Source: an uncultured delta proteobacterium (GTDB taxonomy: Bacteria; Desulfobacterota; Desulfobacteria; Desulfobacterales; B30-G6). From it: a stretch of DNA of 64,000 nt. The translations under genes and the position numbers were made by a program. Under the pieces are notes generated by a model, which was not told the origin of the DNA, did no database searches, and saw only the letters and a list, made by a program, of their open reading frames with translations. The DNA lies in contig CAWGLD010000003.1 of NCBI GenBank assembly GCA_963823335.1, forward strand, positions 1-64,000, in the 5' to 3' direction. Shown here one piece after another: positions 1-64,000 of the stretch (position 1 is its first letter; every line of letters begins with the position of its first letter).

Positions 1-1525
1 CTGGCCTCGGCCGCCATGGAGACCACGACATCATAACCCATGACCTGGTAGCATATCTGGTTGACCAGCTCGGGAATCACCGGATTGACCTTGCCCGGCA
101 TGATGAGCTGACCCTGGCTGAATGGGTGGCAGATTGATCTCATTAAGACCGCAGCGTGGGCCCTGAGACATCCAGCGTCAGATCATTGCAGATTTTGATC
201 GTCTGAACGGCAGCCCGTTTCATGGTGGCCGACATCTGGCGAAGACACCGGCGTTCTGGGTGGCTTCAACAAGATTTCGGGCTCTGCGCAGCGTGAAACC
301 GCTGACGTACTGACAGTTTCCGAGTGACGAGATCGGCATAGCCCGGCGGGCTGTTTATGCCGGTTCCAATGGCGGTTGCCCCCATGTTGATATCTAGGAA
401 TTCATCACTCGGTGCGATCCAGTGCTGTCGCGGCACTTTCGATCATGACGGCATAAGCAGAAAATTCCTGGCCCAGGGTCATGGGGACAGCATCCTGATT
501 TTCTGTGCGTCCCATTTTCAGCACATCGGCAAATTCTTCGGCCTTGGCTTCCAGTGCTTGCTTGAGTTCCTCCATGGCACCCAGCAGATCTTTTAACGAC
601 AGCAAAACCGCCAGTTTGATGGCTGTCGGATAGGCGTCATTGGTAGACTGGGAACAGTTGACATGATCATTGGGATGCAAATAGTCATATTCCGCTTTTT
701 TGTGACCCAGGATTTCCAGGCCCCGGTTGGCGATCACTTCGTTGGCATTCATGTTGGTGGAGGTGCCTGCTCCTCCCTGAAACATGTCAACGGTAAAGTG
801 GTCGTGTAATTTTCCGGCCAGCAGGTCATCACATGCTTCGCAGATGGCCTTCATTTTATCTTCGTCCAACACACCCAGTTCGTGATTTGCCAGTGCAGCG
901 CCTTTTTTGACAAAGGCCAAGGCTTCGATCATGTGTTCAAAATTTTTAACGAAAACGCCGGAAATGGCAAAGTTCTCCATGGCCCGCAGGGTCTGCACGC
1001 CGTAGTAGGCCTTTTCAGGCAGTTCGCGCTCACCAGGGAATCATGTTCCAGGCGAAAATCCCCCACCAAATGCGCCGGACTTTCAACACTGACCTGGTGC
1101 TGTGAAAGCATTCGCAAACGCTCGCTGATACCCGCGGCCACGCGGGCCATAATCCTATAAAAAATGTCCGGCTTCTCCTCCCGAAAGGCCTCGATCTGAT
1201 CGCGCGACATCTGCCAGACCGTTGTTCCCTGGCGGGTGAATGCGCCGTTGGCGTGCGCCTCGTCATCAAGGAATTCGCCTTCACTGATCATGGCGCCAGG
1301 TGCCAGGACAACGAGATGTTTCGTGGCGCCATGCAGGCCGCGTACGATTTCCACTTCTCCTTCCACAACCAGGCCGGCCCATTGCCGCGGGGTGGATTCG
1401 TGAAACAGCCATTCTTCGGCATCATACGTTTTCTGCTCACCACGGGAAAAAAAATCCTGCAAATCAGACATGGGTGCCCCCATTCGTTTGGATGCCCTTT
1501 GAAGTACTTCATCGATTTTGTTCAT
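1..1525 (-). CDS. aspA: Aspartate ammonia-lyase with N-terminal cyclic-nucleotide-binding (CAP_ED-like) domain; frameshifted in this sequence and 3'-truncated by the window edge
   Basis: ATG at 1525 with SD AAAGGAG. The N-terminal ~160 aa resemble a cNMP-binding fold ([23 protein letters not shown]). Restoring one G near 1035 gives [29 protein letters not shown], the AspA N-terminus. [13 protein letters not shown] and [11 protein letters not shown] are present, and [12 protein letters not shown] lies at ~68-103. Confidence 0.85.
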
Positions 1526-1626
1526 GATTTTTGCTCCTTTTAAATCACTGCTACGTTTTCCAATCAGGAATATTGATTGTTGCTCCAAACGTTTAAAGGT
1601 TAATTACGAAAACATGACACTCACAC

Positions 1627-2939
1627 TCATAATACAAGCGGCGCCAACAGGAAACCGAAAGTCACTGCCAGAGTAATGCAAATGACGCCGGGGATCAAAA
1701 AAGGATGATTGAACACATATTTACCGATGCGGGTAGAGCCGGTATCATCGAATTCGATGGCCGCCAGCAGCGTCGGGTAGGTCGGCAATACGAACAAGGC
1801 GCTGACAGCTGAAAAAGCTGCGATCGCGGCCACCGGGCTGACGCCCAGTGCGATGGCTGCGGGCATTAGAGCCCGGGTGGTCGCCGGCCTGGGAGTAAAG
1901 CAGCATAGCAGCGAAAAACAGCACCACAGCGAGCATCCACGGTTTGGACTCCAGCAAATTTCCGGCAAATACGTTGATCTCATCGATATGGGCGGCCACA
2001 AAAGTGGTGCCGAGCCAGGCAACCCCCAGGACACACACACAGGCACTCATACCGGATTTGAAAGTCGCAGCGTTCAGGACTTGATTGCAGTCGATCTTGC
2101 AAAACAGGGCAATCGCAGGCAGCGGCCGCCAACATAAACGTCATAATAGCCGCATCGCGTTCCAGGACCGGATCTTCGATCAGGCCGACAGTGCTGCTGA
2201 TGGCCATTGCATAACAGACCACAGCGATAATCGCGATCAGAAAAATCAGCACCGACGTTTTGGCGCCCGCTGGAAGCTCCTGTTGCTGCTTTTCTTTATC
2301 AGTAGGCATCGCCACAAGGCCTTTGGCAAGGCGTTCCTGGTAAACCGGATCATCTTTTAGATCCTTACCCAGAAAATTCGTTACGAAAGCAGCCAGCATC
2401 ACGGCTGTAAAAGAGGTGGGAATGCATATGATTAATAGTTGCACATAGTCGACCCCAACCGGTTCCAGTTCGCTCGCAAAGAAGATGACGGCCGCTGAGA
2501 TGGGCGAGGCTGTGATGGCAATCTGCGAGGCGACGGTGGCGATCGCCAGCGGACGCGACGGGCGGATCCTTTCTTTGGCAATTTCCGCAATCACCGGCAG
2601 GGTGGAGAAAGCCGTGAGCGCCGGTACCGGCAAAGACGGTCATGGTGTAGGTTACCACCGGCGCCAGGAAGGTGATGTATTTGGGGTTGCTGCGCAGAAT
2701 TTTTTCCGCCAGGAACGGACCATATAATCCAGGCCGCCGGCCACCTGCATGGCGGCGATGGCCGCGATGACGGACATGATGATCAGGATGACATCGATCG
2801 GGATGCTGCCCGGTTTGAGGCCGAAACCCAGCGCAAGCACCAGCACGCCGAAGCCACCGGCAAACCCGATGCCGATGCTTCCCAGACGGGCACCCAGCCA
2901 GATAAAGAATAAAACGACCAGAAGTTCGATGATCCACAT
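1627..2939 (-). CDS. dcuA: Anaerobic C4-dicarboxylate transporter DcuA family, split by several frameshifts
   Basis: Fragments 2652-2939 (LGARLGSIGIGFAGG, AAMQVAGGLD), 1980-2633 (ASQIAITASPISAA) and 1627-2046 (FVLPTYPTLLAAIEFDDTGSTRIG..NHPF) match DcuA/DcuB motifs. Adjacent to aspA, as is typical. Confidence 0.85.
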
Positions 2940-2960
2940 TGTTTTTTCCTTTCTTTACTT

Positions 2961-3473
2961 TCAAGGGATCCGATAGGAACCGCTGATATCTTCGGTGTAA
3001 CCCGTAAACATGCTCCGGTCCTTATCGATAAAAGTGGATGTCCAGGTAAAGGTAAAAGTGCCTGTAACCCCTTTCAGGCTGCCGGTACCGCCAACGAATT
3101 CTCCGATGATCTTGACACCTTCTTTTAGCGGTTGTCCGCTGAGAACACTGTAAGCCTTTTCACCTTTCAGGCTCCGCCAGACGCAGCGAACCGAGCCGCC
3201 CGCCGCTGAATCCGACAGGCCGATGCACTCGGCCCAGAAATCATCTATCCCACCAAATTGATCTTTGAGGCTGACATTGCCTGCCAGTTTGAAAGTGCCA
3301 ACATCTCTACCCTCCACAAAGTCGAAGGGCTGACGTTTGCCGCTGGCTATCCAGGTTCCCGCGAAGGTTCCGGCCTGCTCCGCTGATGCCGCCTGTACCG
3401 CAAGAACGGCTGTGAAGGCAAAGATGACGAAAATCGCCAATCCCAGTATCCCGGCCGTGATACGATCTGTCAT
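2961..3473 (-). CDS. Hypothetical exported beta-rich protein
   Basis: 170-aa ORF with SD AGGAGG, a hydrophobic N-terminal signal-like segment and a Gly/Thr/Phe-rich body. Confidence 0.65.
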   Translation of the reverse strand: MTDRITAGILGLAIFVIFAFTAVLAVQAASAEQAGTFAGTWIASGKRQPFDFVEGRDVGTFKLAGNVSLKDQFGGIDDFWAECIGLSDSAAGGSVRCVWRSLKGEKAYSVLSGQPLKEGVKIIGEFVGGTGSLKGVTGTFTFTWTSTFIDKDRSMFTGYTEDISGSYRIP

Positions 3474-4153
3474 AATCTTTCCTCCTTTGTTAAATGAGGT
3501 TTGGATATTTATTGTTAGGACATACTTTATTACGGCTAAAAGAAAATAGAAAATCGTATTTTGCCAAATTATTATATTGTGGCCGACAATACAAGACCGA
3601 CAAAGTGGTAAAAAGAAGGGAGTGAACGATAAACGCTGGATTCTTAAATTTTGAATTTACGGACCTATTTGTCATCGTGCTCCTAAGGGGGGTGTTCAAT
3701 TGTGTTTCTCGCTCCGAATGATGTTCTGGCAGCAAGTCCGGAATCAGTATTAGATGGACAATTCATTTTTGTATTGCCCAGATACTTTTTCCAACATTAA
3801 TAATTGTGTATCATTATCAAAGATTTCTTCATGAATTAGCGGCAACCAGATTGTTCTAAATATAATAGATTTGATCAAATTTTCATATTTGTAGCAGCAT
3901 AATATGATTAAATCTATTAAATAAATATGATACGGTTCAGTGGTTCTAATCTTCACTTATAAGGACGCATTTCTGGTAGGGTATTATGGCATCAGGGCTG
4001 GCCTTGCATATCAATTGAAGATCACAACTGAAACCAGACCTTTGATACGAGAATAGTAACAAGGAGCAAAAATGTGTTTAATCGTCATTCTATGTAATAA
4101 TAGGTCACTTATTTTAATGTATGAGGGTAGAAATAGGGTAGAAACAAATTAAA

Positions 4154-4183
4154 AAGGACTTACTGGATGTTTAGTAAGTCCTT
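4154..4183. repeat. Inverted repeat just 3' of tRNA-Arg (terminator or att-site symmetry)
   Basis: AAGGACTTACT-N8-AGTAAGTCCTT perfect 11-bp stem. An 11-bp tandem repeat AGGGTAGAAA(T/C) lies at 4124-4145. Confidence 0.6.
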
Positions 4184-4191
4184 GATTTTAT

Positions 4192-4267
4192 TGGTGCCCC
4201 CGGCAGGAATCGGACCTGCGGCACATGGATTAGGAATCCAATGCTCTATCCACTGAGCTACGGGGGC
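4192..4267 (-). tRNA. tRNA-Arg(CCT)
   Basis: 76-nt cloverleaf GCCCCCG...CGGGGGC-A-CCA with anticodon loop TT-CCT-AA. The T-loop reads TCCGATT. Confidence 0.9.
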
Positions 4268-4290
4268 ATTTAGATAAGAAAAACAGTTAG

Positions 4291-5027
4291 TTAAGACTCA
4301 GAATGCACCTTGATTTTATCGTCAGATTGGTGAATTGTGCCCGAGATTGTGCCCGCGACGGATTTTAGGTATTCATCCTGCCTTTTGGCAGCAAGCTTCA
4401 GGTTGCTGTCATTGACAATGTTATACCGGTCAAAGACAGACCTTGTTTTGAACCCTGAAATCGTCATGGCTACACGCTCGGGGATTCCAGACCGAACCAT
4501 GTTTCTAACAGCGGTCCTTCTGAAATCGTGGAAATGTCTTATGCCAATCTTGGCGTCTTTGCAAGCATTTTTCCAGGCTTTGTCGAACCGTTTGATCCGG
4601 TCATTTCCATGAATATTCAAGAAAACGTATGGCAATAGATTGGGTCTATTCTCCCAGTGATTCTTAAAGATTTGTTTTATACCGCTTGTCATAATAATGT
4701 TCCGAAAATAGGATGGCGGCATAAGGGGTTGTAGCAGAAAAAAGGTCCTCAATCGGAACGTTTTTCTGACAACCCCTATAGCTCTGGATCAAGATAGACT
4801 GTTCTGGCTTCATCGTTTTTCGTCTCACCGACTTCCAACCGAACAATGCCCTGTTCACGATCAACCTATGGCCAGGTCAAGGTGGCTATTTCCAAAATGC
4901 GCCAGTCCGCTTTATAGGCAAATGTAATGAAATATTTAAGATGAGAGCATAAGGCGTTTCGAACGGCAAGAAATTCACCATGTTCGAAAAATTCCTTGCG
5001 AGCATTGTTTTCTTGCAACATGGGTAC
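4291..5027 (-). pseudogene. Tyrosine recombinase/phage integrase remnant
   Basis: Reconstructed frame [58 protein letters not shown][insertion][32 protein letters not shown]. It has an in-frame TAG at 4866-4868, a 99-bp insertion and no N-terminus, and the usual GH motif reads GF. Confidence 0.85.
4680..4778. mobile_element. Nested miniature insertion(s) within the integrase pseudogene
   Basis: Removing 4680-4778 plus one TA restores GAT CCA GAG CTA AAA CAA (DPELKQ). The inner 54-bp unit 4724-4777 has imperfect terminal inverted repeats AGGGGTTGT(AG)CAGAAAAA and is flanked by ATA on both sides. Confidence 0.7.
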
Positions 5028-5340
5028 CTAAAATGCAAATATAAAGTTTATCTCAAATCTATTGGGAAATTAGGAACTATTTCAGAATTTAAGAAATTGG
5101 TTGTAGAGCTAAAACAAAATTACACGAATAATGCGTACAAAATATCGTTAAAACCTTAGCCAAGTGGATTGTGTAATGTAGCTGTCAAAATCATTGATAT
5201 GCTTGCTGAGGAAGTCTTGGTTGCTGAAAGGGTCTGAAAAACAAGCTCCCTCATCACCAAGACCGCCGCACTTTTGTGTAAAATAAACACAATTAAATTT
5301 AATAGATTAATATCATAAAGATTCATAGCAATATCTATTA

Positions 5341-5418
5341 ATTGAACCGCAACAGCGAGCGCATTCCCCGTAGGTTCTGCCGTGCGGCAGTGCTTCGCAT
5401 GCTGCGAGGTTCTTCAAT
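5341..5418. repeat. MITE-like palindromic repeat, copy 1 (ATTGAA...TTCAAT ends)
   Basis: Near-identical to 49569-49626 over ~45 bp and shares the end GCTGCGAGGTTCTTCAAT. An inverted relative lies at 58888-58968. Confidence 0.8.
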
Positions 5419-5435
5419 TCAGGGAGAGATAAACT

Positions 5436-5921
5436 ATGTTTGCTGAGCTCAAAAAAAACAAGATAATGGTTGTTGTATTCAAAAAAATAAAGATAACTGC
5501 AGTATTGGTTAGTTTCATCGTTTTTGCAGTGGCTTCAATAGCCGGGAATTATGTGAGAACAAACTTTATATTGAAAAAACAAGTGAAAATTTATGTGATC
5601 CAGAACATGCCGTCTGATCTCTCAGAGGAAGAACGCAAGGAAAAAGCAAAATCCCTTTATTTTGAGTTTATGGCGAAGTCTATTCAAAGGGCTACCTCTC
5701 TGGCAATTCTCCTGGTAGCTTTTCTGGTTGCCGGGTATTCTGCCGGAACCATGTCAGATTATCATATTAATGCGGTTATCGCTGCAATTGCTGCAGCATT
5801 GCTTTTTGCGTCCAAAATGAATTCAGTCGCTTACTGGGTGACCATGTTGTTTGGTTTGGGTTTTGCCCTGGTTGGATCAAAAATCGCTTTTTATCGAAAA
5901 CAGCGAATGAATAGGGGTTAG
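5436..5921 (+). CDS. Hypothetical membrane protein
   Basis: 161-aa ORF with SD GGGAG and about four hydrophobic segments. Confidence 0.65.
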   Translation: MFAELKKNKIMVVVFKKIKITAVLVSFIVFAVASIAGNYVRTNFILKKQVKIYVIQNMPSDLSEEERKEKAKSLYFEFMAKSIQRATSLAILLVAFLVAGYSAGTMSDYHINAVIAAIAAALLFASKMNSVAYWVTMLFGLGFALVGSKIAFYRKQRMNRG

Positions 5922-6030
5922 TTATCTGACGTAATCCTGGCTTCTTTGCAAGCTTTTTGCAAGTCTTGTCAAATCAGAATAAAGGGCAAGGTATTTCTCG
6001 AAATGACAAATCGCGCATTTATAAAGAAAC

Positions 6031-6189
6031 TCAAGACCGGTAAACTTCTTCAACCAGTTCCCTGAACCAGACTGGTTTCTGATAGAGAACATAGATGAGT
6101 AAAAAGGTAGCTATGGGTATGGGGATGAATATATCGGCCAATGCCATGGCTATCAGAAAGATAAGTATCTTTGTGTTCGTATTCATCAT
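6031..6189 (-). CDS. Small hydrophobic hypothetical protein (52 aa), below the ORF-track cutoff
   Basis: MMNTNTKILIFLIAMALADIFIPIPIATFLLIYVLYQKPVWFRELVEEVYRS*, with SD GAGG just upstream. Co-oriented directly downstream of the GGDEF gene. Confidence 0.65.
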   Translation of the reverse strand: MMNTNTKILIFLIAMALADIFIPIPIATFLLIYVLYQKPVWFRELVEEVYRS

Positions 6190-6229
6190 ACAACCTCATT
6201 CTTAACGCGAATGTTTTACAAACCGCATG

Positions 6230-7615
6230 CTAAGCACGCGATAGGGTTTTTCCTATGCAACAATCGCGTCCTTTCATTTTTGCCTCGTAAAGTGCCTTGT
6301 CGGCCAGCCAGATGAATTTGTCCTCGGGAAGCGCATTGCCGGGAAATCCGCTGCTGGCCCCAATTGTTACCGTGACATGATCGGCAACAGGGGATTTATC
6401 GTGTCTGATGGAGAGCCGGCAGACGCTATTCCGGATGTCTCTGGCCAGATGCAGAGCGCCTTCGAGGGTTGTGTTAGGCAAAATAATGACAAATTCATCC
6501 CCGCCATACCGTGCGGTCATATCCGAGGGACGTCCAAGGGTGGAGTTGATGGTCTGGGCGATATCCTTGAGGCATTGATCGCCTTCGAGATGGCCATAAG
6601 TGTCATTAAAATCCTTGAAGTAGTCTACATCACAGAGTAGCAAGGCCAGGGCGCCTTTTTCACGTTTCAGACGCCCCCATTCTTGATGGAGTAACTCGTC
6701 AAAATGGCGTCGGTTGGAAACATTTGTCAGACCGTCAATCCGGGCCAGAACTTCAAGCTTGTTGTTGGCCGCGAGCAGATCCCTCTGTGCCTTTTCGCTT
6801 ACAGTGATGTCCTCCATGACAATCACCCGGGAGTCACGGTCGTGGTTGGAGGGTGCCACAGATACATCAAGGAGCCGGTTGTGGACCGACAATCTGATGT
6901 GACGTTCAACCGAATCGCCGGGTGGTGCAGAGGCATTGACCATGGGCAAAAAGAGCTCAGCAATGTCGATCTGTAATATTCGGGATATATAACTGCCCAA
7001 CATGGTCTCAGCAGGTATAGAAAAAAAACGCAGGGCCGCTGGATTGGCGTAAATAATACGTTTGTTTTGATCAATTTCGATAATACCGTTGGATATGCTG
7101 TCAAGCATGATGCGAAAATGCTCGTTGATGTTCAATAGTTCGTTGGTGATATTGCGAGGTGAAAGATCTTCCACCCCCAAAACCCGGTTGCCCAGCGTTG
7201 GGTCCGACAACAACCGGGGGTCATCTAAAAATTTGTTTATGATGACTTCCATTTCGGCAAAGGCTACTTTAGCGATACAGATGTTGGCGCCCAGTTTTAC
7301 CGTATTGATTGCTTCTTCGGCTGCTATGGCGGAAATAATAACGATGGGTGTTGTCTTGAACTCTTTTTTGCTTCTTATGATTCGGCACAAGGCACGCCCG
7401 TCTATGTTGGGCATTACCAGATCGATAAAAAAAAGATCGGGGGTGTAGGTTTCTAGGGTATCAATGGCAGTGACACCATCGCTGGCGGTTACAACCTGCA
7501 AACCGGCTTTTCCGAGTATTCTGGAGAGAAATTTGAGCATAATGGGATCGTTATCAACTGCAAGTACCTTTTTCAGTTGAAGGACAGAACTCGTATCGCT
7601 AAGCGTAGCCGGCAT
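6230..7615 (-). CDS. Response regulator-PAS-GGDEF diguanylate cyclase
   Basis: Receiver domain (VLAVDND..FFIDLVMP), a PAS-like segment (IIYANPAA), DGLTNVSNRR, the RxxD I-site RPSD and an intact YGGDEF. Confidence 0.9.
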   Translation of the reverse strand: MPATLSDTSSVLQLKKVLAVDNDPIMLKFLSRILGKAGLQVVTASDGVTAIDTLETYTPDLFFIDLVMPNIDGRALCRIIRSKKEFKTTPIVIISAIAAEEAINTVKLGANICIAKVAFAEMEVIINKFLDDPRLLSDPTLGNRVLGVEDLSPRNITNELLNINEHFRIMLDSISNGIIEIDQNKRIIYANPAALRFFSIPAETMLGSYISRILQIDIAELFLPMVNASAPPGDSVERHIRLSVHNRLLDVSVAPSNHDRDSRVIVMEDITVSEKAQRDLLAANNKLEVLARIDGLTNVSNRRHFDELLHQEWGRLKREKGALALLLCDVDYFKDFNDTYGHLEGDQCLKDIAQTINSTLGRPSDMTARYGGDEFVIILPNTTLEGALHLARDIRNSVCRLSIRHDKSPVADHVTVTIGASSGFPGNALPEDKFIWLADKALYEAKMKGRDCCIGKTLSRA

Positions 7616-7723
7616 ATGAATTTTTCCTTAGTATTGTTTTGATGTCCTGAGGGCGTTTTGAAACAATATGGAGCGTGAGAGACCGTTGCACTGAGTATGA
7701 AAAAGCTGCCACATTTTTCCCAA

Positions 7724-9775
7724 CTATTCTACCTTCAAGACCTGCCCCGGAAAGATTTTATTCCTGGGGGTCAGACTGTTAATACGCAGAAAATGCCCGA
7801 GAGACATGTTGTGGCGTTTGGCGATTTTGTAAGGACTGTCACCTCTACGCACGAGATATTGGTTGGTGCTGGTGGCAATTGGGGCTTCATCGCGGTATTC
7901 CGTTATTTTCAGCCGCTGCCCTATATATAGGTTGGTATTTTTCAGACCGTTCAATTCCTGGATCTTTTGGGTAGTGGTCTCATATCTCCGGGCAAGGTTC
8001 CAGAGGGAATCGCCGCTGCGCACTCTGTGGATGATGGTTTTTCCGGTGGGGTTCTTTACGGCGCTGTCGGTATGGGCTATGACGGTTCCCCGCTGGGGAA
8101 TTTTCAACATTTTTCCGGCTACGATCATATGTGACGACCGGAGATTGTTGGCCTGCATAATGCGCCGGACACTGGTTCTGTATTTGTCGGCAATACCGGA
8201 AAGGGTTTCACCGGACCGGACGCGATGGGTCACGTAGGCCGGTCTGGGGGGATGCGAAACAGGGATACTCTCGATGGATGCCAGCAGTTGACCGGTCTTT
8301 GCCGGCGGTACTTTCAAGAGATAGCTTTCCGGCGGCAGGATGTTGTAGCGAAGCTCGGGGTTCAATTCTTTCAGTACCTTACTGGATTCGCCTATTTTAC
8401 TGGCGATGTCTGTCAACTGCACCTGCCTGGACACCTCTACGATTTCGAAATCGAGGGGGATGTCCGGAACAACCGATCCGAGTCCGTATTTGTCGGCATT
8501 ATTGATAATATGAACGGTGGCCAGAAATCTGGGAACATACCGGGCTGTTTCCCTGGGAAGACGCTCATACAAGTCCCAGAAATTGTCGAGATAATTGATA
8601 TTCTGGCCGCGGATGAGCCGTAGCACCCGGCCTTCTCCACAATTGTAGGCCGCAAGTGCCGTTATCCAGTCTCCAAAAATAGCGTGCAGTTCCTGCAGAT
8701 AGGCAATGGCGGCTTCGGTCGATTTAGCGGGATCGATACGTTCATCGATGTACTGGTTGCGTTTTAAGCCGAATTTGTAACCGGTGGATGGAATAAACTG
8801 CCAGAGGCCGAGCGCCCGGGCCTTGGACAGGGCTTTTACCTGGAATCCGCTTTCGATGAGGGGCAGCCAGGAAAGTTCTTCGGGCATTCCGGCCTCTTTG
8901 AGTTTGGAAAGGATAAAGGGTCGGTACTTTCCTGACCGGACCAGGGACTGCTTGAAAAAATTCTTTTCCCCGCCCTGGGTAAAAAGTCGAATTTCGGCCT
9001 GAACGTGGCGGTTCATCTCCAAGGGAATGGCATTGTGACTGCCATTTACCACCGTGTTGCGCGATGCGTAAATTTCAAGAATGCGCTTGGAGATAAGGAA
9101 GCGAAGATCTTCCTTCTGCTGCATCTGCTGCGGCTGGTCTTCGTGTTCGATGTCCAGAATCAGGGAATAGGCCTGGTCAAGCGCTTCAAGGGCATTGTCA
9201 AGTTCTCCCTTTTGCCAGAATTCTTGAGCGGCTTCGCAAAATCCAAGCGCCTCGTCAAGGGTCATCTGGGTCGTCTTTTGGGAAGGCGGCGATTGATCGA
9301 TTACCGGCTCCGGTATCTGCGCGTCCGTTTCTTCCGGCAGAGACTCTTCCGCCAGAAACTCTGCCGGAAGATATGGTGTCTGACCATCTTGGGGTTGTAA
9401 TTGCTGCAGAGCGGCTATACTGAGTGTTTTATCAAGGATCTTCTCTTCAGCAATGTTCGATTCTACAATGTCTTCATCCTCCGGGGTATCAGGCAGGTGT
9501 TTGTCCAGCGTTTCATCATCGGCTTTTTCTGTCGGCAACGCTTCTTCCACGGATATTTCGGGTGTCTGGGCCACTGGATCAGAGGGCATTTCCGGAGAGA
9601 CAACGTCATCTCGCAGCAGTCCAAATTCATTGTTGGGCGTCTGCTCAGATGACACTTCAGGTTCGTGCGCCAGATGCTGGCAGCCGGCCAATAAAAAGAA
9701 AAAAAGGTACAAACACAGGGGGTATAAAAAACCCTTCCATGCCTGGTGCTTGGTATGGTCTGTTTCATATTGCAT
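7724..9775 (-). CDS. Membrane-bound lytic murein transglycosylase with three LysM domains (MltD-like lipoprotein)
   Basis: Lipobox LAGC, SLT motifs IESG, GLWQF and AAYNCGEG, and three LysM repeats (HRVRSGETLSGIA, HRVRSGDSLWNLA, YLVRRGDSPYKIA). Confidence 0.9.
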   Translation of the reverse strand: MQYETDHTKHQAWKGFLYPLCLYLFFFLLAGCQHLAHEPEVSSEQTPNNEFGLLRDDVVSPEMPSDPVAQTPEISVEEALPTEKADDETLDKHLPDTPEDEDIVESNIAEEKILDKTLSIAALQQLQPQDGQTPYLPAEFLAEESLPEETDAQIPEPVIDQSPPSQKTTQMTLDEALGFCEAAQEFWQKGELDNALEALDQAYSLILDIEHEDQPQQMQQKEDLRFLISKRILEIYASRNTVVNGSHNAIPLEMNRHVQAEIRLFTQGGEKNFFKQSLVRSGKYRPFILSKLKEAGMPEELSWLPLIESGFQVKALSKARALGLWQFIPSTGYKFGLKRNQYIDERIDPAKSTEAAIAYLQELHAIFGDWITALAAYNCGEGRVLRLIRGQNINYLDNFWDLYERLPRETARYVPRFLATVHIINNADKYGLGSVVPDIPLDFEIVEVSRQVQLTDIASKIGESSKVLKELNPELRYNILPPESYLLKVPPAKTGQLLASIESIPVSHPPRPAYVTHRVRSGETLSGIADKYRTSVRRIMQANNLRSSHMIVAGKMLKIPQRGTVIAHTDSAVKNPTGKTIIHRVRSGDSLWNLARRYETTTQKIQELNGLKNTNLYIGQRLKITEYRDEAPIATSTNQYLVRRGDSPYKIAKRHNMSLGHFLRINSLTPRNKIFPGQVLKVE

Positions 9776-9865
9776 AATTATAACCTACATTCTGGCGTCG
9801 AAGGAATATACAAGAAGGTCTTCCACTGTCAAGGTTTTTATCCCAAGGTTGAGCTTCGGTTGCTT

Positions 9866-9993
9866 TGATTGTTCTACAAACCGCGTGCTTGGCACGCGGT
9901 TCCGAACCTGAACTTACGGAGACATGCCGTCTCCTAATCATTTTCCGTTTTGCGGGAAATGAAAGCCACCCGTTTTACGGGTGGTAGCTTACT
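9866..9993. repeat. ~130-bp multi-hairpin repeat, copy 1; IS200/IS605-end-like non-autonomous element
   Basis: Direct repeat of 10120-10249 with four hairpins. It ends AAGCCACCCGTTTTACGGGTGGTAGCTTAC. Confidence 0.7.
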
Positions 9994-10119
9994 TTGCACC
10001 CTAAGCGTATCATACTATATATTGTATTAAGCTTTCCTTTAAACACACACTATATAGGGAAAGCTGCCTCATATGTCAAGTCAAATACGGTCTGAGGCCG
10101 GTGCCTCATTTATTCTTTC

Positions 10120-10249
10120 TGATTGTTCTACAAACCGCGTGCTTGGCACGCGGTTCCGAACCTGAACTTACGGAGACGTGCCGTCTCCTTTGTTTTTCCC
10201 CCATTTTGGGGGAAATCCAAGCCACCCGTTTCACGGGTGGTAGTTGACT
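10120..10249. repeat. ~130-bp multi-hairpin repeat, copy 2
   Basis: The first ~70 bp are nearly identical to copy 1. It ends AAGCCACCCGTTTCACGGGTGGTAGTTGAC. Confidence 0.7.
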
Positions 10250-10503
10250 CTTCATCCGACTGAACAGCCAATGTTCGTCAATGCCCTATACATTGATGAT
10301 CAAGAAAAATGGTTGTCGCAGCAAAAATTTCGTTGTAAATTGATCAAAGAGACTTGATATTCGAAAATAAGAGCTTATTTTATCAGTTTGGTTTTCGATC
10401 GAAGACCGCTGCTTGCAAAAAAGCAAAAAGCTGTTTTCACATGTTTTGCAGATGGAATTTTACTCAAAAATAAACAAAAAATGCCAATATTGGATATAAA
10501 TGA

Positions 10504-10531
10504 TTGATTGTTGGCTATATTTTTATATAAT
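10504..10531 (+). promoter_or_regulatory. Candidate sigma70 promoter of the tRNA-tuf operon
   Basis: TTGATT-N16-TATAAT, about 200 bp upstream of tRNA-Thr. Confidence 0.4.
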
Positions 10532-10732
10532 GGGCCATAACTCGACTAAATAAATCATTATGAGGGTTGTAAAAAGCATTTCTATAAGATACAAGTCACT
10601 GTTTCGAGTCGCAACAATGAGCGTAGCATATACGGCGCGTTGCGGGGTTGCGGGCGAATCTAAATCCATAAATCTTTTCTGTCTGGCTGCAGGTACTATT
10701 TATTTGCAATCGTTTGTAAATACTATAAATGT

Positions 10733-10808
10733 GCCAGCGTAGCTCAGCTGGCAGAGCTACTGATTTGTAATCAGTGGGTCGGGGGTTCGAATCCCTCCGC
10801 TGGCTCCA
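10733..10808 (+). tRNA. tRNA-Thr(TGT)
   Basis: 76-nt cloverleaf with anticodon loop TT-TGT-AA and encoded CCA. Confidence 0.95.
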
Positions 10809-10886
10809 TTTTTGATGTAGGTGTTACTGTATCGTCGAAGCAGTATAGCGGTTCTTGTTTTCGGTGAGCAGGTGTTCAGTTGTTCA

Positions 10887-10971
10887 GGTGGGGTTCCCGA
10901 GTGGTCAAAGGGAACAGACTGTAAATCTGTCGGCGAAGCCTTCGGAGGTTCAAATCCTCCCCCCACCACCA
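10887..10971 (+). tRNA. tRNA-Tyr(GTA)
   Basis: 85 nt with a long variable arm, anticodon loop CT-GTA-AA and CCA. Confidence 0.95.
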
Positions 10972-11120
10972 GCCAAATGGTGAGTTGTATGTAGGAGATT
11001 TCGGTTATGAATCGGGGTCGCTAAAAACTACACGGCTTCTTTCTGAATGCATTTTCTGCAACTTGAAGAAACGTTGTTGTTTCCATGCCCTGTTTGACTG
11101 AAGGTCGACTGGTATTCGAA

Positions 11121-11196
11121 GCGGGAGTAGCTCAGTTGGTAGAGCTTCAGCCTTCCAAGCTGAATGTCGCGAGTTCGAGCCTCGTCTCCCGCTCCA
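11121..11196 (+). tRNA. tRNA-Gly(TCC)
   Basis: 76-nt cloverleaf with anticodon loop CT-TCC-AA and CCA. Confidence 0.95.
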
Positions 11197-11398
11197 AACT
11201 AAATTGGCAGAAGATTTGGCCATTGAAAGTCGACACTATGAGACCTTTGAAAAAGGCTCAATTTTGGTTCAGTTCAAGGAAGGCGAAAATTTTAACCACA
11301 GGAATACATAGGGTATTTTGAGGATTAAAATTTGAGCCTGACACGGAAATGGGGTAAAAGGGAGTGTTTTTCAAAGGTCTCACTATGGATTACCATCT

Positions 11399-11475
11399 GC
11401 CCACGTAGCTCAGTCGGTAGAGCGCTTCCTTGGTAAGGAAGAGGTTCATCGGTTCGATTCCGATCGTGGGCTCCA
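11399..11475 (+). tRNA. tRNA-Thr(GGT)
   Basis: 77-nt cloverleaf with anticodon loop TT-GGT-AA and CCA. Completes the classic Thr-Tyr-Gly-Thr-tuf order. Confidence 0.95.
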
Positions 11476-11648
11476 TAGTATTGAAGACTTTCGCAGACCC
11501 GACAAACCGGAATTTTCGACAGTCTGCAAGGAATGTTATGCGGCGCGGCAGTGCCTCGCAGCAACCTTAAGGAATTCTGCCTAACTTATAAAAATTGTTA
11601 AACAATATCATTTCAGCATCATTTCAAAACTCATGGGAGGGTGAGAAG

Positions 11649-12842
11649 ATGGCAAAGGAAAAATTTAATCGAACCAAGCCGCATGTAAACGTGGGAACGA
11701 TAGGCCATATCGATCACGGTAAGACAACCTTGACAGCGGCGATAACGAAGCATTGCGGGTTGAAAGGAATGGCGAGTTTCGTCCCGTTTGATCAGATAGA
11801 CAAGGCACCCGAGGAGAAAGAGCGGGGGATTACGATCGCGACGGCGCATGTGGAGTATGAGACGGTCAATCGTCATTATGCGCATGTGGACTGTCCCGGT
11901 CACGCTGACTATATCAAGAACATGATTACGGGAGCGGCCCAGATGGACGGAGCCATTCTGGTGGTAGGTGCGGATGACGGCCCCATGCCCCAGACCCGGG
12001 AACACATATTGCTGGCCCGTCAGGTGGGCGTTCCCCAGATCGTAGTATTTTTGAACAAATGCGACATGGTGGACGATGAGGAACTGGTGGAGCTGGTGGA
12101 GCTGGAGCTTCGGGAGTTGTTGGACAAATACGAGTTTCCCGGAGACGACACACCGATCATCCGCGGAAGCGCGTTGAAAGCGCTGGAGAGCGACGATGCC
12201 GATAGTGAAGAGGCCAAGTGTATATTCGAGCTTCTGGCCGCCGTTGACAGTTTTATACCGGAGCCCAAGCGTGACATAGACAAGCCGTTTTTGATGCCGA
12301 TAGAGGATGTTTTCAGCATATCGGGTCGCGGCACGGTGGTAACGGGTCGCGTGGAGCGCGGGATCGTGCATGTGAGCGACGAGGTTGAGATCGTAGGGAT
12401 TCGGCCGACCCAGAAAACGGTATGTACGGGTGTTGAGATGTTCCGGAAACTGTTGGATGAAGGTCGAGCCGGAGACAACATCGGTGTTCTGCTTCGAGGA
12501 ACCAAGCGTGACGAGGTTGAGCGTGGACAGGTTGTAGCGATACCGGGAACGATCACACCGCATACGAAGTTCAAGGCGGAAGTCTACATATTGAGCAAGG
12601 AAGAGGGTGGTCGTCATACGCCGTTTTTCAATGGATACCGTCCGCAGTTTTATTTTCGTACAACGGATGTGACAGGGATTCTGGATCTTCCCGAGGGAGT
12701 CGAGATGGTAATGCCGGGAGACAACGTGACCATAACGGCCGAACTGATCACACCCATTGCGATGGAAAAAGAGCTCAGGTTTGCCATACGTGAAGGCGGT
12801 CGGACCGTCGGTGCCGGAGTGGTTAGCGAAATAATCGAATAA
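11649..12842 (+). CDS. tuf: Elongation factor Tu (copy 1)
   Basis: [32 protein letters not shown] and NKCD motifs; SD GGGAGG. Confidence 0.99.
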
Positions 12843-12860
12843 CGGCGAAGGAGTTTACTG

Positions 12861-13010
12861 GTGAGAATAATAGTTACCCTTGCATGCACAGAATGCAAAA
12901 GAAGAAATTATACAACTACGAAGAACAAAAGAACGACACCGGACAAGCTGGAATTCAATAAATACTGCCGATTCTGTCGCAAACACACGTCGCACAAGGA
13001 AACGAAATAG
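12861..13010 (+). CDS. rpmG: 50S ribosomal protein L33 (zinc-ribbon type)
   Basis: GTG start after [55 protein letters not shown]. Confidence 0.95.
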
Positions 13011-13058
13011 CGTGAAAAGCGATACAGGTGATAATGTTCATGATGACTCGTCCCATAC

Positions 13059-13134
13059 AGGCCAGTAGCTCTAACGGTAGAGCGTCGGACTCCAAATCCG
13101 GGTGTTGGGGGTTCGAATCCCTCCTGGCCTGCCA
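13059..13134 (+). tRNA. tRNA-Trp(CCA)
   Basis: 76-nt cloverleaf with anticodon loop CT-CCA-AA and CCA. Confidence 0.95.
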
Positions 13135-13237
13135 ATTTTATGGGAAGAGATTCGCAAACGATTAAAGCATTCTTCTGTGAACAATCGAAGAGCGGATATA
13201 CGCTTCTTCGGAAAATGTTCACGTTTTCAGGAGGCCA

Positions 13238-13639
13238 ATGGGACGCTTATTACGGAAAAAGACTTCGGGCCAGAAAAAATCATCGGCAACTGTTGCTGAT
13301 AAAGCATTGATGCCGGAAGAGGCAGTAGCGGACACGCCGAAAACGGGTCCTGAGAAAAAGAGCGCTGGCACGGCAATCAAAGCCAAGAAACTCGTACCGA
13401 TCAAGAAATTTTCTAAACCTGTCAAGGCTGTAAGCGGCAAGAAGGAACAGAATATTATTGATAAGGGCCTCCAATTTCTTAGAGAGGTCAGGGTAGAGCT
13501 AAAAAAGGTGACGTGGCCCTCCAGAAAGCAAACCATCGGATCTACTGTTGTTGTGGTGATACTTTCCATGATCATATCCCTTTTCCTCGGTGTTGTTGAT
13601 ATGGGGTTGTCAGGATTGATCCGGGTCATCCTCAATTAA
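13238..13639 (+). CDS. secE: Preprotein translocase subunit SecE with long Lys-rich N-terminus
   Basis: FLREVRVELKKVTWPS motif plus one C-terminal TM helix; located before nusG. Confidence 0.93.
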   Translation: MGRLLRKKTSGQKKSSATVADKALMPEEAVADTPKTGPEKKSAGTAIKAKKLVPIKKFSKPVKAVSGKKEQNIIDKGLQFLREVRVELKKVTWPSRKQTIGSTVVVVILSMIISLFLGVVDMGLSGLIRVILN

Positions 13640-13658
13640 ATATCAGGAGAAAAGCGAG

Positions 13659-14189
13659 ATGGCACTTAAATGGTATATCGTCCATGTTTATTCGGGATTT
13701 GAAAGCAAGGTCAAGATTGCGTTGGAAGAACGGGTTTCTTCATCTCCTCATCCCGAAAAATTTGGTGAAGTACTCGTGCCCACAGAGGAAATTGTCGAAT
13801 TGGTCAAGGGTAAACGAAAGACATCGTCTCGAAAATTTTATCCTGGGTATATTCTGGTACGGATGGAACTTGATGACGAAACCTGGCATATTGTCAATGA
13901 CACTGCCAAGGTCAGTGGTTTTTTAGGCGGCAGAGAAAGGCCGACACCCATATCGGATGAAGAGGCGGAGCAGATCATCAACCGCATGGAGGCAGGCAAA
14001 GAGAAGCCCCAACCCAAGTACTATTTCGAATCAGGTGACGAAATTCGGGTTATTGACGGCCCCTTCTCAAATTTCAATGGAACCGTAGAAGATGTGAACC
14101 CGGAAAAGGGAAAGATCAAGGTTCTGGTAAGCATTTTTGGTAGATCTACACCGGTCGAACTGGAGTTTGTACAGGTTCAAAAAATTTAG
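13659..14189 (+). CDS. nusG: Transcription termination/antitermination factor NusG
   Basis: [20 protein letters not shown] and the KOW motif [10 protein letters not shown]. Confidence 0.98.
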
Positions 14190-14213
14190 AAACAGGAATC
14201 AGGAGTATACCAA

Positions 14214-14636
14214 ATGGCAAAAAAAGTTATGGCTTTAATTAAACTTCAGGTTACGGCCGGGAAAGCAAATCCTTCCCCCCCGATTGGGCCCGCCTTGGGG
14301 CAGCACGGTGTCAATATCATGGATTTCTGCAAGGCTTTCAACGCCAGGACAGCCAATGATGAGGGAATGATTATACCTGTCGTGATCACGGTTTTCCAGG
14401 ACAGAACATTCAAATTCATCACCAAGACGCCACCGGCGGCTGTGCTTCTTAAAAAAGCAGCTGCGGTCGCAAAAGGTGCCGGTGATCCCAAGCGTGACCG
14501 CGTCGGGTCGGTCACGCGCGCGCAGGTAGAAGAGATCGCCAATCTCAAGATGGTTGATCTGAACGCCAATGATCTGGACGCGGCTTGCAAGATCATAAGT
14601 GGTACCGCTAGAAGTATGGGAATAGAGGTGAAATAG
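14214..14636 (+). CDS. rplK: 50S ribosomal protein L11
   Basis: [18 protein letters not shown]. Confidence 0.98.
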
Positions 14637-14727
14637 TCTGTTTGCGGATATGACACGGCAGCCCTTGTTATAATATTATGTGTGTGGGTTGTTATATTTT
14701 AATGGCAAAAGGGAGTAAGTGAGCAAA

Positions 14728-15429
14728 ATGCCAAAACGGGGTAAAAATTATTTAGGTGCTGCGAAGAACTTGAGCAGCGAGAGACAGAGCATGGTAGATG
14801 CCTTGAAAACAGCCATCGATGCTTCGTTCGCCAAATTTGATGAAACAATAGACGTTGCCGTACGCCTGGGTGTCGATCCCAGACATGCGGATCAGATGAT
14901 ACGCGGCTCTGTCATTCTTCCCAATGGTCTCGGGAAGCAGGTAAGCGTTCTTGTTTTCGCCAAGGGGGAAAAAGAAACCGAGGCGCAGGAAGCAGGTGCT
15001 GATTTTGTTGGCAACGACGAATTGATTGAAAAGATTAAAGAGGGCTGGTTTGGCTTTGACAAAGCAGTGGCAACGCCAGACATCATGGGTTCTGTCGGGA
15101 AAATTGGAAAATTGCTTGGCCCGCGTGGTCTGATGCCGAATGCCAAAACAGGCACGGTGACCTTTGATGTGGCCCGGGCTATTCAGGAGCTCAAGGCTGG
15201 GAAAATTGATTTTCGAGTCGAAAAAGCGGGAATTATACATGCGCCCATGGGAAAAGTGTCATTTGGTGTAGACAAGATTTTTCAGAATCTAAGCGCATTT
15301 TTGGAAACCATCGTTCGACTTAAGCCGGCGTCCAGCAAAGGAACTTATCTTAAGGGAATAGCTGTCTCCACGACAATGGGACCCGGGATTAAGATTGACA
15401 TTTCCTCTTTAAAAGATCTGACCAAGTAG
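14728..15429 (+). CDS. rplA: 50S ribosomal protein L1
   Basis: [15 protein letters not shown] and [15 protein letters not shown]. The start could be the GTG at 14719. Confidence 0.97.
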
Positions 15430-15557
15430 ACTGTTCCTGAAAAAGGATTACACAGGTTTGAATCTGCCAAGACCGCCCAACGTACAACCTGAGTGTGCTG
15501 TTCTGATGCTCTCGCGGGGATGGATAGTCTCTTGTGCAGCCAATATCAATGAAAAAA

Positions 15558-15623
15558 GCCTGTCAAAGACAGTAGGTGCACTTATACGTGCCTAAGTGGC
15601 CACGCCATCCTACCGAGGCGGCT
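15558..15623 (+). promoter_or_regulatory. L10 leader RNA (autogenous control of rplJL)
   Basis: AGACAGTAGGTG...CCTAA...CCTACCGAGG pattern upstream of rplJ, followed by a hairpin that pairs with the SD region. Confidence 0.75.
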
Positions 15624-15697
15624 TATTGAAGCAAATTCTGCAAAGGTTTGTCTCCTCCGGTTTTTTTCAGAAAAAAGGAAGGAGGTGTGAGTTAACA

Positions 15698-16219
15698 TTG
15701 AAAAAAGAAGAAAAAAAACTGATCACCGAAAATCTCAAAAAAAGATTTTCAAAATCGAAGGTTGTCATCGTCACTGACTACAAAGGTCTTGACGTCATGG
15801 CCATCAACGCCCTGCGTCGGAAACTCAGGGAAGAAGATGTTGATTATCAGGTTGCCAAGAACACGCTTCTCATCAGGGCATCTGAAGGTACTGACGTTGC
15901 GGGCATTAAGGAAAGCTTCGTTGGTCCCAGTGCGATAGCCATCAGTTATGAGGATCCTGTTGCGCCGGCAAAAGTTCTTACCGAATTTGCCAAGGAGAAT
16001 CAAAAACTTGAGATCAAAGCCGGTGTCATGGGGAATAGGGTACTGGACGCCGCTGCCATCAAGTCTCTGGCATCCCTGCCGTCTCGGGAAGTTCTCCTGG
16101 GACAGGTGCTTTCTGCCATGAATGGCGTTCCGACCGCCTTTGTAAGAGTACTCAATGGTGTTACCAGAAATTTCCTCAACGTTCTGACCGCGATAAAAGA
16201 TCAGAAGGAAGCCGGATAA
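15698..16219 (+). CDS. rplJ: 50S ribosomal protein L10
   Basis: TTG start after AAGGAGGTG; DYKGL, VAKNTL and LASLPSREVL motifs. Confidence 0.95.
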   Translation: MKKEEKKLITENLKKRFSKSKVVIVTDYKGLDVMAINALRRKLREEDVDYQVAKNTLLIRASEGTDVAGIKESFVGPSAIAISYEDPVAPAKVLTEFAKENQKLEIKAGVMGNRVLDAAAIKSLASLPSREVLLGQVLSAMNGVPTAFVRVLNGVTRNFLNVLTAIKDQKEAG

Positions 16220-16256
16220 TTAAAAAAGTAAAAAATAAATTGGAGGATGCATTAAA

Positions 16257-16643
16257 ATGGCTGATATAACAAAAGAAGATGTAATTGAATTTATAGCGAG
16301 TATGTCTGTTCTGGATCTATCGGAACTTGTCAAGGAAATGGAAGAAAAATTCGGTGTTTCAGCTGCGGCTCCTGTAGCCATGATGGCAGCGGGTGTCGGT
16401 GATGCAGGTGCTGGGGCAGAGGAAGAGGAACAGACCGAATTCGATGTTATCCTGGTGGCTGCAGGTGATAAAAAAATAGCGGTTATCAAGGAAGTCCGGG
16501 CAATCACGGGCCTTGGTCTGAAGGATGCCAAGGCGCTTGTCGATGAGGCACCCAAACCCGTCAAAGAGGGTCTTGCCAAGGAAGAAGCACAGAAGCTCGT
16601 TACTCAGCTTGAAGAAGCCGGTGCCCAGGTTGAAATGAAATAG
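16257..16643 (+). CDS. rplL: 50S ribosomal protein L7/L12
   Basis: [11 protein letters not shown] and [20 protein letters not shown]. Confidence 0.98.
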
Positions 16644-16680
16644 CATTTTATCTGTTTAGCCTGTTTGGTCAATTTACCTG

Positions 16681-16726
16681 TCAAGTTGGTTCGGCCCGTT
16701 AGAACAATCAAGCCGAACCGACTTGA
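16681..16726 (+). terminator. Hairpin between rplL and rpoB (attenuator or processing-site candidate)
   Basis: TCAAGTTGGTTCGGC...GCCGAACCGACTTGA 15-bp stem with no clear U-tract. Confidence 0.45.
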
Positions 16727-16827
16727 TGGGTTGTCTGGCTGGGCCGGCTTGTCTCATGACTTGTGAAGTAAAATATAGGAACTGTAAGTTAAACCGATAC
16801 AGAACCTTTTAAAAAATTGGAGATGCC

Positions 16828-19800
16828 ATGTCGAATAGACCTTCGGCCACAAAGCGCATTCGAAAGAATTTTGGTAAAATACGTAAGATAGTGGATATTC
16901 CGGACCTGATTGGTATGCAGAGGGAATCCTTTGCACGTTTCCTGCAAATGGATATCCCTCCGGAACAAAGAGAGGAGATTGGCCTGCAGGCTGTATTCAA
17001 GTCCGTATATCCGATCAAAGATTTTACCGGTAGCGCTTCTCTCGAATTCGTCTCCTACCGATTTGGAGAAATCAAGCACAGCGAAGAGGAATGTGTTCAA
17101 AGGGGCATGACCTATGAGCTGCCTGTACGCATTACGGTTCGTCTTGTTGTTTACGAGGTAGATAAAGAATCCGGCGTGTCCAATATCCGTGACATCAAAG
17201 AGCAGGAAATCTACTTTGGAACGATTCCCCTTATGACGGAAAAGGGGACTTTCATCATTAACGGAACCGAGCGTGTCGTTGTAAGCCAGCTGCACCGGTC
17301 GTCCGGCGTATTTTTCGACCATGACAAGGGAAAGTCACATTCCAGTGGTAAAATTATATACAGCTCGCGGATCATACCGGTACGGGGTTCCTGGATCGAC
17401 ATGGAAATCGACCCCAAAGATATTTTGCACATCCGAATCGATCGGAGACGCAAATTTCCGATAACGATTCTGTTCAAAGCCTTTGGTTATTCAACCCAGG
17501 ATATCCTTTCCTATTTTTACAGTTTTGACCGGATCTTTTTAAAGGGCAAGAAAATTCTCAAAGCCTTCAACCCGGAACTTCTGAAGGGTCAACGGGCCGC
17601 CGAAACTATCAAGGATCCTGGATCTGGAGAGGTCATCGTTAAGAAAGGGCGTATCTTCACCAAGCGGTCTCTCAAACAGATGACCGACAGCGGAATCGAA
17701 ACAATTCCCGTCAGCAGAGAATCGCTGGAAAATCGTATCTCGGCCTATGCCATTAACGATCCGGAAACCGGTGATGTGCTTGCCGGGCCCAATACGATAA
17801 TAGATGTGGAAATTCTGGACCGGATCCTCGAATCAGGTATCACCGAATTTGAGATCCTGCACATTGACGGTGTTACAAGCAGCGAATCGATTCATAAAAC
17901 CCTCAATCTCGACAAAGTAGAGAAAAAGGAAGATGCCCTGATAGAGATTTACAGGCGCTTGAGACCCGGGAATCCTGCAACACCTGAAGTGGCTCAGGAT
18001 TTCATGGATCATTTGTTCTTCAAGTCGTCTTATTATGATTTATCAAGTGTCGGCCGGCTCAAATTGAACTTGCGATTGGGTATTGAGACGCCGATACAGC
18101 TCAGAACACTCAGGAAAGAAGATATTTTTCTGACGGCCAAGACACTTCTGGCGCTCAAAGATACACAGGGCGTTGTCGATGATATCGATCACCTGGGCAA
18201 TCGTCGCGTGCGTGCGGTGGGCGAGCTTCTGGAAAACCAGTACCGTATCGGACTGGTGAGGATGGAACGGGCCATAAAGGAGAGGATGAGCCTTCAGGAG
18301 GTCGATGCGCTTATGCCGCATGATCTCGTCAATCCCAAACCGGTTTCAGCTGTCGTCAAAGAATTTTTCGGAACGAGCCAGCTCAGCCAGTTCATGGACC
18401 AGACCAATCCGCTGTCCGAGACTACACATAAGCGGCGACTTAGCGCCTTGGGGCCGGGCGGACTGACGCGTGAACGGGCCGGATTTGAAGTCCGGGATGT
18501 GCACCCTTCACATTATGGCAGAATCTGCCCCATCGAAACTCCCGAGGGTCCCAACATCGGTCTGATTGTCTCCCTGAGCACCTATGCGCGGGTGAACAAT
18601 TTTGGATTTATCGAAACGCCTTACCAGGTTGTTGAGAATTCCAAGGTAACCGACAAGGTCAAATTCCTGAGCGCCTTCGAAGAAAAAAAACATCCTATCG
18701 CCCAGGCCAACGCCACCATCAACGCCAAGAGGGAATTTGTCAATCAACTGGTAACGTCCCGGGTTGAGGGTGAGTTTATGATGGTCAACCGGGAGGATCT
18801 CGAGTTTATGGACATTTCACCCAATCAGCTCGTGAGTGTGTCCGCCTCTTTGATTCCCTTCCTCGAAAACGACGATGCCAACAGGGCCTTGATGGGATCC
18901 AACATGCAGCGGCAGGCTGTACCGTTGATCATGAACGAAGCACCACTTGTGGGTACCGGTATAGAAGGTGTTGTTGCCAAAGATTCCGGTGTCACCATTG
19001 TGGCGGGCCGGGATGGGGTTGTGGAGGATGTCGATGCTTCCCGAATCGTCCTTTCACACGGCCGGACCGATGATGGATTTGAAAAGCCGGTGACCGTTTA
19101 CAACCTTTCCAAGTTCAGCCGTTCAAATCAGAACACCTGCTTTAACCACCGGCCCATTGTCAGAAAGGGTGACATCATTTCAGCCGGTGATATCATCGCA
19201 GACGGGCCTGCCACTGACCAGGGAGAGCTCGCCCTCGGGAAAAACGTTACCGTGGCGTTTATGCCCTGGGGGGGATATAACTTTGAAGATTCAATCCTGG
19301 TGAGTGAAAGACTGGTTCGGGACGGCACCTATACCTCTGTGCACATCGAAGAATTCGAGGTGGTCGCCAGGGACACCAAACTGGGCAAGGAAGAAATAAC
19401 GAGAGACATCCCGAATGTCGGTGAAGAGGCGCTCAAAGACCTGGATGAAAGCGGAATTATACGACTCGGAGCCGAGGTGACCCAAGGGGATATTCTGGTT
19501 GGGAAAATTACACCCAAGGGCGACACACAACTCTCACCCGAAGAAAAACTTCTGCGGGCGATATTCGGTGAAAAGGCCGGAGACGTCAAGGATACATCTC
19601 TGCGCGTACCACCGGGTGTTGAGGGTATCGTCATCGATGCCAAGGTCTTCGCCAGAAGGGGGACCGAAAAAGATGAACGGGCCCAACTCATAGAGAGTGA
19701 GGAGGTCGGCATACTTGAAAACAACCGGGATGCCAAACTAGTTGTCATGAGCGAGATGATGCAAACCCGGATCGAGGAGATCCTGGTGGGGCAAAAATGC

Positions 19801-20922
19801 GCATCACCCCTGAAAAAAGGCCAAAAGACGCTTCTCAAGAAAGATAAACTGATCGACAGAGACATGTTGAAAGGCATCCCCGTGGCCCATTTTGAAGGCA
19901 TTGTTTTGGGCGATGCGGAAATCACCGAGAAGGTTCACGATAACCTGGAGCTCTATCGCAAGGAGCAGGAACGTGTACGGGATGAGTTCGAGGGCAAGCT
20001 TCTTCGGTACGAAAGGGGCGACGAAATGCCGCCGGGTGTCATCAAGATGGTCAAGGTATATGTGGCCATGAAACGCAAACTCTCTGTGGGCGACAAGATG
20101 GCCGGACGGCACGGCAACAAGGGTGTCGTGTCCAGAATCCTGCCGGTGGAAGACATGCCGTATTTCGAGAACGGCGAAACCGTGGACATGGTCCTCAACC
20201 CATTGGGTGTCCCATCGCGTATGAACGTGGGCCAGATTCTGGAGATTCATCTGGGATGTGTGGCAAAAGGTCTCGGCGATCAACTCAACCAGTTCATGAG
20301 AGACAATGAAATGAATCTGATCCGGGAAAAGATGAAACGGATCTTTGACGACGACGCTATTCATCAGATGGTTCAAAAGATGGATGACGGTGAATTGAGG
20401 GATTTTACTCAGGGATATGCCAATGGCGTTCACATGGCCACTCCGGTATTTGACGGTGCAAAAGAAGATGAAGTGAAAGCCCTCCTGAAAGAGGCTGGAC
20501 TGTCCACGACCGCTCAGACGACACTTTATGACGGTCATACAGGCGAGGCCTTCAAGGGAAAAATTACCGTGGGTACCATGTACATGCTGAAACTGCATCA
20601 TTTGGTGGACGATAAAATTCATGCCAGATCCATCGGACCCTATTCCCTGGTAACCCAGCAGCCACTGGGAGGCAAGGCACAGTTCGGCGGCCAGCGTCTC
20701 GGGGAAATGGAGGTCTGGGCCATGGAAGCCTATGGCGCTGCGCATGCTCTCCAGGAATTCATTACCGTCAAGTCAGACGATATGGCCGGTAGAACACGGA
20801 TGTACGAAAAGATCGTAAAAGGTCAGAATGTGCTGGAACCCGGCATACCCGAATCCTTCAAGGTCCTGACAAAGGAACTGCAGAGTTTAGGTCTGGACGT
20901 AACGCTCCTGGAAGAAGGTTGA
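16828..20922 (+). CDS. rpoB: RNA polymerase beta subunit
   Basis: 1364 aa with [24 protein letters not shown] and GGQRLGEME. Confidence 0.99.
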
Positions 20923-20953
20923 AACAACTAAACGCATAAAAAGGTAACTATCT

Positions 20954-23900
20954 ATGGATACATTATACGATTTTTTTGCCAAGCCCAAAGACCCAAAGAT
21001 ATACAGTGGTGTTCGAATATCGCTTGCATCATCGGAGCAGATCCTGCAGTGGTCCAGTGGCGAGATCAAAAAGCCGGAGACGATCAATTACAGGACGTTT
21101 AAACCGGAGCGGGACGGTCTTTTCTGTGCAAAAATTTTCGGCCCAACCAAGGACTATGAATGTAACTGCGGTAAGTACAAGCGCATGAAGCATCGTGGTG
21201 TTATCTGTGAGAAATGCGGGGTTGAAGTCATTCAGTCCAAAGTGCGGCGGGAGCGGATGGCCCATATTGCCCTGGCAACACCGGTATCCCACATCTGGTT
21301 TTTAAAGAGCCTGCCGAGCAAGATCGGGAATTTGTTGGACCTGACATTGAAAAACATGGAGAAGGTTCTGTATTTCGACAGCTACATCGTGACTGACCCG
21401 AAAGATACAGGTCTGACAAAATGCCAGCTGCTGACCGACGAAAAATACCGCGAAGCCCAGGAACTTTATGGATCGAAATTTGAAGCGGGCATTGGTGCGG
21501 AAGCCGTCAAGAAACTCCTTGAGGAGATCGATCTCGAAGCGCTCTATGTCCAGCTCCGAGAAGATATCCGGGCCACAAACTCCATTGCCAAACGGCAGAA
21601 ACTTTCCAAGCGGCTTAAAATCGTCGATTCTTTTCGACGATCCGGGGTCAATCCGGTGTGGATGATCATGGATGTCATCCCAGTGCTGCCCCCGGATTTG
21701 CGCCCTCTTGTGCCACTGGAGGGCGGACGTTTTGCAACCTCCGATCTGAACGATCTTTACCGAAGGGTTATTAACAGAAACAACCGCCTGAAACGGCTTA
21801 TGGACCTGAAAGCACCTGATATCATTGTTCGTAATGAAAAGCGGATGCTTCAGGAATCCGTGGATGTGCTCTTTGACAACGGACGGCACGGCAGAGTTAT
21901 TACCGGGTCCAACAAACGGCCTCTGAAATCCCTGAGCGATACCCTGAAAGGTAAGCAGGGACGGTTTAGACAGAACCTGCTGGGCAAGCGTGTGGATTAC
22001 TCCGGACGAACCGTTATTTCGGTGGGACCGGAATTGCGACTTCACCAGTGTGGTTTGCCCAAGAAGATGGCACTGGAACTTTTCAAACCTTTTGTCTACT
22101 ATCGACTCGAACAGAAAGGCCTGGTTTCCACTGTCAAAAGCGCCAAGAAAATGGTCGAAAAAGAAGTTCCGGAAGTTTGGGACACCCTAGATGAGGTGGT
22201 AAAAGAATACCCAGTGCTTCTGAACCGTGCCCCGACACTTCACCGTCTGGGTATACAGGCGTTTGAGCCGATACTCATCGAGGGCAAGGCGATTCAGCTG
22301 CACCCGCTGGTTTGTACGGCATTCAATGCAGACTTCGATGGGGATCAAATGGCGGTACATGTACCCCTGTCCGTTGAATCCCAGATTGAAGCACGCGCAT
22401 TGATGCTTTCCAGCAACAACATTCTATCCCCTGCAAACGGCAGCCCCATCATCGTACCCAGTCAGGATATCGTTCTCGGTATTTATTATATGACCAGGTC
22501 CATCGAAGGTGCCAAGGGGGAAGGACGGCTTTTTTCAAATCCTGAAGAGGTGCGCTCTGCATATGATGCCCGTTCTGTCGAGCTGCATGCCCGCATAACT
22601 GTCAGAATAGCGGGTACGCGTGTGCAAACCACTGTTGGCCGGATTCTGCTCTGGGAGATCATGCCCAGGGAAGACATCGTGCGGTTAAGGCATATCATGG
22701 CAACTGACGAGAAATCTGCGCGAACCGTTCTGAAAAAAATCAACGATGGCGAAACCTTTATCAGCCTGGTTGAGGCCTACTCTGAAAGTGCGGACAAACG
22801 CTTCGACGGTGACATCGGTCTGGTCAAAAAGCGTGATCTCACCGAGATCCTGTATATCGACACAACCGATGCCGAGAGTCTGTTTGCCATGCATGAGGGT
22901 GAAACCAGCGGCATTATCATGTCCAACGATCTGTCCTTTCATCTGTTCGAGGTTGTCGAAAAACGACCCGAAATACCATTCAGCATCGTCAACAAGGTCA
23001 TGGACAAGAGCGAGCTCAGAAATATTGTTGACTATGCTTACCGGAACCTGGGACCGAAGGCGACCGTTATCCTGGCAGACCGCCTGAAGAATATCGGCTA
23101 CAAGTATTCCACCAAAGGCGGTCTGTCCATTTCCATCGATGCCATGATTATTCCAGATGCCAAGTGGGACATTCTCAAGGCCGCTGAAACCCGGGTCACG
23201 GAAATCGGCCGGCAGTATACCGAGGGCCTCATCACCCAGGGCGAGAAATACAACAAAGTCGTCGATATATGGGCCAAGGCAACGGATGATGTTGCAAATG
23301 AGATGATGGACTCCATGAAGAAAGCCCCTGTTGTCGACAAAGACGGAAACCCGGTTCTGGGTAAGGACAATAAACCCGTTGTCATGGAAAGCATGAATCC
23401 GATTTATATGATGGCGGATTCCGGAGCCCGGGGCAGCAAGGATCAGATGCGACAGTTGGCCGGTATGCGTGGGCTCATGGCCAAACCATCCGGCGAGATC
23501 ATTGAAACGCCAATTACGGCAAACTTTCGTGAGGGACTGTCTGTTCTGCAGTACTTTATCTCCACGCACGGCGCCCGAAAGGGGCTGGCGGACACCGCGC
23601 TTAAAACGGCGAATTCCGGTTATTTGACCCGAAGATTAGCCGATGTTGCCCAGGATTGCATTATCCTGCAAGATGACTGTGGCACCATGATGGGCGTGGA
23701 AGTGGAGCCGCTCATGGAAGGCGGCGAGGTGATACAACGCCTGTCTGAACGTGTTCTGGGAAGGACGGCCCTCGAAGACATTCTGGACCCGTTTACAGAC
23801 AAGGTGCTGGTGAAGGCCGGAGAAGAAATCGATGAAGCCGCTGTAGATCTCATCGAAAACGCGGGCATAACCAGCGCGAAAATCCGTTCGGTCTTGACAT

Positions 23901-25357
23901 GTAAGGCCGAGCATGGTGTATGCGCGGGTTGTTATGGTCGGGATCTTGCTTACGGAAAGAAAGTGGAGATAGGACAAGCCATCGGTATCCTGGCAGCTCA
24001 GTCCATCGGTGAACCCGGTACCCAGCTGACCATGAGGACCTTTCATATCGGTGGTACCGCGAGCCGGCGGGTAGAGCAGGCAGATATCCGCGCACGTGTC
24101 GAAGGTACTATAAAGTTTATCGATCTTGATGTCGTGAAGAATGCCGACAATAAATATGTGATCATGAACAGGCGGGGTGGTGAATTTGCCATTGTCAGCG
24201 ACTCCGGGCGTGAGCGGGAGCGATTCTCGCTTATTTACGGCGCCCATCTGGATATCAAAGACGGCGACAATGTCGAGGCCGGAGATCTGCTGGCCCACTG
24301 GGACCCCTTCACCACGCCGATCCTTTCGGAAGTGAATGGAACCGTCAAGTTCGGTGATCTGGCTCTCGGGAAAACACTCCAGGAAAAAGTGGATCCTGTT
24401 ACAGGTAAGTCGAGCCGTACTGTTATCGAATCTAAGACCGCGGAAGAAAGACCCAGGATCTCCATCAAGGACAAGGAGGGCAAAACCGCTTCCCTGCCGA
24501 AAAAAACCGGCCAGGCCAGATATATACTGCCCGTAAATGCCATTCTCCTCGTTGAGGAAGGTGATACCATCCAGGCGGGTGATGTGCTTGCCAAGCTGCC
24601 GAGAGCCACCACGAAAACAAAGGATATCACCGGTGGTCTTCCAAGGGTTGCAGAGCTTTTCGAAGTCAGGAAACCCAAGGAGATATCCGTTCTCAGCGAA
24701 ATCGACGGTTATGTATCGATTGCCAAGGGAACCAAAAAGGGTAAGCAGAAAATCACGGTTGCACCGGTGGATGTAGGTGAGAAAAAGGAATACCTGATTC
24801 CCCGGGGAAAACACATCAATGTCTATGAGGGGGATTATGTGCGAGCCGGAGAGCCCTTGATCGGTGGTTCAGCTATTCCCCAGGATATCTTGAATATCAA
24901 AGGTGAAGTAGCTTTGGCGCGATACCTCGTGGATGAGGTGCAAGAGGTATACCGGCTCCAGGGTGTCCGTATTAACGACAAGCACATCGAGGTGATTGTC
25001 CGGCAGATGATGCGCCGGGTAAAGGTTCGTGAAATTGGTGATACAGATTTCATTGTCGAGGAGCAGGTCGATAAAATCATTTTCGAGACGTCTAACCGGG
25101 CGGTCATCGAAAAAGGCGGCAGACCCGCTGTTGCTGAGCCCCTGATTCTGGGTATTACCAAGGCTTCACTGAGTACGGAAAGCTTTATTTCAGCGGCCTC
25201 TTTCCAGGAGACTACCAAGGTTCTGACTGAAGCCAGTATTTCCGGAGCAGTGGACCAGTTGCGGGGTCTGAAAGAAAACGTGATCATGGGCAGGATCATA
25301 CCGGCTGGAACTGGTTTGAAGATCCACCGGGATGTCCAAATCGAGCAAGCGGAATAA
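20954..25357 (+). CDS. rpoC: RNA polymerase beta' subunit carrying a ~100-aa parvulin-like insertion
   Basis: 1467 aa with the NADFDGD catalytic motif, zinc fingers and [13 protein letters not shown]. Extra domain at aa 572-672. Confidence 0.99.
22667..22969 (+). other. Parvulin/PpiC-type PPIase-like domain inserted in frame in beta'
   Basis: [66 protein letters not shown] follows the parvulin pattern (RHIL..A..L..G.dF..LA..YS..GDLG..AF.L..GE.S..V..GYHIIKV). Confidence 0.85.
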
Positions 25358-25523
25358 CTTTGCAGCTGTCAATCGGGGGGCATTGATAATATGCGGCGAA
25401 TTCCAAGAAATAAATAGATAAATTGCTTGACAGCCCCATGCAAAATGTATACATATTCGCTTTTGTGCGATGATGCAAATTTTGCTGATGTAACTATTGA
25501 AAAACACATTAAATGAGGAGCGT

Positions 25524-25895
25524 ATGCCAACCATCAACCAGTTAGTCAGAAAGGGTCGCAAAAGGGTAATCAAGAAAACCAATACACCGGCTCTAAAGCG
25601 GGCACCCCAGAAGAGAGGCGTCTGTACGCGTGTTTATACATCGACGCCAAAGAAACCGAATTCGGCCCTGCGTAAGGTTGCAAGAGTCAGGCTGACCACC
25701 GGAATTGAAGTGACAGCCTATATCCCGGGTATCGGTCACAATCTGCAGGAGCATTCGGTTGTTTTGGTTCGCGGTGGGCGTGTAAAGGACCTTCCCGGTG
25801 TTCGTTACCACATTGTGAGGGGGACCCTCGACACACTGGGTGTGGCGGAAAGAAAGCAGGGCAGGTCCAAATACGGTGCAAAGAAACCAAAATAG
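25524..25895 (+). CDS. rpsL: 30S ribosomal protein S12
   Basis: [20 protein letters not shown] and GGRVKDLPG. Confidence 0.99.
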
Positions 25896-25938
25896 TTAAA
25901 GACTCAGGATCAAGGTACGAACCAAAAGGATTTAGAGG

Positions 25939-26409
25939 ATGCCAAGAAGAAGAGAAGTACCGGAACGCGTTATCATTCCAGATGCAAGGTTTAACAGCCA
26001 GCTGGTATCGAAGTTTATCGCCTGCATAATGCGGGATGGCAAAAAGAGTACTGCAGAGTCAATCCTCTATGGTGCATTTGGTATCATAGAAGAAAAAACG
26101 GGTAAGCCACCGCTGAAGATCTTTGAGCAGGCGGTAGACAACACCCGTCCCATGATTGAGGTCAAGTCACGGCGGGTAGGCGGATCGACCTACCAGGTTC
26201 CCACAGAGATCAGGCCTTCGCGCAGAACGGCCCTGGCCCTTCGTTGGCTGATCAATTATGCCCGGAGCCGTTCAGAAAAAGGAATGGCTGGAAAGCTTGC
26301 TGGAGAATTTCTGGATGCAGCCAACAACCGGGGAGCGACCGTCAAGAAGAAAGAAGACACGCACAAAATGGCCGATGCCAACAAAGCGTTCGCACATTAC
26401 CGCTGGTAG
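25939..26409 (+). CDS. rpsG: 30S ribosomal protein S7
   Basis: [17 protein letters not shown] and [10 protein letters not shown]. Confidence 0.99.
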
Positions 26410-26491
26410 CGACGTTACTGAACCATTCGAAAAACTGTCTTGCGGTCAAGTGCGTTGAACGGATCAAAACATCAAAGGGGAGGGTGAGAAG

Positions 26492-27685
26492 ATGGCAAAG
26501 GAAAAATTTAATCGAACCAAGCCGCATGTAAACGTGGGAACGATAGGCCATATCGATCACGGTAAGACAACCTTGACAGCGGCGATAACGAAGCATTGCG
26601 GGTTGAAAGGAATGGCGAGTTTCGTCCCGTTTGATCAGATAGACAAGGCACCCGAGGAGAAAGAGCGGGGGATTACGATCGCGACGGCGCATGTGGAGTA
26701 TGAGACGGTCAATCGTCATTATGCGCATGTGGACTGTCCCGGTCACGCTGACTATATCAAGAACATGATTACGGGAGCGGCCCAGATGGACGGAGCCATT
26801 CTGGTGGTAGGTGCGGATGACGGCCCCATGCCCCAGACCCGGGAACACATATTGCTGGCCCGTCAGGTGGGCGTTCCCCAGATCGTAGTATTTTTGAACA
26901 AATGCGACATGGTGGACGATGAGGAACTGGTGGAGCTGGTGGAGCTGGAGCTTCGGGAGTTGTTGGACAAATACGAGTTTCCCGGAGACGACACACCGAT
27001 CATCCGCGGAAGCGCGTTGAAAGCGCTGGAGAGCGACGATGCCGACAGTGAAGAGGCCAAGTGTATATTCGAGCTTCTGGCCGCCGTTGACAGTTTTATA
27101 CCGGAGCCCAAGCGTGACATAGACAAGCCGTTTTTGATGCCGATAGAGGATGTTTTCAGCATATCGGGTCGCGGCACGGTGGTAACGGGTCGCGTGGAGC
27201 GCGGGATCGTGCATGTGAGCGACGAGGTTGAGATCGTAGGGATTCGGCCGACCCAGAAAACGGTATGTACGGGTGTTGAGATGTTCCGGAAACTGTTGGA
27301 TGAAGGTCGAGCCGGAGACAACATCGGTGTTCTGCTTCGAGGAACCAAGCGTGACGAGGTTGAGCGTGGACAGGTTGTAGCGATACCGGGAACGATCACA
27401 CCGCATACGAAGTTCAAGGCGGAAGTCTACATATTGAGCAAGGAAGAGGGTGGTCGTCATACGCCGTTTTTCAATGGATACCGTCCGCAGTTTTATTTTC
27501 GTACAACGGATGTGACAGGGATTCTGGATCTTCCCGAGGGAGTCGAGATGGTAATGCCGGGAGACAACGTGACCATAACGGCCGAACTGATCACACCCAT
27601 TGCGATGGAAAAAGAGCTCAGGTTTGCCATACGTGAAGGCGGTCGGACCGTCGGTGCCGGAGTGGTTAGCGAAATAATCGAATAA
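26492..27685 (+). CDS. tuf: Elongation factor Tu (copy 2)
   Basis: Protein identical to the copy at 11649-12842. Confidence 0.99.
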
Positions 27686-27701
27686 AGAGAGAGACCGAAT
27701 C

Positions 27702-28013
27702 ATGATAATGAATTCAAAAATAAGAATCAGGCTCAAAGCGTATGACCACAAACTGCTCGATCAATCTGCTGCAGACATCTTGGATACTGCCAGAAAAACG
27801 GGCGCAAAAGTTGTTGGGCCGATACCACTTCCCACTGCAATCAATAAATACTGTGTTCTTCGCTCTCCGCATATCGACAAGAAATCACGTGAGCAGTTTG
27901 AAATGAGAACACACAAGAGACTACTCGATATTTTAGAACCGACACAGCAGACGGTCGATGCATTGATGAAGCTGGATCTATCTCCAGGTGTCGATGTGGA
28001 GATCAAATTATAG
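27702..28013 (+). CDS. rpsJ: 30S ribosomal protein S10
   Basis: [10 protein letters not shown] and [14 protein letters not shown]. Confidence 0.98.
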
Positions 28014-28038
28014 GTTAACGAAGGAATGGTTGTGAATT

Positions 28039-28671
28039 ATGTGTAAAGGTTTAATCGGAAAAAAATTGGGTATGACCAGACAGTTTTCATCGGAAGGTAC
28101 ATCGGTTCCCGTTACGGTAATCGAGGCGGGGCCCTGTGTCGTGACACAGATCAAAACCGTCGAGAATGATGGATACAATGCCCTGCAACTTGGTTTTGGG
28201 AAAAGAAAAGACAAAAGAACCAGTAAGCCACTGCAGGGGCACCTCAAAAAATGCGGGATTGAAACTGCCCGGGTTCTCAAGGAGATGTCCGTTGAAAAGC
28301 CAGAGGAGTTCAGCCCGGGTCAGAAGATAACCGTGGAGATGTTCACTATCGGCGAACGTGTGGAAGTGACCGGGACAAGCAAAGGCCGGGGCTTTTCCGG
28401 GGTTATCAAAAGACATGGTTTTCATGGTGGGAAAAAGACCCATGGAAGCCATAGTCATAGAATACCCGGCTCAATTGGATGCAGTGCCTGGCCGGCAAAG
28501 GTCATCAAAGGCAAGAAAATGCCCGGACATTACGGGCATGAAAGAAAGACGATCCGGAACCTTGAAATCTTTGATATCAGACCCAAGGAGAACCTCATCC
28601 TTTTGAAGGGGGCGGTACCCGGACATACTTCAGGATTTGTCACCATCAGAAAACCGAAATTCGCAAAATAA
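28039..28671 (+). CDS. rplC: 50S ribosomal protein L3
   Basis: GKKLGMT, SKGRGFSG and HRIPGSIG. Confidence 0.98.
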   Translation: MCKGLIGKKLGMTRQFSSEGTSVPVTVIEAGPCVVTQIKTVENDGYNALQLGFGKRKDKRTSKPLQGHLKKCGIETARVLKEMSVEKPEEFSPGQKITVEMFTIGERVEVTGTSKGRGFSGVIKRHGFHGGKKTHGSHSHRIPGSIGCSAWPAKVIKGKKMPGHYGHERKTIRNLEIFDIRPKENLILLKGAVPGHTSGFVTIRKPKFAK

Positions 28672-28686
28672 GAACCGAGGGAATCC

Positions 28687-29307
28687 ATGGCTGTCGTAGA
28701 TGTTATAAATAGTTCAGGCAAAAAAGTTTCACAGGTAGATTTGAATGATGCGATATTCAATGTGCCGGTGAAGAAGAACGTCCTGCATGATGTCGTCACC
28801 ATGCAACTGGCAAACAAGCGCGCTGGGACCGCTTCCACGAAGCACAGGTCCGATGTGACAGGCAGCGGCAGAAAACTTTTTCGGCAAAAGGGAACCGGTA
28901 GAGCCAGAAGGGGCAATATCAAATCACCTCTGCTGAGAGGTGGTGGCGTTGCTTTTGGTCCAAAGCCGAAATCATGGGCCTACAAGGTACCCAAAAAAGT
29001 ACGAAAAATGGCGCTTAAAATGGCCTTGAGCAGCAAATTCAAGGATGAAGATATTCTAATTCTGGATCAATTCGAGCTTGATCAGATCAAGACCAGAGCT
29101 TTTGCTGAAGTAACTGGAAACCTGAATATGGAGAACGCACTGATCGTTATCGACCAGGAGAACGAAAAACTCGAGCTATCCTCCAGAAATTTACCCCAAT
29201 TCAAGGTGATTAGATTCGAGGGCCTCAATGTATATGATATTTTGAAGCACCGGACACTTGTCCTGCTCGAAGCTTCGGTAAAGGCCATCGAAGGGAGGTT
29301 GTTGTAA
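28687..29307 (+). CDS. rplD: 50S ribosomal protein L4
   Basis: [11 protein letters not shown] and [11 protein letters not shown]. Confidence 0.98.
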
Positions 29308-29594
29308 TGATTCAGTACGATATCATCATTCGGCCCCTGATTACGGAAAAAACCAGTATTCAGAAGGAAGATCACAATCAAGTGTCTTTTGAAGTCGATC
29401 GTCGGGCGAACCGTGTCGAAATCAGAAGGGCGATCGAAAAGATATTCAATGTCAGGGTGGCCGATGTCCGCACGATGCAAGTAAAGGGAAAAATTAAACA
29501 GCGGGGACGCATTGTAGGAAAACGCAGGGACTGGAAAAAAGCGATTGTGAACCTCATGCCTGGGGAGAGAATCGATTTTTTTGAAGGGGTATAA
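29307..29594 (+). CDS. rplW: 50S ribosomal protein L23
   Basis: PLITEK and WKKAIV. Confidence 0.97.
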
Positions 29595-29596
29595 AT

Positions 29597-30424
29597 ATGG
29601 TTACAAGAAGAGTCAAGCCGACATCACCGGGACGTCGATTTCAATCGTATGCTTCGTTTGAAGAGATTTCCGATAAAAAGCCTGAAAAAAGCTTGCTGCG
29701 AATCATCAAGAAAAGTGGCGGGCGCAACGCACACGGGCGGATTACCATTCGTCATCGCGGGGGGGGGCACAAACGACATTACAGGATTGTCGATTTTAAG
29801 AGAGATAAAATCGGTATCCCTGCCAAAGTCGCTTCAATTGAATACGATCCGAATCGGAGTGCCAGAATTGCACTGCTTCAATATGCGGATGGTGAAAAGC
29901 GATATATCATTTCTCCGCTGCAGCTCTCCGTGGGTGATGAAGTGATGTCCGGGCCCGAGGCCGACATCAAGCCCGGCAATACGCTGCCTTTGAAAAACAT
30001 TCCATTGGGAACGCACATTCATAACATTGAACTGCGTATTGGCAAAGGCGGCCAGATCGTCCGAAGTGCAGGAACCTATGCTCAGCTCATGGCCAAGGAA
30101 GATCGTTATGCGCTGGTCAAGCTTCCCTCTAGCGAGGTCCGAATGGTGCTGCTCAATTGTATGGCAACTGTCGGGCAGATCGGAAACGTTACCCACGAAA
30201 ATGTTGCTTTGGGCAAAGCCGGTCGCAAACGCTGGCTGGGCAGGAGACCCAAGGTGAGGGGCGTGGCCATGAACCCGGTGGATCATCCTATGGGTGGTGG
30301 CGAAGGCCGTTCGTCCGGTGGGCGACACCCATGTACCCCATGGGGTGTACCTACGAAAGGTTACAGGACCCGAAAAAACAAACGAACCGACAAGTTTATC
30401 GTCAAAAGACGTACCAAGAGATAG
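29597..30424 (+). CDS. rplB: 50S ribosomal protein L2
   Basis: IEYDPNRSA and [17 protein letters not shown]. Confidence 0.99.
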
Positions 30425-30497
30425 GATGTCCGCACACTGCCTCTCCGCAGGAAGAAAGCGGCAACAACCGGAAAAATAACACAGTTCAGGAGAATTT

Positions 30498-30779
30498 ATG
30501 CCACGGTCTTTAAAAAAGGGTCCATTCATCGACCAGAAGTTAATGCGCAAAGTAGAGACAGCCCAGTCATCCAGGAGCAATCAGGTTATCAAGACCTGGT
30601 CCCGGCGATCGACAATCATTCCCGAAATGGTGGGTATTACTCTGGCGGTTCATAATGGGAAAAAATTTATTCCGGTTTTCGTTACAGAAAACATGGTAGG
30701 GCATAAACTGGGTGAATTTTCACCGACGCGAACCTTTTACGGTCACGCCGGCGATAAGAAATCGAAGTTAAAAAGATAA
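30498..30779 (+). CDS. rpsS: 30S ribosomal protein S19
   Basis: [10 protein letters not shown] and [13 protein letters not shown]. Confidence 0.98.
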
Positions 30780-30804
30780 CACTTTTTAAAAGGGAGTTTC
30801 GGTA

Positions 30805-31143
30805 ATGGAGGTCAAGGCGGTAAGCAAGTATGTTCGAATTTCGCCCCAGAAGGTCAGGAAATTAGCGGACGCTATCAAAGGACAACCGGTAGAGGCCGGA
30901 TTGAACATGTTGAAGTACATGCCGCAAAAGGCAGCCGGTTTCGTGGAAAAAACGGTTCGCTCCGCTGCTGCAAATGCCGACAACAATCATGGTATCGATG
31001 TGGATTCTCTGGTGATTCAAAATCTGATTGTCGACCAGGGCCCTTCGTTGAAAAGATTTCGGGCCAGAGCGCGGGGGCGCGGTGCCAGGATATTGAAAAG
31101 GTCCAGCCACATAACAGTCGTATTAGCTGAGAAAGCTTCATAA
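30805..31143 (+). CDS. rplV: 50S ribosomal protein L22
   Basis: RISPQKVR and RARGRG..SHITV. Confidence 0.98.
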
Positions 31144-31158
31144 AAAGGAGGTACGAGC

Positions 31159-31812
31159 TTGGGTCAGAAAGTAAATCCGATTGGATTAAGATTAGGGATC
31201 ATCAAAACATGGGATTCCAGATGGTATGCCGGGAAGAATTATGCGGAATATATCCTCGAAGATCATAAAGTCCGAAAATTCATAAAGAAAAAACTGTATC
31301 ATGCAGGTATCTCCCGGATAGAAATCGAAAGATCTGCCAAGCGTGTACGCCTGCGTATATATACCGCCAGACCCGGAATTGTTATCGGAAAAAAAGGTTC
31401 TGAAATAGAGCAGCTCAAACGGGACCTGGAGTCGTTGATTTCGCAGGAAGTTCTCATCGACATTCAGGAAGTCCGCAAACCTGAGGTTGATGCACAACTC
31501 ATGGCTGAGAACGTTGCACTGCAGATAGAGCGCCGGGTTGCCTTCAGGCGTGCTATGAAAAGAGGGGTGACGTCTGCCATGCGATTCGGTGCACAGGGTG
31601 TCAAGATTATCTGTTCCGGAAGGTTGGGTGGTGCCGAGATGGCCAGGACCGAGTGGTACAAAGAGGGCAGAGTTCCCCTGCATACTCTGAGAGCCGACAT
31701 CGACTATGGTTTTACAGAAGCCAAAACCACCTACGGTCTCATCGGTATAAAAGTGTTCATATTCAAAGGTGAGATACTGAGCAAGCAAGATACAGAACTG
31801 GGGCATGCCTAA
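31159..31812 (+). CDS. rpsC: 30S ribosomal protein S3
   Basis: TTG start; [12 protein letters not shown] and [14 protein letters not shown]. Confidence 0.98.
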
Positions 31813-31901
31813 CCAATCCCCAAAAAAACAATATCAAGGGTGAACGTTGCCGGAACTAATTTCTAAATATCGCTTCAAGGCCCTTTAACAGGAGATGAAC
31901 C

Positions 31902-32315
31902 ATGCTGAGCCCTAAAAAGGTAAAGTATCGAAAAGTACAAAAAGGCAAAATGAGAGGACTGGCTCGGAGAGGCGGTCAGCTCAATTTCGGTGAGTTCGGC
32001 CTGCAGGCCGTTGAGTGCGGCACGATCAGCAACAAACAGATTGAAGCTGCGCGTATTGCTATGACGCGACATGTCAAGAGGGGTGGAAAGCTCTGGATAC
32101 GCATATTTCCCGACAAACCCTTTACAAAAAAACCGGCTGAAGTTCGTATGGGAAAAGGTAAAGGCGCTCCTGAAGGATGGGTTGCGGTTATCCGTCCTGG
32201 AAGGGTTTTGTATGAGATGTCGGGGGTACCCAGAGATCTTGCTAAAGAAGCGCTTCGGCTTGCATCGCATAAACTTTCCGTTAAAACAAAGTTTGTGGAA
32301 AGGAGCGTAATCTAA
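31902..32315 (+). CDS. rplP: 50S ribosomal protein L16
   Basis: [11 protein letters not shown] and RMGKGKG. Confidence 0.98.
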
Positions 32316-32515
32316 TGAAGTCCAAGGAAATAAGGGATCTCAGCTCCCAGGAACGGCAGCAGAAGCTGATAGACTTGAAAGAGGAACTGTTTAACCTTCG
32401 CTTTCAACACGGCATTGGACAGATAGAGAACCCAACAAAGCTGAAGCTGACCAAATCTGATATCGCGCGCGTCATGACCATTATTCGTGAAACAGAAAAC
32501 CAAAACCAGGAATAG
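32315..32515 (+). CDS. rpmC: 50S ribosomal protein L29
   Basis: ELFNLRFQ and DIARVMT. Confidence 0.96.
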   Translation: MKSKEIRDLSSQERQQKLIDLKEELFNLRFQHGIGQIENPTKLKLTKSDIARVMTIIRETENQNQE

Positions 32516-32530
32516 GCAATAGAAGCTGTT

Positions 32531-32788
32531 ATGAAAACACCAGGAATGAAAAGACAACAGGTTGGCACGATCGTAAGTGATAAAATGGATAAGACGGTAA
32601 CCGTCCAGGTTGAAAGACTCGTGAAACACCGCCTTTACGGAAAATTCGTTCGCAGACGCAATAAGTTTTCTGCTCATGATGAGTCCAACGAATGCCGGGT
32701 CGGCGACGAGGTGCTGATGACGGAATCAAGACCTTTGAGCAAGAACAAAAGATGGCGTATTGCTAAAATTGTTAAAAAAGCTGTTTGA
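32531..32788 (+). CDS. rpsQ: 30S ribosomal protein S17
   Basis: SDKMDKTVTV and RPLSKNKRW. Confidence 0.97.
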   Translation: MKTPGMKRQQVGTIVSDKMDKTVTVQVERLVKHRLYGKFVRRRNKFSAHDESNECRVGDEVLMTESRPLSKNKRWRIAKIVKKAV

Positions 32789-32805
32789 TATAAAGGAATA
32801 GAAAC

Positions 32806-33174
32806 ATGATTCAGGCGGAAACAAAACTGACCGCAGCGGACAACTCAGGCGCCAGGGTTCTTTACTGTATTAAAGTTCTTGGTGGATCCAGAAGGCGGTA
32901 TGCTAGTATTGGCGATATTATTGTCGTTTCGGTCAAGGAAGCCATCCCCAATGCAAAGGTCAAAAAGGGCGATGTTCTCAAGGCAGTTGTTGTCCGTACG
33001 AAAAAGGAAATCAGAAGACCGGACGGGTCTTTTATTCGATTTGATGATAACTCAGCGGTTTTGATTAACGCACAGAAAGAACCAATCGGTACACGTATAT
33101 TCGGTCCGGTTGCGAGAGAATTACGTGCCAAACGATTTATGAAAATCGTTTCTTTGGCACCTGAGGTTCTATAA
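32806..33174 (+). CDS. rplN: 50S ribosomal protein L14
   Basis: ADNSGA and [12 protein letters not shown]. Confidence 0.98.
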
Positions 33175-33200
33175 TCCGATCGGCCTGTGGAGACGAGGAT

Positions 33201-33530
33201 ATGTTAAGAGACAAGTGTCACATAAAAAAAGATGACAAGGTAAAAGTCATCACCGGTAAAGACAAAGGCAAAATTGGGAAAGTGTTGAAAGTCGATAGGA
33301 AGAAGGATCGAATCCTTGTCGAGAACATTAACGTCGTCAAGCGACATACCCGTCCAACCGCTAAAAACCGTCAGGGCGGTATCGTTGAAAGTGAAGCAAC
33401 TGTGCCGTGGTCGAATGTGATGCTGATGTGCAGCAAATGCCTCAGCCCGGTTCGTATCCAGATGCGACAACTGGATGATGGAAAAAAAGTACGTTCATGC
33501 AGAAAATGCAGTGAAATCATAGATGCATAA
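33201..33530 (+). CDS. rplX: 50S ribosomal protein L24
   Basis: KOW motif [11 protein letters not shown]. Confidence 0.97.
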
Positions 33531-33624
33531 CCCGGTATCCTATTCAGTTTCTGATTAAATCGCTATGGTGAACATTTCAGATGCTTGAACCAAACAGGGA
33601 GATCCAAGGTCGAGGAAAACTTAA

Positions 33625-34164
33625 ATGTCACAGATGAAAGAATATTACGAAAAAGAAGTTGTGCCGGCCCTGCTCGACACCTTTAAATACAGCAATATCA
33701 TGCAGGTACCCAAGCTGGAAAAAGTGGTCCTGAACATTGGAATGGGAGAGGCGATTCAAAATATCAAAGTCCTCGATTCCGCTGTAGAAGAACTCACAGC
33801 AGTCGCCGGTCAGCGACCGGTTATAACACGGGCAAAAAAATCGATTGCTGCCTTTAAGCTTAGAACCGGTATGCCGATTGGCTGTATGGTGACCCTCCGC
33901 AAACAACGCATGTTTGATTTCCTGAACAAACTTGTCAATATCGCATTGCCACGTGTCCGTGATTTCAGAGGCGTTTCGGGGAAAGCCATGGATGGCCGGG
34001 GCAATTATTCCCTGGGTATCAAGGAACAGATCATATTCCCTGAAATCGATTACGACAAGATCGACAAAATCAAGGGGATGAACATCACCATCGTTACAAC
34101 AGCAAAAACAGATAAAGAAGGGAAAGAGCTTCTCAAAAAGCTCGGCATGCCTTTTAAAAATTAG
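33625..34164 (+). CDS. rplE: 50S ribosomal protein L5
   Basis: LPRVRDFRG and IIFPEIDYD. Confidence 0.98.
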
Positions 34165-34221
34165 GCCTTGACTGATTCGGTTCAAAACCCGGATCAAAAG
34201 TGAATGACGAGGGAGGACGAT

Positions 34222-34407
34222 TTGGCAAAAACAGCGCTAAGAAATAAAGCAGCCGCAAAACCGAAGTTCAAGGTAAGGGCGTATAACAGATGCCCTATTT
34301 GTGGCAGACCCCGAGCTTTTCTTCGGAAATTTGGTGTCTGCAGAATCTGTTTTCGTGACTTTGCATCACAGGGAAAACTTCCAGGTGTTGTTAAGTCGAG
34401 CTGGTAA
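34222..34407 (+). CDS. rpsN: 30S ribosomal protein S14 (type Z, zinc-binding)
   Basis: TTG start after [20 protein letters not shown]. Confidence 0.96.
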
Positions 34408-34492
34408 ATAGAACGGTTTCGGTGGTGGACATCGGAATCTTCGGTTTCAATGAGCACGCAGCTTGATGGGTTAAAAGAGATAGGAGAAGACA

Positions 34493-34891
34493 ATGGCGAT
34501 GAGCGATCCAATTGCCGACATGCTGACCAGGGTCCGGAATGCCGGCAAGGCAAAGTTCAACAGTGTGGACATACCTGGTTCCAAGATGAAATTCGAATTG
34601 GCAAAATTACTGAAAGACGAAGGCTATATCCGCAACTATAAATTCATTAAGGACAACAAGCAGGGTATCCTGCGGATATACTTGAAATATGACGACAAAC
34701 AGGCACACTCGATTCTTCGCATAGACCGTGTCAGTAAACCGAGTAAAAGAGTCTACATGAAGGGCAAGGACATCAAGCCGGTTTACAATGGACTGGGAAT
34801 TGCCGTTTTATCGACGTCCAAAGGGATTATGACGGATAAACATGCCAGAGAGAATAATATTGGCGGAGAGATTATCTGCAATGTCTGGTAA
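34493..34891 (+). CDS. rpsH: 30S ribosomal protein S8
   Basis: DPIADMLTRVRN and STSKGIMT. Confidence 0.98.
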   Translation: MAMSDPIADMLTRVRNAGKAKFNSVDIPGSKMKFELAKLLKDEGYIRNYKFIKDNKQGILRIYLKYDDKQAHSILRIDRVSKPSKRVYMKGKDIKPVYNGLGIAVLSTSKGIMTDKHARENNIGGEIICNVW

Positions 34892-34971
34892 TCGTTGTTA
34901 TGATAAAAGAGTTCTATCCAAGGACGTTAACGAAGTCTCATAAAATGTTAGGTGACAGTGGAGGTTAACCC

Positions 34972-35511
34972 ATGTCTCGAGTTGGGAAAAAACCGATTCC
35001 GGTTCCAGATAAAGCAAAAATCAGTTACAAGGACAAAGTGCTGACCGTTCAGAGTGACAAGGGAAGCCTTACAAGACAAATCCATCAGGCCATTGACCTG
35101 GAGATTACCGACAGTGTCATTCATGTCACGATGCTCAATGAAAGCAGAGAGAATAGGGCATTACAGGGTTTGACCAGAAGCCTTGTGGCCAACATGGTGA
35201 CGGGAGTCAGCACTGGTTTCGAGAGAGTTCTTGAAATCAATGGCATCGGCTACCGAGCCGAGCTGAAGGGAAAAAGCATTGTTTTTAATCTTGGATATTC
35301 AAATCCGATAACGTTTGATCTGCCCGATGGCGTATCAGCCACATCGGAAAAGAACAACATCGTCAAGCTTTCTGCCATTGACAAGGAACTCTTAGGACGA
35401 ACCGCTGCCTCAATCCGGCAGTTGAGACCACCCGAACCTTACAAGGGCAAGGGTATCAAGTATGCAGAAGAGTATGTTCAGCGAAAAGCTGGGAAAACCG
35501 GAACCAAATAA
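34972..35511 (+). CDS. rplF: 50S ribosomal protein L6
   Basis: MSRVGKKP and PEPYKGKGI. Confidence 0.98.
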   Translation: MSRVGKKPIPVPDKAKISYKDKVLTVQSDKGSLTRQIHQAIDLEITDSVIHVTMLNESRENRALQGLTRSLVANMVTGVSTGFERVLEINGIGYRAELKGKSIVFNLGYSNPITFDLPDGVSATSEKNNIVKLSAIDKELLGRTAASIRQLRPPEPYKGKGIKYAEEYVQRKAGKTGTK

Positions 35512-35535
35512 CAAAAAATGACTTAGGATGATAAA

Positions 35536-35904
35536 ATGGGCGCAACAAATCCAAGCAAATTATCATGGTTGAAAAGAAAAAAGCGGATCCGAAAACATCT
35601 GAGCGGTACGGATCAGATGCCGCGTATGAGTGTATTCCGAAGCTCCAAACATATTTATGCGCAGCTGATTGATGATGTCAGTGGATGTACGCTGGTGGCT
35701 GCGAGCAGTATGGAAAAAGTGGTCAAGGATCAGCCAAAATTTGAAAGCAAGATTGCAGTGGCAGAACATATCGGCAAGGTTCTGGGAGAGAGAGCGATCC
35801 AGAAAGGCGTAAAAAAGGTCGTATTTGACCGGAACGGATTTAAATATCACGGCCGCGTAAAAGCTGTTTCAAAAGGTGCCAGAGATGCAGGGCTGGTTTT
35901 CTAA
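35536..35904 (+). CDS. rplR: 50S ribosomal protein L18
   Basis: FRSSKHIYAQ and FDRNGFKYHGRV. Confidence 0.97.
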   Translation: MGATNPSKLSWLKRKKRIRKHLSGTDQMPRMSVFRSSKHIYAQLIDDVSGCTLVAASSMEKVVKDQPKFESKIAVAEHIGKVLGERAIQKGVKKVVFDRNGFKYHGRVKAVSKGARDAGLVF

Positions 35905-35935
35905 AGAAGCCATTTCAAGGTAAGGAGGCGAACTC

Positions 35936-36430
35936 TTGTTCAGACAAGATAAGGAAGAAAACGAATTAATTGACAAGGTTGTTCATATCAACCGTGTAGC
36001 CAAGGTTGTCAAGGGCGGACGTAGGTTCAGTTTCAGTGCCATTGTCGTTGTTGGCGATGGTGATGGACATGTCGGGTATGGCCTTGGAAAGGCCGGGGAA
36101 GTTCCTGAAGCCATACGGAAAGGTGTCGAAAAGGCCAAAAAGAATATGTCCCAGGTGGCGCTGATTGAAGGAACAATTCCTTTTCGGGTTGTGGGAAGGT
36201 ACGGTGCCGGCAGGGTTCTGTTAGCTCCCGCGTCCAAAGGTACCGGTGTTATCGCGGGCGGTGCGGTTCGGGCTGTTCTGGAGGCCGCCGGCGTGCAGAA
36301 TATTCTTACCAAGTGTCTGGGCTCTCACAATCCCCACAATATTGTCAAAGCGACAATCGAGGGACTTCAACAGCTCCAAACCCGTGAGCAGGTAGCTGCC
36401 AGGCGGGGAATTTCTGTGCAAGATTTATAA
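35936..36430 (+). CDS. rpsE: 30S ribosomal protein S5
   Basis: TTG start; [14 protein letters not shown]. Confidence 0.98.
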
Positions 36431-36445
36431 ATCGAGGAATAATTC

Positions 36446-36643
36446 ATGGTTGAGAAATTGAATATAACGCTGGTTAAAAGCATGATAGGCAGACCCGAAA
36501 AACACCGCAAGGTGTTGAAGGGGATGGGGCTCAGAAAAATGCACAAAACGGTTCAGCTTGAGGACACACCCTCCATTCGAGGAATGATCAATGCGGTTTC
36601 ACATTTAGTCAAGGTTGAGGAGAACAGCGATGAGATTAAATGA
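36446..36643 (+). CDS. rpmD: 50S ribosomal protein L30
   Basis: ITLVKSMIG and DTPSIRGMI. Confidence 0.96.
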
Positions 36644-37070
36644 ACTCTCTCCGGCAGCCGGATCGAAAAAATCCAAGAATAGAAAAGGCCGGGGTGTAGG
36701 ATCCGGAAACGGAAAGACTGCTGGACGAGGCTCAAAAGGACTTAACAGTCGTTCAGGTGGTGGTGTCAGGCCCGGATACGAAGGTGGCCAGATGCCGATT
36801 CACAGAAGGCTTCCCAAACGCGGATTCACCAATATTTTCAGCAAGAAAATCGTAACGATAAACATTCGGGATCTAAAACGGTTTGAAAGCGGCAGTGTGG
36901 TGGATGAAACTGTTCTGGTAGGTTGCGGCCTCGTGAAGGGTGCGCGGGACGGTATAAAACTTCTGGGCCACGGAGACATCGATTATCCGTTGACCGTCAA
37001 GGTGAACACCGTAAGTAGAAATGCAAAACAGAAAATCGAAGCTGCGGGCGGAAACGTAGAGGTTGTATAA
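36630..37070 (+). CDS. rplO: 50S ribosomal protein L15
   Basis: [15 protein letters not shown] and EGGQMP. Confidence 0.97.
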
Positions 37071-38380
37071 TGATAGGTAGCGGATTCCAGAACATATTCA
37101 AAATCCCAGAGCTTAAAAAGCGTATCTTCTATACACTGGCGCTTCTAACGGTTTACCGGATTGGTGTGCATGTACCTACACCCGGGATTGATACCGTTGC
37201 GCTGGCCTCCTTTTTTGCCAAAGCTCAAGGAACCCTCCTTGGTTTGTTTGACATGTTTTCCGGCGGGGCTCTGGAGCGGTTATCTGTTTTTGCTCTGGGT
37301 ATTATGCCGTACATCAGCGCATCCATTATTTTACAACTTCTGACCGTCGTGGTTCCGCATCTTGAGCGTCTTTCCAAGGAAGGTGAACAAGGACGCAAAA
37401 AAATCACGCAGTACACGCGTTACGGAACGGTTGTCTTGAGTATCATTCAGGGGTTCGGTATCAGTGTGGGACTAGAAAGCATGGCCTCTCCGGGCGGGGC
37501 ACAGGTTGTCATAGATCCGGGGTGGAGTTTTCGGCTTATGACGGTCATTACCCTGACTTCTGGAACCGCCTTTATTATGTGGCTGGGTGAACAGATCACT
37601 GAACGCGGTATTGGTAACGGTATTTCGCTTATTATCTTTGCCGGTATTGTTGCCAGAATGCCTACCGCCATTGCCAATACCTTCCGGCTGATATCAACCG
37701 GTGAAATGGGGATTTTCGCGGTCCTGCTGATCGTTGTTTTGATGATCGCGGTTGTCGGCTTCATCATTTTTGTTGAACAGGGGCAACGCCGGATTCCGGT
37801 ACAGTACGCAAAGCGGGTCGTGGGTCGCCGGATGTATGGTGGACAGAGTACGCATCTACCGCTCAAGATCAATACAGCCGGGGTCATACCGGCCATTTTT
37901 GCCTCATCCATCATCATGTTTCCAGCGACCATAGCCAGCTTTATCGCCATTCCATGGGTAAAGAGCATTGCGAACTCCATGCAACCCGGGAATTGGTTAT
38001 ACCAACTGCTTTTTGTCGGTTTTATCTTTTTCTTCTGCTATTTTTATACAGCGGTCACATTCAACCCGGTGGATGTCGCGGATAACATGAAAAAACAGGG
38101 CGGCTATATTCCTGGTATCCGACCTGGAAAACGTACTGCAGATTATATCGATAGAGTTCTTACCCGCATTACCTTGGGGGGTGCGATTTACGTGTCGGCG
38201 GTGTGTGTGTTGCCTTCCATACTGATTTCCAAGTTCAATGTGCCTTTTTATTTTGGTGGAACGGCGCTCCTGATTGTTGTCGGCGTGGCTATCGATACCA
38301 TATCGCAAATCGAGTCTCATATGCTTACGCGCCACTATGAAGGTTTCTTAAAAAAGGGCGGTATCAAAGGCAGGCGATAG
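37070..38380 (+). CDS. secY: Preprotein translocase subunit SecY
   Basis: [23 protein letters not shown] and IPGIRPG. Confidence 0.99.
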
Positions 38381-38417
38381 AAAGACCCATCAGTCAATGA
38401 AAAAAGGATGAAATAAA

Positions 38418-38636
38418 ATGCCGAAGGAAGAGGCAATCAAAGTTGAGGGCGTTGTGCTTGAGACCTTGCCGAATGCGATGTTCAAGGTCGAACTTGAAAA
38501 CAAACACCAGGTTCTGGCCCATATTTCAGGAAAGATGCGCATGCATTTCATTAAGATTCTGCCCGGTGACACGGTGACGGTGGAACTTTCACCTTACGAC
38601 CTGACACGGGGTAGAATTACATATCGGTCCAAGTGA
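38418..38636 (+). CDS. infA: Translation initiation factor IF-1
   Basis: LPNAMFKV and [12 protein letters not shown]. Confidence 0.98.
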
Positions 38637-38723
38637 TGGGCTTGACTGCGGATGGAACAATTTAACAGCAACGCGACAATAATCCGCATGGGTTATATTG
38701 AAAGAGAATAAGGAGATGCACAC

Positions 38724-38837
38724 ATGAAAGTCAGGGCATCGGTAAAAAAGATGTGCAATAATTGCAAAATCATTCGTCGGAAAGGTGTCGTGCGCGTTAT
38801 TTGTACGAACAAACGGCATAAACAGAGGCAAGGATAG
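38724..38837 (+). CDS. rpmJ: 50S ribosomal protein L36
   Basis: [37 protein letters not shown] after AAGGAG. Confidence 0.97.
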
Positions 38838-38850
38838 AGGAGGATAGGCT

Positions 38851-39234
38851 TTGGCACGAATTGCTGGCGTAGATTTACCTAGAGGTAAACGTATAGAAAT
38901 TGGCCTTACATATATTTATGGCATAGGCAGGACCACATCGAGCAGGATCTTATCCCAGCTGAACATTAGTCCGGATACTAAAACCGATAGTCTGTCAGAA
39001 TCTGAAATAAATAGTATTCGAAAGGTCATAGACAATGAGCTTAAGGTAGAAGGAACACTGCGAACCGAAGTTTCCATGAATATAAAACGACTCATGGATC
39101 TGGGTTGTTACCGTGGCCTCCGCCATAGGAAATCATTGCCGGTTCACGGACAGCGGACTAGTACGAATGCGAGGACACGTAAGGGGCCTAAACGCTCTGC
39201 TGTCAAGAAAAAAGGTGGCGTCAAGAAAAGTTAA
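38851..39234 (+). CDS. rpsM: 30S ribosomal protein S13
   Basis: TTG start; ARIAGVDLP and YRGLRH. Confidence 0.98.
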
Positions 39235-39271
39235 TAACACGCAACAAATAGAATAAACAGGGAAAATATAT

Positions 39272-39658
39272 ATGCCGAGAAAAACCCGAACAAAAAAGAA
39301 AGAGAAGAAAAATATCTCCAGCGGTGTTGTTCATATTCAGTCGACATTCAACAACACCATCGTAACAATCACGGATCAGGGCGGTAACGTGGTTGCCTGG
39401 TCAAGTGCCGGAGTTCATGGTTTCAAGGGATCTCGGAAGAGTACGCCTTTTGCCGCACAACTTACAGCTGAAGATGCCGCGAAAAAAGCCATGGAGCATG
39501 GCATGCGAAGCGTTGAAGTTTATGTAAAAGGACCTGGTGCAGGCCGGGAGTCGGCATTGCGATCACTTCAGGCTGCAGGATTTAATATTCTTTTAATAAA
39601 AGATGTGACGCCGATCCCCCACAATGGATGTCGTCCACCTAAAAGACGCCGGGTTTAA
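39272..39658 (+). CDS. rpsK: 30S ribosomal protein S11
   Basis: STFNNTIVT and [15 protein letters not shown]. Confidence 0.98.
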
Positions 39659-39765
39659 AAATAGATATCTGTGTATACAGATATCATAAGTACGGTCTAA
39701 TAATTTGAACCATTTTGAAAAAATCAAAACTGGTTCGATTTAGCCAAATAATAAAGGAGGATGAT

Positions 39766-40395
39766 TTGGCACGATATTGCGGAGCAGTCTGCAGGATATG
39801 CAGACGAGAAAACTTGAAATTGTTTCTTAAGGGTGACCGCTGTTACTCAGATAAATGTGCCTTTGACCGAAGGGGGTACGCCCCTGGTGAGCATGGTCAG
39901 CGGCGGAGAGGCAAAACATCAGACTATGGTATCCAGCTGCGTGAAAAACAGAAAGTGAAACGTATGTACGGTCTTTCCGAAAAACAGTTTCACTTATTTT
40001 TCGGCAGAGCCGATCATCAGAAAGGTATCACAGGTACCAATCTGCTCGTTTCACTCGAGCGCAGATTCGATAATGTTGTTTACCGTCTGGGGCTGGTGAA
40101 TTCAAGAACACAGGGTCGCCATTTTGTTCGTCACAACCATTTCCTCGTGAATGGGAAAAAGGTTAACATTCCTTCATATTTGCTGAATGTTGGCGATGTT
40201 ATTGAAGTCAGGGAAAAGAGTAAAAACATTCAAGCGATTAATGATTCCATGGATGCGGTTGTCCGGAGAGGACTTCCCCAGTGGCTCGATCTGGAAAAAG
40301 AAAATCTTAAAGGAACGATAAAAGGATTTCCTGTTCGGGAAGACATTACCATGCCCATACAGGAACAGCTTATCGTAGAGCTCTACTCCAAATAA
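39766..40395 (+). CDS. rpsD: 30S ribosomal protein S4 (zinc-binding form)
   Basis: TTG start after AAGGAGG; CRICRRE, LREKQK and LIVELYSK. Confidence 0.97.
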
Positions 40396-40630
40396 GATCG
40401 CAGAAACGATTTTATAAAACGCGATATTATCGCAAATCGGCGAAAGGCTAAAATTCTGTTCATGCAATTCCCCTGAATCTATAAAAGTGGAATTGCGGCG
40501 TGTTTCCTTCGGTCTTAAAGGCCGAAGTATCACACTTTTATTCTGATAAGGTTCTTAATTTAATTTGGTTTTAGCCGGCACTGGAAGCAGCGGGGTAACA
40601 ATCGAATTTCAAGATAATCTGGAGAAAAAA

Positions 40631-41650
40631 ATGACTTCAAGTGACATTATGTTCATGAACTGGCAGGCGATGATAAAGCCTAAAAAGGTTGAGGTAAACA
40701 GTACACCTTCCTACGGTAAGTTTGTCTGTGAGCCTCTGGAAAGGGGATTCGGAATAACCATCGGCAACTCATTGAGACGAATCATTCTTTCATCCCTTCA
40801 TGGCGCCGCCATTGTATCGGTAAAATTCGAATCCGTCATGCACGAGTTTACGACCATTCCAGGCGTTCTTGAGGATATTACTGAAATCATTTTGAATCTA
40901 AAGGAAGTGCGCTTGAAAATGGCCGGAACGAAGCCCAGGACCATCTCCATCGATGCCAAGGGCAAGGGAACGGTGACGGCCGGCGATATCACCAGCGACG
41001 ACGGCAAGGTCGAAGTTCTCAATGTGGATCATCACATTGCAACTTTGTCTGAAAAGAGCGAGTTGAAGATGACCATGACGGTTAACATTGGCAAAGGATA
41101 TTCCCTGGCTGAATCAAATAAGGATGAGGAAGCACCTGTTGGAACCATCCCTATCGATGCAGTGTTCTCACCGGTCAAACGTGTCAATTACGTTGTTGGC
41201 AATGCACGGGTAGGCCAACGAACTGATTATGATAAACTAACCCTGGAAGTCTGGACAGACGGCAGCGTCATCCCGGAAGATGCTGTGGCTTATGCTGCAA
41301 AAATATTCAAGGAGCAGATGGCGATTTTCATCAATTTCGATGAGGATCTTGAGCCGGATCCGGACGAGTTGTCAGAAGAGCAGCAGAAACCCAAGTTCAA
41401 CGAAAATCTCTATCGTAGCGTCGAAGAGCTTGAACTGTCCGTACGCAGTGCCAATTGTTTGAAAAATGCGGAGATATTGAAACTTTACCAGCTTGTGCAG
41501 AAATCTGAAGCTGAAATGCTGAAAACGAAGAATTTTGGCAGAAAGTCCTTGAATGAAATAAAAGAAGTGTTGACCGAGATGGGGCTTTCCTTGGGAACGA
41601 AGCTGGAAGGGTTTGTTCCTCCTGCGGAAGATGAAGAGGAAGGAGATTAA
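40631..41650 (+). CDS. rpoA: RNA polymerase alpha subunit
   Basis: [28 protein letters not shown] and [10 protein letters not shown]. Confidence 0.98.
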
Positions 41651-41658
41651 ACAGTAAA

Positions 41659-42333
41659 ATGAGACATCGAAAATCAGGCGTAAAGCTTAATATGACGAGC
41701 AGTCACAAGAATGCAATGTTTCGAAACATGGTGACCTCCTTGTTCAAATATGATCGTATTCAAACCACAGATACCAAGGCAAAGGAACTGCGGCGCTGGG
41801 CTGATCATATCATCACATTGGCCAAGAGGGGTGATCTGCATGCCCGAAGACAAGCCATGTCCATCGTGCGTGAAAAGGATGTTGTCCACAAGGTTTTTGA
41901 AGAGGCGCCCAAGCGTTTTGCATCTGTTTCCGGTGGATACACGCGTATCATCAAGATCGGGAGACGGCCCGGTGACGCTGCTCCGGTTTCTCTGATCGAG
42001 CTGGTTTCACCAGAGCCCCCGAAAAAGAAAACCGCCAAAAAAACAAAAACAACGACACCCAAGAAGACAGCTCCCAAGAAGAAGGCTGAAAAGAAACCAG
42101 AAGACCCCAAAACTGAAGCAGATACACCCGACGCCACAAAGGTAACGGCCGACTCTGTTGAGGAAGCGCAGGTGTCTTCCAAGACTGCCGCACAAGAAAC
42201 CACGGCAGACCAGCCCAAGGAAACCGCTGGAGTGCGGTGCAGAAAAAAGCAGCCCCGGCAAAGACTGAATCTGAAGCCAACGGCTCCGGCCGGTGGAGAT
42301 AAGAAGACTGAGGACGCCGAGAAAAAAGAATAA
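41659..42333 (+). CDS. rplQ: 50S ribosomal protein L17 with long low-complexity C-terminal tail
   Basis: MRHRK, GGYTRIIK and RPGDAA, then ~105 aa rich in K/T/A/E/P. Confidence 0.95.
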   Translation: MRHRKSGVKLNMTSSHKNAMFRNMVTSLFKYDRIQTTDTKAKELRRWADHIITLAKRGDLHARRQAMSIVREKDVVHKVFEEAPKRFASVSGGYTRIIKIGRRPGDAAPVSLIELVSPEPPKKKTAKKTKTTTPKKTAPKKKAEKKPEDPKTEADTPDATKVTADSVEEAQVSSKTAAQETTADQPKETAGVRCRKKQPRQRLNLKPTAPAGGDKKTEDAEKKE

Positions 42334-42356
42334 GTCAAGCAAGCAAAATAGATGCT

Positions 42357-42390
42357 AAAAAGGCCCTGATGTCATGTCAGGGCCTTTTTT
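42357..42390 (+). terminator. Rho-independent terminator of the alpha operon
   Basis: AAAAAGGCCCTGA-tgtcatg-TCAGGGCCTTTTTT. Confidence 0.9.
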
Positions 42391-42719
42391 ATTTGCCGGG
42401 TTAAAATTCAAAAAAGAACTCAGACAGTTTCAGCGTCGCTCAGTGATCACCCATCGGCCTTGGAACGTTAGCTTTGTTTGGTTTAAAGGGTCTTAAAATT
42501 ATGGTTCTTTCGTCTCAGGATGTCAATCAATAATGAACCCGGCTGACAGGCAGACGAATCTTGCGAAATCAGGACGGGAGCATGGTATTTCATATAAACA
42601 TGCAACGATTTTATTCTTGACTATTCGTCCTTGTAGCTGTAATTTAGCTTCAAATCCGCTTTGGCAAATGAATGAAGTTTAGTTCACAAGATGACCCGTA
42701 CTGGAAAAAGGAGGCACAG

Positions 42720-43802
42720 ATGATTAAAAAACTATCCATAATTTTAACAATCTCTCTGGTCAGTCTAAGTTTCTTTTTGGGGATTGCGCTTGCCGCAGCA
42801 CCATCATTGGATACTTGGAAACCGGCTTTCGATCCGTCTGGAGCCAAGTACCGCTGTATCGTTTCCAATGTGTCCCACCCGGGTATCAAAGGGGCATATG
42901 TTGGATTTGCTATCCGCGATGAGCTATGGAAAAGAACCAATGGACAACTCTATGTCGATTATAAACCTTTTTCTATGCTGGGCGGTGAAGTGGAAGTTCT
43001 CAACCAATTGCAAATGGGAGCGATTCAGGGAATGGGTTGCAGCACAGTTGCGGCGCCAAATCTTGGGCCGAGATTCGGATTAATGAACCTCCCTTTTCTT
43101 ATTAACAACTTTGACATGTTAGACAAGTTTACGGATAGCGGTAAACTGTTTGAACATTTTTTAAATGCCGTGGATCATCAAGGTATCACGGCCATTGATA
43201 TTACCGCATACGGTAGTTATGGATGGGCTACGACTGACCCTGTCGATAGCTTATTAGGCATTAGAAAAGAAAAACTCAGAATAGCTGAAGCTCCTGTTAA
43301 TCAACTCACATATAAGTCATGGGGCTTAAATCCAATACCTATGCCATGGCCTGATGTTCCGGTTGCTCTAAAACAGGGTGTTATAACAGCGCTTGACCAT
43401 ACGCCGCTAGTTTGTCAATTAACCGGCAAGTTCGAGACAGTCAAAAACTATACACATGTTGAATATGCACAGGGCGCGTTTATCTGGATGTTTAACAAGG
43501 CATGGTTAAGCAGCCTGCCTGCTGATATGCAAAAAACATTTGTAGATGTCGTGCATGAAGTTTGTCAAACACTCCGCAAGGAGGCTAGAGGCCAGGAGGC
43601 CCAAATGATCGGCCTTGCCGAATCTAAAAATGGTGTCACTTTCCACACCCTTTCTGACGAAACATCAGCGCTTCTCAGGAGAAAAGGTGATGTGGTACAC
43701 CAGCAGTATGCTTCAGAAATTAATAAAATCTATCCTGGTGATAAATATAAACCGGATAATTTCTTAAAAGAAGTTCAAGAATATATGGGCTATAAGCCAT
43801 AA
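42720..43802 (+). CDS. dctP: TRAP transporter substrate-binding protein
   Basis: Signal peptide, LGGEVEVLNQLQMG, the conserved Arg in KLRIAE and PMPWPDVPVALKQG. Confidence 0.9.
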   Translation: MIKKLSIILTISLVSLSFFLGIALAAAPSLDTWKPAFDPSGAKYRCIVSNVSHPGIKGAYVGFAIRDELWKRTNGQLYVDYKPFSMLGGEVEVLNQLQMGAIQGMGCSTVAAPNLGPRFGLMNLPFLINNFDMLDKFTDSGKLFEHFLNAVDHQGITAIDITAYGSYGWATTDPVDSLLGIRKEKLRIAEAPVNQLTYKSWGLNPIPMPWPDVPVALKQGVITALDHTPLVCQLTGKFETVKNYTHVEYAQGAFIWMFNKAWLSSLPADMQKTFVDVVHEVCQTLRKEARGQEAQMIGLAESKNGVTFHTLSDETSALLRRKGDVVHQQYASEINKIYPGDKYKPDNFLKEVQEYMGYKP

Positions 43803-43820
43803 TTCCAGTTAATAGTTTGA

Positions 43821-43856
43821 AAACAGGGGTCCATTTTTCTATTTGGACCCCTGTTT
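43821..43856 (+). terminator. Hairpin after dctP (mRNA stabiliser or partial terminator)
   Basis: AAACAGGGGTCCA...TGGACCCCTGTTT. Confidence 0.6.
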
Positions 43857-43885
43857 AATTTGTAACACGCTTGGGAGATCATCTG

Positions 43886-44416
43886 ATGTTTGGAAAGACA
43901 CTTCGCTTTTTAGATAAGATATTGAGTTTTTTTGAGGACTGGACGCTATTTATTGCTGTGATGGTGGCGTTGGTGTCTCTATTTGTAAATGTTGTTTTGA
44001 GATATGGCTTTAACTATGCACTGGCATGGTCTGAAGAGTTGGTGCGGGAGGTAATCATCTACACAACGCTCATCGGATGTAGTGCAGCCATCAAACAACG
44101 TAAAATGATTAAAATAGATGCGTCGGTGCAATTACTCCCGAAATTAAAGGTGCCGTTGATGTTTTTCAGCAACCTTGTGACCATAATTTTTTCCATCATG
44201 ATCATCTATTACGGATGGTTAATGGTGTTGATGCAGATTCGTACAGATCAAAAAACCATTGTCATGCAGATTCCCCTTGCCTATTTGTATGTCATTTTGC
44301 CTGTAATGGGGATTTTAATGTTTATCCGCACAATTCAGATAATTTATGAGGATGTAAATACTTTAATAGAAGAAAAGCATCAGAAAACCCAACCGGCAGA
44401 GACCGCAACAAACTAG
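43886..44416 (+). CDS. dctQ: TRAP transporter small permease
   Basis: NVVLRY..WSEELVR and four TM segments. Confidence 0.9.
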   Translation: MFGKTLRFLDKILSFFEDWTLFIAVMVALVSLFVNVVLRYGFNYALAWSEELVREVIIYTTLIGCSAAIKQRKMIKIDASVQLLPKLKVPLMFFSNLVTIIFSIMIIYYGWLMVLMQIRTDQKTIVMQIPLAYLYVILPVMGILMFIRTIQIIYEDVNTLIEEKHQKTQPAETATN

Positions 44417-44441
44417 ACAACAATAAGATTGGAGAGATTTC

Positions 44442-45738
44442 ATGCAGTCGAGCGATGCTATCATTTTGCTAATTTTATTAGGTTGCATGGCAACCTATGT
44501 CCCCGTATTCATGTGTCTCTTTTTTACAGCCGTTTTGGGTTTTATCATCTTTACTGATCTGCCGTTGCTCCTCCTCGCACAAACCCTTTTCCGCTCCATG
44601 GATAATTTTGCTCTCGTGGTGGTTCTGTTTCTTCATTCTTTGCGGTAATATTATGACGGCCGGAAGTATCGTTGAAAAACTCATTAAGGTTGCCAATGCG
44701 CTGGTGAGCTGGCTGCCGGGTGGGTTGGGTATGGCCGGTGTCCTCGCCTGCGGGCTATTCGGCGCGATTTCCGGTTCGACAGTTGCCACCGTGGTTGCCC
44801 TGGGCGGGTTCATGATTCCCGCATTGATCAAACACGGCTACCCGGAAAAATACACCCTGGGTTTGATGACCACCTCGCCCAACCTGGGTGTCATCATCCC
44901 CCCCAGTATCGGGATGATTCTCTACAGCATGATCAGCAACGTATCCCTGGAGGGTCTTTTTCTGACCGGTTTTTTGCCGGGTATTCTGATTATGGCAGGT
45001 GTCTGTATCTATACCTATGTTATTTTTCGCAAGCGAACCGAAATCACAAGACTGCCGATTCCAAATTTTAGAGAAACCCTGGCCGTCTTAAAGGAGGGCT
45101 TCTGGTCTCTGATGCTGCCGGTCATTATTTTCGGCGGTATTTTTACGGGTGCTTTCACGGCCAATGAAGCGGCTGTTGTTGCCTGTGTCTATGCATTTAT
45201 TGTCGAGATATTTATCCACAAATCCATGAAATTGAACCAGGTCAAGGAGATTACGATTTCGTCGGCCGTAACATCGGCCACACTGTTGATCATTGTCGCG
45301 GGAGCCACCTGTTTCGGCCGATTGCTCACTCTGGAAAGTATTCCGGGACGGATTACCGAAACCGTTCTGTCCGCCATCCAGTCACCGATCCTGTTTTTGT
45401 TTGCCATGAACGTCATGCTTCTGCTCGTGGGAATGTTCATGGATATTATTTCGGCCACCATGATTCTGGGGCCGGTTTTCCTGCCTATGCTGGATGCGTT
45501 CAATATCAGCTGGATGCATTTCGGGCTGATCATGACCGTCAACCTGGCCATCGGGTATTGCACGCCTCCCATGGGAGTCAGCTTGTATATTACCGGTGCC
45601 ATGGCCAACCGAAATCTCATCTATGTTTCCAAAGCTGTGGTGCCTTTCATCGTTATCCAGATGATTGTACTGGGGATCATTACCTATATGCCCGACATGG
45701 TGCTCTGGCTGCCAAGATTTTTGGGGTATCTAGAATAA
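44442..45738 (+). CDS. dctM: TRAP transporter large permease with one frameshift at ~44628-44630
   Basis: Removing one T from TTT at 44628-44630 joins the two ORFs (VVLFFILCGNIM). GAISGS, IIPPSI and TPPMG motifs are present. Confidence 0.88.
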
Positions 45739-45791
45739 GCGCGTAAACGATCTTGTGAAAAGCGGCCATGCCGCTCTTGAACAACAAAAAG

Positions 45792-45827
45792 AACCTGATC
45801 AGACTGTAACGGTCTGATCAGGTTTTT
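45792..45827 (+). terminator. Rho-independent terminator after the TRAP operon
   Basis: AACCTGATCAGAC-tgtaacg-GTCTGATCAGGTTTTT. Confidence 0.75.
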
Positions 45828-45882
45828 AACTATAATGTAGTTACAAAATAGCTTGACAATCTTTTGAAATTACTGCTATATT
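45827..45882 (+). promoter_or_regulatory. Candidate sigma70 promoter with an upstream palindromic operator
   Basis: TAACTA-N5-TAGTTA at 45827-45843, TTGACA at 45853 and extended -10 TGcTATATT at 45874-45882. Confidence 0.5.
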
Positions 45883-45969
45883 TTTCATGTTTTTTCCGTG
45901 TTTGAAACAAATAAAATCTAAATAAAACAGTATGGTATAATCAATACAAGGATATCAGGAGGATAGTGA

Positions 45970-47133
45970 ATGGATTTTGAACTTTCAAAAGAATTGGAAA
46001 TGCTCAGGAAGGCCGTTCGGGAGTTTGCCACCAAAAAAATTGCACCCTTTGCCGACCAGTGGGATGCCGAACATTACTTCCCCTATGAGGAAGTCATGAA
46101 ACCCATGGGTGAGCTTGGTTTTTTCGGTACTGTGATTCCGGAGGAATATGATGGGGTCGACATGGGCTGGATGGCTGCTGCTGTGGTCACAGAGGAGATC
46201 GCCCGGGCGTCTAGTTCTCTGCGGGTCCAGGTCAATATGCAGACCCTGGGGTGTGCGTATACCATACTGACCTACGGCTCGGATGAAATCAAAGCCAAAT
46301 ACATTCCAAAGCTTGTGAGTGCGGACTACATCGGTGGTTTCGGAATTACCGAATCGGATGCAGGATCCGATGTCATGGCCATGACATCCACGGCCGAAGA
46401 CAAAGGGGATCACTGGTTGTTGAACGGTTCAAAAACCTGGATATCCAATGCAAATATAGCGGATGTCATTATCTACTATGCCTATACGGATGTGTCCAAA
46501 GGATCCAAGGGGTTGTCGGCCTTTGTTCTGGAAATGAAAAATTTTAACGGAGTTAAAACATCGGCACTGGATAAAATGGGTTCTCATTCATCTCCCACGG
46601 GAGAAGTCTTCCTGGACAACACACGGATTCCCAAAGAGAATATCCTGGGAAAACCAGGGGATGGGGCCAAAATCGTTTTCGGTTCATTGAATCAGACCCG
46701 AATGTCGGCGGCAGCGGGTGCCGTGGGCGTTTCCCAGGCCTTCCTGGATATTGCCACCAAATACTGCAACGAAAGAAAGCAGTTTGGAAAACCCATTGGG
46801 CAGTTCCAGATGAACCAGGACATGATCGCCCAGATGGCCACCGAGATTGATGCCGCACGCTTTCTGGTATACAGGGCAGCCTGGCGGAAAGACCAGGGTC
46901 ACTTGAACAATGGTCTCGATGTTGCCAAGGCCAAGTATTTTGCCGGGGAAGTGGTTACCAAATGTGCCAACTACGCCATGAAGATCCTGGGGGCATACGG
47001 CTATTCCACCGAATATCCGGTTGCTCGTTTTTACAAGGATACCCCCACGTATTTTATCGTGGAAGGCTCGGCCAATATCTGCAAGTGGATTATCGCCCTG
47101 GATCAACTCGGGTACCGGAAAGCCAACCGCTGA
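45970..47133 (+). CDS. acd: Glutaryl-CoA dehydrogenase, non-decarboxylating type
   Basis: Acyl-CoA dehydrogenase fold. From memory it closely resembles the Desulfococcus multivorans enzyme (MDF.LSKEL..HYFPYEE..VEGSANICK..RKANR). It is next to gcdA. Confidence 0.85.
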   Translation: MDFELSKELEMLRKAVREFATKKIAPFADQWDAEHYFPYEEVMKPMGELGFFGTVIPEEYDGVDMGWMAAAVVTEEIARASSSLRVQVNMQTLGCAYTILTYGSDEIKAKYIPKLVSADYIGGFGITESDAGSDVMAMTSTAEDKGDHWLLNGSKTWISNANIADVIIYYAYTDVSKGSKGLSAFVLEMKNFNGVKTSALDKMGSHSSPTGEVFLDNTRIPKENILGKPGDGAKIVFGSLNQTRMSAAAGAVGVSQAFLDIATKYCNERKQFGKPIGQFQMNQDMIAQMATEIDAARFLVYRAAWRKDQGHLNNGLDVAKAKYFAGEVVTKCANYAMKILGAYGYSTEYPVARFYKDTPTYFIVEGSANICKWIIALDQLGYRKANR

Positions 47134-47265
47134 TAGAATCGCCCCGCGCTTCTATTTGACGCGGCTTTGCCGCTGATTCTTATAATTTGGGTGTAGTAAA
47201 TATCGTGTTTTCGATTTTTCGTGTTTTCGTGATTAAAACAAGTGCGTTCTTTCAGGGGTACTGTT

Positions 47266-47658
47266 TTGGATAAAGATCTGATAGAGAAAACAAAGCAAAC
47301 AGCAGAACTGTATTTCAAGGGTGTCAAGGGTGAGCGGCCTTTTGAGTTATGGCGGGCTTTTGATAAAGATCTGGCAAAGGACCTTTCTTTGTTTATCACC
47401 GGCAGCATGTATGCCAGAGAGAAAATTCCCCACCAGACCAGGCAATTGGTGACGATTGCCGCTTTGACGGTGCTGCTCCGTCCCGAGGAGTTGAAACTGC
47501 ATATCGAAGCGGCGTTGAATGTGGGCTGCTCACCCGGCGATATCGCCGAGACCATATTTCAAACCCTGGTGTACGGTGGTGTTCCTGCTGCCAATGCAGC
47601 CTTGAAGGTTTTGCGAAATGTTCTGCAGGAAAAGGGGATGTGGCCGATTGAAGGATAA
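47266..47658 (+). CDS. Carboxymuconolactone decarboxylase (CMD/AhpD-fold) family protein
   Basis: TRQLVTIAAL..ELKLHIEAALNVG..YGGVPAA. The start is uncertain (TTG 47266 or GTG 47242). Confidence 0.8.
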   Translation: MDKDLIEKTKQTAELYFKGVKGERPFELWRAFDKDLAKDLSLFITGSMYAREKIPHQTRQLVTIAALTVLLRPEELKLHIEAALNVGCSPGDIAETIFQTLVYGGVPAANAALKVLRNVLQEKGMWPIEG

Positions 47659-47663
47659 CGATC

Positions 47664-47760
47664 GTTTTAGGTTTTAAGTTTTAGGTTTTTGGCAGACCAC
47701 TGGCTAAGAGCTTTTAGCAGTTTGACAACCTAACACCTAAAACTTAACACCTAAAACTTA
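47664..47760. repeat. Heptamer tandem repeats in inverted arrangement
   Basis: (GTTTTAG/A)x4 ... (CTAACAC/CTAAAAC/TTAACAC)x~5. Confidence 0.8.
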
Positions 47761-47838
47761 TTACAATATCAATTAAAAGAATAGAGAAAAGCAAAATTAA
47801 TCATATCGGAAAAATAAACCACCTAATGGAGTAGAATC

Positions 47839-49572
47839 ATGCGACCGTATTTTGAAAAAATGCCTGAGTTCGGAAAAGGGATCAGCCAGGGGCAGATTTT
47901 GAGCACCCAAGAGAATGTTGAAAAGATCAAGGCCGTGGAAGAGGGCATCGAAGTGGAAGTCGAAAAAGTTAAAAATGTGGGTTTCCCAGAGGAGAAAATC
48001 AATGCCAGGGGGCAGATGACTGTCTGGCAGAGACTTAAATATCTCGTGGACCCCGGGACATGGTGTCCTCTGCATACCCTGTACAATCCTGATGACAATG
48101 TCGAAGGATCGACGAATGTTTTTGATGGTCTGGGAAAAATCTCCGGCAAGTGGGCCGTCATCATCGGTTTTGACAACAAGCTTCTGGCCGGTGCATGGGT
48201 TCCGGGACAGTACGAAAATATTCTGCGGGTTACCAATCTGTCGAAGCGCTTGAACATCCCCCTGGTGTGGCTCGTCAACTGCAGCGGGGTCAAACTGACC
48301 GAGCAGGAAAAATTCTACGCAGATCGCAGGGGCGGGGGCACGACTTTTTTCAGGCATGCCGAGCTCGAGCAGATGGGAATTCCGATTCTCGCCGCCATTT
48401 ACGGAACGAATCCTGCGGGTGGCGGGTATCAGGGTATCAGCCCGACCATTCTTTTTGCCCACAAGAACTGTAATATCGCCGTGGGAGGGGGCGGCATTTT
48501 GAGCGGGATGTCACCCAAGGGCTTTTTTGACCTGGAGGGCGCCGAGCAGCTGATCAACACTGCCAAACAGTACAAGGCAACACCGCCCGGTTCCGTCAAG
48601 ATCCACTATGACGAGACCGGATTTTTCAGGTATGTCTACGAAGAGGAGACGGGTGTTCTGGACGGCTTGAAGGATTACATGAAGGACATGCCGGCCTATA
48701 ACCCTAAATTTTTTCGGGTGGCAGAGCCCAAGGAGCCCCGGTTCCCAGCTGAAGATCTGTATCGCCTGGTTCCGTTCAATCAGAAACAGATGTACAATTT
48801 TGACGAAGTCCTGGCACGTCTGGTGGACAACAGCGAGCATATGGAGTTCAAACCGGACTACGGTCCCGAAATCTATACGGGGATTGTCAAGATTGACGGA
48901 CTTCCTGTTGGATGCATCGGTAACCGGCAGGGGTTTCTGGGAATGGAATACCCTGAATATGCCGATTACCCCGGCATCGGTGGGAAACTCTACCGCCAGG
49001 GTCTGATCAAGATGAACGAGTTTGTCACCCTCTGCGGGAGAGACCGACTTCCGATTATATGGTTCCAGGACACATCGGGTATCGATGTGGGAGATATCGC
49101 TGAAAAAGCTGAATTGCTGGGTCTGGGACAAAGTCTCATTTACTCGATCCAGCAGACAGATGTTCCCCAGATTCTGATACTGCTACGAAAAGGAACTGCC
49201 GCAGCGCATTACGTGATGGGGGGGCCCACAGGCAACCGCCACAATGCTTTCACGCTGGGTATTGCTACCTCTGAAATATATGTCATGCATGGTGAGACCG
49301 CAGCAGCTGCCAGCTTTTCCCGGCGTCTGGTCAAGGAAAAGGATGCCGGCAGGGATCTTCAGCCCGTCATCGACAAAATGAACCAGATGGCTCAGGAGTA
49401 TCATGATTATTCCAGGCCCCTGTATTGTGCCCAGAAGGGATTCGTCGATGAGGTCGCCAGAATGACGGATATTCGTAAATATATGGTGGCATTCGCCGGT
49501 GCGGTCTATCAAAATCCAAAGTCAATCTGTCCACAGCACCAGATGCTGTTACCCAGGAGTATCAAAGGATGA
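47839..49572 (+). CDS. gcdA: Glutaconyl-CoA decarboxylase alpha (carboxyltransferase) subunit
   Basis: LAGAWVPGQ, NCSGVKL, GTNPAGGGY, QDTSGIDVG, AAAHYVMGGP and SICPQHQMLLPR; downstream of glutaryl-CoA dehydrogenase. Confidence 0.88.
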   Translation: MRPYFEKMPEFGKGISQGQILSTQENVEKIKAVEEGIEVEVEKVKNVGFPEEKINARGQMTVWQRLKYLVDPGTWCPLHTLYNPDDNVEGSTNVFDGLGKISGKWAVIIGFDNKLLAGAWVPGQYENILRVTNLSKRLNIPLVWLVNCSGVKLTEQEKFYADRRGGGTTFFRHAELEQMGIPILAAIYGTNPAGGGYQGISPTILFAHKNCNIAVGGGGILSGMSPKGFFDLEGAEQLINTAKQYKATPPGSVKIHYDETGFFRYVYEEETGVLDGLKDYMKDMPAYNPKFFRVAEPKEPRFPAEDLYRLVPFNQKQMYNFDEVLARLVDNSEHMEFKPDYGPEIYTGIVKIDGLPVGCIGNRQGFLGMEYPEYADYPGIGGKLYRQGLIKMNEFVTLCGRDRLPIIWFQDTSGIDVGDIAEKAELLGLGQSLIYSIQQTDVPQILILLRKGTAAAHYVMGGPTGNRHNAFTLGIATSEIYVMHGETAAAASFSRRLVKEKDAGRDLQPVIDKMNQMAQEYHDYSRPLYCAQKGFVDEVARMTDIRKYMVAFAGAVYQNPKSICPQHQMLLPRSIKG

Positions 49573-49736
49573 ACCGAAAAAGCGAGCGCATTCCCCGTAG
49601 GTTCTGCCGTTCGGCAGTGCTTCGCATCCTGCGGGGTTAGCGAGCGAATCTAAATTAGACAGAATTCCTTACGGTCGCTGCGAAGCACTGTCGCACGACA
49701 GAACATTCCTCGTAGCTTGCTGCGAGGTTCTTCAAT
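49569..49736. repeat. MITE-like palindromic repeat, long copy; overlaps the gcdA stop codon
   Basis: Shares both ends with 5341-5418. The internal module GTTCTGYCG..CGRCAGTGCTTCGCA occurs once forward and once inverted. Confidence 0.8.
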
Positions 49737-49803
49737 TTGCTCGTGCTTACGCACGGGGCATATTCATATGGCTTCTAATAAGAACGATCATGTGTCGTTC
49801 TGG

Positions 49804-49891
49804 AAAATCGTGCAACGATTTTAGCTTGATTTTTTCCCATGCTTGCAGCGTGGGAAAAAATCAAGTAAGAATAAGATCGTTACACGATTTT
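49804..49891. repeat. Long imperfect inverted repeat upstream of the glycogen operon
   Basis: AAAATCGTGCAACGATTTTA.CTTGATTTTTTCCCATGC pairs with GCGTGGGAAAAAATCAAG..TAAGATCGTTACACGATTTT. Confidence 0.7.
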
Positions 49892-49920
49892 TTTAATTTG
49901 GAAAACAGGTAGATTTAACC

Positions 49921-52900
49921 ATGTCGAATGACGTGAATATGACGTTAAAACCGGAACCCGGTAGCAAGCTGTTGCGCTATCGGGGAGATACGGTGACATT
50001 TACACTTACGTTGACCCGCCCCCTCAAAGGAACCGCGCTTCTCAGGACCAATCTTGGCCAGGGCAGCATTTCCCGCCAGCAAATAATTCTGTCTGTTGAA
50101 AAGAACCTGCCGGGTTTGGGACGCGACTGGTTTGACATTCCCATGACGGAAGTGACGCCGCAAGAGTTTAACCTACGGCTTCCTCTGATCGATATCGGTC
50201 ATTTTATGGCCAAGGTAATGTTTCTTCCGGAACATCGGCAGGACCCCATCTGGATTCCGGGCCCCAACATTACCATCAATGTGGAGCCGGCCGATACCTG
50301 CTGTGGAAATGTTATCTATAACGCATTTGTTAGACAGTTCGGACCCAACAAGGAGGGCGGGTTTTTCGAACAGAATCATAACGATGCTGTTCAGTTGCTG
50401 GACAAGGCCGGTTATGCCGTGATTCCACCTTCCGGTACCTTCAGGGATTTGATCCGGGAACTGGATTTTATCATCGGCCACCTGGGCTGCCGGTTTATTC
50501 AACTGCTTCCAATTCACCCGACACCTACGACCTATGGCAGGATGGGTCGCTTTGGTAGCCCCTATGCAGCCCTCAGTTTCACACAAGTGGATCCTTCTTT
50601 GGCGGAGTTCGACTCTGCGGCAACGCCCCTCGAGCAGTTTATCGAACTGGTACAGGCGATTCACGCCCGCAACGCCAAGCTGCTACTGGATATCGCCATC
50701 AACCATACCGGCTGGGCTGCATCTTTGCACGAAACGCATCCGGAATGGTTGGTGCGCAGTTCAAAGGGCGATATCGAAGTGCCAGGCGCGTGGGGTGTTC
50801 GATGGGAAGATCTCACCAAACTAAGCTATCAGCACAAGGATCTGTGGCGGTATATGGCCAATGTATTCCTGACCTGGTGCAACCGTGGGGCAGATGGCTT
50901 CCGATGTGATGCAGGGTATATGATACCTATTCCAGCCTGGCAGTACATCATAGCCGTGGTCCGGGAACAGTTTCCAGACACGATATTCTTCCTCGAAGGG
51001 CTGGGGGGCAAAATTGTTGTAACCCGTGAGCTTCTGGATGAAGCCAACTTCAACTGGGCCTATTCTGAGCTTTTCCAGAATTACGATGGACATAACATCG
51101 CCTTTCAAGTGTTGCAGGGCCGGGATATTTCAGAAAGAGAGGGTCTCATGGCCCACTATGCCGAAACACATGACAATCCGCGTCTGGCATCCAGGTCGCA
51201 TGTCTGGGCCAAAATGCGCACCGCACTGTGTGCACTCAGTTCTTTTCAGGGAGCTTTCGGTTTTGCCAATGGTGTCGAATGGTTTGCCACCGAAAAAATA
51301 GATGTACATGAATCGTCGTCTCTGAACTGGAACGCAGAAGATAATCAGGTGGATCACATTCATCGATTGAGTAAGATTTTGAAGAATCATCCGGCCTTTC
51401 ACGATCAAGTCCGCATCCTTGTCATGGATCATGCATCGGAAGATATTTTCATCTTGCTGCGGCATCACCAGCCCTCCGGAAAAAAACTGATGATCGTTGT
51501 CAATCTTAATGATAGCGAATCCAGAAGGACAGCATGGCAGGCAAATGAGAATTTTGGGCCGCCTGATTCATGGATGGATCTCATGACCGGGGAGAAAGTG
51601 ACCCCACAGATGGAAGGGCTCACAATCGGGATGGATCTGCTTCCAGGCCAGGTTCTCTGTATTACGGACGATCCAGATGACTGGTCTATGATTCAAAAAA
51701 ACACCAGGGAACAGTTCCAGGTTCCCGAACGGATTATCCGGCAACGTTTACGAGCAAAGGTGTTGGAGGTTTTCCAGGTGGCTAACGGGTTTGGAAAAAT
51801 AGGCGATCAGGATCTTGAAACGTCTGTCCTCAAGTTAGAGGCCGATCCTGTCGAGTTCTGTCGGGAGGCCAACACCCAAAGCCCTGAATCCCGCGTTATC
51901 CGATGGGTGTGGCCACGGGATGGCCGCCGGGAAGTCATGCTGCCACCGGGTCATTTTTTGCTGGTGGAATCACCGGATCCTTTTCAGGTGAAGGTTTCTC
52001 ACCAGCGTACAATCCTGCGCGCTGAAAAATCGATCATGTCGCCAAAAGGCTTTCACTGGGCACTGCTGAACCCTATAGCCACACCAGACGAACACCTGGA
52101 ACTGACGCTTCAATTATCGGTCTACACCGCCCATGGGTATCACCAGGAAGAAACGTGCCTGATGCTGTTGAGTGTTGAAATAGCGGTGATGGATCTATGT
52201 TATCCGAGGAAAACACTTGACGAGCCTTCACTGCGGACACTCGTGACCAACGACATGGGTTCTGCGAGCCTCCTGCCGGTTGCGTGGGGAAAGCTGAACA
52301 GCCGCTACGATGCAGCACTTTCCGCCAATGTCAATGCTGAAATTCCGGTGGACAGATGGATCATGTTCACGCGCTTGAGGGGATGGGTGGTGTATCAGGA
52401 TTATTCTCAAGCCCTGAACGGGGATTGCCTGGAAACGTTTAATCTTGATATGTCCTTGCAAGGGCAGTGGACCTTTTTTGTTCCAACAGGCCGTGGCACC
52501 CATGTGGTTATCAAGGTAAAAGCGGTTCTGGAGAGAAACAAGGATACGGTCCAGTTCGTGTTTGAGCGATGCCCGGCAATCCGGGAACAGGGGTGTCTAC
52601 CGGATATGGAGTTAATTGATATTATTTTGCGACCGGATATCGAAAACCGTTCATTTCATGCAAACACCAAGGCTTTCCAAGGACTTGAACACGTATGGCC
52701 GGCGGCTGTCACACCTGGTGAAGAGGGCTTTATTTTTCGTCCGGATGACCTGCATATCCTGGATATACACCAGGAAAAGGGTTCTTTTGTTTACGAGCCA
52801 GAATGGAATTACATGGAACTCCGGTCAGAGGATGCCTCCCGGGGTTTCGATGCGCACGGAGATCTTTTCAGCCCCGGTTATTTCAAGACCCAGATTAGAG

Positions 52901-54216
52901 GCGGCGGGATGACGCGTCTGCGGGCAACAGTGACGACTCCAGAGGCAGAACATACTACCCGCCACGCAGCGAAATCGTCGTCAGCAACGTGCCTCTCAGA
53001 CCAGGAAGGCATGGAGTTGGCCATGCCTGTCCAAAAGGTCTTGGAAACATCCCTTCGCCAGTTCATCGTACGCAGAGGCTCGCTGCATACGGTTATCGCG
53101 GGTTATCCCTGGTTTCTTGACTGGGGTCGGGATGCCATCATTGTTACACGCGCCTTGATCGAAGTGGGTGAAACCAACCTTGCCCGTCGTATCTTGAAAC
53201 TGTTTGGACAGTTCGAGGAGAATGGTACCCTGCCGAATATGCTTCATGGCACCCATACGTCCAATCGGGAAACATCGGACGCTCCGTTGTGGTTTATCAT
53301 AGCCTGCAAGGAATTGATCGAAAAGGAAAATGATCGCTCATGGCTTGGGGAGGCCTGTGGCCAAAGAACCATCCAGGACATCGTGCATGCCATCGCCAAT
53401 GCTTATATTCACGGCACCTCCAACGGTATCCAGATGGATACTGAAACCGGTTTGATTTACAGTCCTTCTCATTTTACATGGATGGATACCAACCATCCGG
53501 CCGGTACGCCACGGGAAGGATACCCCATTGAAATCCAGAGCTTATGGTACGGAGCTCTACGATTTTTGTGTACCGTCGAAAATCGTGATGGTCAATGGTC
53601 GGATTTGGCAGAGATGGTTCAGACGTCCATTGGCAAATATTTCTGGCTCGAGTCCGGATCTTACCTGTCCGATTGTCTGCATGCAGGGCAGGGGGTTCCG
53701 ATTCGGGAGGCAGAAGTGGATGACGCTTTGCGGCCCAACCAGGTTCTGGCGATTACCATGGGAGCCATCGTCCAGCCGGACAGGTGCCGAAGCCTGTTGG
53801 AAACATGTCAGGAACTGCTGGTCCCCGGAGCCATCCGCAGTCTGGCAGACCGTCCCGTGCTTCGTCCCCTGGAAATTGTCCATAAGGGGCGACATCTTTG
53901 TGATCCATACCAGCCTTACCGAGGCCGGTATGATGGAGACGAAGATACATCCAGAAAGCCTGCCTATCACAATGGAACTGCCTGGACATGGCTTTTCCCC
54001 TCCTTTTGTGAAGCCTGGGAGATGTCTTATGGTCCCGGGGCGCGCCAAACGGCCAAAGCCTGGATGCGCAGTGTGACCCGTCTGTTGCAGCAAGGTTGTG
54101 TCGGTCATGTACCCGAGATTTTGGATGGTGATTTGCCGCATCATCATTGTGGTTGCCCGGCCCAGGCATGGGGTGCCAGTGAAGCGTTGCGGGTGTGGTT
54201 AAAGCTGAACAAATAG
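49921..54216 (+). CDS. Bifunctional glycogen debranching enzyme (GH13 glucanotransferase-like + GH133 amylo-alpha-1,6-glucosidase)
   Basis: N-terminal GH13 motifs GFRCDAG, FLEG and ETHDN. C-terminal motifs IAGYPWFLDWGRD, TWMD, PREGYPIEIQ, LRPNQ, YHNG and QAW. Confidence 0.85.
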   Translation: MSNDVNMTLKPEPGSKLLRYRGDTVTFTLTLTRPLKGTALLRTNLGQGSISRQQIILSVEKNLPGLGRDWFDIPMTEVTPQEFNLRLPLIDIGHFMAKVMFLPEHRQDPIWIPGPNITINVEPADTCCGNVIYNAFVRQFGPNKEGGFFEQNHNDAVQLLDKAGYAVIPPSGTFRDLIRELDFIIGHLGCRFIQLLPIHPTPTTYGRMGRFGSPYAALSFTQVDPSLAEFDSAATPLEQFIELVQAIHARNAKLLLDIAINHTGWAASLHETHPEWLVRSSKGDIEVPGAWGVRWEDLTKLSYQHKDLWRYMANVFLTWCNRGADGFRCDAGYMIPIPAWQYIIAVVREQFPDTIFFLEGLGGKIVVTRELLDEANFNWAYSELFQNYDGHNIAFQVLQGRDISEREGLMAHYAETHDNPRLASRSHVWAKMRTALCALSSFQGAFGFANGVEWFATEKIDVHESSSLNWNAEDNQVDHIHRLSKILKNHPAFHDQVRILVMDHASEDIFILLRHHQPSGKKLMIVVNLNDSESRRTAWQANENFGPPDSWMDLMTGEKVTPQMEGLTIGMDLLPGQVLCITDDPDDWSMIQKNTREQFQVPERIIRQRLRAKVLEVFQVANGFGKIGDQDLETSVLKLEADPVEFCREANTQSPESRVIRWVWPRDGRREVMLPPGHFLLVESPDPFQVKVSHQRTILRAEKSIMSPKGFHWALLNPIATPDEHLELTLQLSVYTAHGYHQEETCLMLLSVEIAVMDLCYPRKTLDEPSLRTLVTNDMGSASLLPVAWGKLNSRYDAALSANVNAEIPVDRWIMFTRLRGWVVYQDYSQALNGDCLETFNLDMSLQGQWTFFVPTGRGTHVVIKVKAVLERNKDTVQFVFERCPAIREQGCLPDMELIDIILRPDIENRSFHANTKAFQGLEHVWPAAVTPGEEGFIFRPDDLHILDIHQEKGSFVYEPEWNYMELRSEDASRGFDAHGDLFSPGYFKTQIRGGGMTRLRATVTTPEAEHTTRHAAKSSSATCLSDQEGMELAMPVQKVLETSLRQFIVRRGSLHTVIAGYPWFLDWGRDAIIVTRALIEVGETNLARRILKLFGQFEENGTLPNMLHGTHTSNRETSDAPLWFIIACKELIEKENDRSWLGEACGQRTIQDIVHAIANAYIHGTSNGIQMDTETGLIYSPSHFTWMDTNHPAGTPREGYPIEIQSLWYGALRFLCTVENRDGQWSDLAEMVQTSIGKYFWLESGSYLSDCLHAGQGVPIREAEVDDALRPNQVLAITMGAIVQPDRCRSLLETCQELLVPGAIRSLADRPVLRPLEIVHKGRHLCDPYQPYRGRYDGDEDTSRKPAYHNGTAWTWLFPSFCEAWEMSYGPGARQTAKAWMRSVTRLLQQGCVGHVPEILDGDLPHHHCGCPAQAWGASEALRVWLKLNK

Positions 54217-54341
54217 GGTTCAAAGGTCCAAGGGTGATACAAGGGTTCGAGGGTGGCTGAAATTATCATAAGGGTTCAAGGGTCTAAGGGTGATACAAGG
54301 ATTCGAGGGTAGCTAACAGCTATCAGCGGACAGCAGCATCC
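54215..54341 (+). repeat. G-run-rich ~55-bp repeat, two units
   Basis: AGGGTTCAA(A/G)GGTC(C/T)AAGGGTGATACAAGG(G/A)TTCGAGGGT(G/A)GCT at 54215 and 54271; homologous to 57096-57255. Confidence 0.8.
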
Positions 54342-54548
54342 CAGCTTTCCAGCTTCATGGCATTACCTGTGTGTCACCTCTGACCTGAGTAAATAATAAT
54401 GATTTTATTGTAGGCTCATCCATAATATACTATATAGTATAGGAACGATCTATTGAACTACTTAAAACTTGGCACCTCAAACTTAAATCACCCGTAAAAA
54501 GATTGCTTTGGACTTTTTACGAGGTCACACAATACATAAGGACAATCC

Positions 54549-57092
54549 ATGAAACATCTTCAAATGTATCAGGTCTATCCATCGGTTCCCGAACCATTGA
54601 AATTTCTGGAGGATCTGTCCAGAAATATGTGGTGGTGCTGGCACATTGACGCCATCGAATTATTCAGACGTATCAACCCGTACCTCTGGCGGCAGTCCGG
54701 CCGTAACCCGATCTTTTTCTCCACTTTGATTCCACCGGGACGCCTTGAGGAGTTAGCAACAGATAGCGGGTATCTCGCCCATATGGAGCGTGTGAAAAAG
54801 AAATTTGAAACCGAAACGATGCTTCATGCGGACAATGAATCAGTGGATGCCGAGGCTAAAACGATTGCCTATTTTTCCATGGAATTTGGTATTCATGAGA
54901 GCCTGCCCTTGTTTGCCGGGGGGCTGGGTGTTCTGGCGGGGGATCACCTGAAAGCCGCATCCGACCTTTCCCTGCCCCTGGTGGGTGTGGGCCTGCTTTT
55001 CAATAAAGGCTATTTTCGTCAGTTCCTAAATAACGAGGGGTGGCAGCAGGAGGAATATCCGGATAACGATATTTTTCATATGCCCTTGCGACGCGTCAAG
55101 GATCCTTCCGGAAAGCAAGCATCTATAACCCTTGACGGTCCCCATGGACCGATTCGTGCCATTATCTGGAAGGTGCAGGTCGGTTGCGTGCCGCTCTATC
55201 TGCTGGACACCAATATACCGGAGAATTCTGTCGACATAAGGTCTATTACGGATCGGCTGTATGCGGGTGAGCCAATGCAGCGCCTGGAGCAGGAGGTTCT
55301 GCTGGGTATTGGTGGCATGCGGGCTTTGGAAGTGTTGGGTATTCAACCAGAGATCTGTCACATGAACGAAGGTCATTCAGCATTTTGCAGTATCGAGCGA
55401 CTATGCCAGCTAAAAAGAAAATGTAATATCGACCTGAAAACGGCGCTTGAGATCATACCCAGGACAACCATTTTTACAACCCATACCCCGGTTGCCGCCG
55501 GGCACGATGAATTTCCAAAGGAGATGGTGACCCCCTATGTTGCATCCATGCAGGAGTGCCTCGGCATCGATACGGATCAAATCATATCCTGGGGGCAGTC
55601 CGGTGAGAAATCAAACGAACCCCTCTCCATGTTCGTGCTGGGGCTCAGGATGTCCCAGCACCATAACGGCGTGAGCAAGCTGCATGGTCGGGTTGCCCGA
55701 CGCATGTGGTCGCATGTGTGGCCGGGGTGGCCTGAAGACGAGATTCCGATCTCGCACGTAACCAACGGCATACACATCCCCTCCTGGGTATCCATTGAAA
55801 ACGCAACCCTTTTCGAGCGCTATCTGGCGCCCGACTGGTATCTGCACGTGGGGATCAAGGATCTTTCAAATCGGATCGATCAGATCTATGATGATGAGCT
55901 TTGGCAGACAAGACGCATGAGTCGTGCCAGATTGGTACGGACGTGCCGGGAATTGATGCTGAGGCAGTATGGCCGGCGAAATGCGCCCCAGTCAACCATG
56001 AGGGAGGCCGAGGGTATTCTGGATCCGGAAATTCTCACCATCGGTTTTGCGAGGCGGTTTGCCACCTACAAACGGGCAACCCTGCTCCTGAAGGATCCTG
56101 AAAGACTGAAAAGAATCATCAACAACCCTGATAGACCGGTTCAGCTTATTTTTGCCGGTAAAGCGCATCCCAAAGACAGGGAAGGAAAGGATATTATCCG
56201 GCAGTTGGTCACGTTTGCAAAAGATCCGGCAGTGCGACAACGTATCGTATTCCTGGAAGATTACGATATCAACGTGACCCGATACCTTGTACAGGGAGCC
56301 GACATCTGGCTCAATACACCCAGACGGCCCATGGAGGCTTGCGGTACTTCCGGGATGAAAGCCGCCATCAACGGCGTTCTCAATGTGAGCGTTCTGGACG
56401 GGTGGTGGTGCGAGGGCTACCGGGAAGATCGCGGCTGGGCTATCGGCAATGGAGAGGAATACGAAGACCACGAATACCAGGACATGGTGGACAGCTACGC
56501 CCTTTACAACCTGTTGGAAAACGATGTTATACCCTGTTTTTATGACCGCAAAAACGGGGAGTCACCCGAAAGATGGACCAGGATGATGAAAGAATCCATG
56601 AAAATGGCCCTTGATGACTACTGTACACACAGGATGGTTCTGGATTATAATCAAAAATTTTATCAACCGGCGCTTGAAAGCTATCGGACGTTTACCCGGA
56701 ACAATGCTGAAAGTGCCAAACAGATGCTGACACAGAAAAAGCGTCTCATGGACCTGTGGAAAAACATTCAGGTCAAAGAGCCTACCAGAAAGGAGAACGG
56801 TCCTTTCAGAATAGGCGATTTTTTTCCGATATCGGCTGAGATATCCCTGGGTGAGATACGTCCCGAGGAGGTTCTGGTGGAACTCTATTATGGAAAGCTG
56901 CGTACCATCGACACCCTGTTGCCTGGGAAGACCCAAACAATGGAAGTCGAAAAGGAGTTGGCGCGGGGTACATATCTCTATTCCTGTCTTCTCCCCTGTA
57001 CCTCATCCGGGCGATTTGGATTTACAGTTCGGGTAAGCCCCAAAGGGGATGATTTTCTACGATTTACGACAGGTCTGATCACCTGGGCGTGA
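54549..57092 (+). CDS. glgP: Alpha-glucan (glycogen) phosphorylase
   Basis: AYFSMEFG, GGLGVLAGDHLK, FARRFATYKR and the PLP motif EACGTSGMK. Confidence 0.95.
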   Translation: MKHLQMYQVYPSVPEPLKFLEDLSRNMWWCWHIDAIELFRRINPYLWRQSGRNPIFFSTLIPPGRLEELATDSGYLAHMERVKKKFETETMLHADNESVDAEAKTIAYFSMEFGIHESLPLFAGGLGVLAGDHLKAASDLSLPLVGVGLLFNKGYFRQFLNNEGWQQEEYPDNDIFHMPLRRVKDPSGKQASITLDGPHGPIRAIIWKVQVGCVPLYLLDTNIPENSVDIRSITDRLYAGEPMQRLEQEVLLGIGGMRALEVLGIQPEICHMNEGHSAFCSIERLCQLKRKCNIDLKTALEIIPRTTIFTTHTPVAAGHDEFPKEMVTPYVASMQECLGIDTDQIISWGQSGEKSNEPLSMFVLGLRMSQHHNGVSKLHGRVARRMWSHVWPGWPEDEIPISHVTNGIHIPSWVSIENATLFERYLAPDWYLHVGIKDLSNRIDQIYDDELWQTRRMSRARLVRTCRELMLRQYGRRNAPQSTMREAEGILDPEILTIGFARRFATYKRATLLLKDPERLKRIINNPDRPVQLIFAGKAHPKDREGKDIIRQLVTFAKDPAVRQRIVFLEDYDINVTRYLVQGADIWLNTPRRPMEACGTSGMKAAINGVLNVSVLDGWWCEGYREDRGWAIGNGEEYEDHEYQDMVDSYALYNLLENDVIPCFYDRKNGESPERWTRMMKESMKMALDDYCTHRMVLDYNQKFYQPALESYRTFTRNNAESAKQMLTQKKRLMDLWKNIQVKEPTRKENGPFRIGDFFPISAEISLGEIRPEEVLVELYYGKLRTIDTLLPGKTQTMEVEKELARGTYLYSCLLPCTSSGRFGFTVRVSPKGDDFLRFTTGLITWA

Positions 57093-57095
57093 AAT

Positions 57096-57293
57096 AGGGT
57101 TTGAGGGTCCGAGGGGGATACAAGGGTTGGAGGGTAGCTGACAGTTTAAGCAGACAGCGGCATCCTATCTTCCAGGTATCCTGGCGTTCCAGCATACAAG
57201 GGTTTGAGGGTTGGAGGGGGATACAAGGGTTGGCGGGTGGCCGACGGCTATCAGCAACACACCAAACACAACACACTAAACACCAAACACCAA
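57096..57293 (+). repeat. G-run-rich repeat (two units) followed by CAAACAC-type heptamers
   Basis: Units at 57096 and 57199; heptamers at 57256-57293. Confidence 0.8.
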
Positions 57294-57300
57294 GAAGCAG

Positions 57301-58824
57301 ATGACAACACATCCCAAATCACCACGTGTTCTGATTGTAACACCCGAGGTTACATATCTGCCGGACCGCATGGGAAGTCTTTCCCACTATCTCACCGCAA
57401 AAGCGGGTGGTCTGGCTGATGTTTCGGCAGCGTTGATCAGTGCACTTTTCGAACAGGGTGTGGATGTACACGTGGCGCTTCCGGACTATCGTGCTATCTT
57501 TTCCGATCACCTGGCTCCCTTCCTCAAGGAAGAGCAACGTATTATCCGCAAAACCATGCCGGACGACCGTATCCATCTAGCCCAGGACAGGGCATTTTAC
57601 TATCTGAACCATGTTTATTCCGATTATGGTGGTGAGAATACCAAACTTTCATTGGCGTTTCAGCGGGAAGTCATCAACCATGTTATTCCCCGCGTGGAAC
57701 CCGATCTGATTCACTGTAATGACTGGATGACTGGCCTGATTCCGGCCATGTCCCGCCAGATGGGAATCCCATGTCTTTTTACGATCCACAACATTCACAC
57801 CGTCAAAAGTACCTTGTCCCACATCGAGGATCGGGGGATTGACGCGGCCTATTTCTGGCATCACCTGTACTACGAAAAACCTCCCTATGATTATGAACAA
57901 TCATGGGGAAGCAACGCCGTTGATTTCCTGGTCAGCGGCGTGTTTGCAGCGCATTTTGTCAATACCGTGAGCCCGACGTTTCTGAGAGAGGTTGTGGAGG
58001 GACGGCATGAATTCATATCTGAGAGCCTGGGGCGGGAATTGGCCAACAAAGCGGCCGCAAATTGTTCCGTGGGGATTCTGAACGCGCCGGATCCGGTCTT
58101 CAACCCCGAAAACGACCGTCACCTCTTATACACGTACACCCAAAAAGACCCTATGAGCGCCAAAAAGAAAAACAAACAGGCGCTTCAAGCCAATCTCGGG
58201 CTGACCGTAGATCCAGAGGCAGCACTTTTTTTCTGGCCGTCCCGCCTGGATCCCAACCAGAAGGGTTGTCAATTGCTGGCAGAAATTCTCTATCATATCA
58301 TTTCAACCTATTGGGTGGATAATCTGCAGGTCGTGTTTGTGGCAAATGGTGAGTACCAGCGGGTGTTTCGTGACATCGTCTCGTTTCACAATCTTCATCC
58401 GCGGGTGGCTGTCTGCGATTTCAGCGAAAGCCTGGAGCACCAGGCATATAGTGCTTCTGATTTTATTCTGATGCCCTCACGATTTGAACCTTGCGGTCTG
58501 CCCCAGATGATCGCCCCCATCTACGGATCCCTGCCGGTGGTTCACGATACCGGCGGTATTCACGACACGATTTCTCATCTCGACATCGAAAACAATGTCG
58601 GCAATGGTTTTGTTTTTGAAGCCTATGATACCAATGGGTTGTGGTGGGCCGTCCAAGAGGCAATGCGCTTTTACAGGCGATCTGCCCATGAAAAAGAGGC
58701 CCAGGTCAAACGGATCATGCAGGAAAGTGCCAGAACGTTTACCCATGCGGTTACCGCCCGACACTACATCGAGCTGTATGAGCGGATGTTGCAGCGGCCT
58801 CTGGTATCGGTGTCTCCATATTAG
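57301..58824 (+). CDS. glgA: Glycogen synthase (GT5)
   Basis: KAGGLADV, HCNDW, TIHN and MPSRFEPCGLPQM. Confidence 0.92.
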   Translation: MTTHPKSPRVLIVTPEVTYLPDRMGSLSHYLTAKAGGLADVSAALISALFEQGVDVHVALPDYRAIFSDHLAPFLKEEQRIIRKTMPDDRIHLAQDRAFYYLNHVYSDYGGENTKLSLAFQREVINHVIPRVEPDLIHCNDWMTGLIPAMSRQMGIPCLFTIHNIHTVKSTLSHIEDRGIDAAYFWHHLYYEKPPYDYEQSWGSNAVDFLVSGVFAAHFVNTVSPTFLREVVEGRHEFISESLGRELANKAAANCSVGILNAPDPVFNPENDRHLLYTYTQKDPMSAKKKNKQALQANLGLTVDPEAALFFWPSRLDPNQKGCQLLAEILYHIISTYWVDNLQVVFVANGEYQRVFRDIVSFHNLHPRVAVCDFSESLEHQAYSASDFILMPSRFEPCGLPQMIAPIYGSLPVVHDTGGIHDTISHLDIENNVGNGFVFEAYDTNGLWWAVQEAMRFYRRSAHEKEAQVKRIMQESARTFTHAVTARHYIELYERMLQRPLVSVSPY

Positions 58825-58836
58825 GATTTCATAAAG

Positions 58837-59036
58837 ATGAACGTTCAACATCGGACGCTGAACATCGAACATCCAATGAAAACGAATATTGAAGAACCTC
58901 GCGGCAAGACTTGTTGGTTAGTTCAGGTCGAGTTGCCACGAGGTTAGCGCTCGCTGTTGCAATTCAATACGAACGACTGTTTCCTAATTTTTCAAATTCA
59001 ACATTCGATGTTGGACGTTCGATGTTCGATGTTCAT
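58837..59036. repeat. Heptamer (AACATCG) inverted-repeat element containing an inverted MITE-like copy at 58888-58968
   Basis: The left arm ATGAACGTTCAACATCGGACGCTGAACATCG pairs with the right arm CGATGTTGGACGTTCGATGTTCGATGTTCAT. The inner ATTGAAGAACCTCGC...GCGCTCGCTGTTGCAATTCAAT is the MITE-like copy. Confidence 0.8.
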
Positions 59037-59074
59037 TTTACAGCTTACGTCCAAAGGTTAAAAACAAGCGTATT

Positions 59075-61111
59075 ATGCACACGGTAAAATCAACCATCGA
59101 TCTAAAGATCACGTCTCTGCTCAAACAGGACCCCTTTCTGGAGCCCTATCAGGACGTCATTCGCAGAAGACTCCTCGCGGTAGCAGAGACCAAAACCCGT
59201 CTGATCGAAAACCAAATGACATTGACGGATTTTGCTATGGGGCATACGTACTATGGCCTGCATGTCAGTAATGGCGAATGGGTCTTTCGGGAGTGGGCCC
59301 CCAATGCAGTGGCTGTTTTTTTTATCGGCGACATGACCGACTGGGAGGAGCGGGCCTCCCATGCGCTGAGATGCATCAACAAAAACGGGGATTGGGAGCT
59401 TCGCCTGCCCCTGCAGGAAATGACCCATGGTGATCATTACCGTCTCCGGGTGCATTGGAAGGGAGGCGCCGGAGACAGGATTCCGGCCTATACCCGAAGA
59501 GTGGTTCAGGATGAACAGACACAGATCTTCAACGCCCAGGTGTGGCATCCTGAAACGCAATACCCCTGGCAGCATCAGACGCCGGAAAAATGCTCGGAAC
59601 CACCACTCATTTACGAGACCCATATCGGCATGGCGCAGGAAGAAGCCAAAATCGGAACCTACCGTGAATTTGCCGAGAATGTGATTCCCCGGATCGTCAA
59701 AGCGGGCTACAATACACTCCAGTTGATGGGTCTGCAGGAACATCCTTACTACGGCTCGTTCGGTTACCAGGTGTCGAGCTTTTATGCGGCCTCTTCACGG
59801 TTTGGCTCTCCGGAAGATCTCAAAATGCTCATCGACACAGCCCATGGTGCTGGATTGCGCGTGGTTATGGACCTGATTCATTCCCACAGCGTATCCAACG
59901 AAGTGGAAGGTCTCAGTCGTTTTGATGGAACAGATTGTCAGTATTTTCACAAGGGTCCACGTGGTCATCATTCGGCCTGGGATTCACGATGCTTTGACTA
60001 TGCCAAACCCCAGGTGCTCCATTTTCTCTTATCCAACTGCCGGTTCTGGCTCGATGTGTATCATCTGGATGGATTTCGATTCGACGGTATCACCAGCATG
60101 CTCTATCTGCACCACGGCCTGGGCCATGCCTTCACGAGTTATGATGACTACTTCGATGAGGTTCTGGATGAGGACGCTTTTACCTATCTCACATTGGCAA
60201 ATCACCTGATTCATGAATTGATGCCCTCAGCCATGACCATCGCAGAGGATGTGAGCGGTCTGCCCGGACTTGCTGTTCCGGAAGAAGAAGGCGGTGTGGG
60301 ATTCGACTTTCGTTTTGCCATGGGAGTGCCGGATTATTGGATCCAGCTGACAAAGGATACCCGGGATGAAGACTGGCCCATGGCTCATCTCTGGTATGAA
60401 TTGACCAATCGAAGATCCGATGAAAAGACCATCAGTTATTCCGAATCTCATGACCAGGCGCTGGTGGGTGACCAGACCTTGATCTTTCGTCTCATGGGTG
60501 ATGCCATGTACCACCACATGAACGTATCAGACAAACACCTCATCGTGGACCGGGGCATGGCACTCCACAAGATGATTCGCCTGCTGACGCTTGCCACGGC
60601 CGGGCATGGATATTTGAATTTTATGGGCAACGAGTTCGGTCATCCTGAGTGGATCGATTTTCCCCGTAGGGAAAACAACTGGTCGTATCATTTTGCACGT
60701 CGACAGTGGCATCTCATGGACGATTCAGGTCTGAAATATTCACAACTGGCTTGTTTTGATCGTGATATGATCCAGCTTGCAAAAACCCAGAACTTGTTCC
60801 ATGCTTCCCTGCGCCTGGTTCAGACACATAATGATGATAAGATTATCGCATTTGAGAGAAATCGACTCTTTTTTGCATTCAACTTCCATCCGGAGATGTC
60901 TTTCACCGATTATTTCCTCTATCTTCCGTCCGGACGATATGACTGGCTTTTCGACAGTGACAAACGCAGTTATGGTGGTCATGGCCGGTTGGATAACGCC
61001 CGAACAAGTGTTTACGACTCCAGACCTGCCAAGGGTCGTCCGGAAAGCGGACTGGATTTGTATCTGCCCTGTCGGACGGTTCTTGTTTTGTCTCGTTCAG
61101 ATATTAAATAA
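59075..61111 (+). CDS. glgB: 1,4-alpha-glucan branching enzyme, eukaryote-like (GH13_8-type)
   Basis: EWAPNA, QEHPYYGSFGYQV, FRFDGITSMLY, AEDVSG, ESHDQALVGDQT and YLNFMGNEFGHPEWIDFPR. Confidence 0.92.
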   Translation: MHTVKSTIDLKITSLLKQDPFLEPYQDVIRRRLLAVAETKTRLIENQMTLTDFAMGHTYYGLHVSNGEWVFREWAPNAVAVFFIGDMTDWEERASHALRCINKNGDWELRLPLQEMTHGDHYRLRVHWKGGAGDRIPAYTRRVVQDEQTQIFNAQVWHPETQYPWQHQTPEKCSEPPLIYETHIGMAQEEAKIGTYREFAENVIPRIVKAGYNTLQLMGLQEHPYYGSFGYQVSSFYAASSRFGSPEDLKMLIDTAHGAGLRVVMDLIHSHSVSNEVEGLSRFDGTDCQYFHKGPRGHHSAWDSRCFDYAKPQVLHFLLSNCRFWLDVYHLDGFRFDGITSMLYLHHGLGHAFTSYDDYFDEVLDEDAFTYLTLANHLIHELMPSAMTIAEDVSGLPGLAVPEEEGGVGFDFRFAMGVPDYWIQLTKDTRDEDWPMAHLWYELTNRRSDEKTISYSESHDQALVGDQTLIFRLMGDAMYHHMNVSDKHLIVDRGMALHKMIRLLTLATAGHGYLNFMGNEFGHPEWIDFPRRENNWSYHFARRQWHLMDDSGLKYSQLACFDRDMIQLAKTQNLFHASLRLVQTHNDDKIIAFERNRLFFAFNFHPEMSFTDYFLYLPSGRYDWLFDSDKRSYGGHGRLDNARTSVYDSRPAKGRPESGLDLYLPCRTVLVLSRSDIK

Positions 61112-61139
61112 AAAAGAAATTTTATTTGGGAGGTTTGAT

Positions 61140-61247
61140 ATGGCAAAAGGAAAAGACAAGCGAAAACCGCAGGAAAAGAAAAAACCGCAAAGCAGCATGA
61201 AAGAAAAACGAAAACTAAAAAAGGAAAAAGCCTCAAAGGATTCTTAA
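61140..61247 (+). CDS. Very small basic protein (35 aa)
   Basis: MAKGKDKRKPQEKKKPQSSMKEKRKLKKEKASKDS* with a strong SD GGGAGG 6 nt upstream. Confidence 0.6.
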   Translation: MAKGKDKRKPQEKKKPQSSMKEKRKLKKEKASKDS

Positions 61248-61294
61248 CTCTCGATCTAACCCTTAGACGTTACACATCTGAGCTGTTCGGGTAA

Positions 61295-61317
61295 GGCCCC
61301 TACCTCTGGCAGGGGCC
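61295..61317. terminator. GC-rich hairpin between convergent genes
   Basis: GGCCCCT-acctctggc-AGGGGCC. Confidence 0.4.
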
Positions 61318-61341
61318 CGGAAAAGTTCAAATTTCCCGAAC

Positions 61342-61836
61342 TCATCGTTGCCACATGAAAGGATCACAATCTATACAGGGCAGGCCTCCGCAAAGACCGA
61401 TCAGATAGCGCATGGCTTTGGCCAATTTATCCGCCGAATCCTCATCCGGTGTAAATAGCTCTACCTTGCTCTTCATCTCTACGTTCCCGTTTTCTTCGAC
61501 ACGCTTGATTTCTTTTTCATATCCTTCCACCGTAAGGATTACGTTGCTCAGGTGGGGCTTTACATAGTCAGGGCCTGGGTTGATTTTGCTCAGCGGAATT
61601 ATATATTCAAAAGTTTTTGTATTCTTTACTGTTTTGGTGGTCGCCGTGCATTGCCCCGGATCGACACTGACAGTGTCCCTCGATATGGTATTGATAAAGT
61701 CAATTGTCTGGTCCATGGTGGGTGCTTTGTACTTGACAGTCTCCTTGATGTCTTCCGCCATGGCCGGAAACACAAGACACAGACCAGCAAGCGAAATGAT
61801 CGCCGCTACAATGATCTTTTGTTTTACGATATTCAT
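61342..61836 (-). CDS. Hypothetical exported protein with Cys-rich C-terminus
   Basis: ATG at 61836 after AAAGGAG; signal peptide ending AMA; C-terminal CGGLPCIDCDPF. Confidence 0.7.
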   Translation of the reverse strand: MNIVKQKIIVAAIISLAGLCLVFPAMAEDIKETVKYKAPTMDQTIDFINTISRDTVSVDPGQCTATTKTVKNTKTFEYIIPLSKINPGPDYVKPHLSNVILTVEGYEKEIKRVEENGNVEMKSKVELFTPDEDSADKLAKAMRYLIGLCGGLPCIDCDPFMWQR

Positions 61837-62078
61837 GTTGTGCTCCTTTCTTGTGTGCGACAGCTCACCCAGGGAAGCCATTCTCCCATTCCGTGCTGAC
61901 ATGTGATTCGATCAATTAAACCGTAAAGCCGGGAAATGAAAATGTTACGGAACTATTAACACAAATAGGGGAAATATCCAGCGGCCTTGGTGCGTTACCT
62001 TTGGTCAATCTGAAATATTATATGCCTTAACACAACCGGTGTCAATTCTATCGCCGTTGTCATACGAAACGGTCATCG

Positions 62079-62735
62079 TTAGCGGAAGGTTAAGATGGGC
62101 CACCCGTTTTCAATCGCTTTCTTTTTTAGGGGCACCGTCGGTTCAACGACGGCTGGGTTGCCCACTGCTTCGAGCATGGGAATGTCCGAGTGATGATTCC
62201 CGTAGGCATAGGACTGATCGAGATAAATGTCTTTTTCCTGTGCCAATTTTTTAACGGCCACACGTTTGTGCTGATCGATACAGATGGGGCCTTCTGTTTT
62301 GCCGGTCAGACGGCCATCGCCAGCGATTTCAAGATCGGTACAAAGAAGGTTCTGGAATCCCAAGTCCTTGATGACGGGAACCAGCATGTATCGAAGCGAA
62401 GCAGACACCAGCACCAGGGTGTGCCCGGCTTTCTGGTGTTCTCGAACTCGCTCTATGATTCTGGGAGCAAGGTGTGGTTTCAGGTATGTGTGGTAGAATT
62501 CTTCAGCACCGTCTTCCAGCGGTCTGATATCTCTGTTCTTGTAGAATGTGAGCATGATAGTAGCCATCTGAGTGTCGGATATCCAGTCACGTTCATAAAA
62601 GAAATTGGTTACGGCAACCTTCAGTAAAAAAGATAAGCGGATTTCTTTGATTTCGTAGAGGTATTTGAATCCGATCCTGCCGCTTTCCACGTCGATGAGC
62701 GTTTTGTCAAAATCGAAAAAAGCGCCTATCTGCAT
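62079..62735 (-). CDS. HAD-IB family hydrolase (SerB-like)
   Basis: Motif I FFDFDKTL, motif II VSAS and YAYGNHHSDIPML. Confidence 0.88.
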   Translation of the reverse strand: MQIGAFFDFDKTLIDVESGRIGFKYLYEIKEIRLSFLLKVAVTNFFYERDWISDTQMATIMLTFYKNRDIRPLEDGAEEFYHTYLKPHLAPRIIERVREHQKAGHTLVLVSASLRYMLVPVIKDLGFQNLLCTDLEIAGDGRLTGKTEGPICIDQHKRVAVKKLAQEKDIYLDQSYAYGNHHSDIPMLEAVGNPAVVEPTVPLKKKAIENGWPILTFR

Positions 62736-62745
62736 GCTTGATCCT

Positions 62746-63831
62746 TCAATGGTACACTCCGTAGGTTTTGACTGCCTCGAACATGGCAATACAGTTATCC
62801 GGATTCACTCCTGGATGTAATGTGTTGGAGGAACAGACAATCAGGCCTCCACCCTTGCCGGCATCTTGTATGGCCTGTTGAACTGCGTCTTTCACCTGTT
62901 GCGGTGTTCCGCTCGGGAGCAGTTCCATGCAGTCGATATTTCCCAGAAGACAAAGGCGGTCTCCGCAGTACTCCTTGACTTTTTTTAAGTCCATTCCCGC
63001 CTGGGGTTCAAGGGGATTGAGCCCGTCGTATCCGGATTCGAGGATCCTGTCGAGAATCGGCCACAGGTTTCCGTCGCTGTGGCGGACTACTTTTAGCCCC
63101 ATTTCATGTGCCCTGTCAACGAGTCTGCGATTGTAGGGAAGGATAAACTCGGCAAAATGGTCCGGTGAAATCAAGGTCGTATTTTTATCGGCGATATCAT
63201 CTTCGACAATCAAAACATCAAGCCCGGCTTTACCCAGTATTTCAAGTTGTGCCAGACTGTATTGGGTTACCATTTCAGCGATTCTGTGCAAAAACAGTGG
63301 GCTGTCAAAAAGATTCAGCATATAGTTTTCCATACCGGTAAGCCGCCAGCTCCGGACAAAGGTTCCACGCATCATCCAGAAAACAGCTTTACTGTCATGG
63401 AAACGGTCTTTCATCAAATCCACTGCAAAAATCTGTTCCCGTCTGGGTTCCGGGGGTGTGTAGCGATCCAGGTCCTTCATGGATGTGATCGGATGGCTGG
63501 ATGGCACGGGAATACCATGGGGACTGCGGGTGAATCCGACGCCCCAGTCATCCACAACGTTTGACTGATCGGAAAATTCAGTACCAGGACCCAGGGGCAG
63601 GCAGGTATAGCCGTCGACCTCATGGGTTTCCAGGATAAGAAAGAGCGTGTCGATCAGTTTGACTTTTTCAGCATCACTCATCTGATGCAGCATCTTTCCC
63701 ATTGGCAAACCACCTGTGAGATATTTTCCGATGCCCATGATGGGGCCCTCGTTGATGCCGTGAATGAACAGGGGAACCCGGTCCGGTTCTTTGTGACTCA
63801 AGGCGGTCAGAATGCGTTCTCTGCCGGTCAT
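62746..63831 (-). CDS. Uroporphyrinogen decarboxylase-fold protein (MtaA/CmuA-like methyltransferase family)
   Basis: MTGRERILTAL..EPDRVP, DDWG, EDDIA, HSDGN and GNIDC. Confidence 0.85.
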   Translation of the reverse strand: MTGRERILTALSHKEPDRVPLFIHGINEGPIMGIGKYLTGGLPMGKMLHQMSDAEKVKLIDTLFLILETHEVDGYTCLPLGPGTEFSDQSNVVDDWGVGFTRSPHGIPVPSSHPITSMKDLDRYTPPEPRREQIFAVDLMKDRFHDSKAVFWMMRGTFVRSWRLTGMENYMLNLFDSPLFLHRIAEMVTQYSLAQLEILGKAGLDVLIVEDDIADKNTTLISPDHFAEFILPYNRRLVDRAHEMGLKVVRHSDGNLWPILDRILESGYDGLNPLEPQAGMDLKKVKEYCGDRLCLLGNIDCMELLPSGTPQQVKDAVQQAIQDAGKGGGLIVCSSNTLHPGVNPDNCIAMFEAVKTYGVYH

Positions 63832-63845
63832 GCTACCTCCTTGCA

Positions 63846-63926
63846 GTTAGCAGTAAGCGATGAGCTGTAAGAACTAAGCTATGAGCAGGCAACCAGCTTA
63901 CGGCTTATCGCTGATGGTTTAAAGCT
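63846..63926. repeat. Degenerate heptamer inverted-repeat element
   Basis: GTTAGCA GTAAGCG ATGAGCT GTAAGAA CTAAGCT ATGAGCA ... AGCTTAC GGCTTAT CGCTGAT. Confidence 0.65.
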
Positions 63927-63930
63927 TTTC

Positions 63931-64000
63931 TTATTCCAGAACCAAATCTATCTGCGCTGTAGACATTATGTCTTGTTCGTAGAAGAAGGCGCCGATGAAA
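63931..64000 (-). CDS. 3' end of a gene continuing beyond the window
   Basis: Open frame ...FIGAFFYEQDIMSTAQIDLVLE*, co-oriented with the downstream genes; too short to identify. Confidence 0.4.
   Translation of the reverse strand, partial: FIGAFFYEQDIMSTAQIDLVLE

Follow-up and report, generated by a model that had tools for sequence, protein, structure and literature searches.

A parvulin-type domain inserted in the beta' subunit of RNA polymerase in Desulfobacterales

Results

The rpoC gene encodes an additional in-frame domain

The window, that is the whole stretch of 64,000 nucleotides analyzed here (contig CAWGLD010000003.1, from an uncultured delta proteobacterium), carries the genes for RNA polymerase's beta and beta' subunits. 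According to the list of open reading frames, rpoB is located directly upstream of rpoC, which is the usual rpoB-rpoC arrangement. The following features were assigned:

16828 to 20922, plus strand: rpoB, RNA polymerase beta subunit, open reading frame of 1364 amino acids, identified by its translation and its place before rpoC
20954 to 25357, plus strand: rpoC, RNA polymerase beta' subunit and host of the insert, open reading frame of 1467 amino acids with Pfam RNA_pol_Rpb1 domains
22628 to 22666, plus strand: N-terminal junction, conserved core of 13 residues (amino acids 559-571), which aligns up to beta' residue 585
22667 to 22969, plus strand: parvulin-fold insert, amino acids 572-672 (101 amino acids), identified with Pfam PF00639, matches to PrsA, AlphaFold2 and Foldseek
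22970 to 22996, plus strand: C-terminal junction, conserved core EIPFSIVNK (amino acids 673-681), which aligns from E. coli-type residue 587
23057 to 23059, plus strand: codon of Lys702, aligned with E. coli beta' Lys615 (query 174 = chain 587)

Pfam RNA_pol_Rpb1 domains 1-5 were detected in rpoC (E 1e-79 to 1e-19), the reading frame is open and the active-site motif NADFDGD is present. An initial annotation of this DNA had singled out amino acids 572-672 as extra residues within beta'; the translation is identical to the sequence quoted there and is encoded by positions 22667-22969. Alignment to solved beta' chains (the 1407 amino acid E. coli chain and others) bore out the claim that the flanks adjoin in E. 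coli-type beta', since query residues 1-71/72 align with chain residues 501-585 and query residues 174-251 with chain residues 587-664, making the flanks contiguous at residues 585/587. The insert itself was aligned by none of the 38 distinct solved beta' sequences (matches at E <= 1e-20). Both junction cores are conserved in insert-bearing as well as in insert-less relatives, and the span across the junction measures 22 residues in insert-less relatives of the same phylum (...EILPE/EIPF...) versus 122 residues in this protein and 121-124 residues in insert-bearers in general. The insert is an extra in-frame domain that separates core regions adjoining each other in other bacteria.

The insertion site is located in a loop of the 'pore 1' region of beta' (Pfam Rpb1 domain 3), immediately behind the bacterial-specific domain bD4 and at the start of the second uD3 segment. 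Lys702 lies 30 residues C-terminal of the insert and aligns with E. coli beta' Lys615, which we take to contribute to ppGpp site 1; the earlier placement of the insert about 30 residues before the LGxKxTV helix is correct. The GC content of the insert is 0.495 versus 0.516 in the rest of rpoC, the GC3 value is 0.604 versus 0.584, and both are inside the spread of 303-nt windows across rpoC. Together with the open frame, these values agree with the intact frame and host-like codon style described before.

The insert is a genuine part of the gene

The window stems from a single MAG-type assembly, which could in principle be chimeric; nothing else suggests that the insert arose by chimeric assembly, is an intein or entered the gene recently as a mobile or selfish element, and we regard the probability of this explanation as negligible. 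A check of the junctions with independent sequence had been proposed, and both are bridged by contigs of four other studies. Contigs from two DNA runs cover positions 22459-23013 and 22456-23250, and the N-terminal junction is also crossed by contigs of two RNA libraries, one of which crosses the C-terminal junction too. No joint or indel was found at the insert junctions in any run examined; the coverage gaps in runs X4, X5 and X9 are contig ends and not evidence on the insert. Furthermore, the same insert occurs at the same site in 204 stretches of other assemblies: the best 80 of the 204 loci found in assembly contigs all carry it, and nearly all of these 80 are titled Desulfobacterales or Deltaproteobacteria.

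The insert starts with Arg-Glu-Asp and ends with Lys-Arg-Pro, followed by Glu. Since it has neither an initial Cys, Ser or Thr nor a terminal His-Asn followed by Cys, Ser or Thr, it does not have intein junctions. The Pfam scan of rpoC returned RNA polymerase and rotamase families only, plus weak matches of the barrel-hybrid type, and no Hint or intein family. The insert ends, the Pfam scan and the parvulin fold (see below) all argue against an intein, in line with the reported lack of intein motifs. Taken together with a composition like that of the host gene and a distribution that tracks the RpoC tree, these data refute the chimera, intein and mobile element reading.

The insert has a parvulin fold

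Searched on its own, the insert matches Pfam PF00639 (Rotamase) with 29.7 bits (cut-off 21.7, E 1.3e-6); in the scan of full-length RpoC the rotamase domain appears only as PF13145 (19.5 bits, below the cut-off of 27) and PF13616. A single-sequence search retrieved PrsA (1zk6, E 2e-6), and a profile of 24 inserts matched PrsA, SurA, PpiC, Pin1 and Par14 in the PDB, with a best E of 2.5e-14 for PrsA. The AlphaFold2 model of the insert, computed with an alignment of 74 sequences, reached a pLDDT of 96.7 and a pTM of 0.89. Its predicted elements (E4-12, H15-26, H31-38, H42-46, E49-53, H55-60, H66-73 and E91-100, insert numbering) come in the order of strands and helices typical of parvulins, whose fold is a four-stranded antiparallel sheet built from a strand, three helices, a strand, a helix and two strands in succession. 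Foldseek returned 83 matches at E <= 0.001 (TMq 0.68-0.82), and the matches listed are parvulin-type domains, among them PrsA 4wo7 (TMq 0.80), PpiD 2kgj and SurA chains. Thus, the insert is a genuine parvulin/PpiC-type domain, and the identity given in the initial annotation was confirmed by profile (HMM), predicted fold (AlphaFold2 and Foldseek) and motif order.

Among 1.84 billion representatives, the best-scoring free-standing proteins are SurA_N plus Rotamase proteins of about 300 amino acids, and these are also the type of the nearest free-standing relatives in this representative library, which is without taxonomy. The RpoC inserts form a separate group: whole inserts score 112-132 bits, and free-standing domains do not exceed 73 bits. 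In the model the first strand begins at residue 4 and the last strand ends at residue 100 of the 101 insert residues. Such an almost linker-less graft suggests that the domain should sit fixed on the polymerase and not swing on a tether; this rigid placement is inferred, as is the position of the domain on the holoenzyme.

Histidines are conserved while other catalytic residues are mostly replaced

The active-site and pocket positions of the insert are:

22691 to 22693, plus strand: codon cat, His580, first histidine of the dual-histidine motif, strand 1
22811 to 22813, plus strand: codon gac, Asp620 in the sequence G-D-I-G, aligned to the catalytic Asp of PrsA (GGDLG)
22835 to 22852, plus strand: D-L-T-E-I-L, amino acids 628-633, counterpart of the M-x-x-x-F pocket segment (hmmalign)
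22922 to 22924, plus strand: codon tcc, Ser657, aligned to the conserved active-site Thr/Ser
22940 to 22942, plus strand: codon cat, His663, second histidine of the dual-histidine motif, last strand

The dual-histidine motif is present in the insert of the window, as had been noted (codons at 22691 and 22940). Conservation was compared between 74 distinct inserts and 189 free-standing parvulin domains aligned to the same profile; since some of these controls are SurA-like multi-domain proteins whose domains are degenerate, the set understates the conservation in active parvulins. The His580 column contains His in 59 inserts and in 109 free-standing domains, and the His663 column contains His in 71 inserts. 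Asp is found in the Asp620 column of only 17/74 inserts versus 92/189 free-standing domains; in most lineages (57/74 inserts) its place is taken by Leu, Ile, Val, Met, Phe, Asn or His. Likewise, Ser or Thr occupies the Ser657 column in 24/74 inserts versus 150/189 free-standing domains. His-Asp-His is retained in 17 of the 74 inserts and is accompanied by Ser/Thr in ten of them. The insert of the window and its genus have the full set of His580, Asp620, Ser657 and His663; the network of catalytic Asp and Thr/Ser is thus there in this protein while it is mostly missing across the insert family.

In the pocket, hmmalign assigns Leu629 to a column occupied mostly by Met/Leu in free-standing domains, and Leu633 to one occupied there mostly by Phe. 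Both positions are Leu in the genus of the window, and in the insert family (n=74) the two columns contain Phe in 51 and Leu in 17 cases and Phe in 49 and Tyr in 16 cases, respectively. After the pocket segment the insert family has about 5 additional residues of its own in the alignment to PDB parvulins, so that the description of this segment as diverged and slightly longer was accurate.

The length of the insert is 98-103 residues in 74/74 distinct inserts. Gly619 (70/74), Gly622 (72/74) and Phe665 (74/74) are conserved, and the net charge is negative in 68 of the 74 inserts (mean -5.7). The charged columns Arg579, Asp614, Lys615 (RpoC numbering), acidic 628 and 639, and Lys670 are 82-93% conserved; most surface positions are variable.

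The distribution of the domain fits a single gain and vertical inheritance

The full insert was found in 34 of 41 relatives. Three more of these genomes (G009, G016 and G029) do not even have a match to the flanks and are uninformative on the insert, the rpoC region being probably missing from these assemblies. Among 401 genomes of the phylum, the insert is present in 14/14 sampled Desulfobacterales genomes, and no insert was found outside the order among the matches listed; 249 genomes without a match at E <= 1e-8 count as uninformative and not as insert-free, because flanks of 40 residues alone score near the threshold. In addition, 240 RpoC-length proteins carry the insert.

The ratio dN/dS, determined for six same-genus pairs, is 0.19-0.26 for the insert versus 0.016-0.034 for the core, which makes the rate of the insert about ten times that of the rpoC core. 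A rate of this kind is also compatible with a weakly constrained passenger.

In a tree of the core with the insert masked, 25 insert-bearers and one nested loser fall on the same side of a branch with an SH-aLRT of 99. At least 2 changes are needed, and the tree fits one gain followed by a single loss, the only one required for the 26 rows of the insert-bearing side. In the genome concerned (G034) the insert is gone, leaving a scar of 6 residues in an otherwise normal rpoC frame of 1378 amino acids; the domain is therefore not indispensable. Its restriction to one lineage and its vertical inheritance are documented by the 14/14 genomes, the tree support and the single nested loss. The insertion is ancient: it is best explained by an event in an ancestor of most Desulfobacterales, has been inherited vertically and is under purifying selection. 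With its host-like composition and a dN/dS of about 0.2, the insert is indeed domesticated, as had been suggested.

Discussion

Lineage-specific insertions are the main difference among bacterial RNA polymerases, and the few studied cases, such as E. coli SI3, have an influence on pausing, on regulation and on the binding of factors. The insert described here resembles other lineage-specific insertions of beta' (E. coli SI3/beta'i6 in the trigger loop, Thermus beta'i2, cyanobacterial Si3) in being an in-frame, domain-sized loop insertion, located between beta' regions of universal conservation, that is confined to a single lineage and passed on by vertical descent. In the part of the 2024 catalogue considered here (PMC11515920), beta' insertions at seven listed sites belong to the HABAS (sandwich-barrel hybrid), BEAN or small-left-claw classes, and the words parvulin, PPIase, rotamase, isomerase and Desulfo are all absent from it. 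Unlike these HABAS/SBHM, BEAN and small left claw insertions, the insert has an enzyme/chaperone fold. The proposed novelty held in part: no printed description of a parvulin domain in beta' was found in the literature searched, but the public Pfam pre-computation already marks a Rotamase-type domain in 92/120 listed homologues. Furthermore, NCBI names two partial RpoCs 'peptidylprolyl isomerase, partial', and the naming of some partial RpoC fragments in this way by automatic annotation is of practical interest.

The best sequence and structure matches of the insert are foldases of the PrsA/SurA type, in which the parvulin domain is itself inserted, with both ends lying together. Their host is an extracytoplasmic chaperone scaffold, whereas the host of the insert is the cytoplasmic RNA polymerase. 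The parvulin domains SurA P1 and PpiD are catalytically inactive and serve binding; like them, the insert family keeps the parvulin fold while the catalytic residues are degenerate, with the dual histidines being better kept than in the free-standing set.

A link between a parvulin-type domain and the transcription machinery is shared with Pin1/Ess1, which acts on the CTD of RNA polymerase II, and with PpiC. The parvulin-type isomerase Ess1 is functionally tied to the machinery of RNA polymerase II transcription in the portion of the report considered here (PMC7994582), and the free E. coli parvulin PpiC (Par10) co-purifies with NusG, Rho, SuhB and RpoA in the corresponding portion of PMC7353009, which as far as it goes provides a bacterial precedent for a parvulin acting on the transcription machinery. 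These proteins are separate, trans-acting, active isomerases, whereas the RpoC insert is covalently part of beta'. In addition, Pin1/Ess1 recognises phospho-Ser/Thr-Pro with a basic patch; the RpoC insert is net acidic.

Concerning function, we consider it probable that this ancient, vertically inherited parvulin insertion has a conserved job that is non-catalytic, namely peptide or protein binding or a structural buttressing of beta'. The fold residues, both histidines and the hydrophobic pocket positions are kept, most inserts have lost Asp and Thr/Ser, and the domain carries a net acidic charge, which together point to a non-catalytic role; with Asp in 17 and Thr/Ser in 24 of the 74 inserts, isomerase chemistry does not appear to be what selection preserved across the order. 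A single PpiC/PrsA-type parvulin domain would have entered the beta' loop between E. coli-type residues 585 and 587 in an ancestor of most Desulfobacterales and would then have been kept by purifying selection. Fixed rigidly on the polymerase, nearly without linkers, it may offer a site for a peptide or protein partner or act as a buttress of beta'. We regard a role in binding or structure as more likely for the insert than that of a conserved enzyme. The earlier proposal of a polymerase with a built-in prolyl isomerase is accordingly not supported as a general reading; it retains some ground in the genus of the window, where the intact His-Asp-Ser-His set makes residual isomerase activity possible.

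That the insert is a working prolyl isomerase in the polymerase, at least in this genus, appears rather unlikely to us, judged from sequence. It would catalyse, through His-Asp-Ser-His, the cis/trans isomerisation of a prolyl bond located in a transcription factor or sigma factor or within beta' itself. The window has all four residues, which match the conserved His, Asp, Thr/Ser and His columns in the alignment of free-standing parvulins, and the full set occurs in 10/74 distinct inserts. The genome encodes three free-standing parvulin proteins (Pfam), all with an initial hydrophobic signal or anchor segment, so that the insert would be its sole cytoplasmic parvulin domain. The pull-down of NusG, Rho and RpoA with E. 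coli PpiC, in the portion of PMC7353009 considered, also fits an isomerase, but Asp is missing from 57/74 inserts, Thr/Ser is kept in 24/74 only and the Met/Phe pocket positions are Leu/Leu in the genus of the window. Moreover, no compensating small cytoplasmic parvulin was found in insert-less relatives (0/5 checked): these five genomes all have long-frame parvulins only, of at least 259 amino acids, and a 93 amino acid parvulin occurs beside the insert in 1/5 insert-bearing genomes. This is no pattern, and a complementary distribution of the insert and a small cytoplasmic parvulin was rejected. A more specific version, which the same residues would allow, is that in this genus the polymerase itself is an active prolyl isomerase acting on a docking transcription factor. 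Here the fixed domain with its acidic rim would isomerise a proline segment of, e.g., NusG, Rho, sigma or anti-sigma; this version as a whole seems quite improbable.

Conversely, the domain might be a structurally tolerated passenger without a specific function, a folded domain being hard to remove from an essential gene. Its roughly ten-fold faster evolution compared to the core, the mostly variable surface positions and the deletion of the domain in the G034 lineage, with an otherwise normal frame, are compatible with this. A dN/dS of about 0.2, however, means clear purifying selection, the length is held constant in all 74 inserts, the charged columns are conserved beyond the needs of a hydrophobic core and only a single loss is seen on the insert side of the tree; we therefore give the passenger explanation only a slim chance.

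Two further candidates were considered. Replacement of omega, the chaperone subunit of beta', was rejected since rpoZ (PF01192) occurs in 40/41 relatives, the two insert-less genomes and insert-bearers among them. A Par14-like role in nucleic-acid binding is unlikely for a domain that is net acidic in 68/74 inserts.

An insertion with an enzyme/chaperone fold adds to the very few folds (HABAS, BEAN, small left claw) described in the part of the catalogue considered here. The domain is retained through nearly the whole order Desulfobacterales, a major order of sulfate reducers. If the polymerase of this genus were indeed an active isomerase, a prolyl switch would be part of bacterial transcription control, as a cis-acting counterpart of Pin1/Ess1 on RNA polymerase II. 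The defined domain of 101 residues, its natural deletion in G034 and the natural variants of its catalytic residues provide a testable handle, with which one can ask whether modules of the prolyl isomerase type take part in bacterial transcription.

A parvulin domain lies within the beta' subunit

The rpoC gene forms the usual pair with rpoB. Its product has the NADFDGD motif of the active site, and Pfam recognizes all five Rpb1 domains in it (E 1e-79 to 1e-19).

16828-20922, plus strand: rpoB
20954-25357, plus strand: rpoC, 1467 aa
22667-22969, plus strand: parvulin insert, RpoC aa 572-672
22691, plus strand: codon of His580
22940, plus strand: codon of His663

Translation of 22667-22969 gave exactly the residues quoted in the initial annotation, with both histidines at the codons it named. 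Residues 501-752 of RpoC were aligned against the sequences of solved structures. The segment before the insert corresponds to beta' residues 501-585 and the segment after it to the stretch from residue 587 onward in the E. coli chain (1407 aa, 251 entries) and in related chains, and none of the 38 distinct beta' sequences aligned (E <= 1e-20) covers the insert. Relatives in the same phylum that lack the insert have the junction sequence ...EILPE/EIPF..., and the excised junction span measures 22 residues in them, compared with 121-124 in insert-bearers. Since the flanks adjoin both in solved beta' chains and in these relatives, the insert had been placed correctly. Lys702, 30 residues past the insert, aligns with E. 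coli Lys615, a residue with a role in ppGpp site 1.

Searched alone, the insert matches Pfam Rotamase (PF00639) with 29.7 bits (curated threshold 21.7); a scan of full-length RpoC yielded only sub-threshold matches to Rotamase_2 and Rotamase_3. With phmmer, the single insert retrieved the PrsA parvulin domain of B. subtilis (E 2e-6), and a profile of 24 inserts found PrsA at 2.5e-14, followed by SurA, PpiC-type proteins, Pin1, Par14 and Par10. AlphaFold2, run on an alignment of 74 distinct inserts, returned a model (pLDDT 96.7, pTM 0.89) with the order strand, three helices, strand, helix, helix, strands. Foldseek placed this model closest to PrsA in the PDB (4wo7, TMq 0.80), then SurA, PpiD, Par14, Pin1 and Par10; the matches listed are parvulin-type domains, and 83 matches have E <= 0.001. 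Homology to parvulins, proposed from the sequence pattern, is thus established, and the parvulin fold is predicted rather than solved. Among free-standing proteins, the closest relatives combine SurA_N with Rotamase and are about 300 aa long; free-standing domains score at most 73 bits, compared with 112-132 bits for whole RpoC inserts.

Downstream of rpoC, a 156-aa open reading frame (25939-26409) resembles ribosomal protein S7 in translation, and the gap before it (25358-25938) has the size expected for rpsL; this region would match the standard rpoBC-rpsLG order. Opposite rpoB and rpoC, minus-strand frames of 154-392 aa (19804-20745, 21302-22045, 22685-23569, 23636-24814 and 24835-25299) are taken for by-products of sense-gene codon bias. 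The antisense frame is the longest open reading frame of the locus in two relatives (loci L019 and L026).

Independent sequences contain the insert

Contigs from sequencing runs of other studies were compared over 22400-23250. One DNA contig covers 22459-23013 with 2 differences and a second covers 22456-23250 with 8. Two metatranscriptome libraries also yielded contigs that cross the N-terminal junction (22585-22780 and 22481-22795), and in one of these libraries the C-terminal junction is bridged as well (22820-23076). RNA libraries can contain DNA, so these contigs were not counted as transcription. Neither an insert-skipping joint nor an indel was found among the other-study contigs over this interval. 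The insert has a GC content of 0.495 and a GC3 of 0.604 (rest of rpoC 0.516 and 0.584), inside the gene's own spread, as the host-like codon style reported earlier would have it. An intein was rejected, in line with the initial annotation, because junction residues of the intein type are absent.

The insert is conserved in the order and was lost in one family

The 41 nearest genomes were sorted by the state of rpoC: 34 have the whole insert in a frame of RpoC size, in one (G006) the contig ends inside the insert, one (G015) has the insert but with a frameshift, two (G021 and G034) have contiguous flanks without insert, and three (G009, G016 and G029) lack an rpoC match. The G015 frameshift (locus L124, G015:C12:25300-28900, 20-contig assembly) breaks rpoC with a stop inside the insert; because rpoC is essential, an assembly error is more likely than a pseudogene.

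Across 401 evenly sampled genomes of the phylum, of which 249 had no match at threshold and are uninformative, all 14 genomes of the window's order carry the insert. Outside the order, none of the matches listed covers the insert within an RpoC-size frame; those that cover it in part lie in frames of 292-338 or 636 aa, which are free-standing parvulins. A search of a named genome collection with a 181-aa query yielded 204 stretches that encode a relative. The best 80 of these 204 cover the whole query at 49-87% identity and are nearly all labeled Desulfobacterales, Desulfobacteraceae, Desulfococcaceae, Desulfosalsimonadaceae, Desulfobacter, Desulfatibacillum, Olavius symbiont or 'Deltaproteobacteria'; a small number of bins among them are labeled differently. 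A collection of 5.8 billion proteins holds 240 RpoC-length proteins matching the insert region.

After excision of the insert, 43 RpoC pieces were placed in a maximum-likelihood tree (quick search, root not inferred). A branch with SH-aLRT 99 separates all insert-bearers (25/25) from G021. G034 is nested among insert-bearers with loci L017 and L019 (SH-aLRT 97) and keeps a 6-residue scar, KDEVGP, at the insert site. At least two changes are needed on this tree, and the simplest history is one gain after the split of G021's family followed by one loss. The family of G034 is a natural deletion variant inside the insert-bearing clade that has lost the parvulin domain; its locus (L123, G034:C343:9700-12900) shows the junction LLWEIIPKDEVGPPVQFSIVN with the short scar, and the RpoC frame is 1378 aa long.

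RpoC frames also vary in length: 1656-1697 aa in G186, G277, G305, G333 and G353, 1579 aa in G348, an open frame of 2297 aa in G174, and 1448 aa without parvulin insert in G154. Within the order, insert-bearing frames of 1511-1563 aa (G019, G404, G020, G027, G023 and G038) suggest further lineage-specific insertions elsewhere in beta'.

Catalytic residues are not what was conserved

Active-site positions were assigned by alignment to PrsA and 189 free-standing parvulin domains with the same profile. The window's insert has all four network residues in this alignment: His580, Asp620 (in G-D-I-G), Ser657 and His663.

Retention of active-site residues in RpoC inserts and free-standing domains
First His (His580): 59/74 inserts; 109/189 free-standing
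Catalytic Asp (Asp620): 17/74 inserts; 92/189 free-standing
Thr/Ser (Ser657): 24/74 inserts; 150/189 free-standing
Second His (His663): 71/74 inserts; 121/189 free-standing

Where Asp is missing, the Asp620 column holds Leu, Val, Ile, Asn, His or Met, among others. His-Asp-His is retained in 17/74 inserts, and together with Ser/Thr in 10/74, all from the window's genus, the nearest relative of that genus or one further lineage. Both columns of the substrate pocket stay hydrophobic: the Met column holds Phe in 51 and Leu in 17 of 74 inserts, the Phe column Phe in 49 and Tyr in 16, and the window has Leu in both. Next comes an extension of about 5 residues specific to the insert family, so that the M-x-x-x-F segment is indeed diverged and longer. 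The net charge is acidic in 68/74 inserts (mean -5.7).

Judged from the alignment, selection has preserved the fold, the dual His and a hydrophobic groove, but not the catalytic Asp and Thr/Ser. In Pin1, the two histidines are regarded as having a structural and not a catalytic role. The parvulin domains of SurA (P1) and PpiD, which are inactive and client-binding, show the pattern of residue retention seen in the RpoC inserts.

All distinct inserts (74/74) measure 98-103 residues. Pairwise comparison within genera (six pairs) gave a dN/dS of 0.19-0.26 for the insert and of 0.016-0.034 for the flanking core (about 1000-1080 codons). Purifying selection acts on the insert, yet its rate of evolution is about tenfold that of the core.

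Three free-standing parvulin proteins are encoded in the genome (L125, L126 and L127 on G000 contigs C1, C2 and C4; 630, 328 and 333 aa when counted from the first start codon), and each opens with a hydrophobic segment of anchor or signal type. No small cytoplasmic PpiC-type parvulin turned up when the genome, which is 94% complete, was searched with Pfam; given the N-terminal segments of these three proteins, the insert is the only cytoplasmic parvulin domain left by that search. A trade-off with small cytoplasmic parvulins was rejected, as no complementary pattern appeared in five insert-less and five insert-bearing genomes, and replacement of omega was rejected since rpoZ was found in 40/41 relatives.

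Discussion

The built-in prolyl isomerase suggested by the initial annotation agrees with the four network residues in the window, but not with the retention of Asp and Thr/Ser across inserts, and in most lineages the insert is probably not an enzyme. An active isomerase in the window's genus, where the full network is present, appears unlikely. A functionless passenger could accommodate the faster evolution relative to the core, but purifying selection and the narrow length range speak for constraint, and we regard it as quite improbable. We favor, with some reservation, a binding or structural module. In the AlphaFold2 model the first strand starts at insert residue 4 and the last reaches residue 100 of 101, so that the joining to beta' would be nearly linker-free and the insert should be fixed on the beta' surface. 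We picture the insert as a parvulin module that is rigidly held, acidic and for the most part non-catalytic, and that may offer a peptide-binding groove or a structural brace at the 'pore 1' region of beta'. In E. coli, NusG, Rho, SuhB and RpoA co-purify with the free parvulin PpiC (PMC7353009).

Lineage-specific beta' insertions are well known as a kind of feature. A 2024 survey assigns beta' insertions to HABAS, BEAN and small-left-claw domains at seven sites, whereas the insert here has a parvulin fold; the words parvulin, PPIase, rotamase, isomerase and Desulfo are absent from that text (PMC11515920). The full-text literature, with older insertion catalogues and supplements outside its scope, gave no description of a parvulin or PPIase insertion in RNA polymerase of Deltaproteobacteria or Desulfobacterales. 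Public annotation already marks the domain, with a pre-computed PF00639 match in 92/120 listed homologues. Two partial RpoCs (P0048 and P0084) are labeled 'peptidylprolyl isomerase, partial' by NCBI, and the domain appears to mislead automatic naming of RpoC fragments. The insert is genuine and ancient, and its fold class was unexpected; it can already be seen in databases and poses a testable question.
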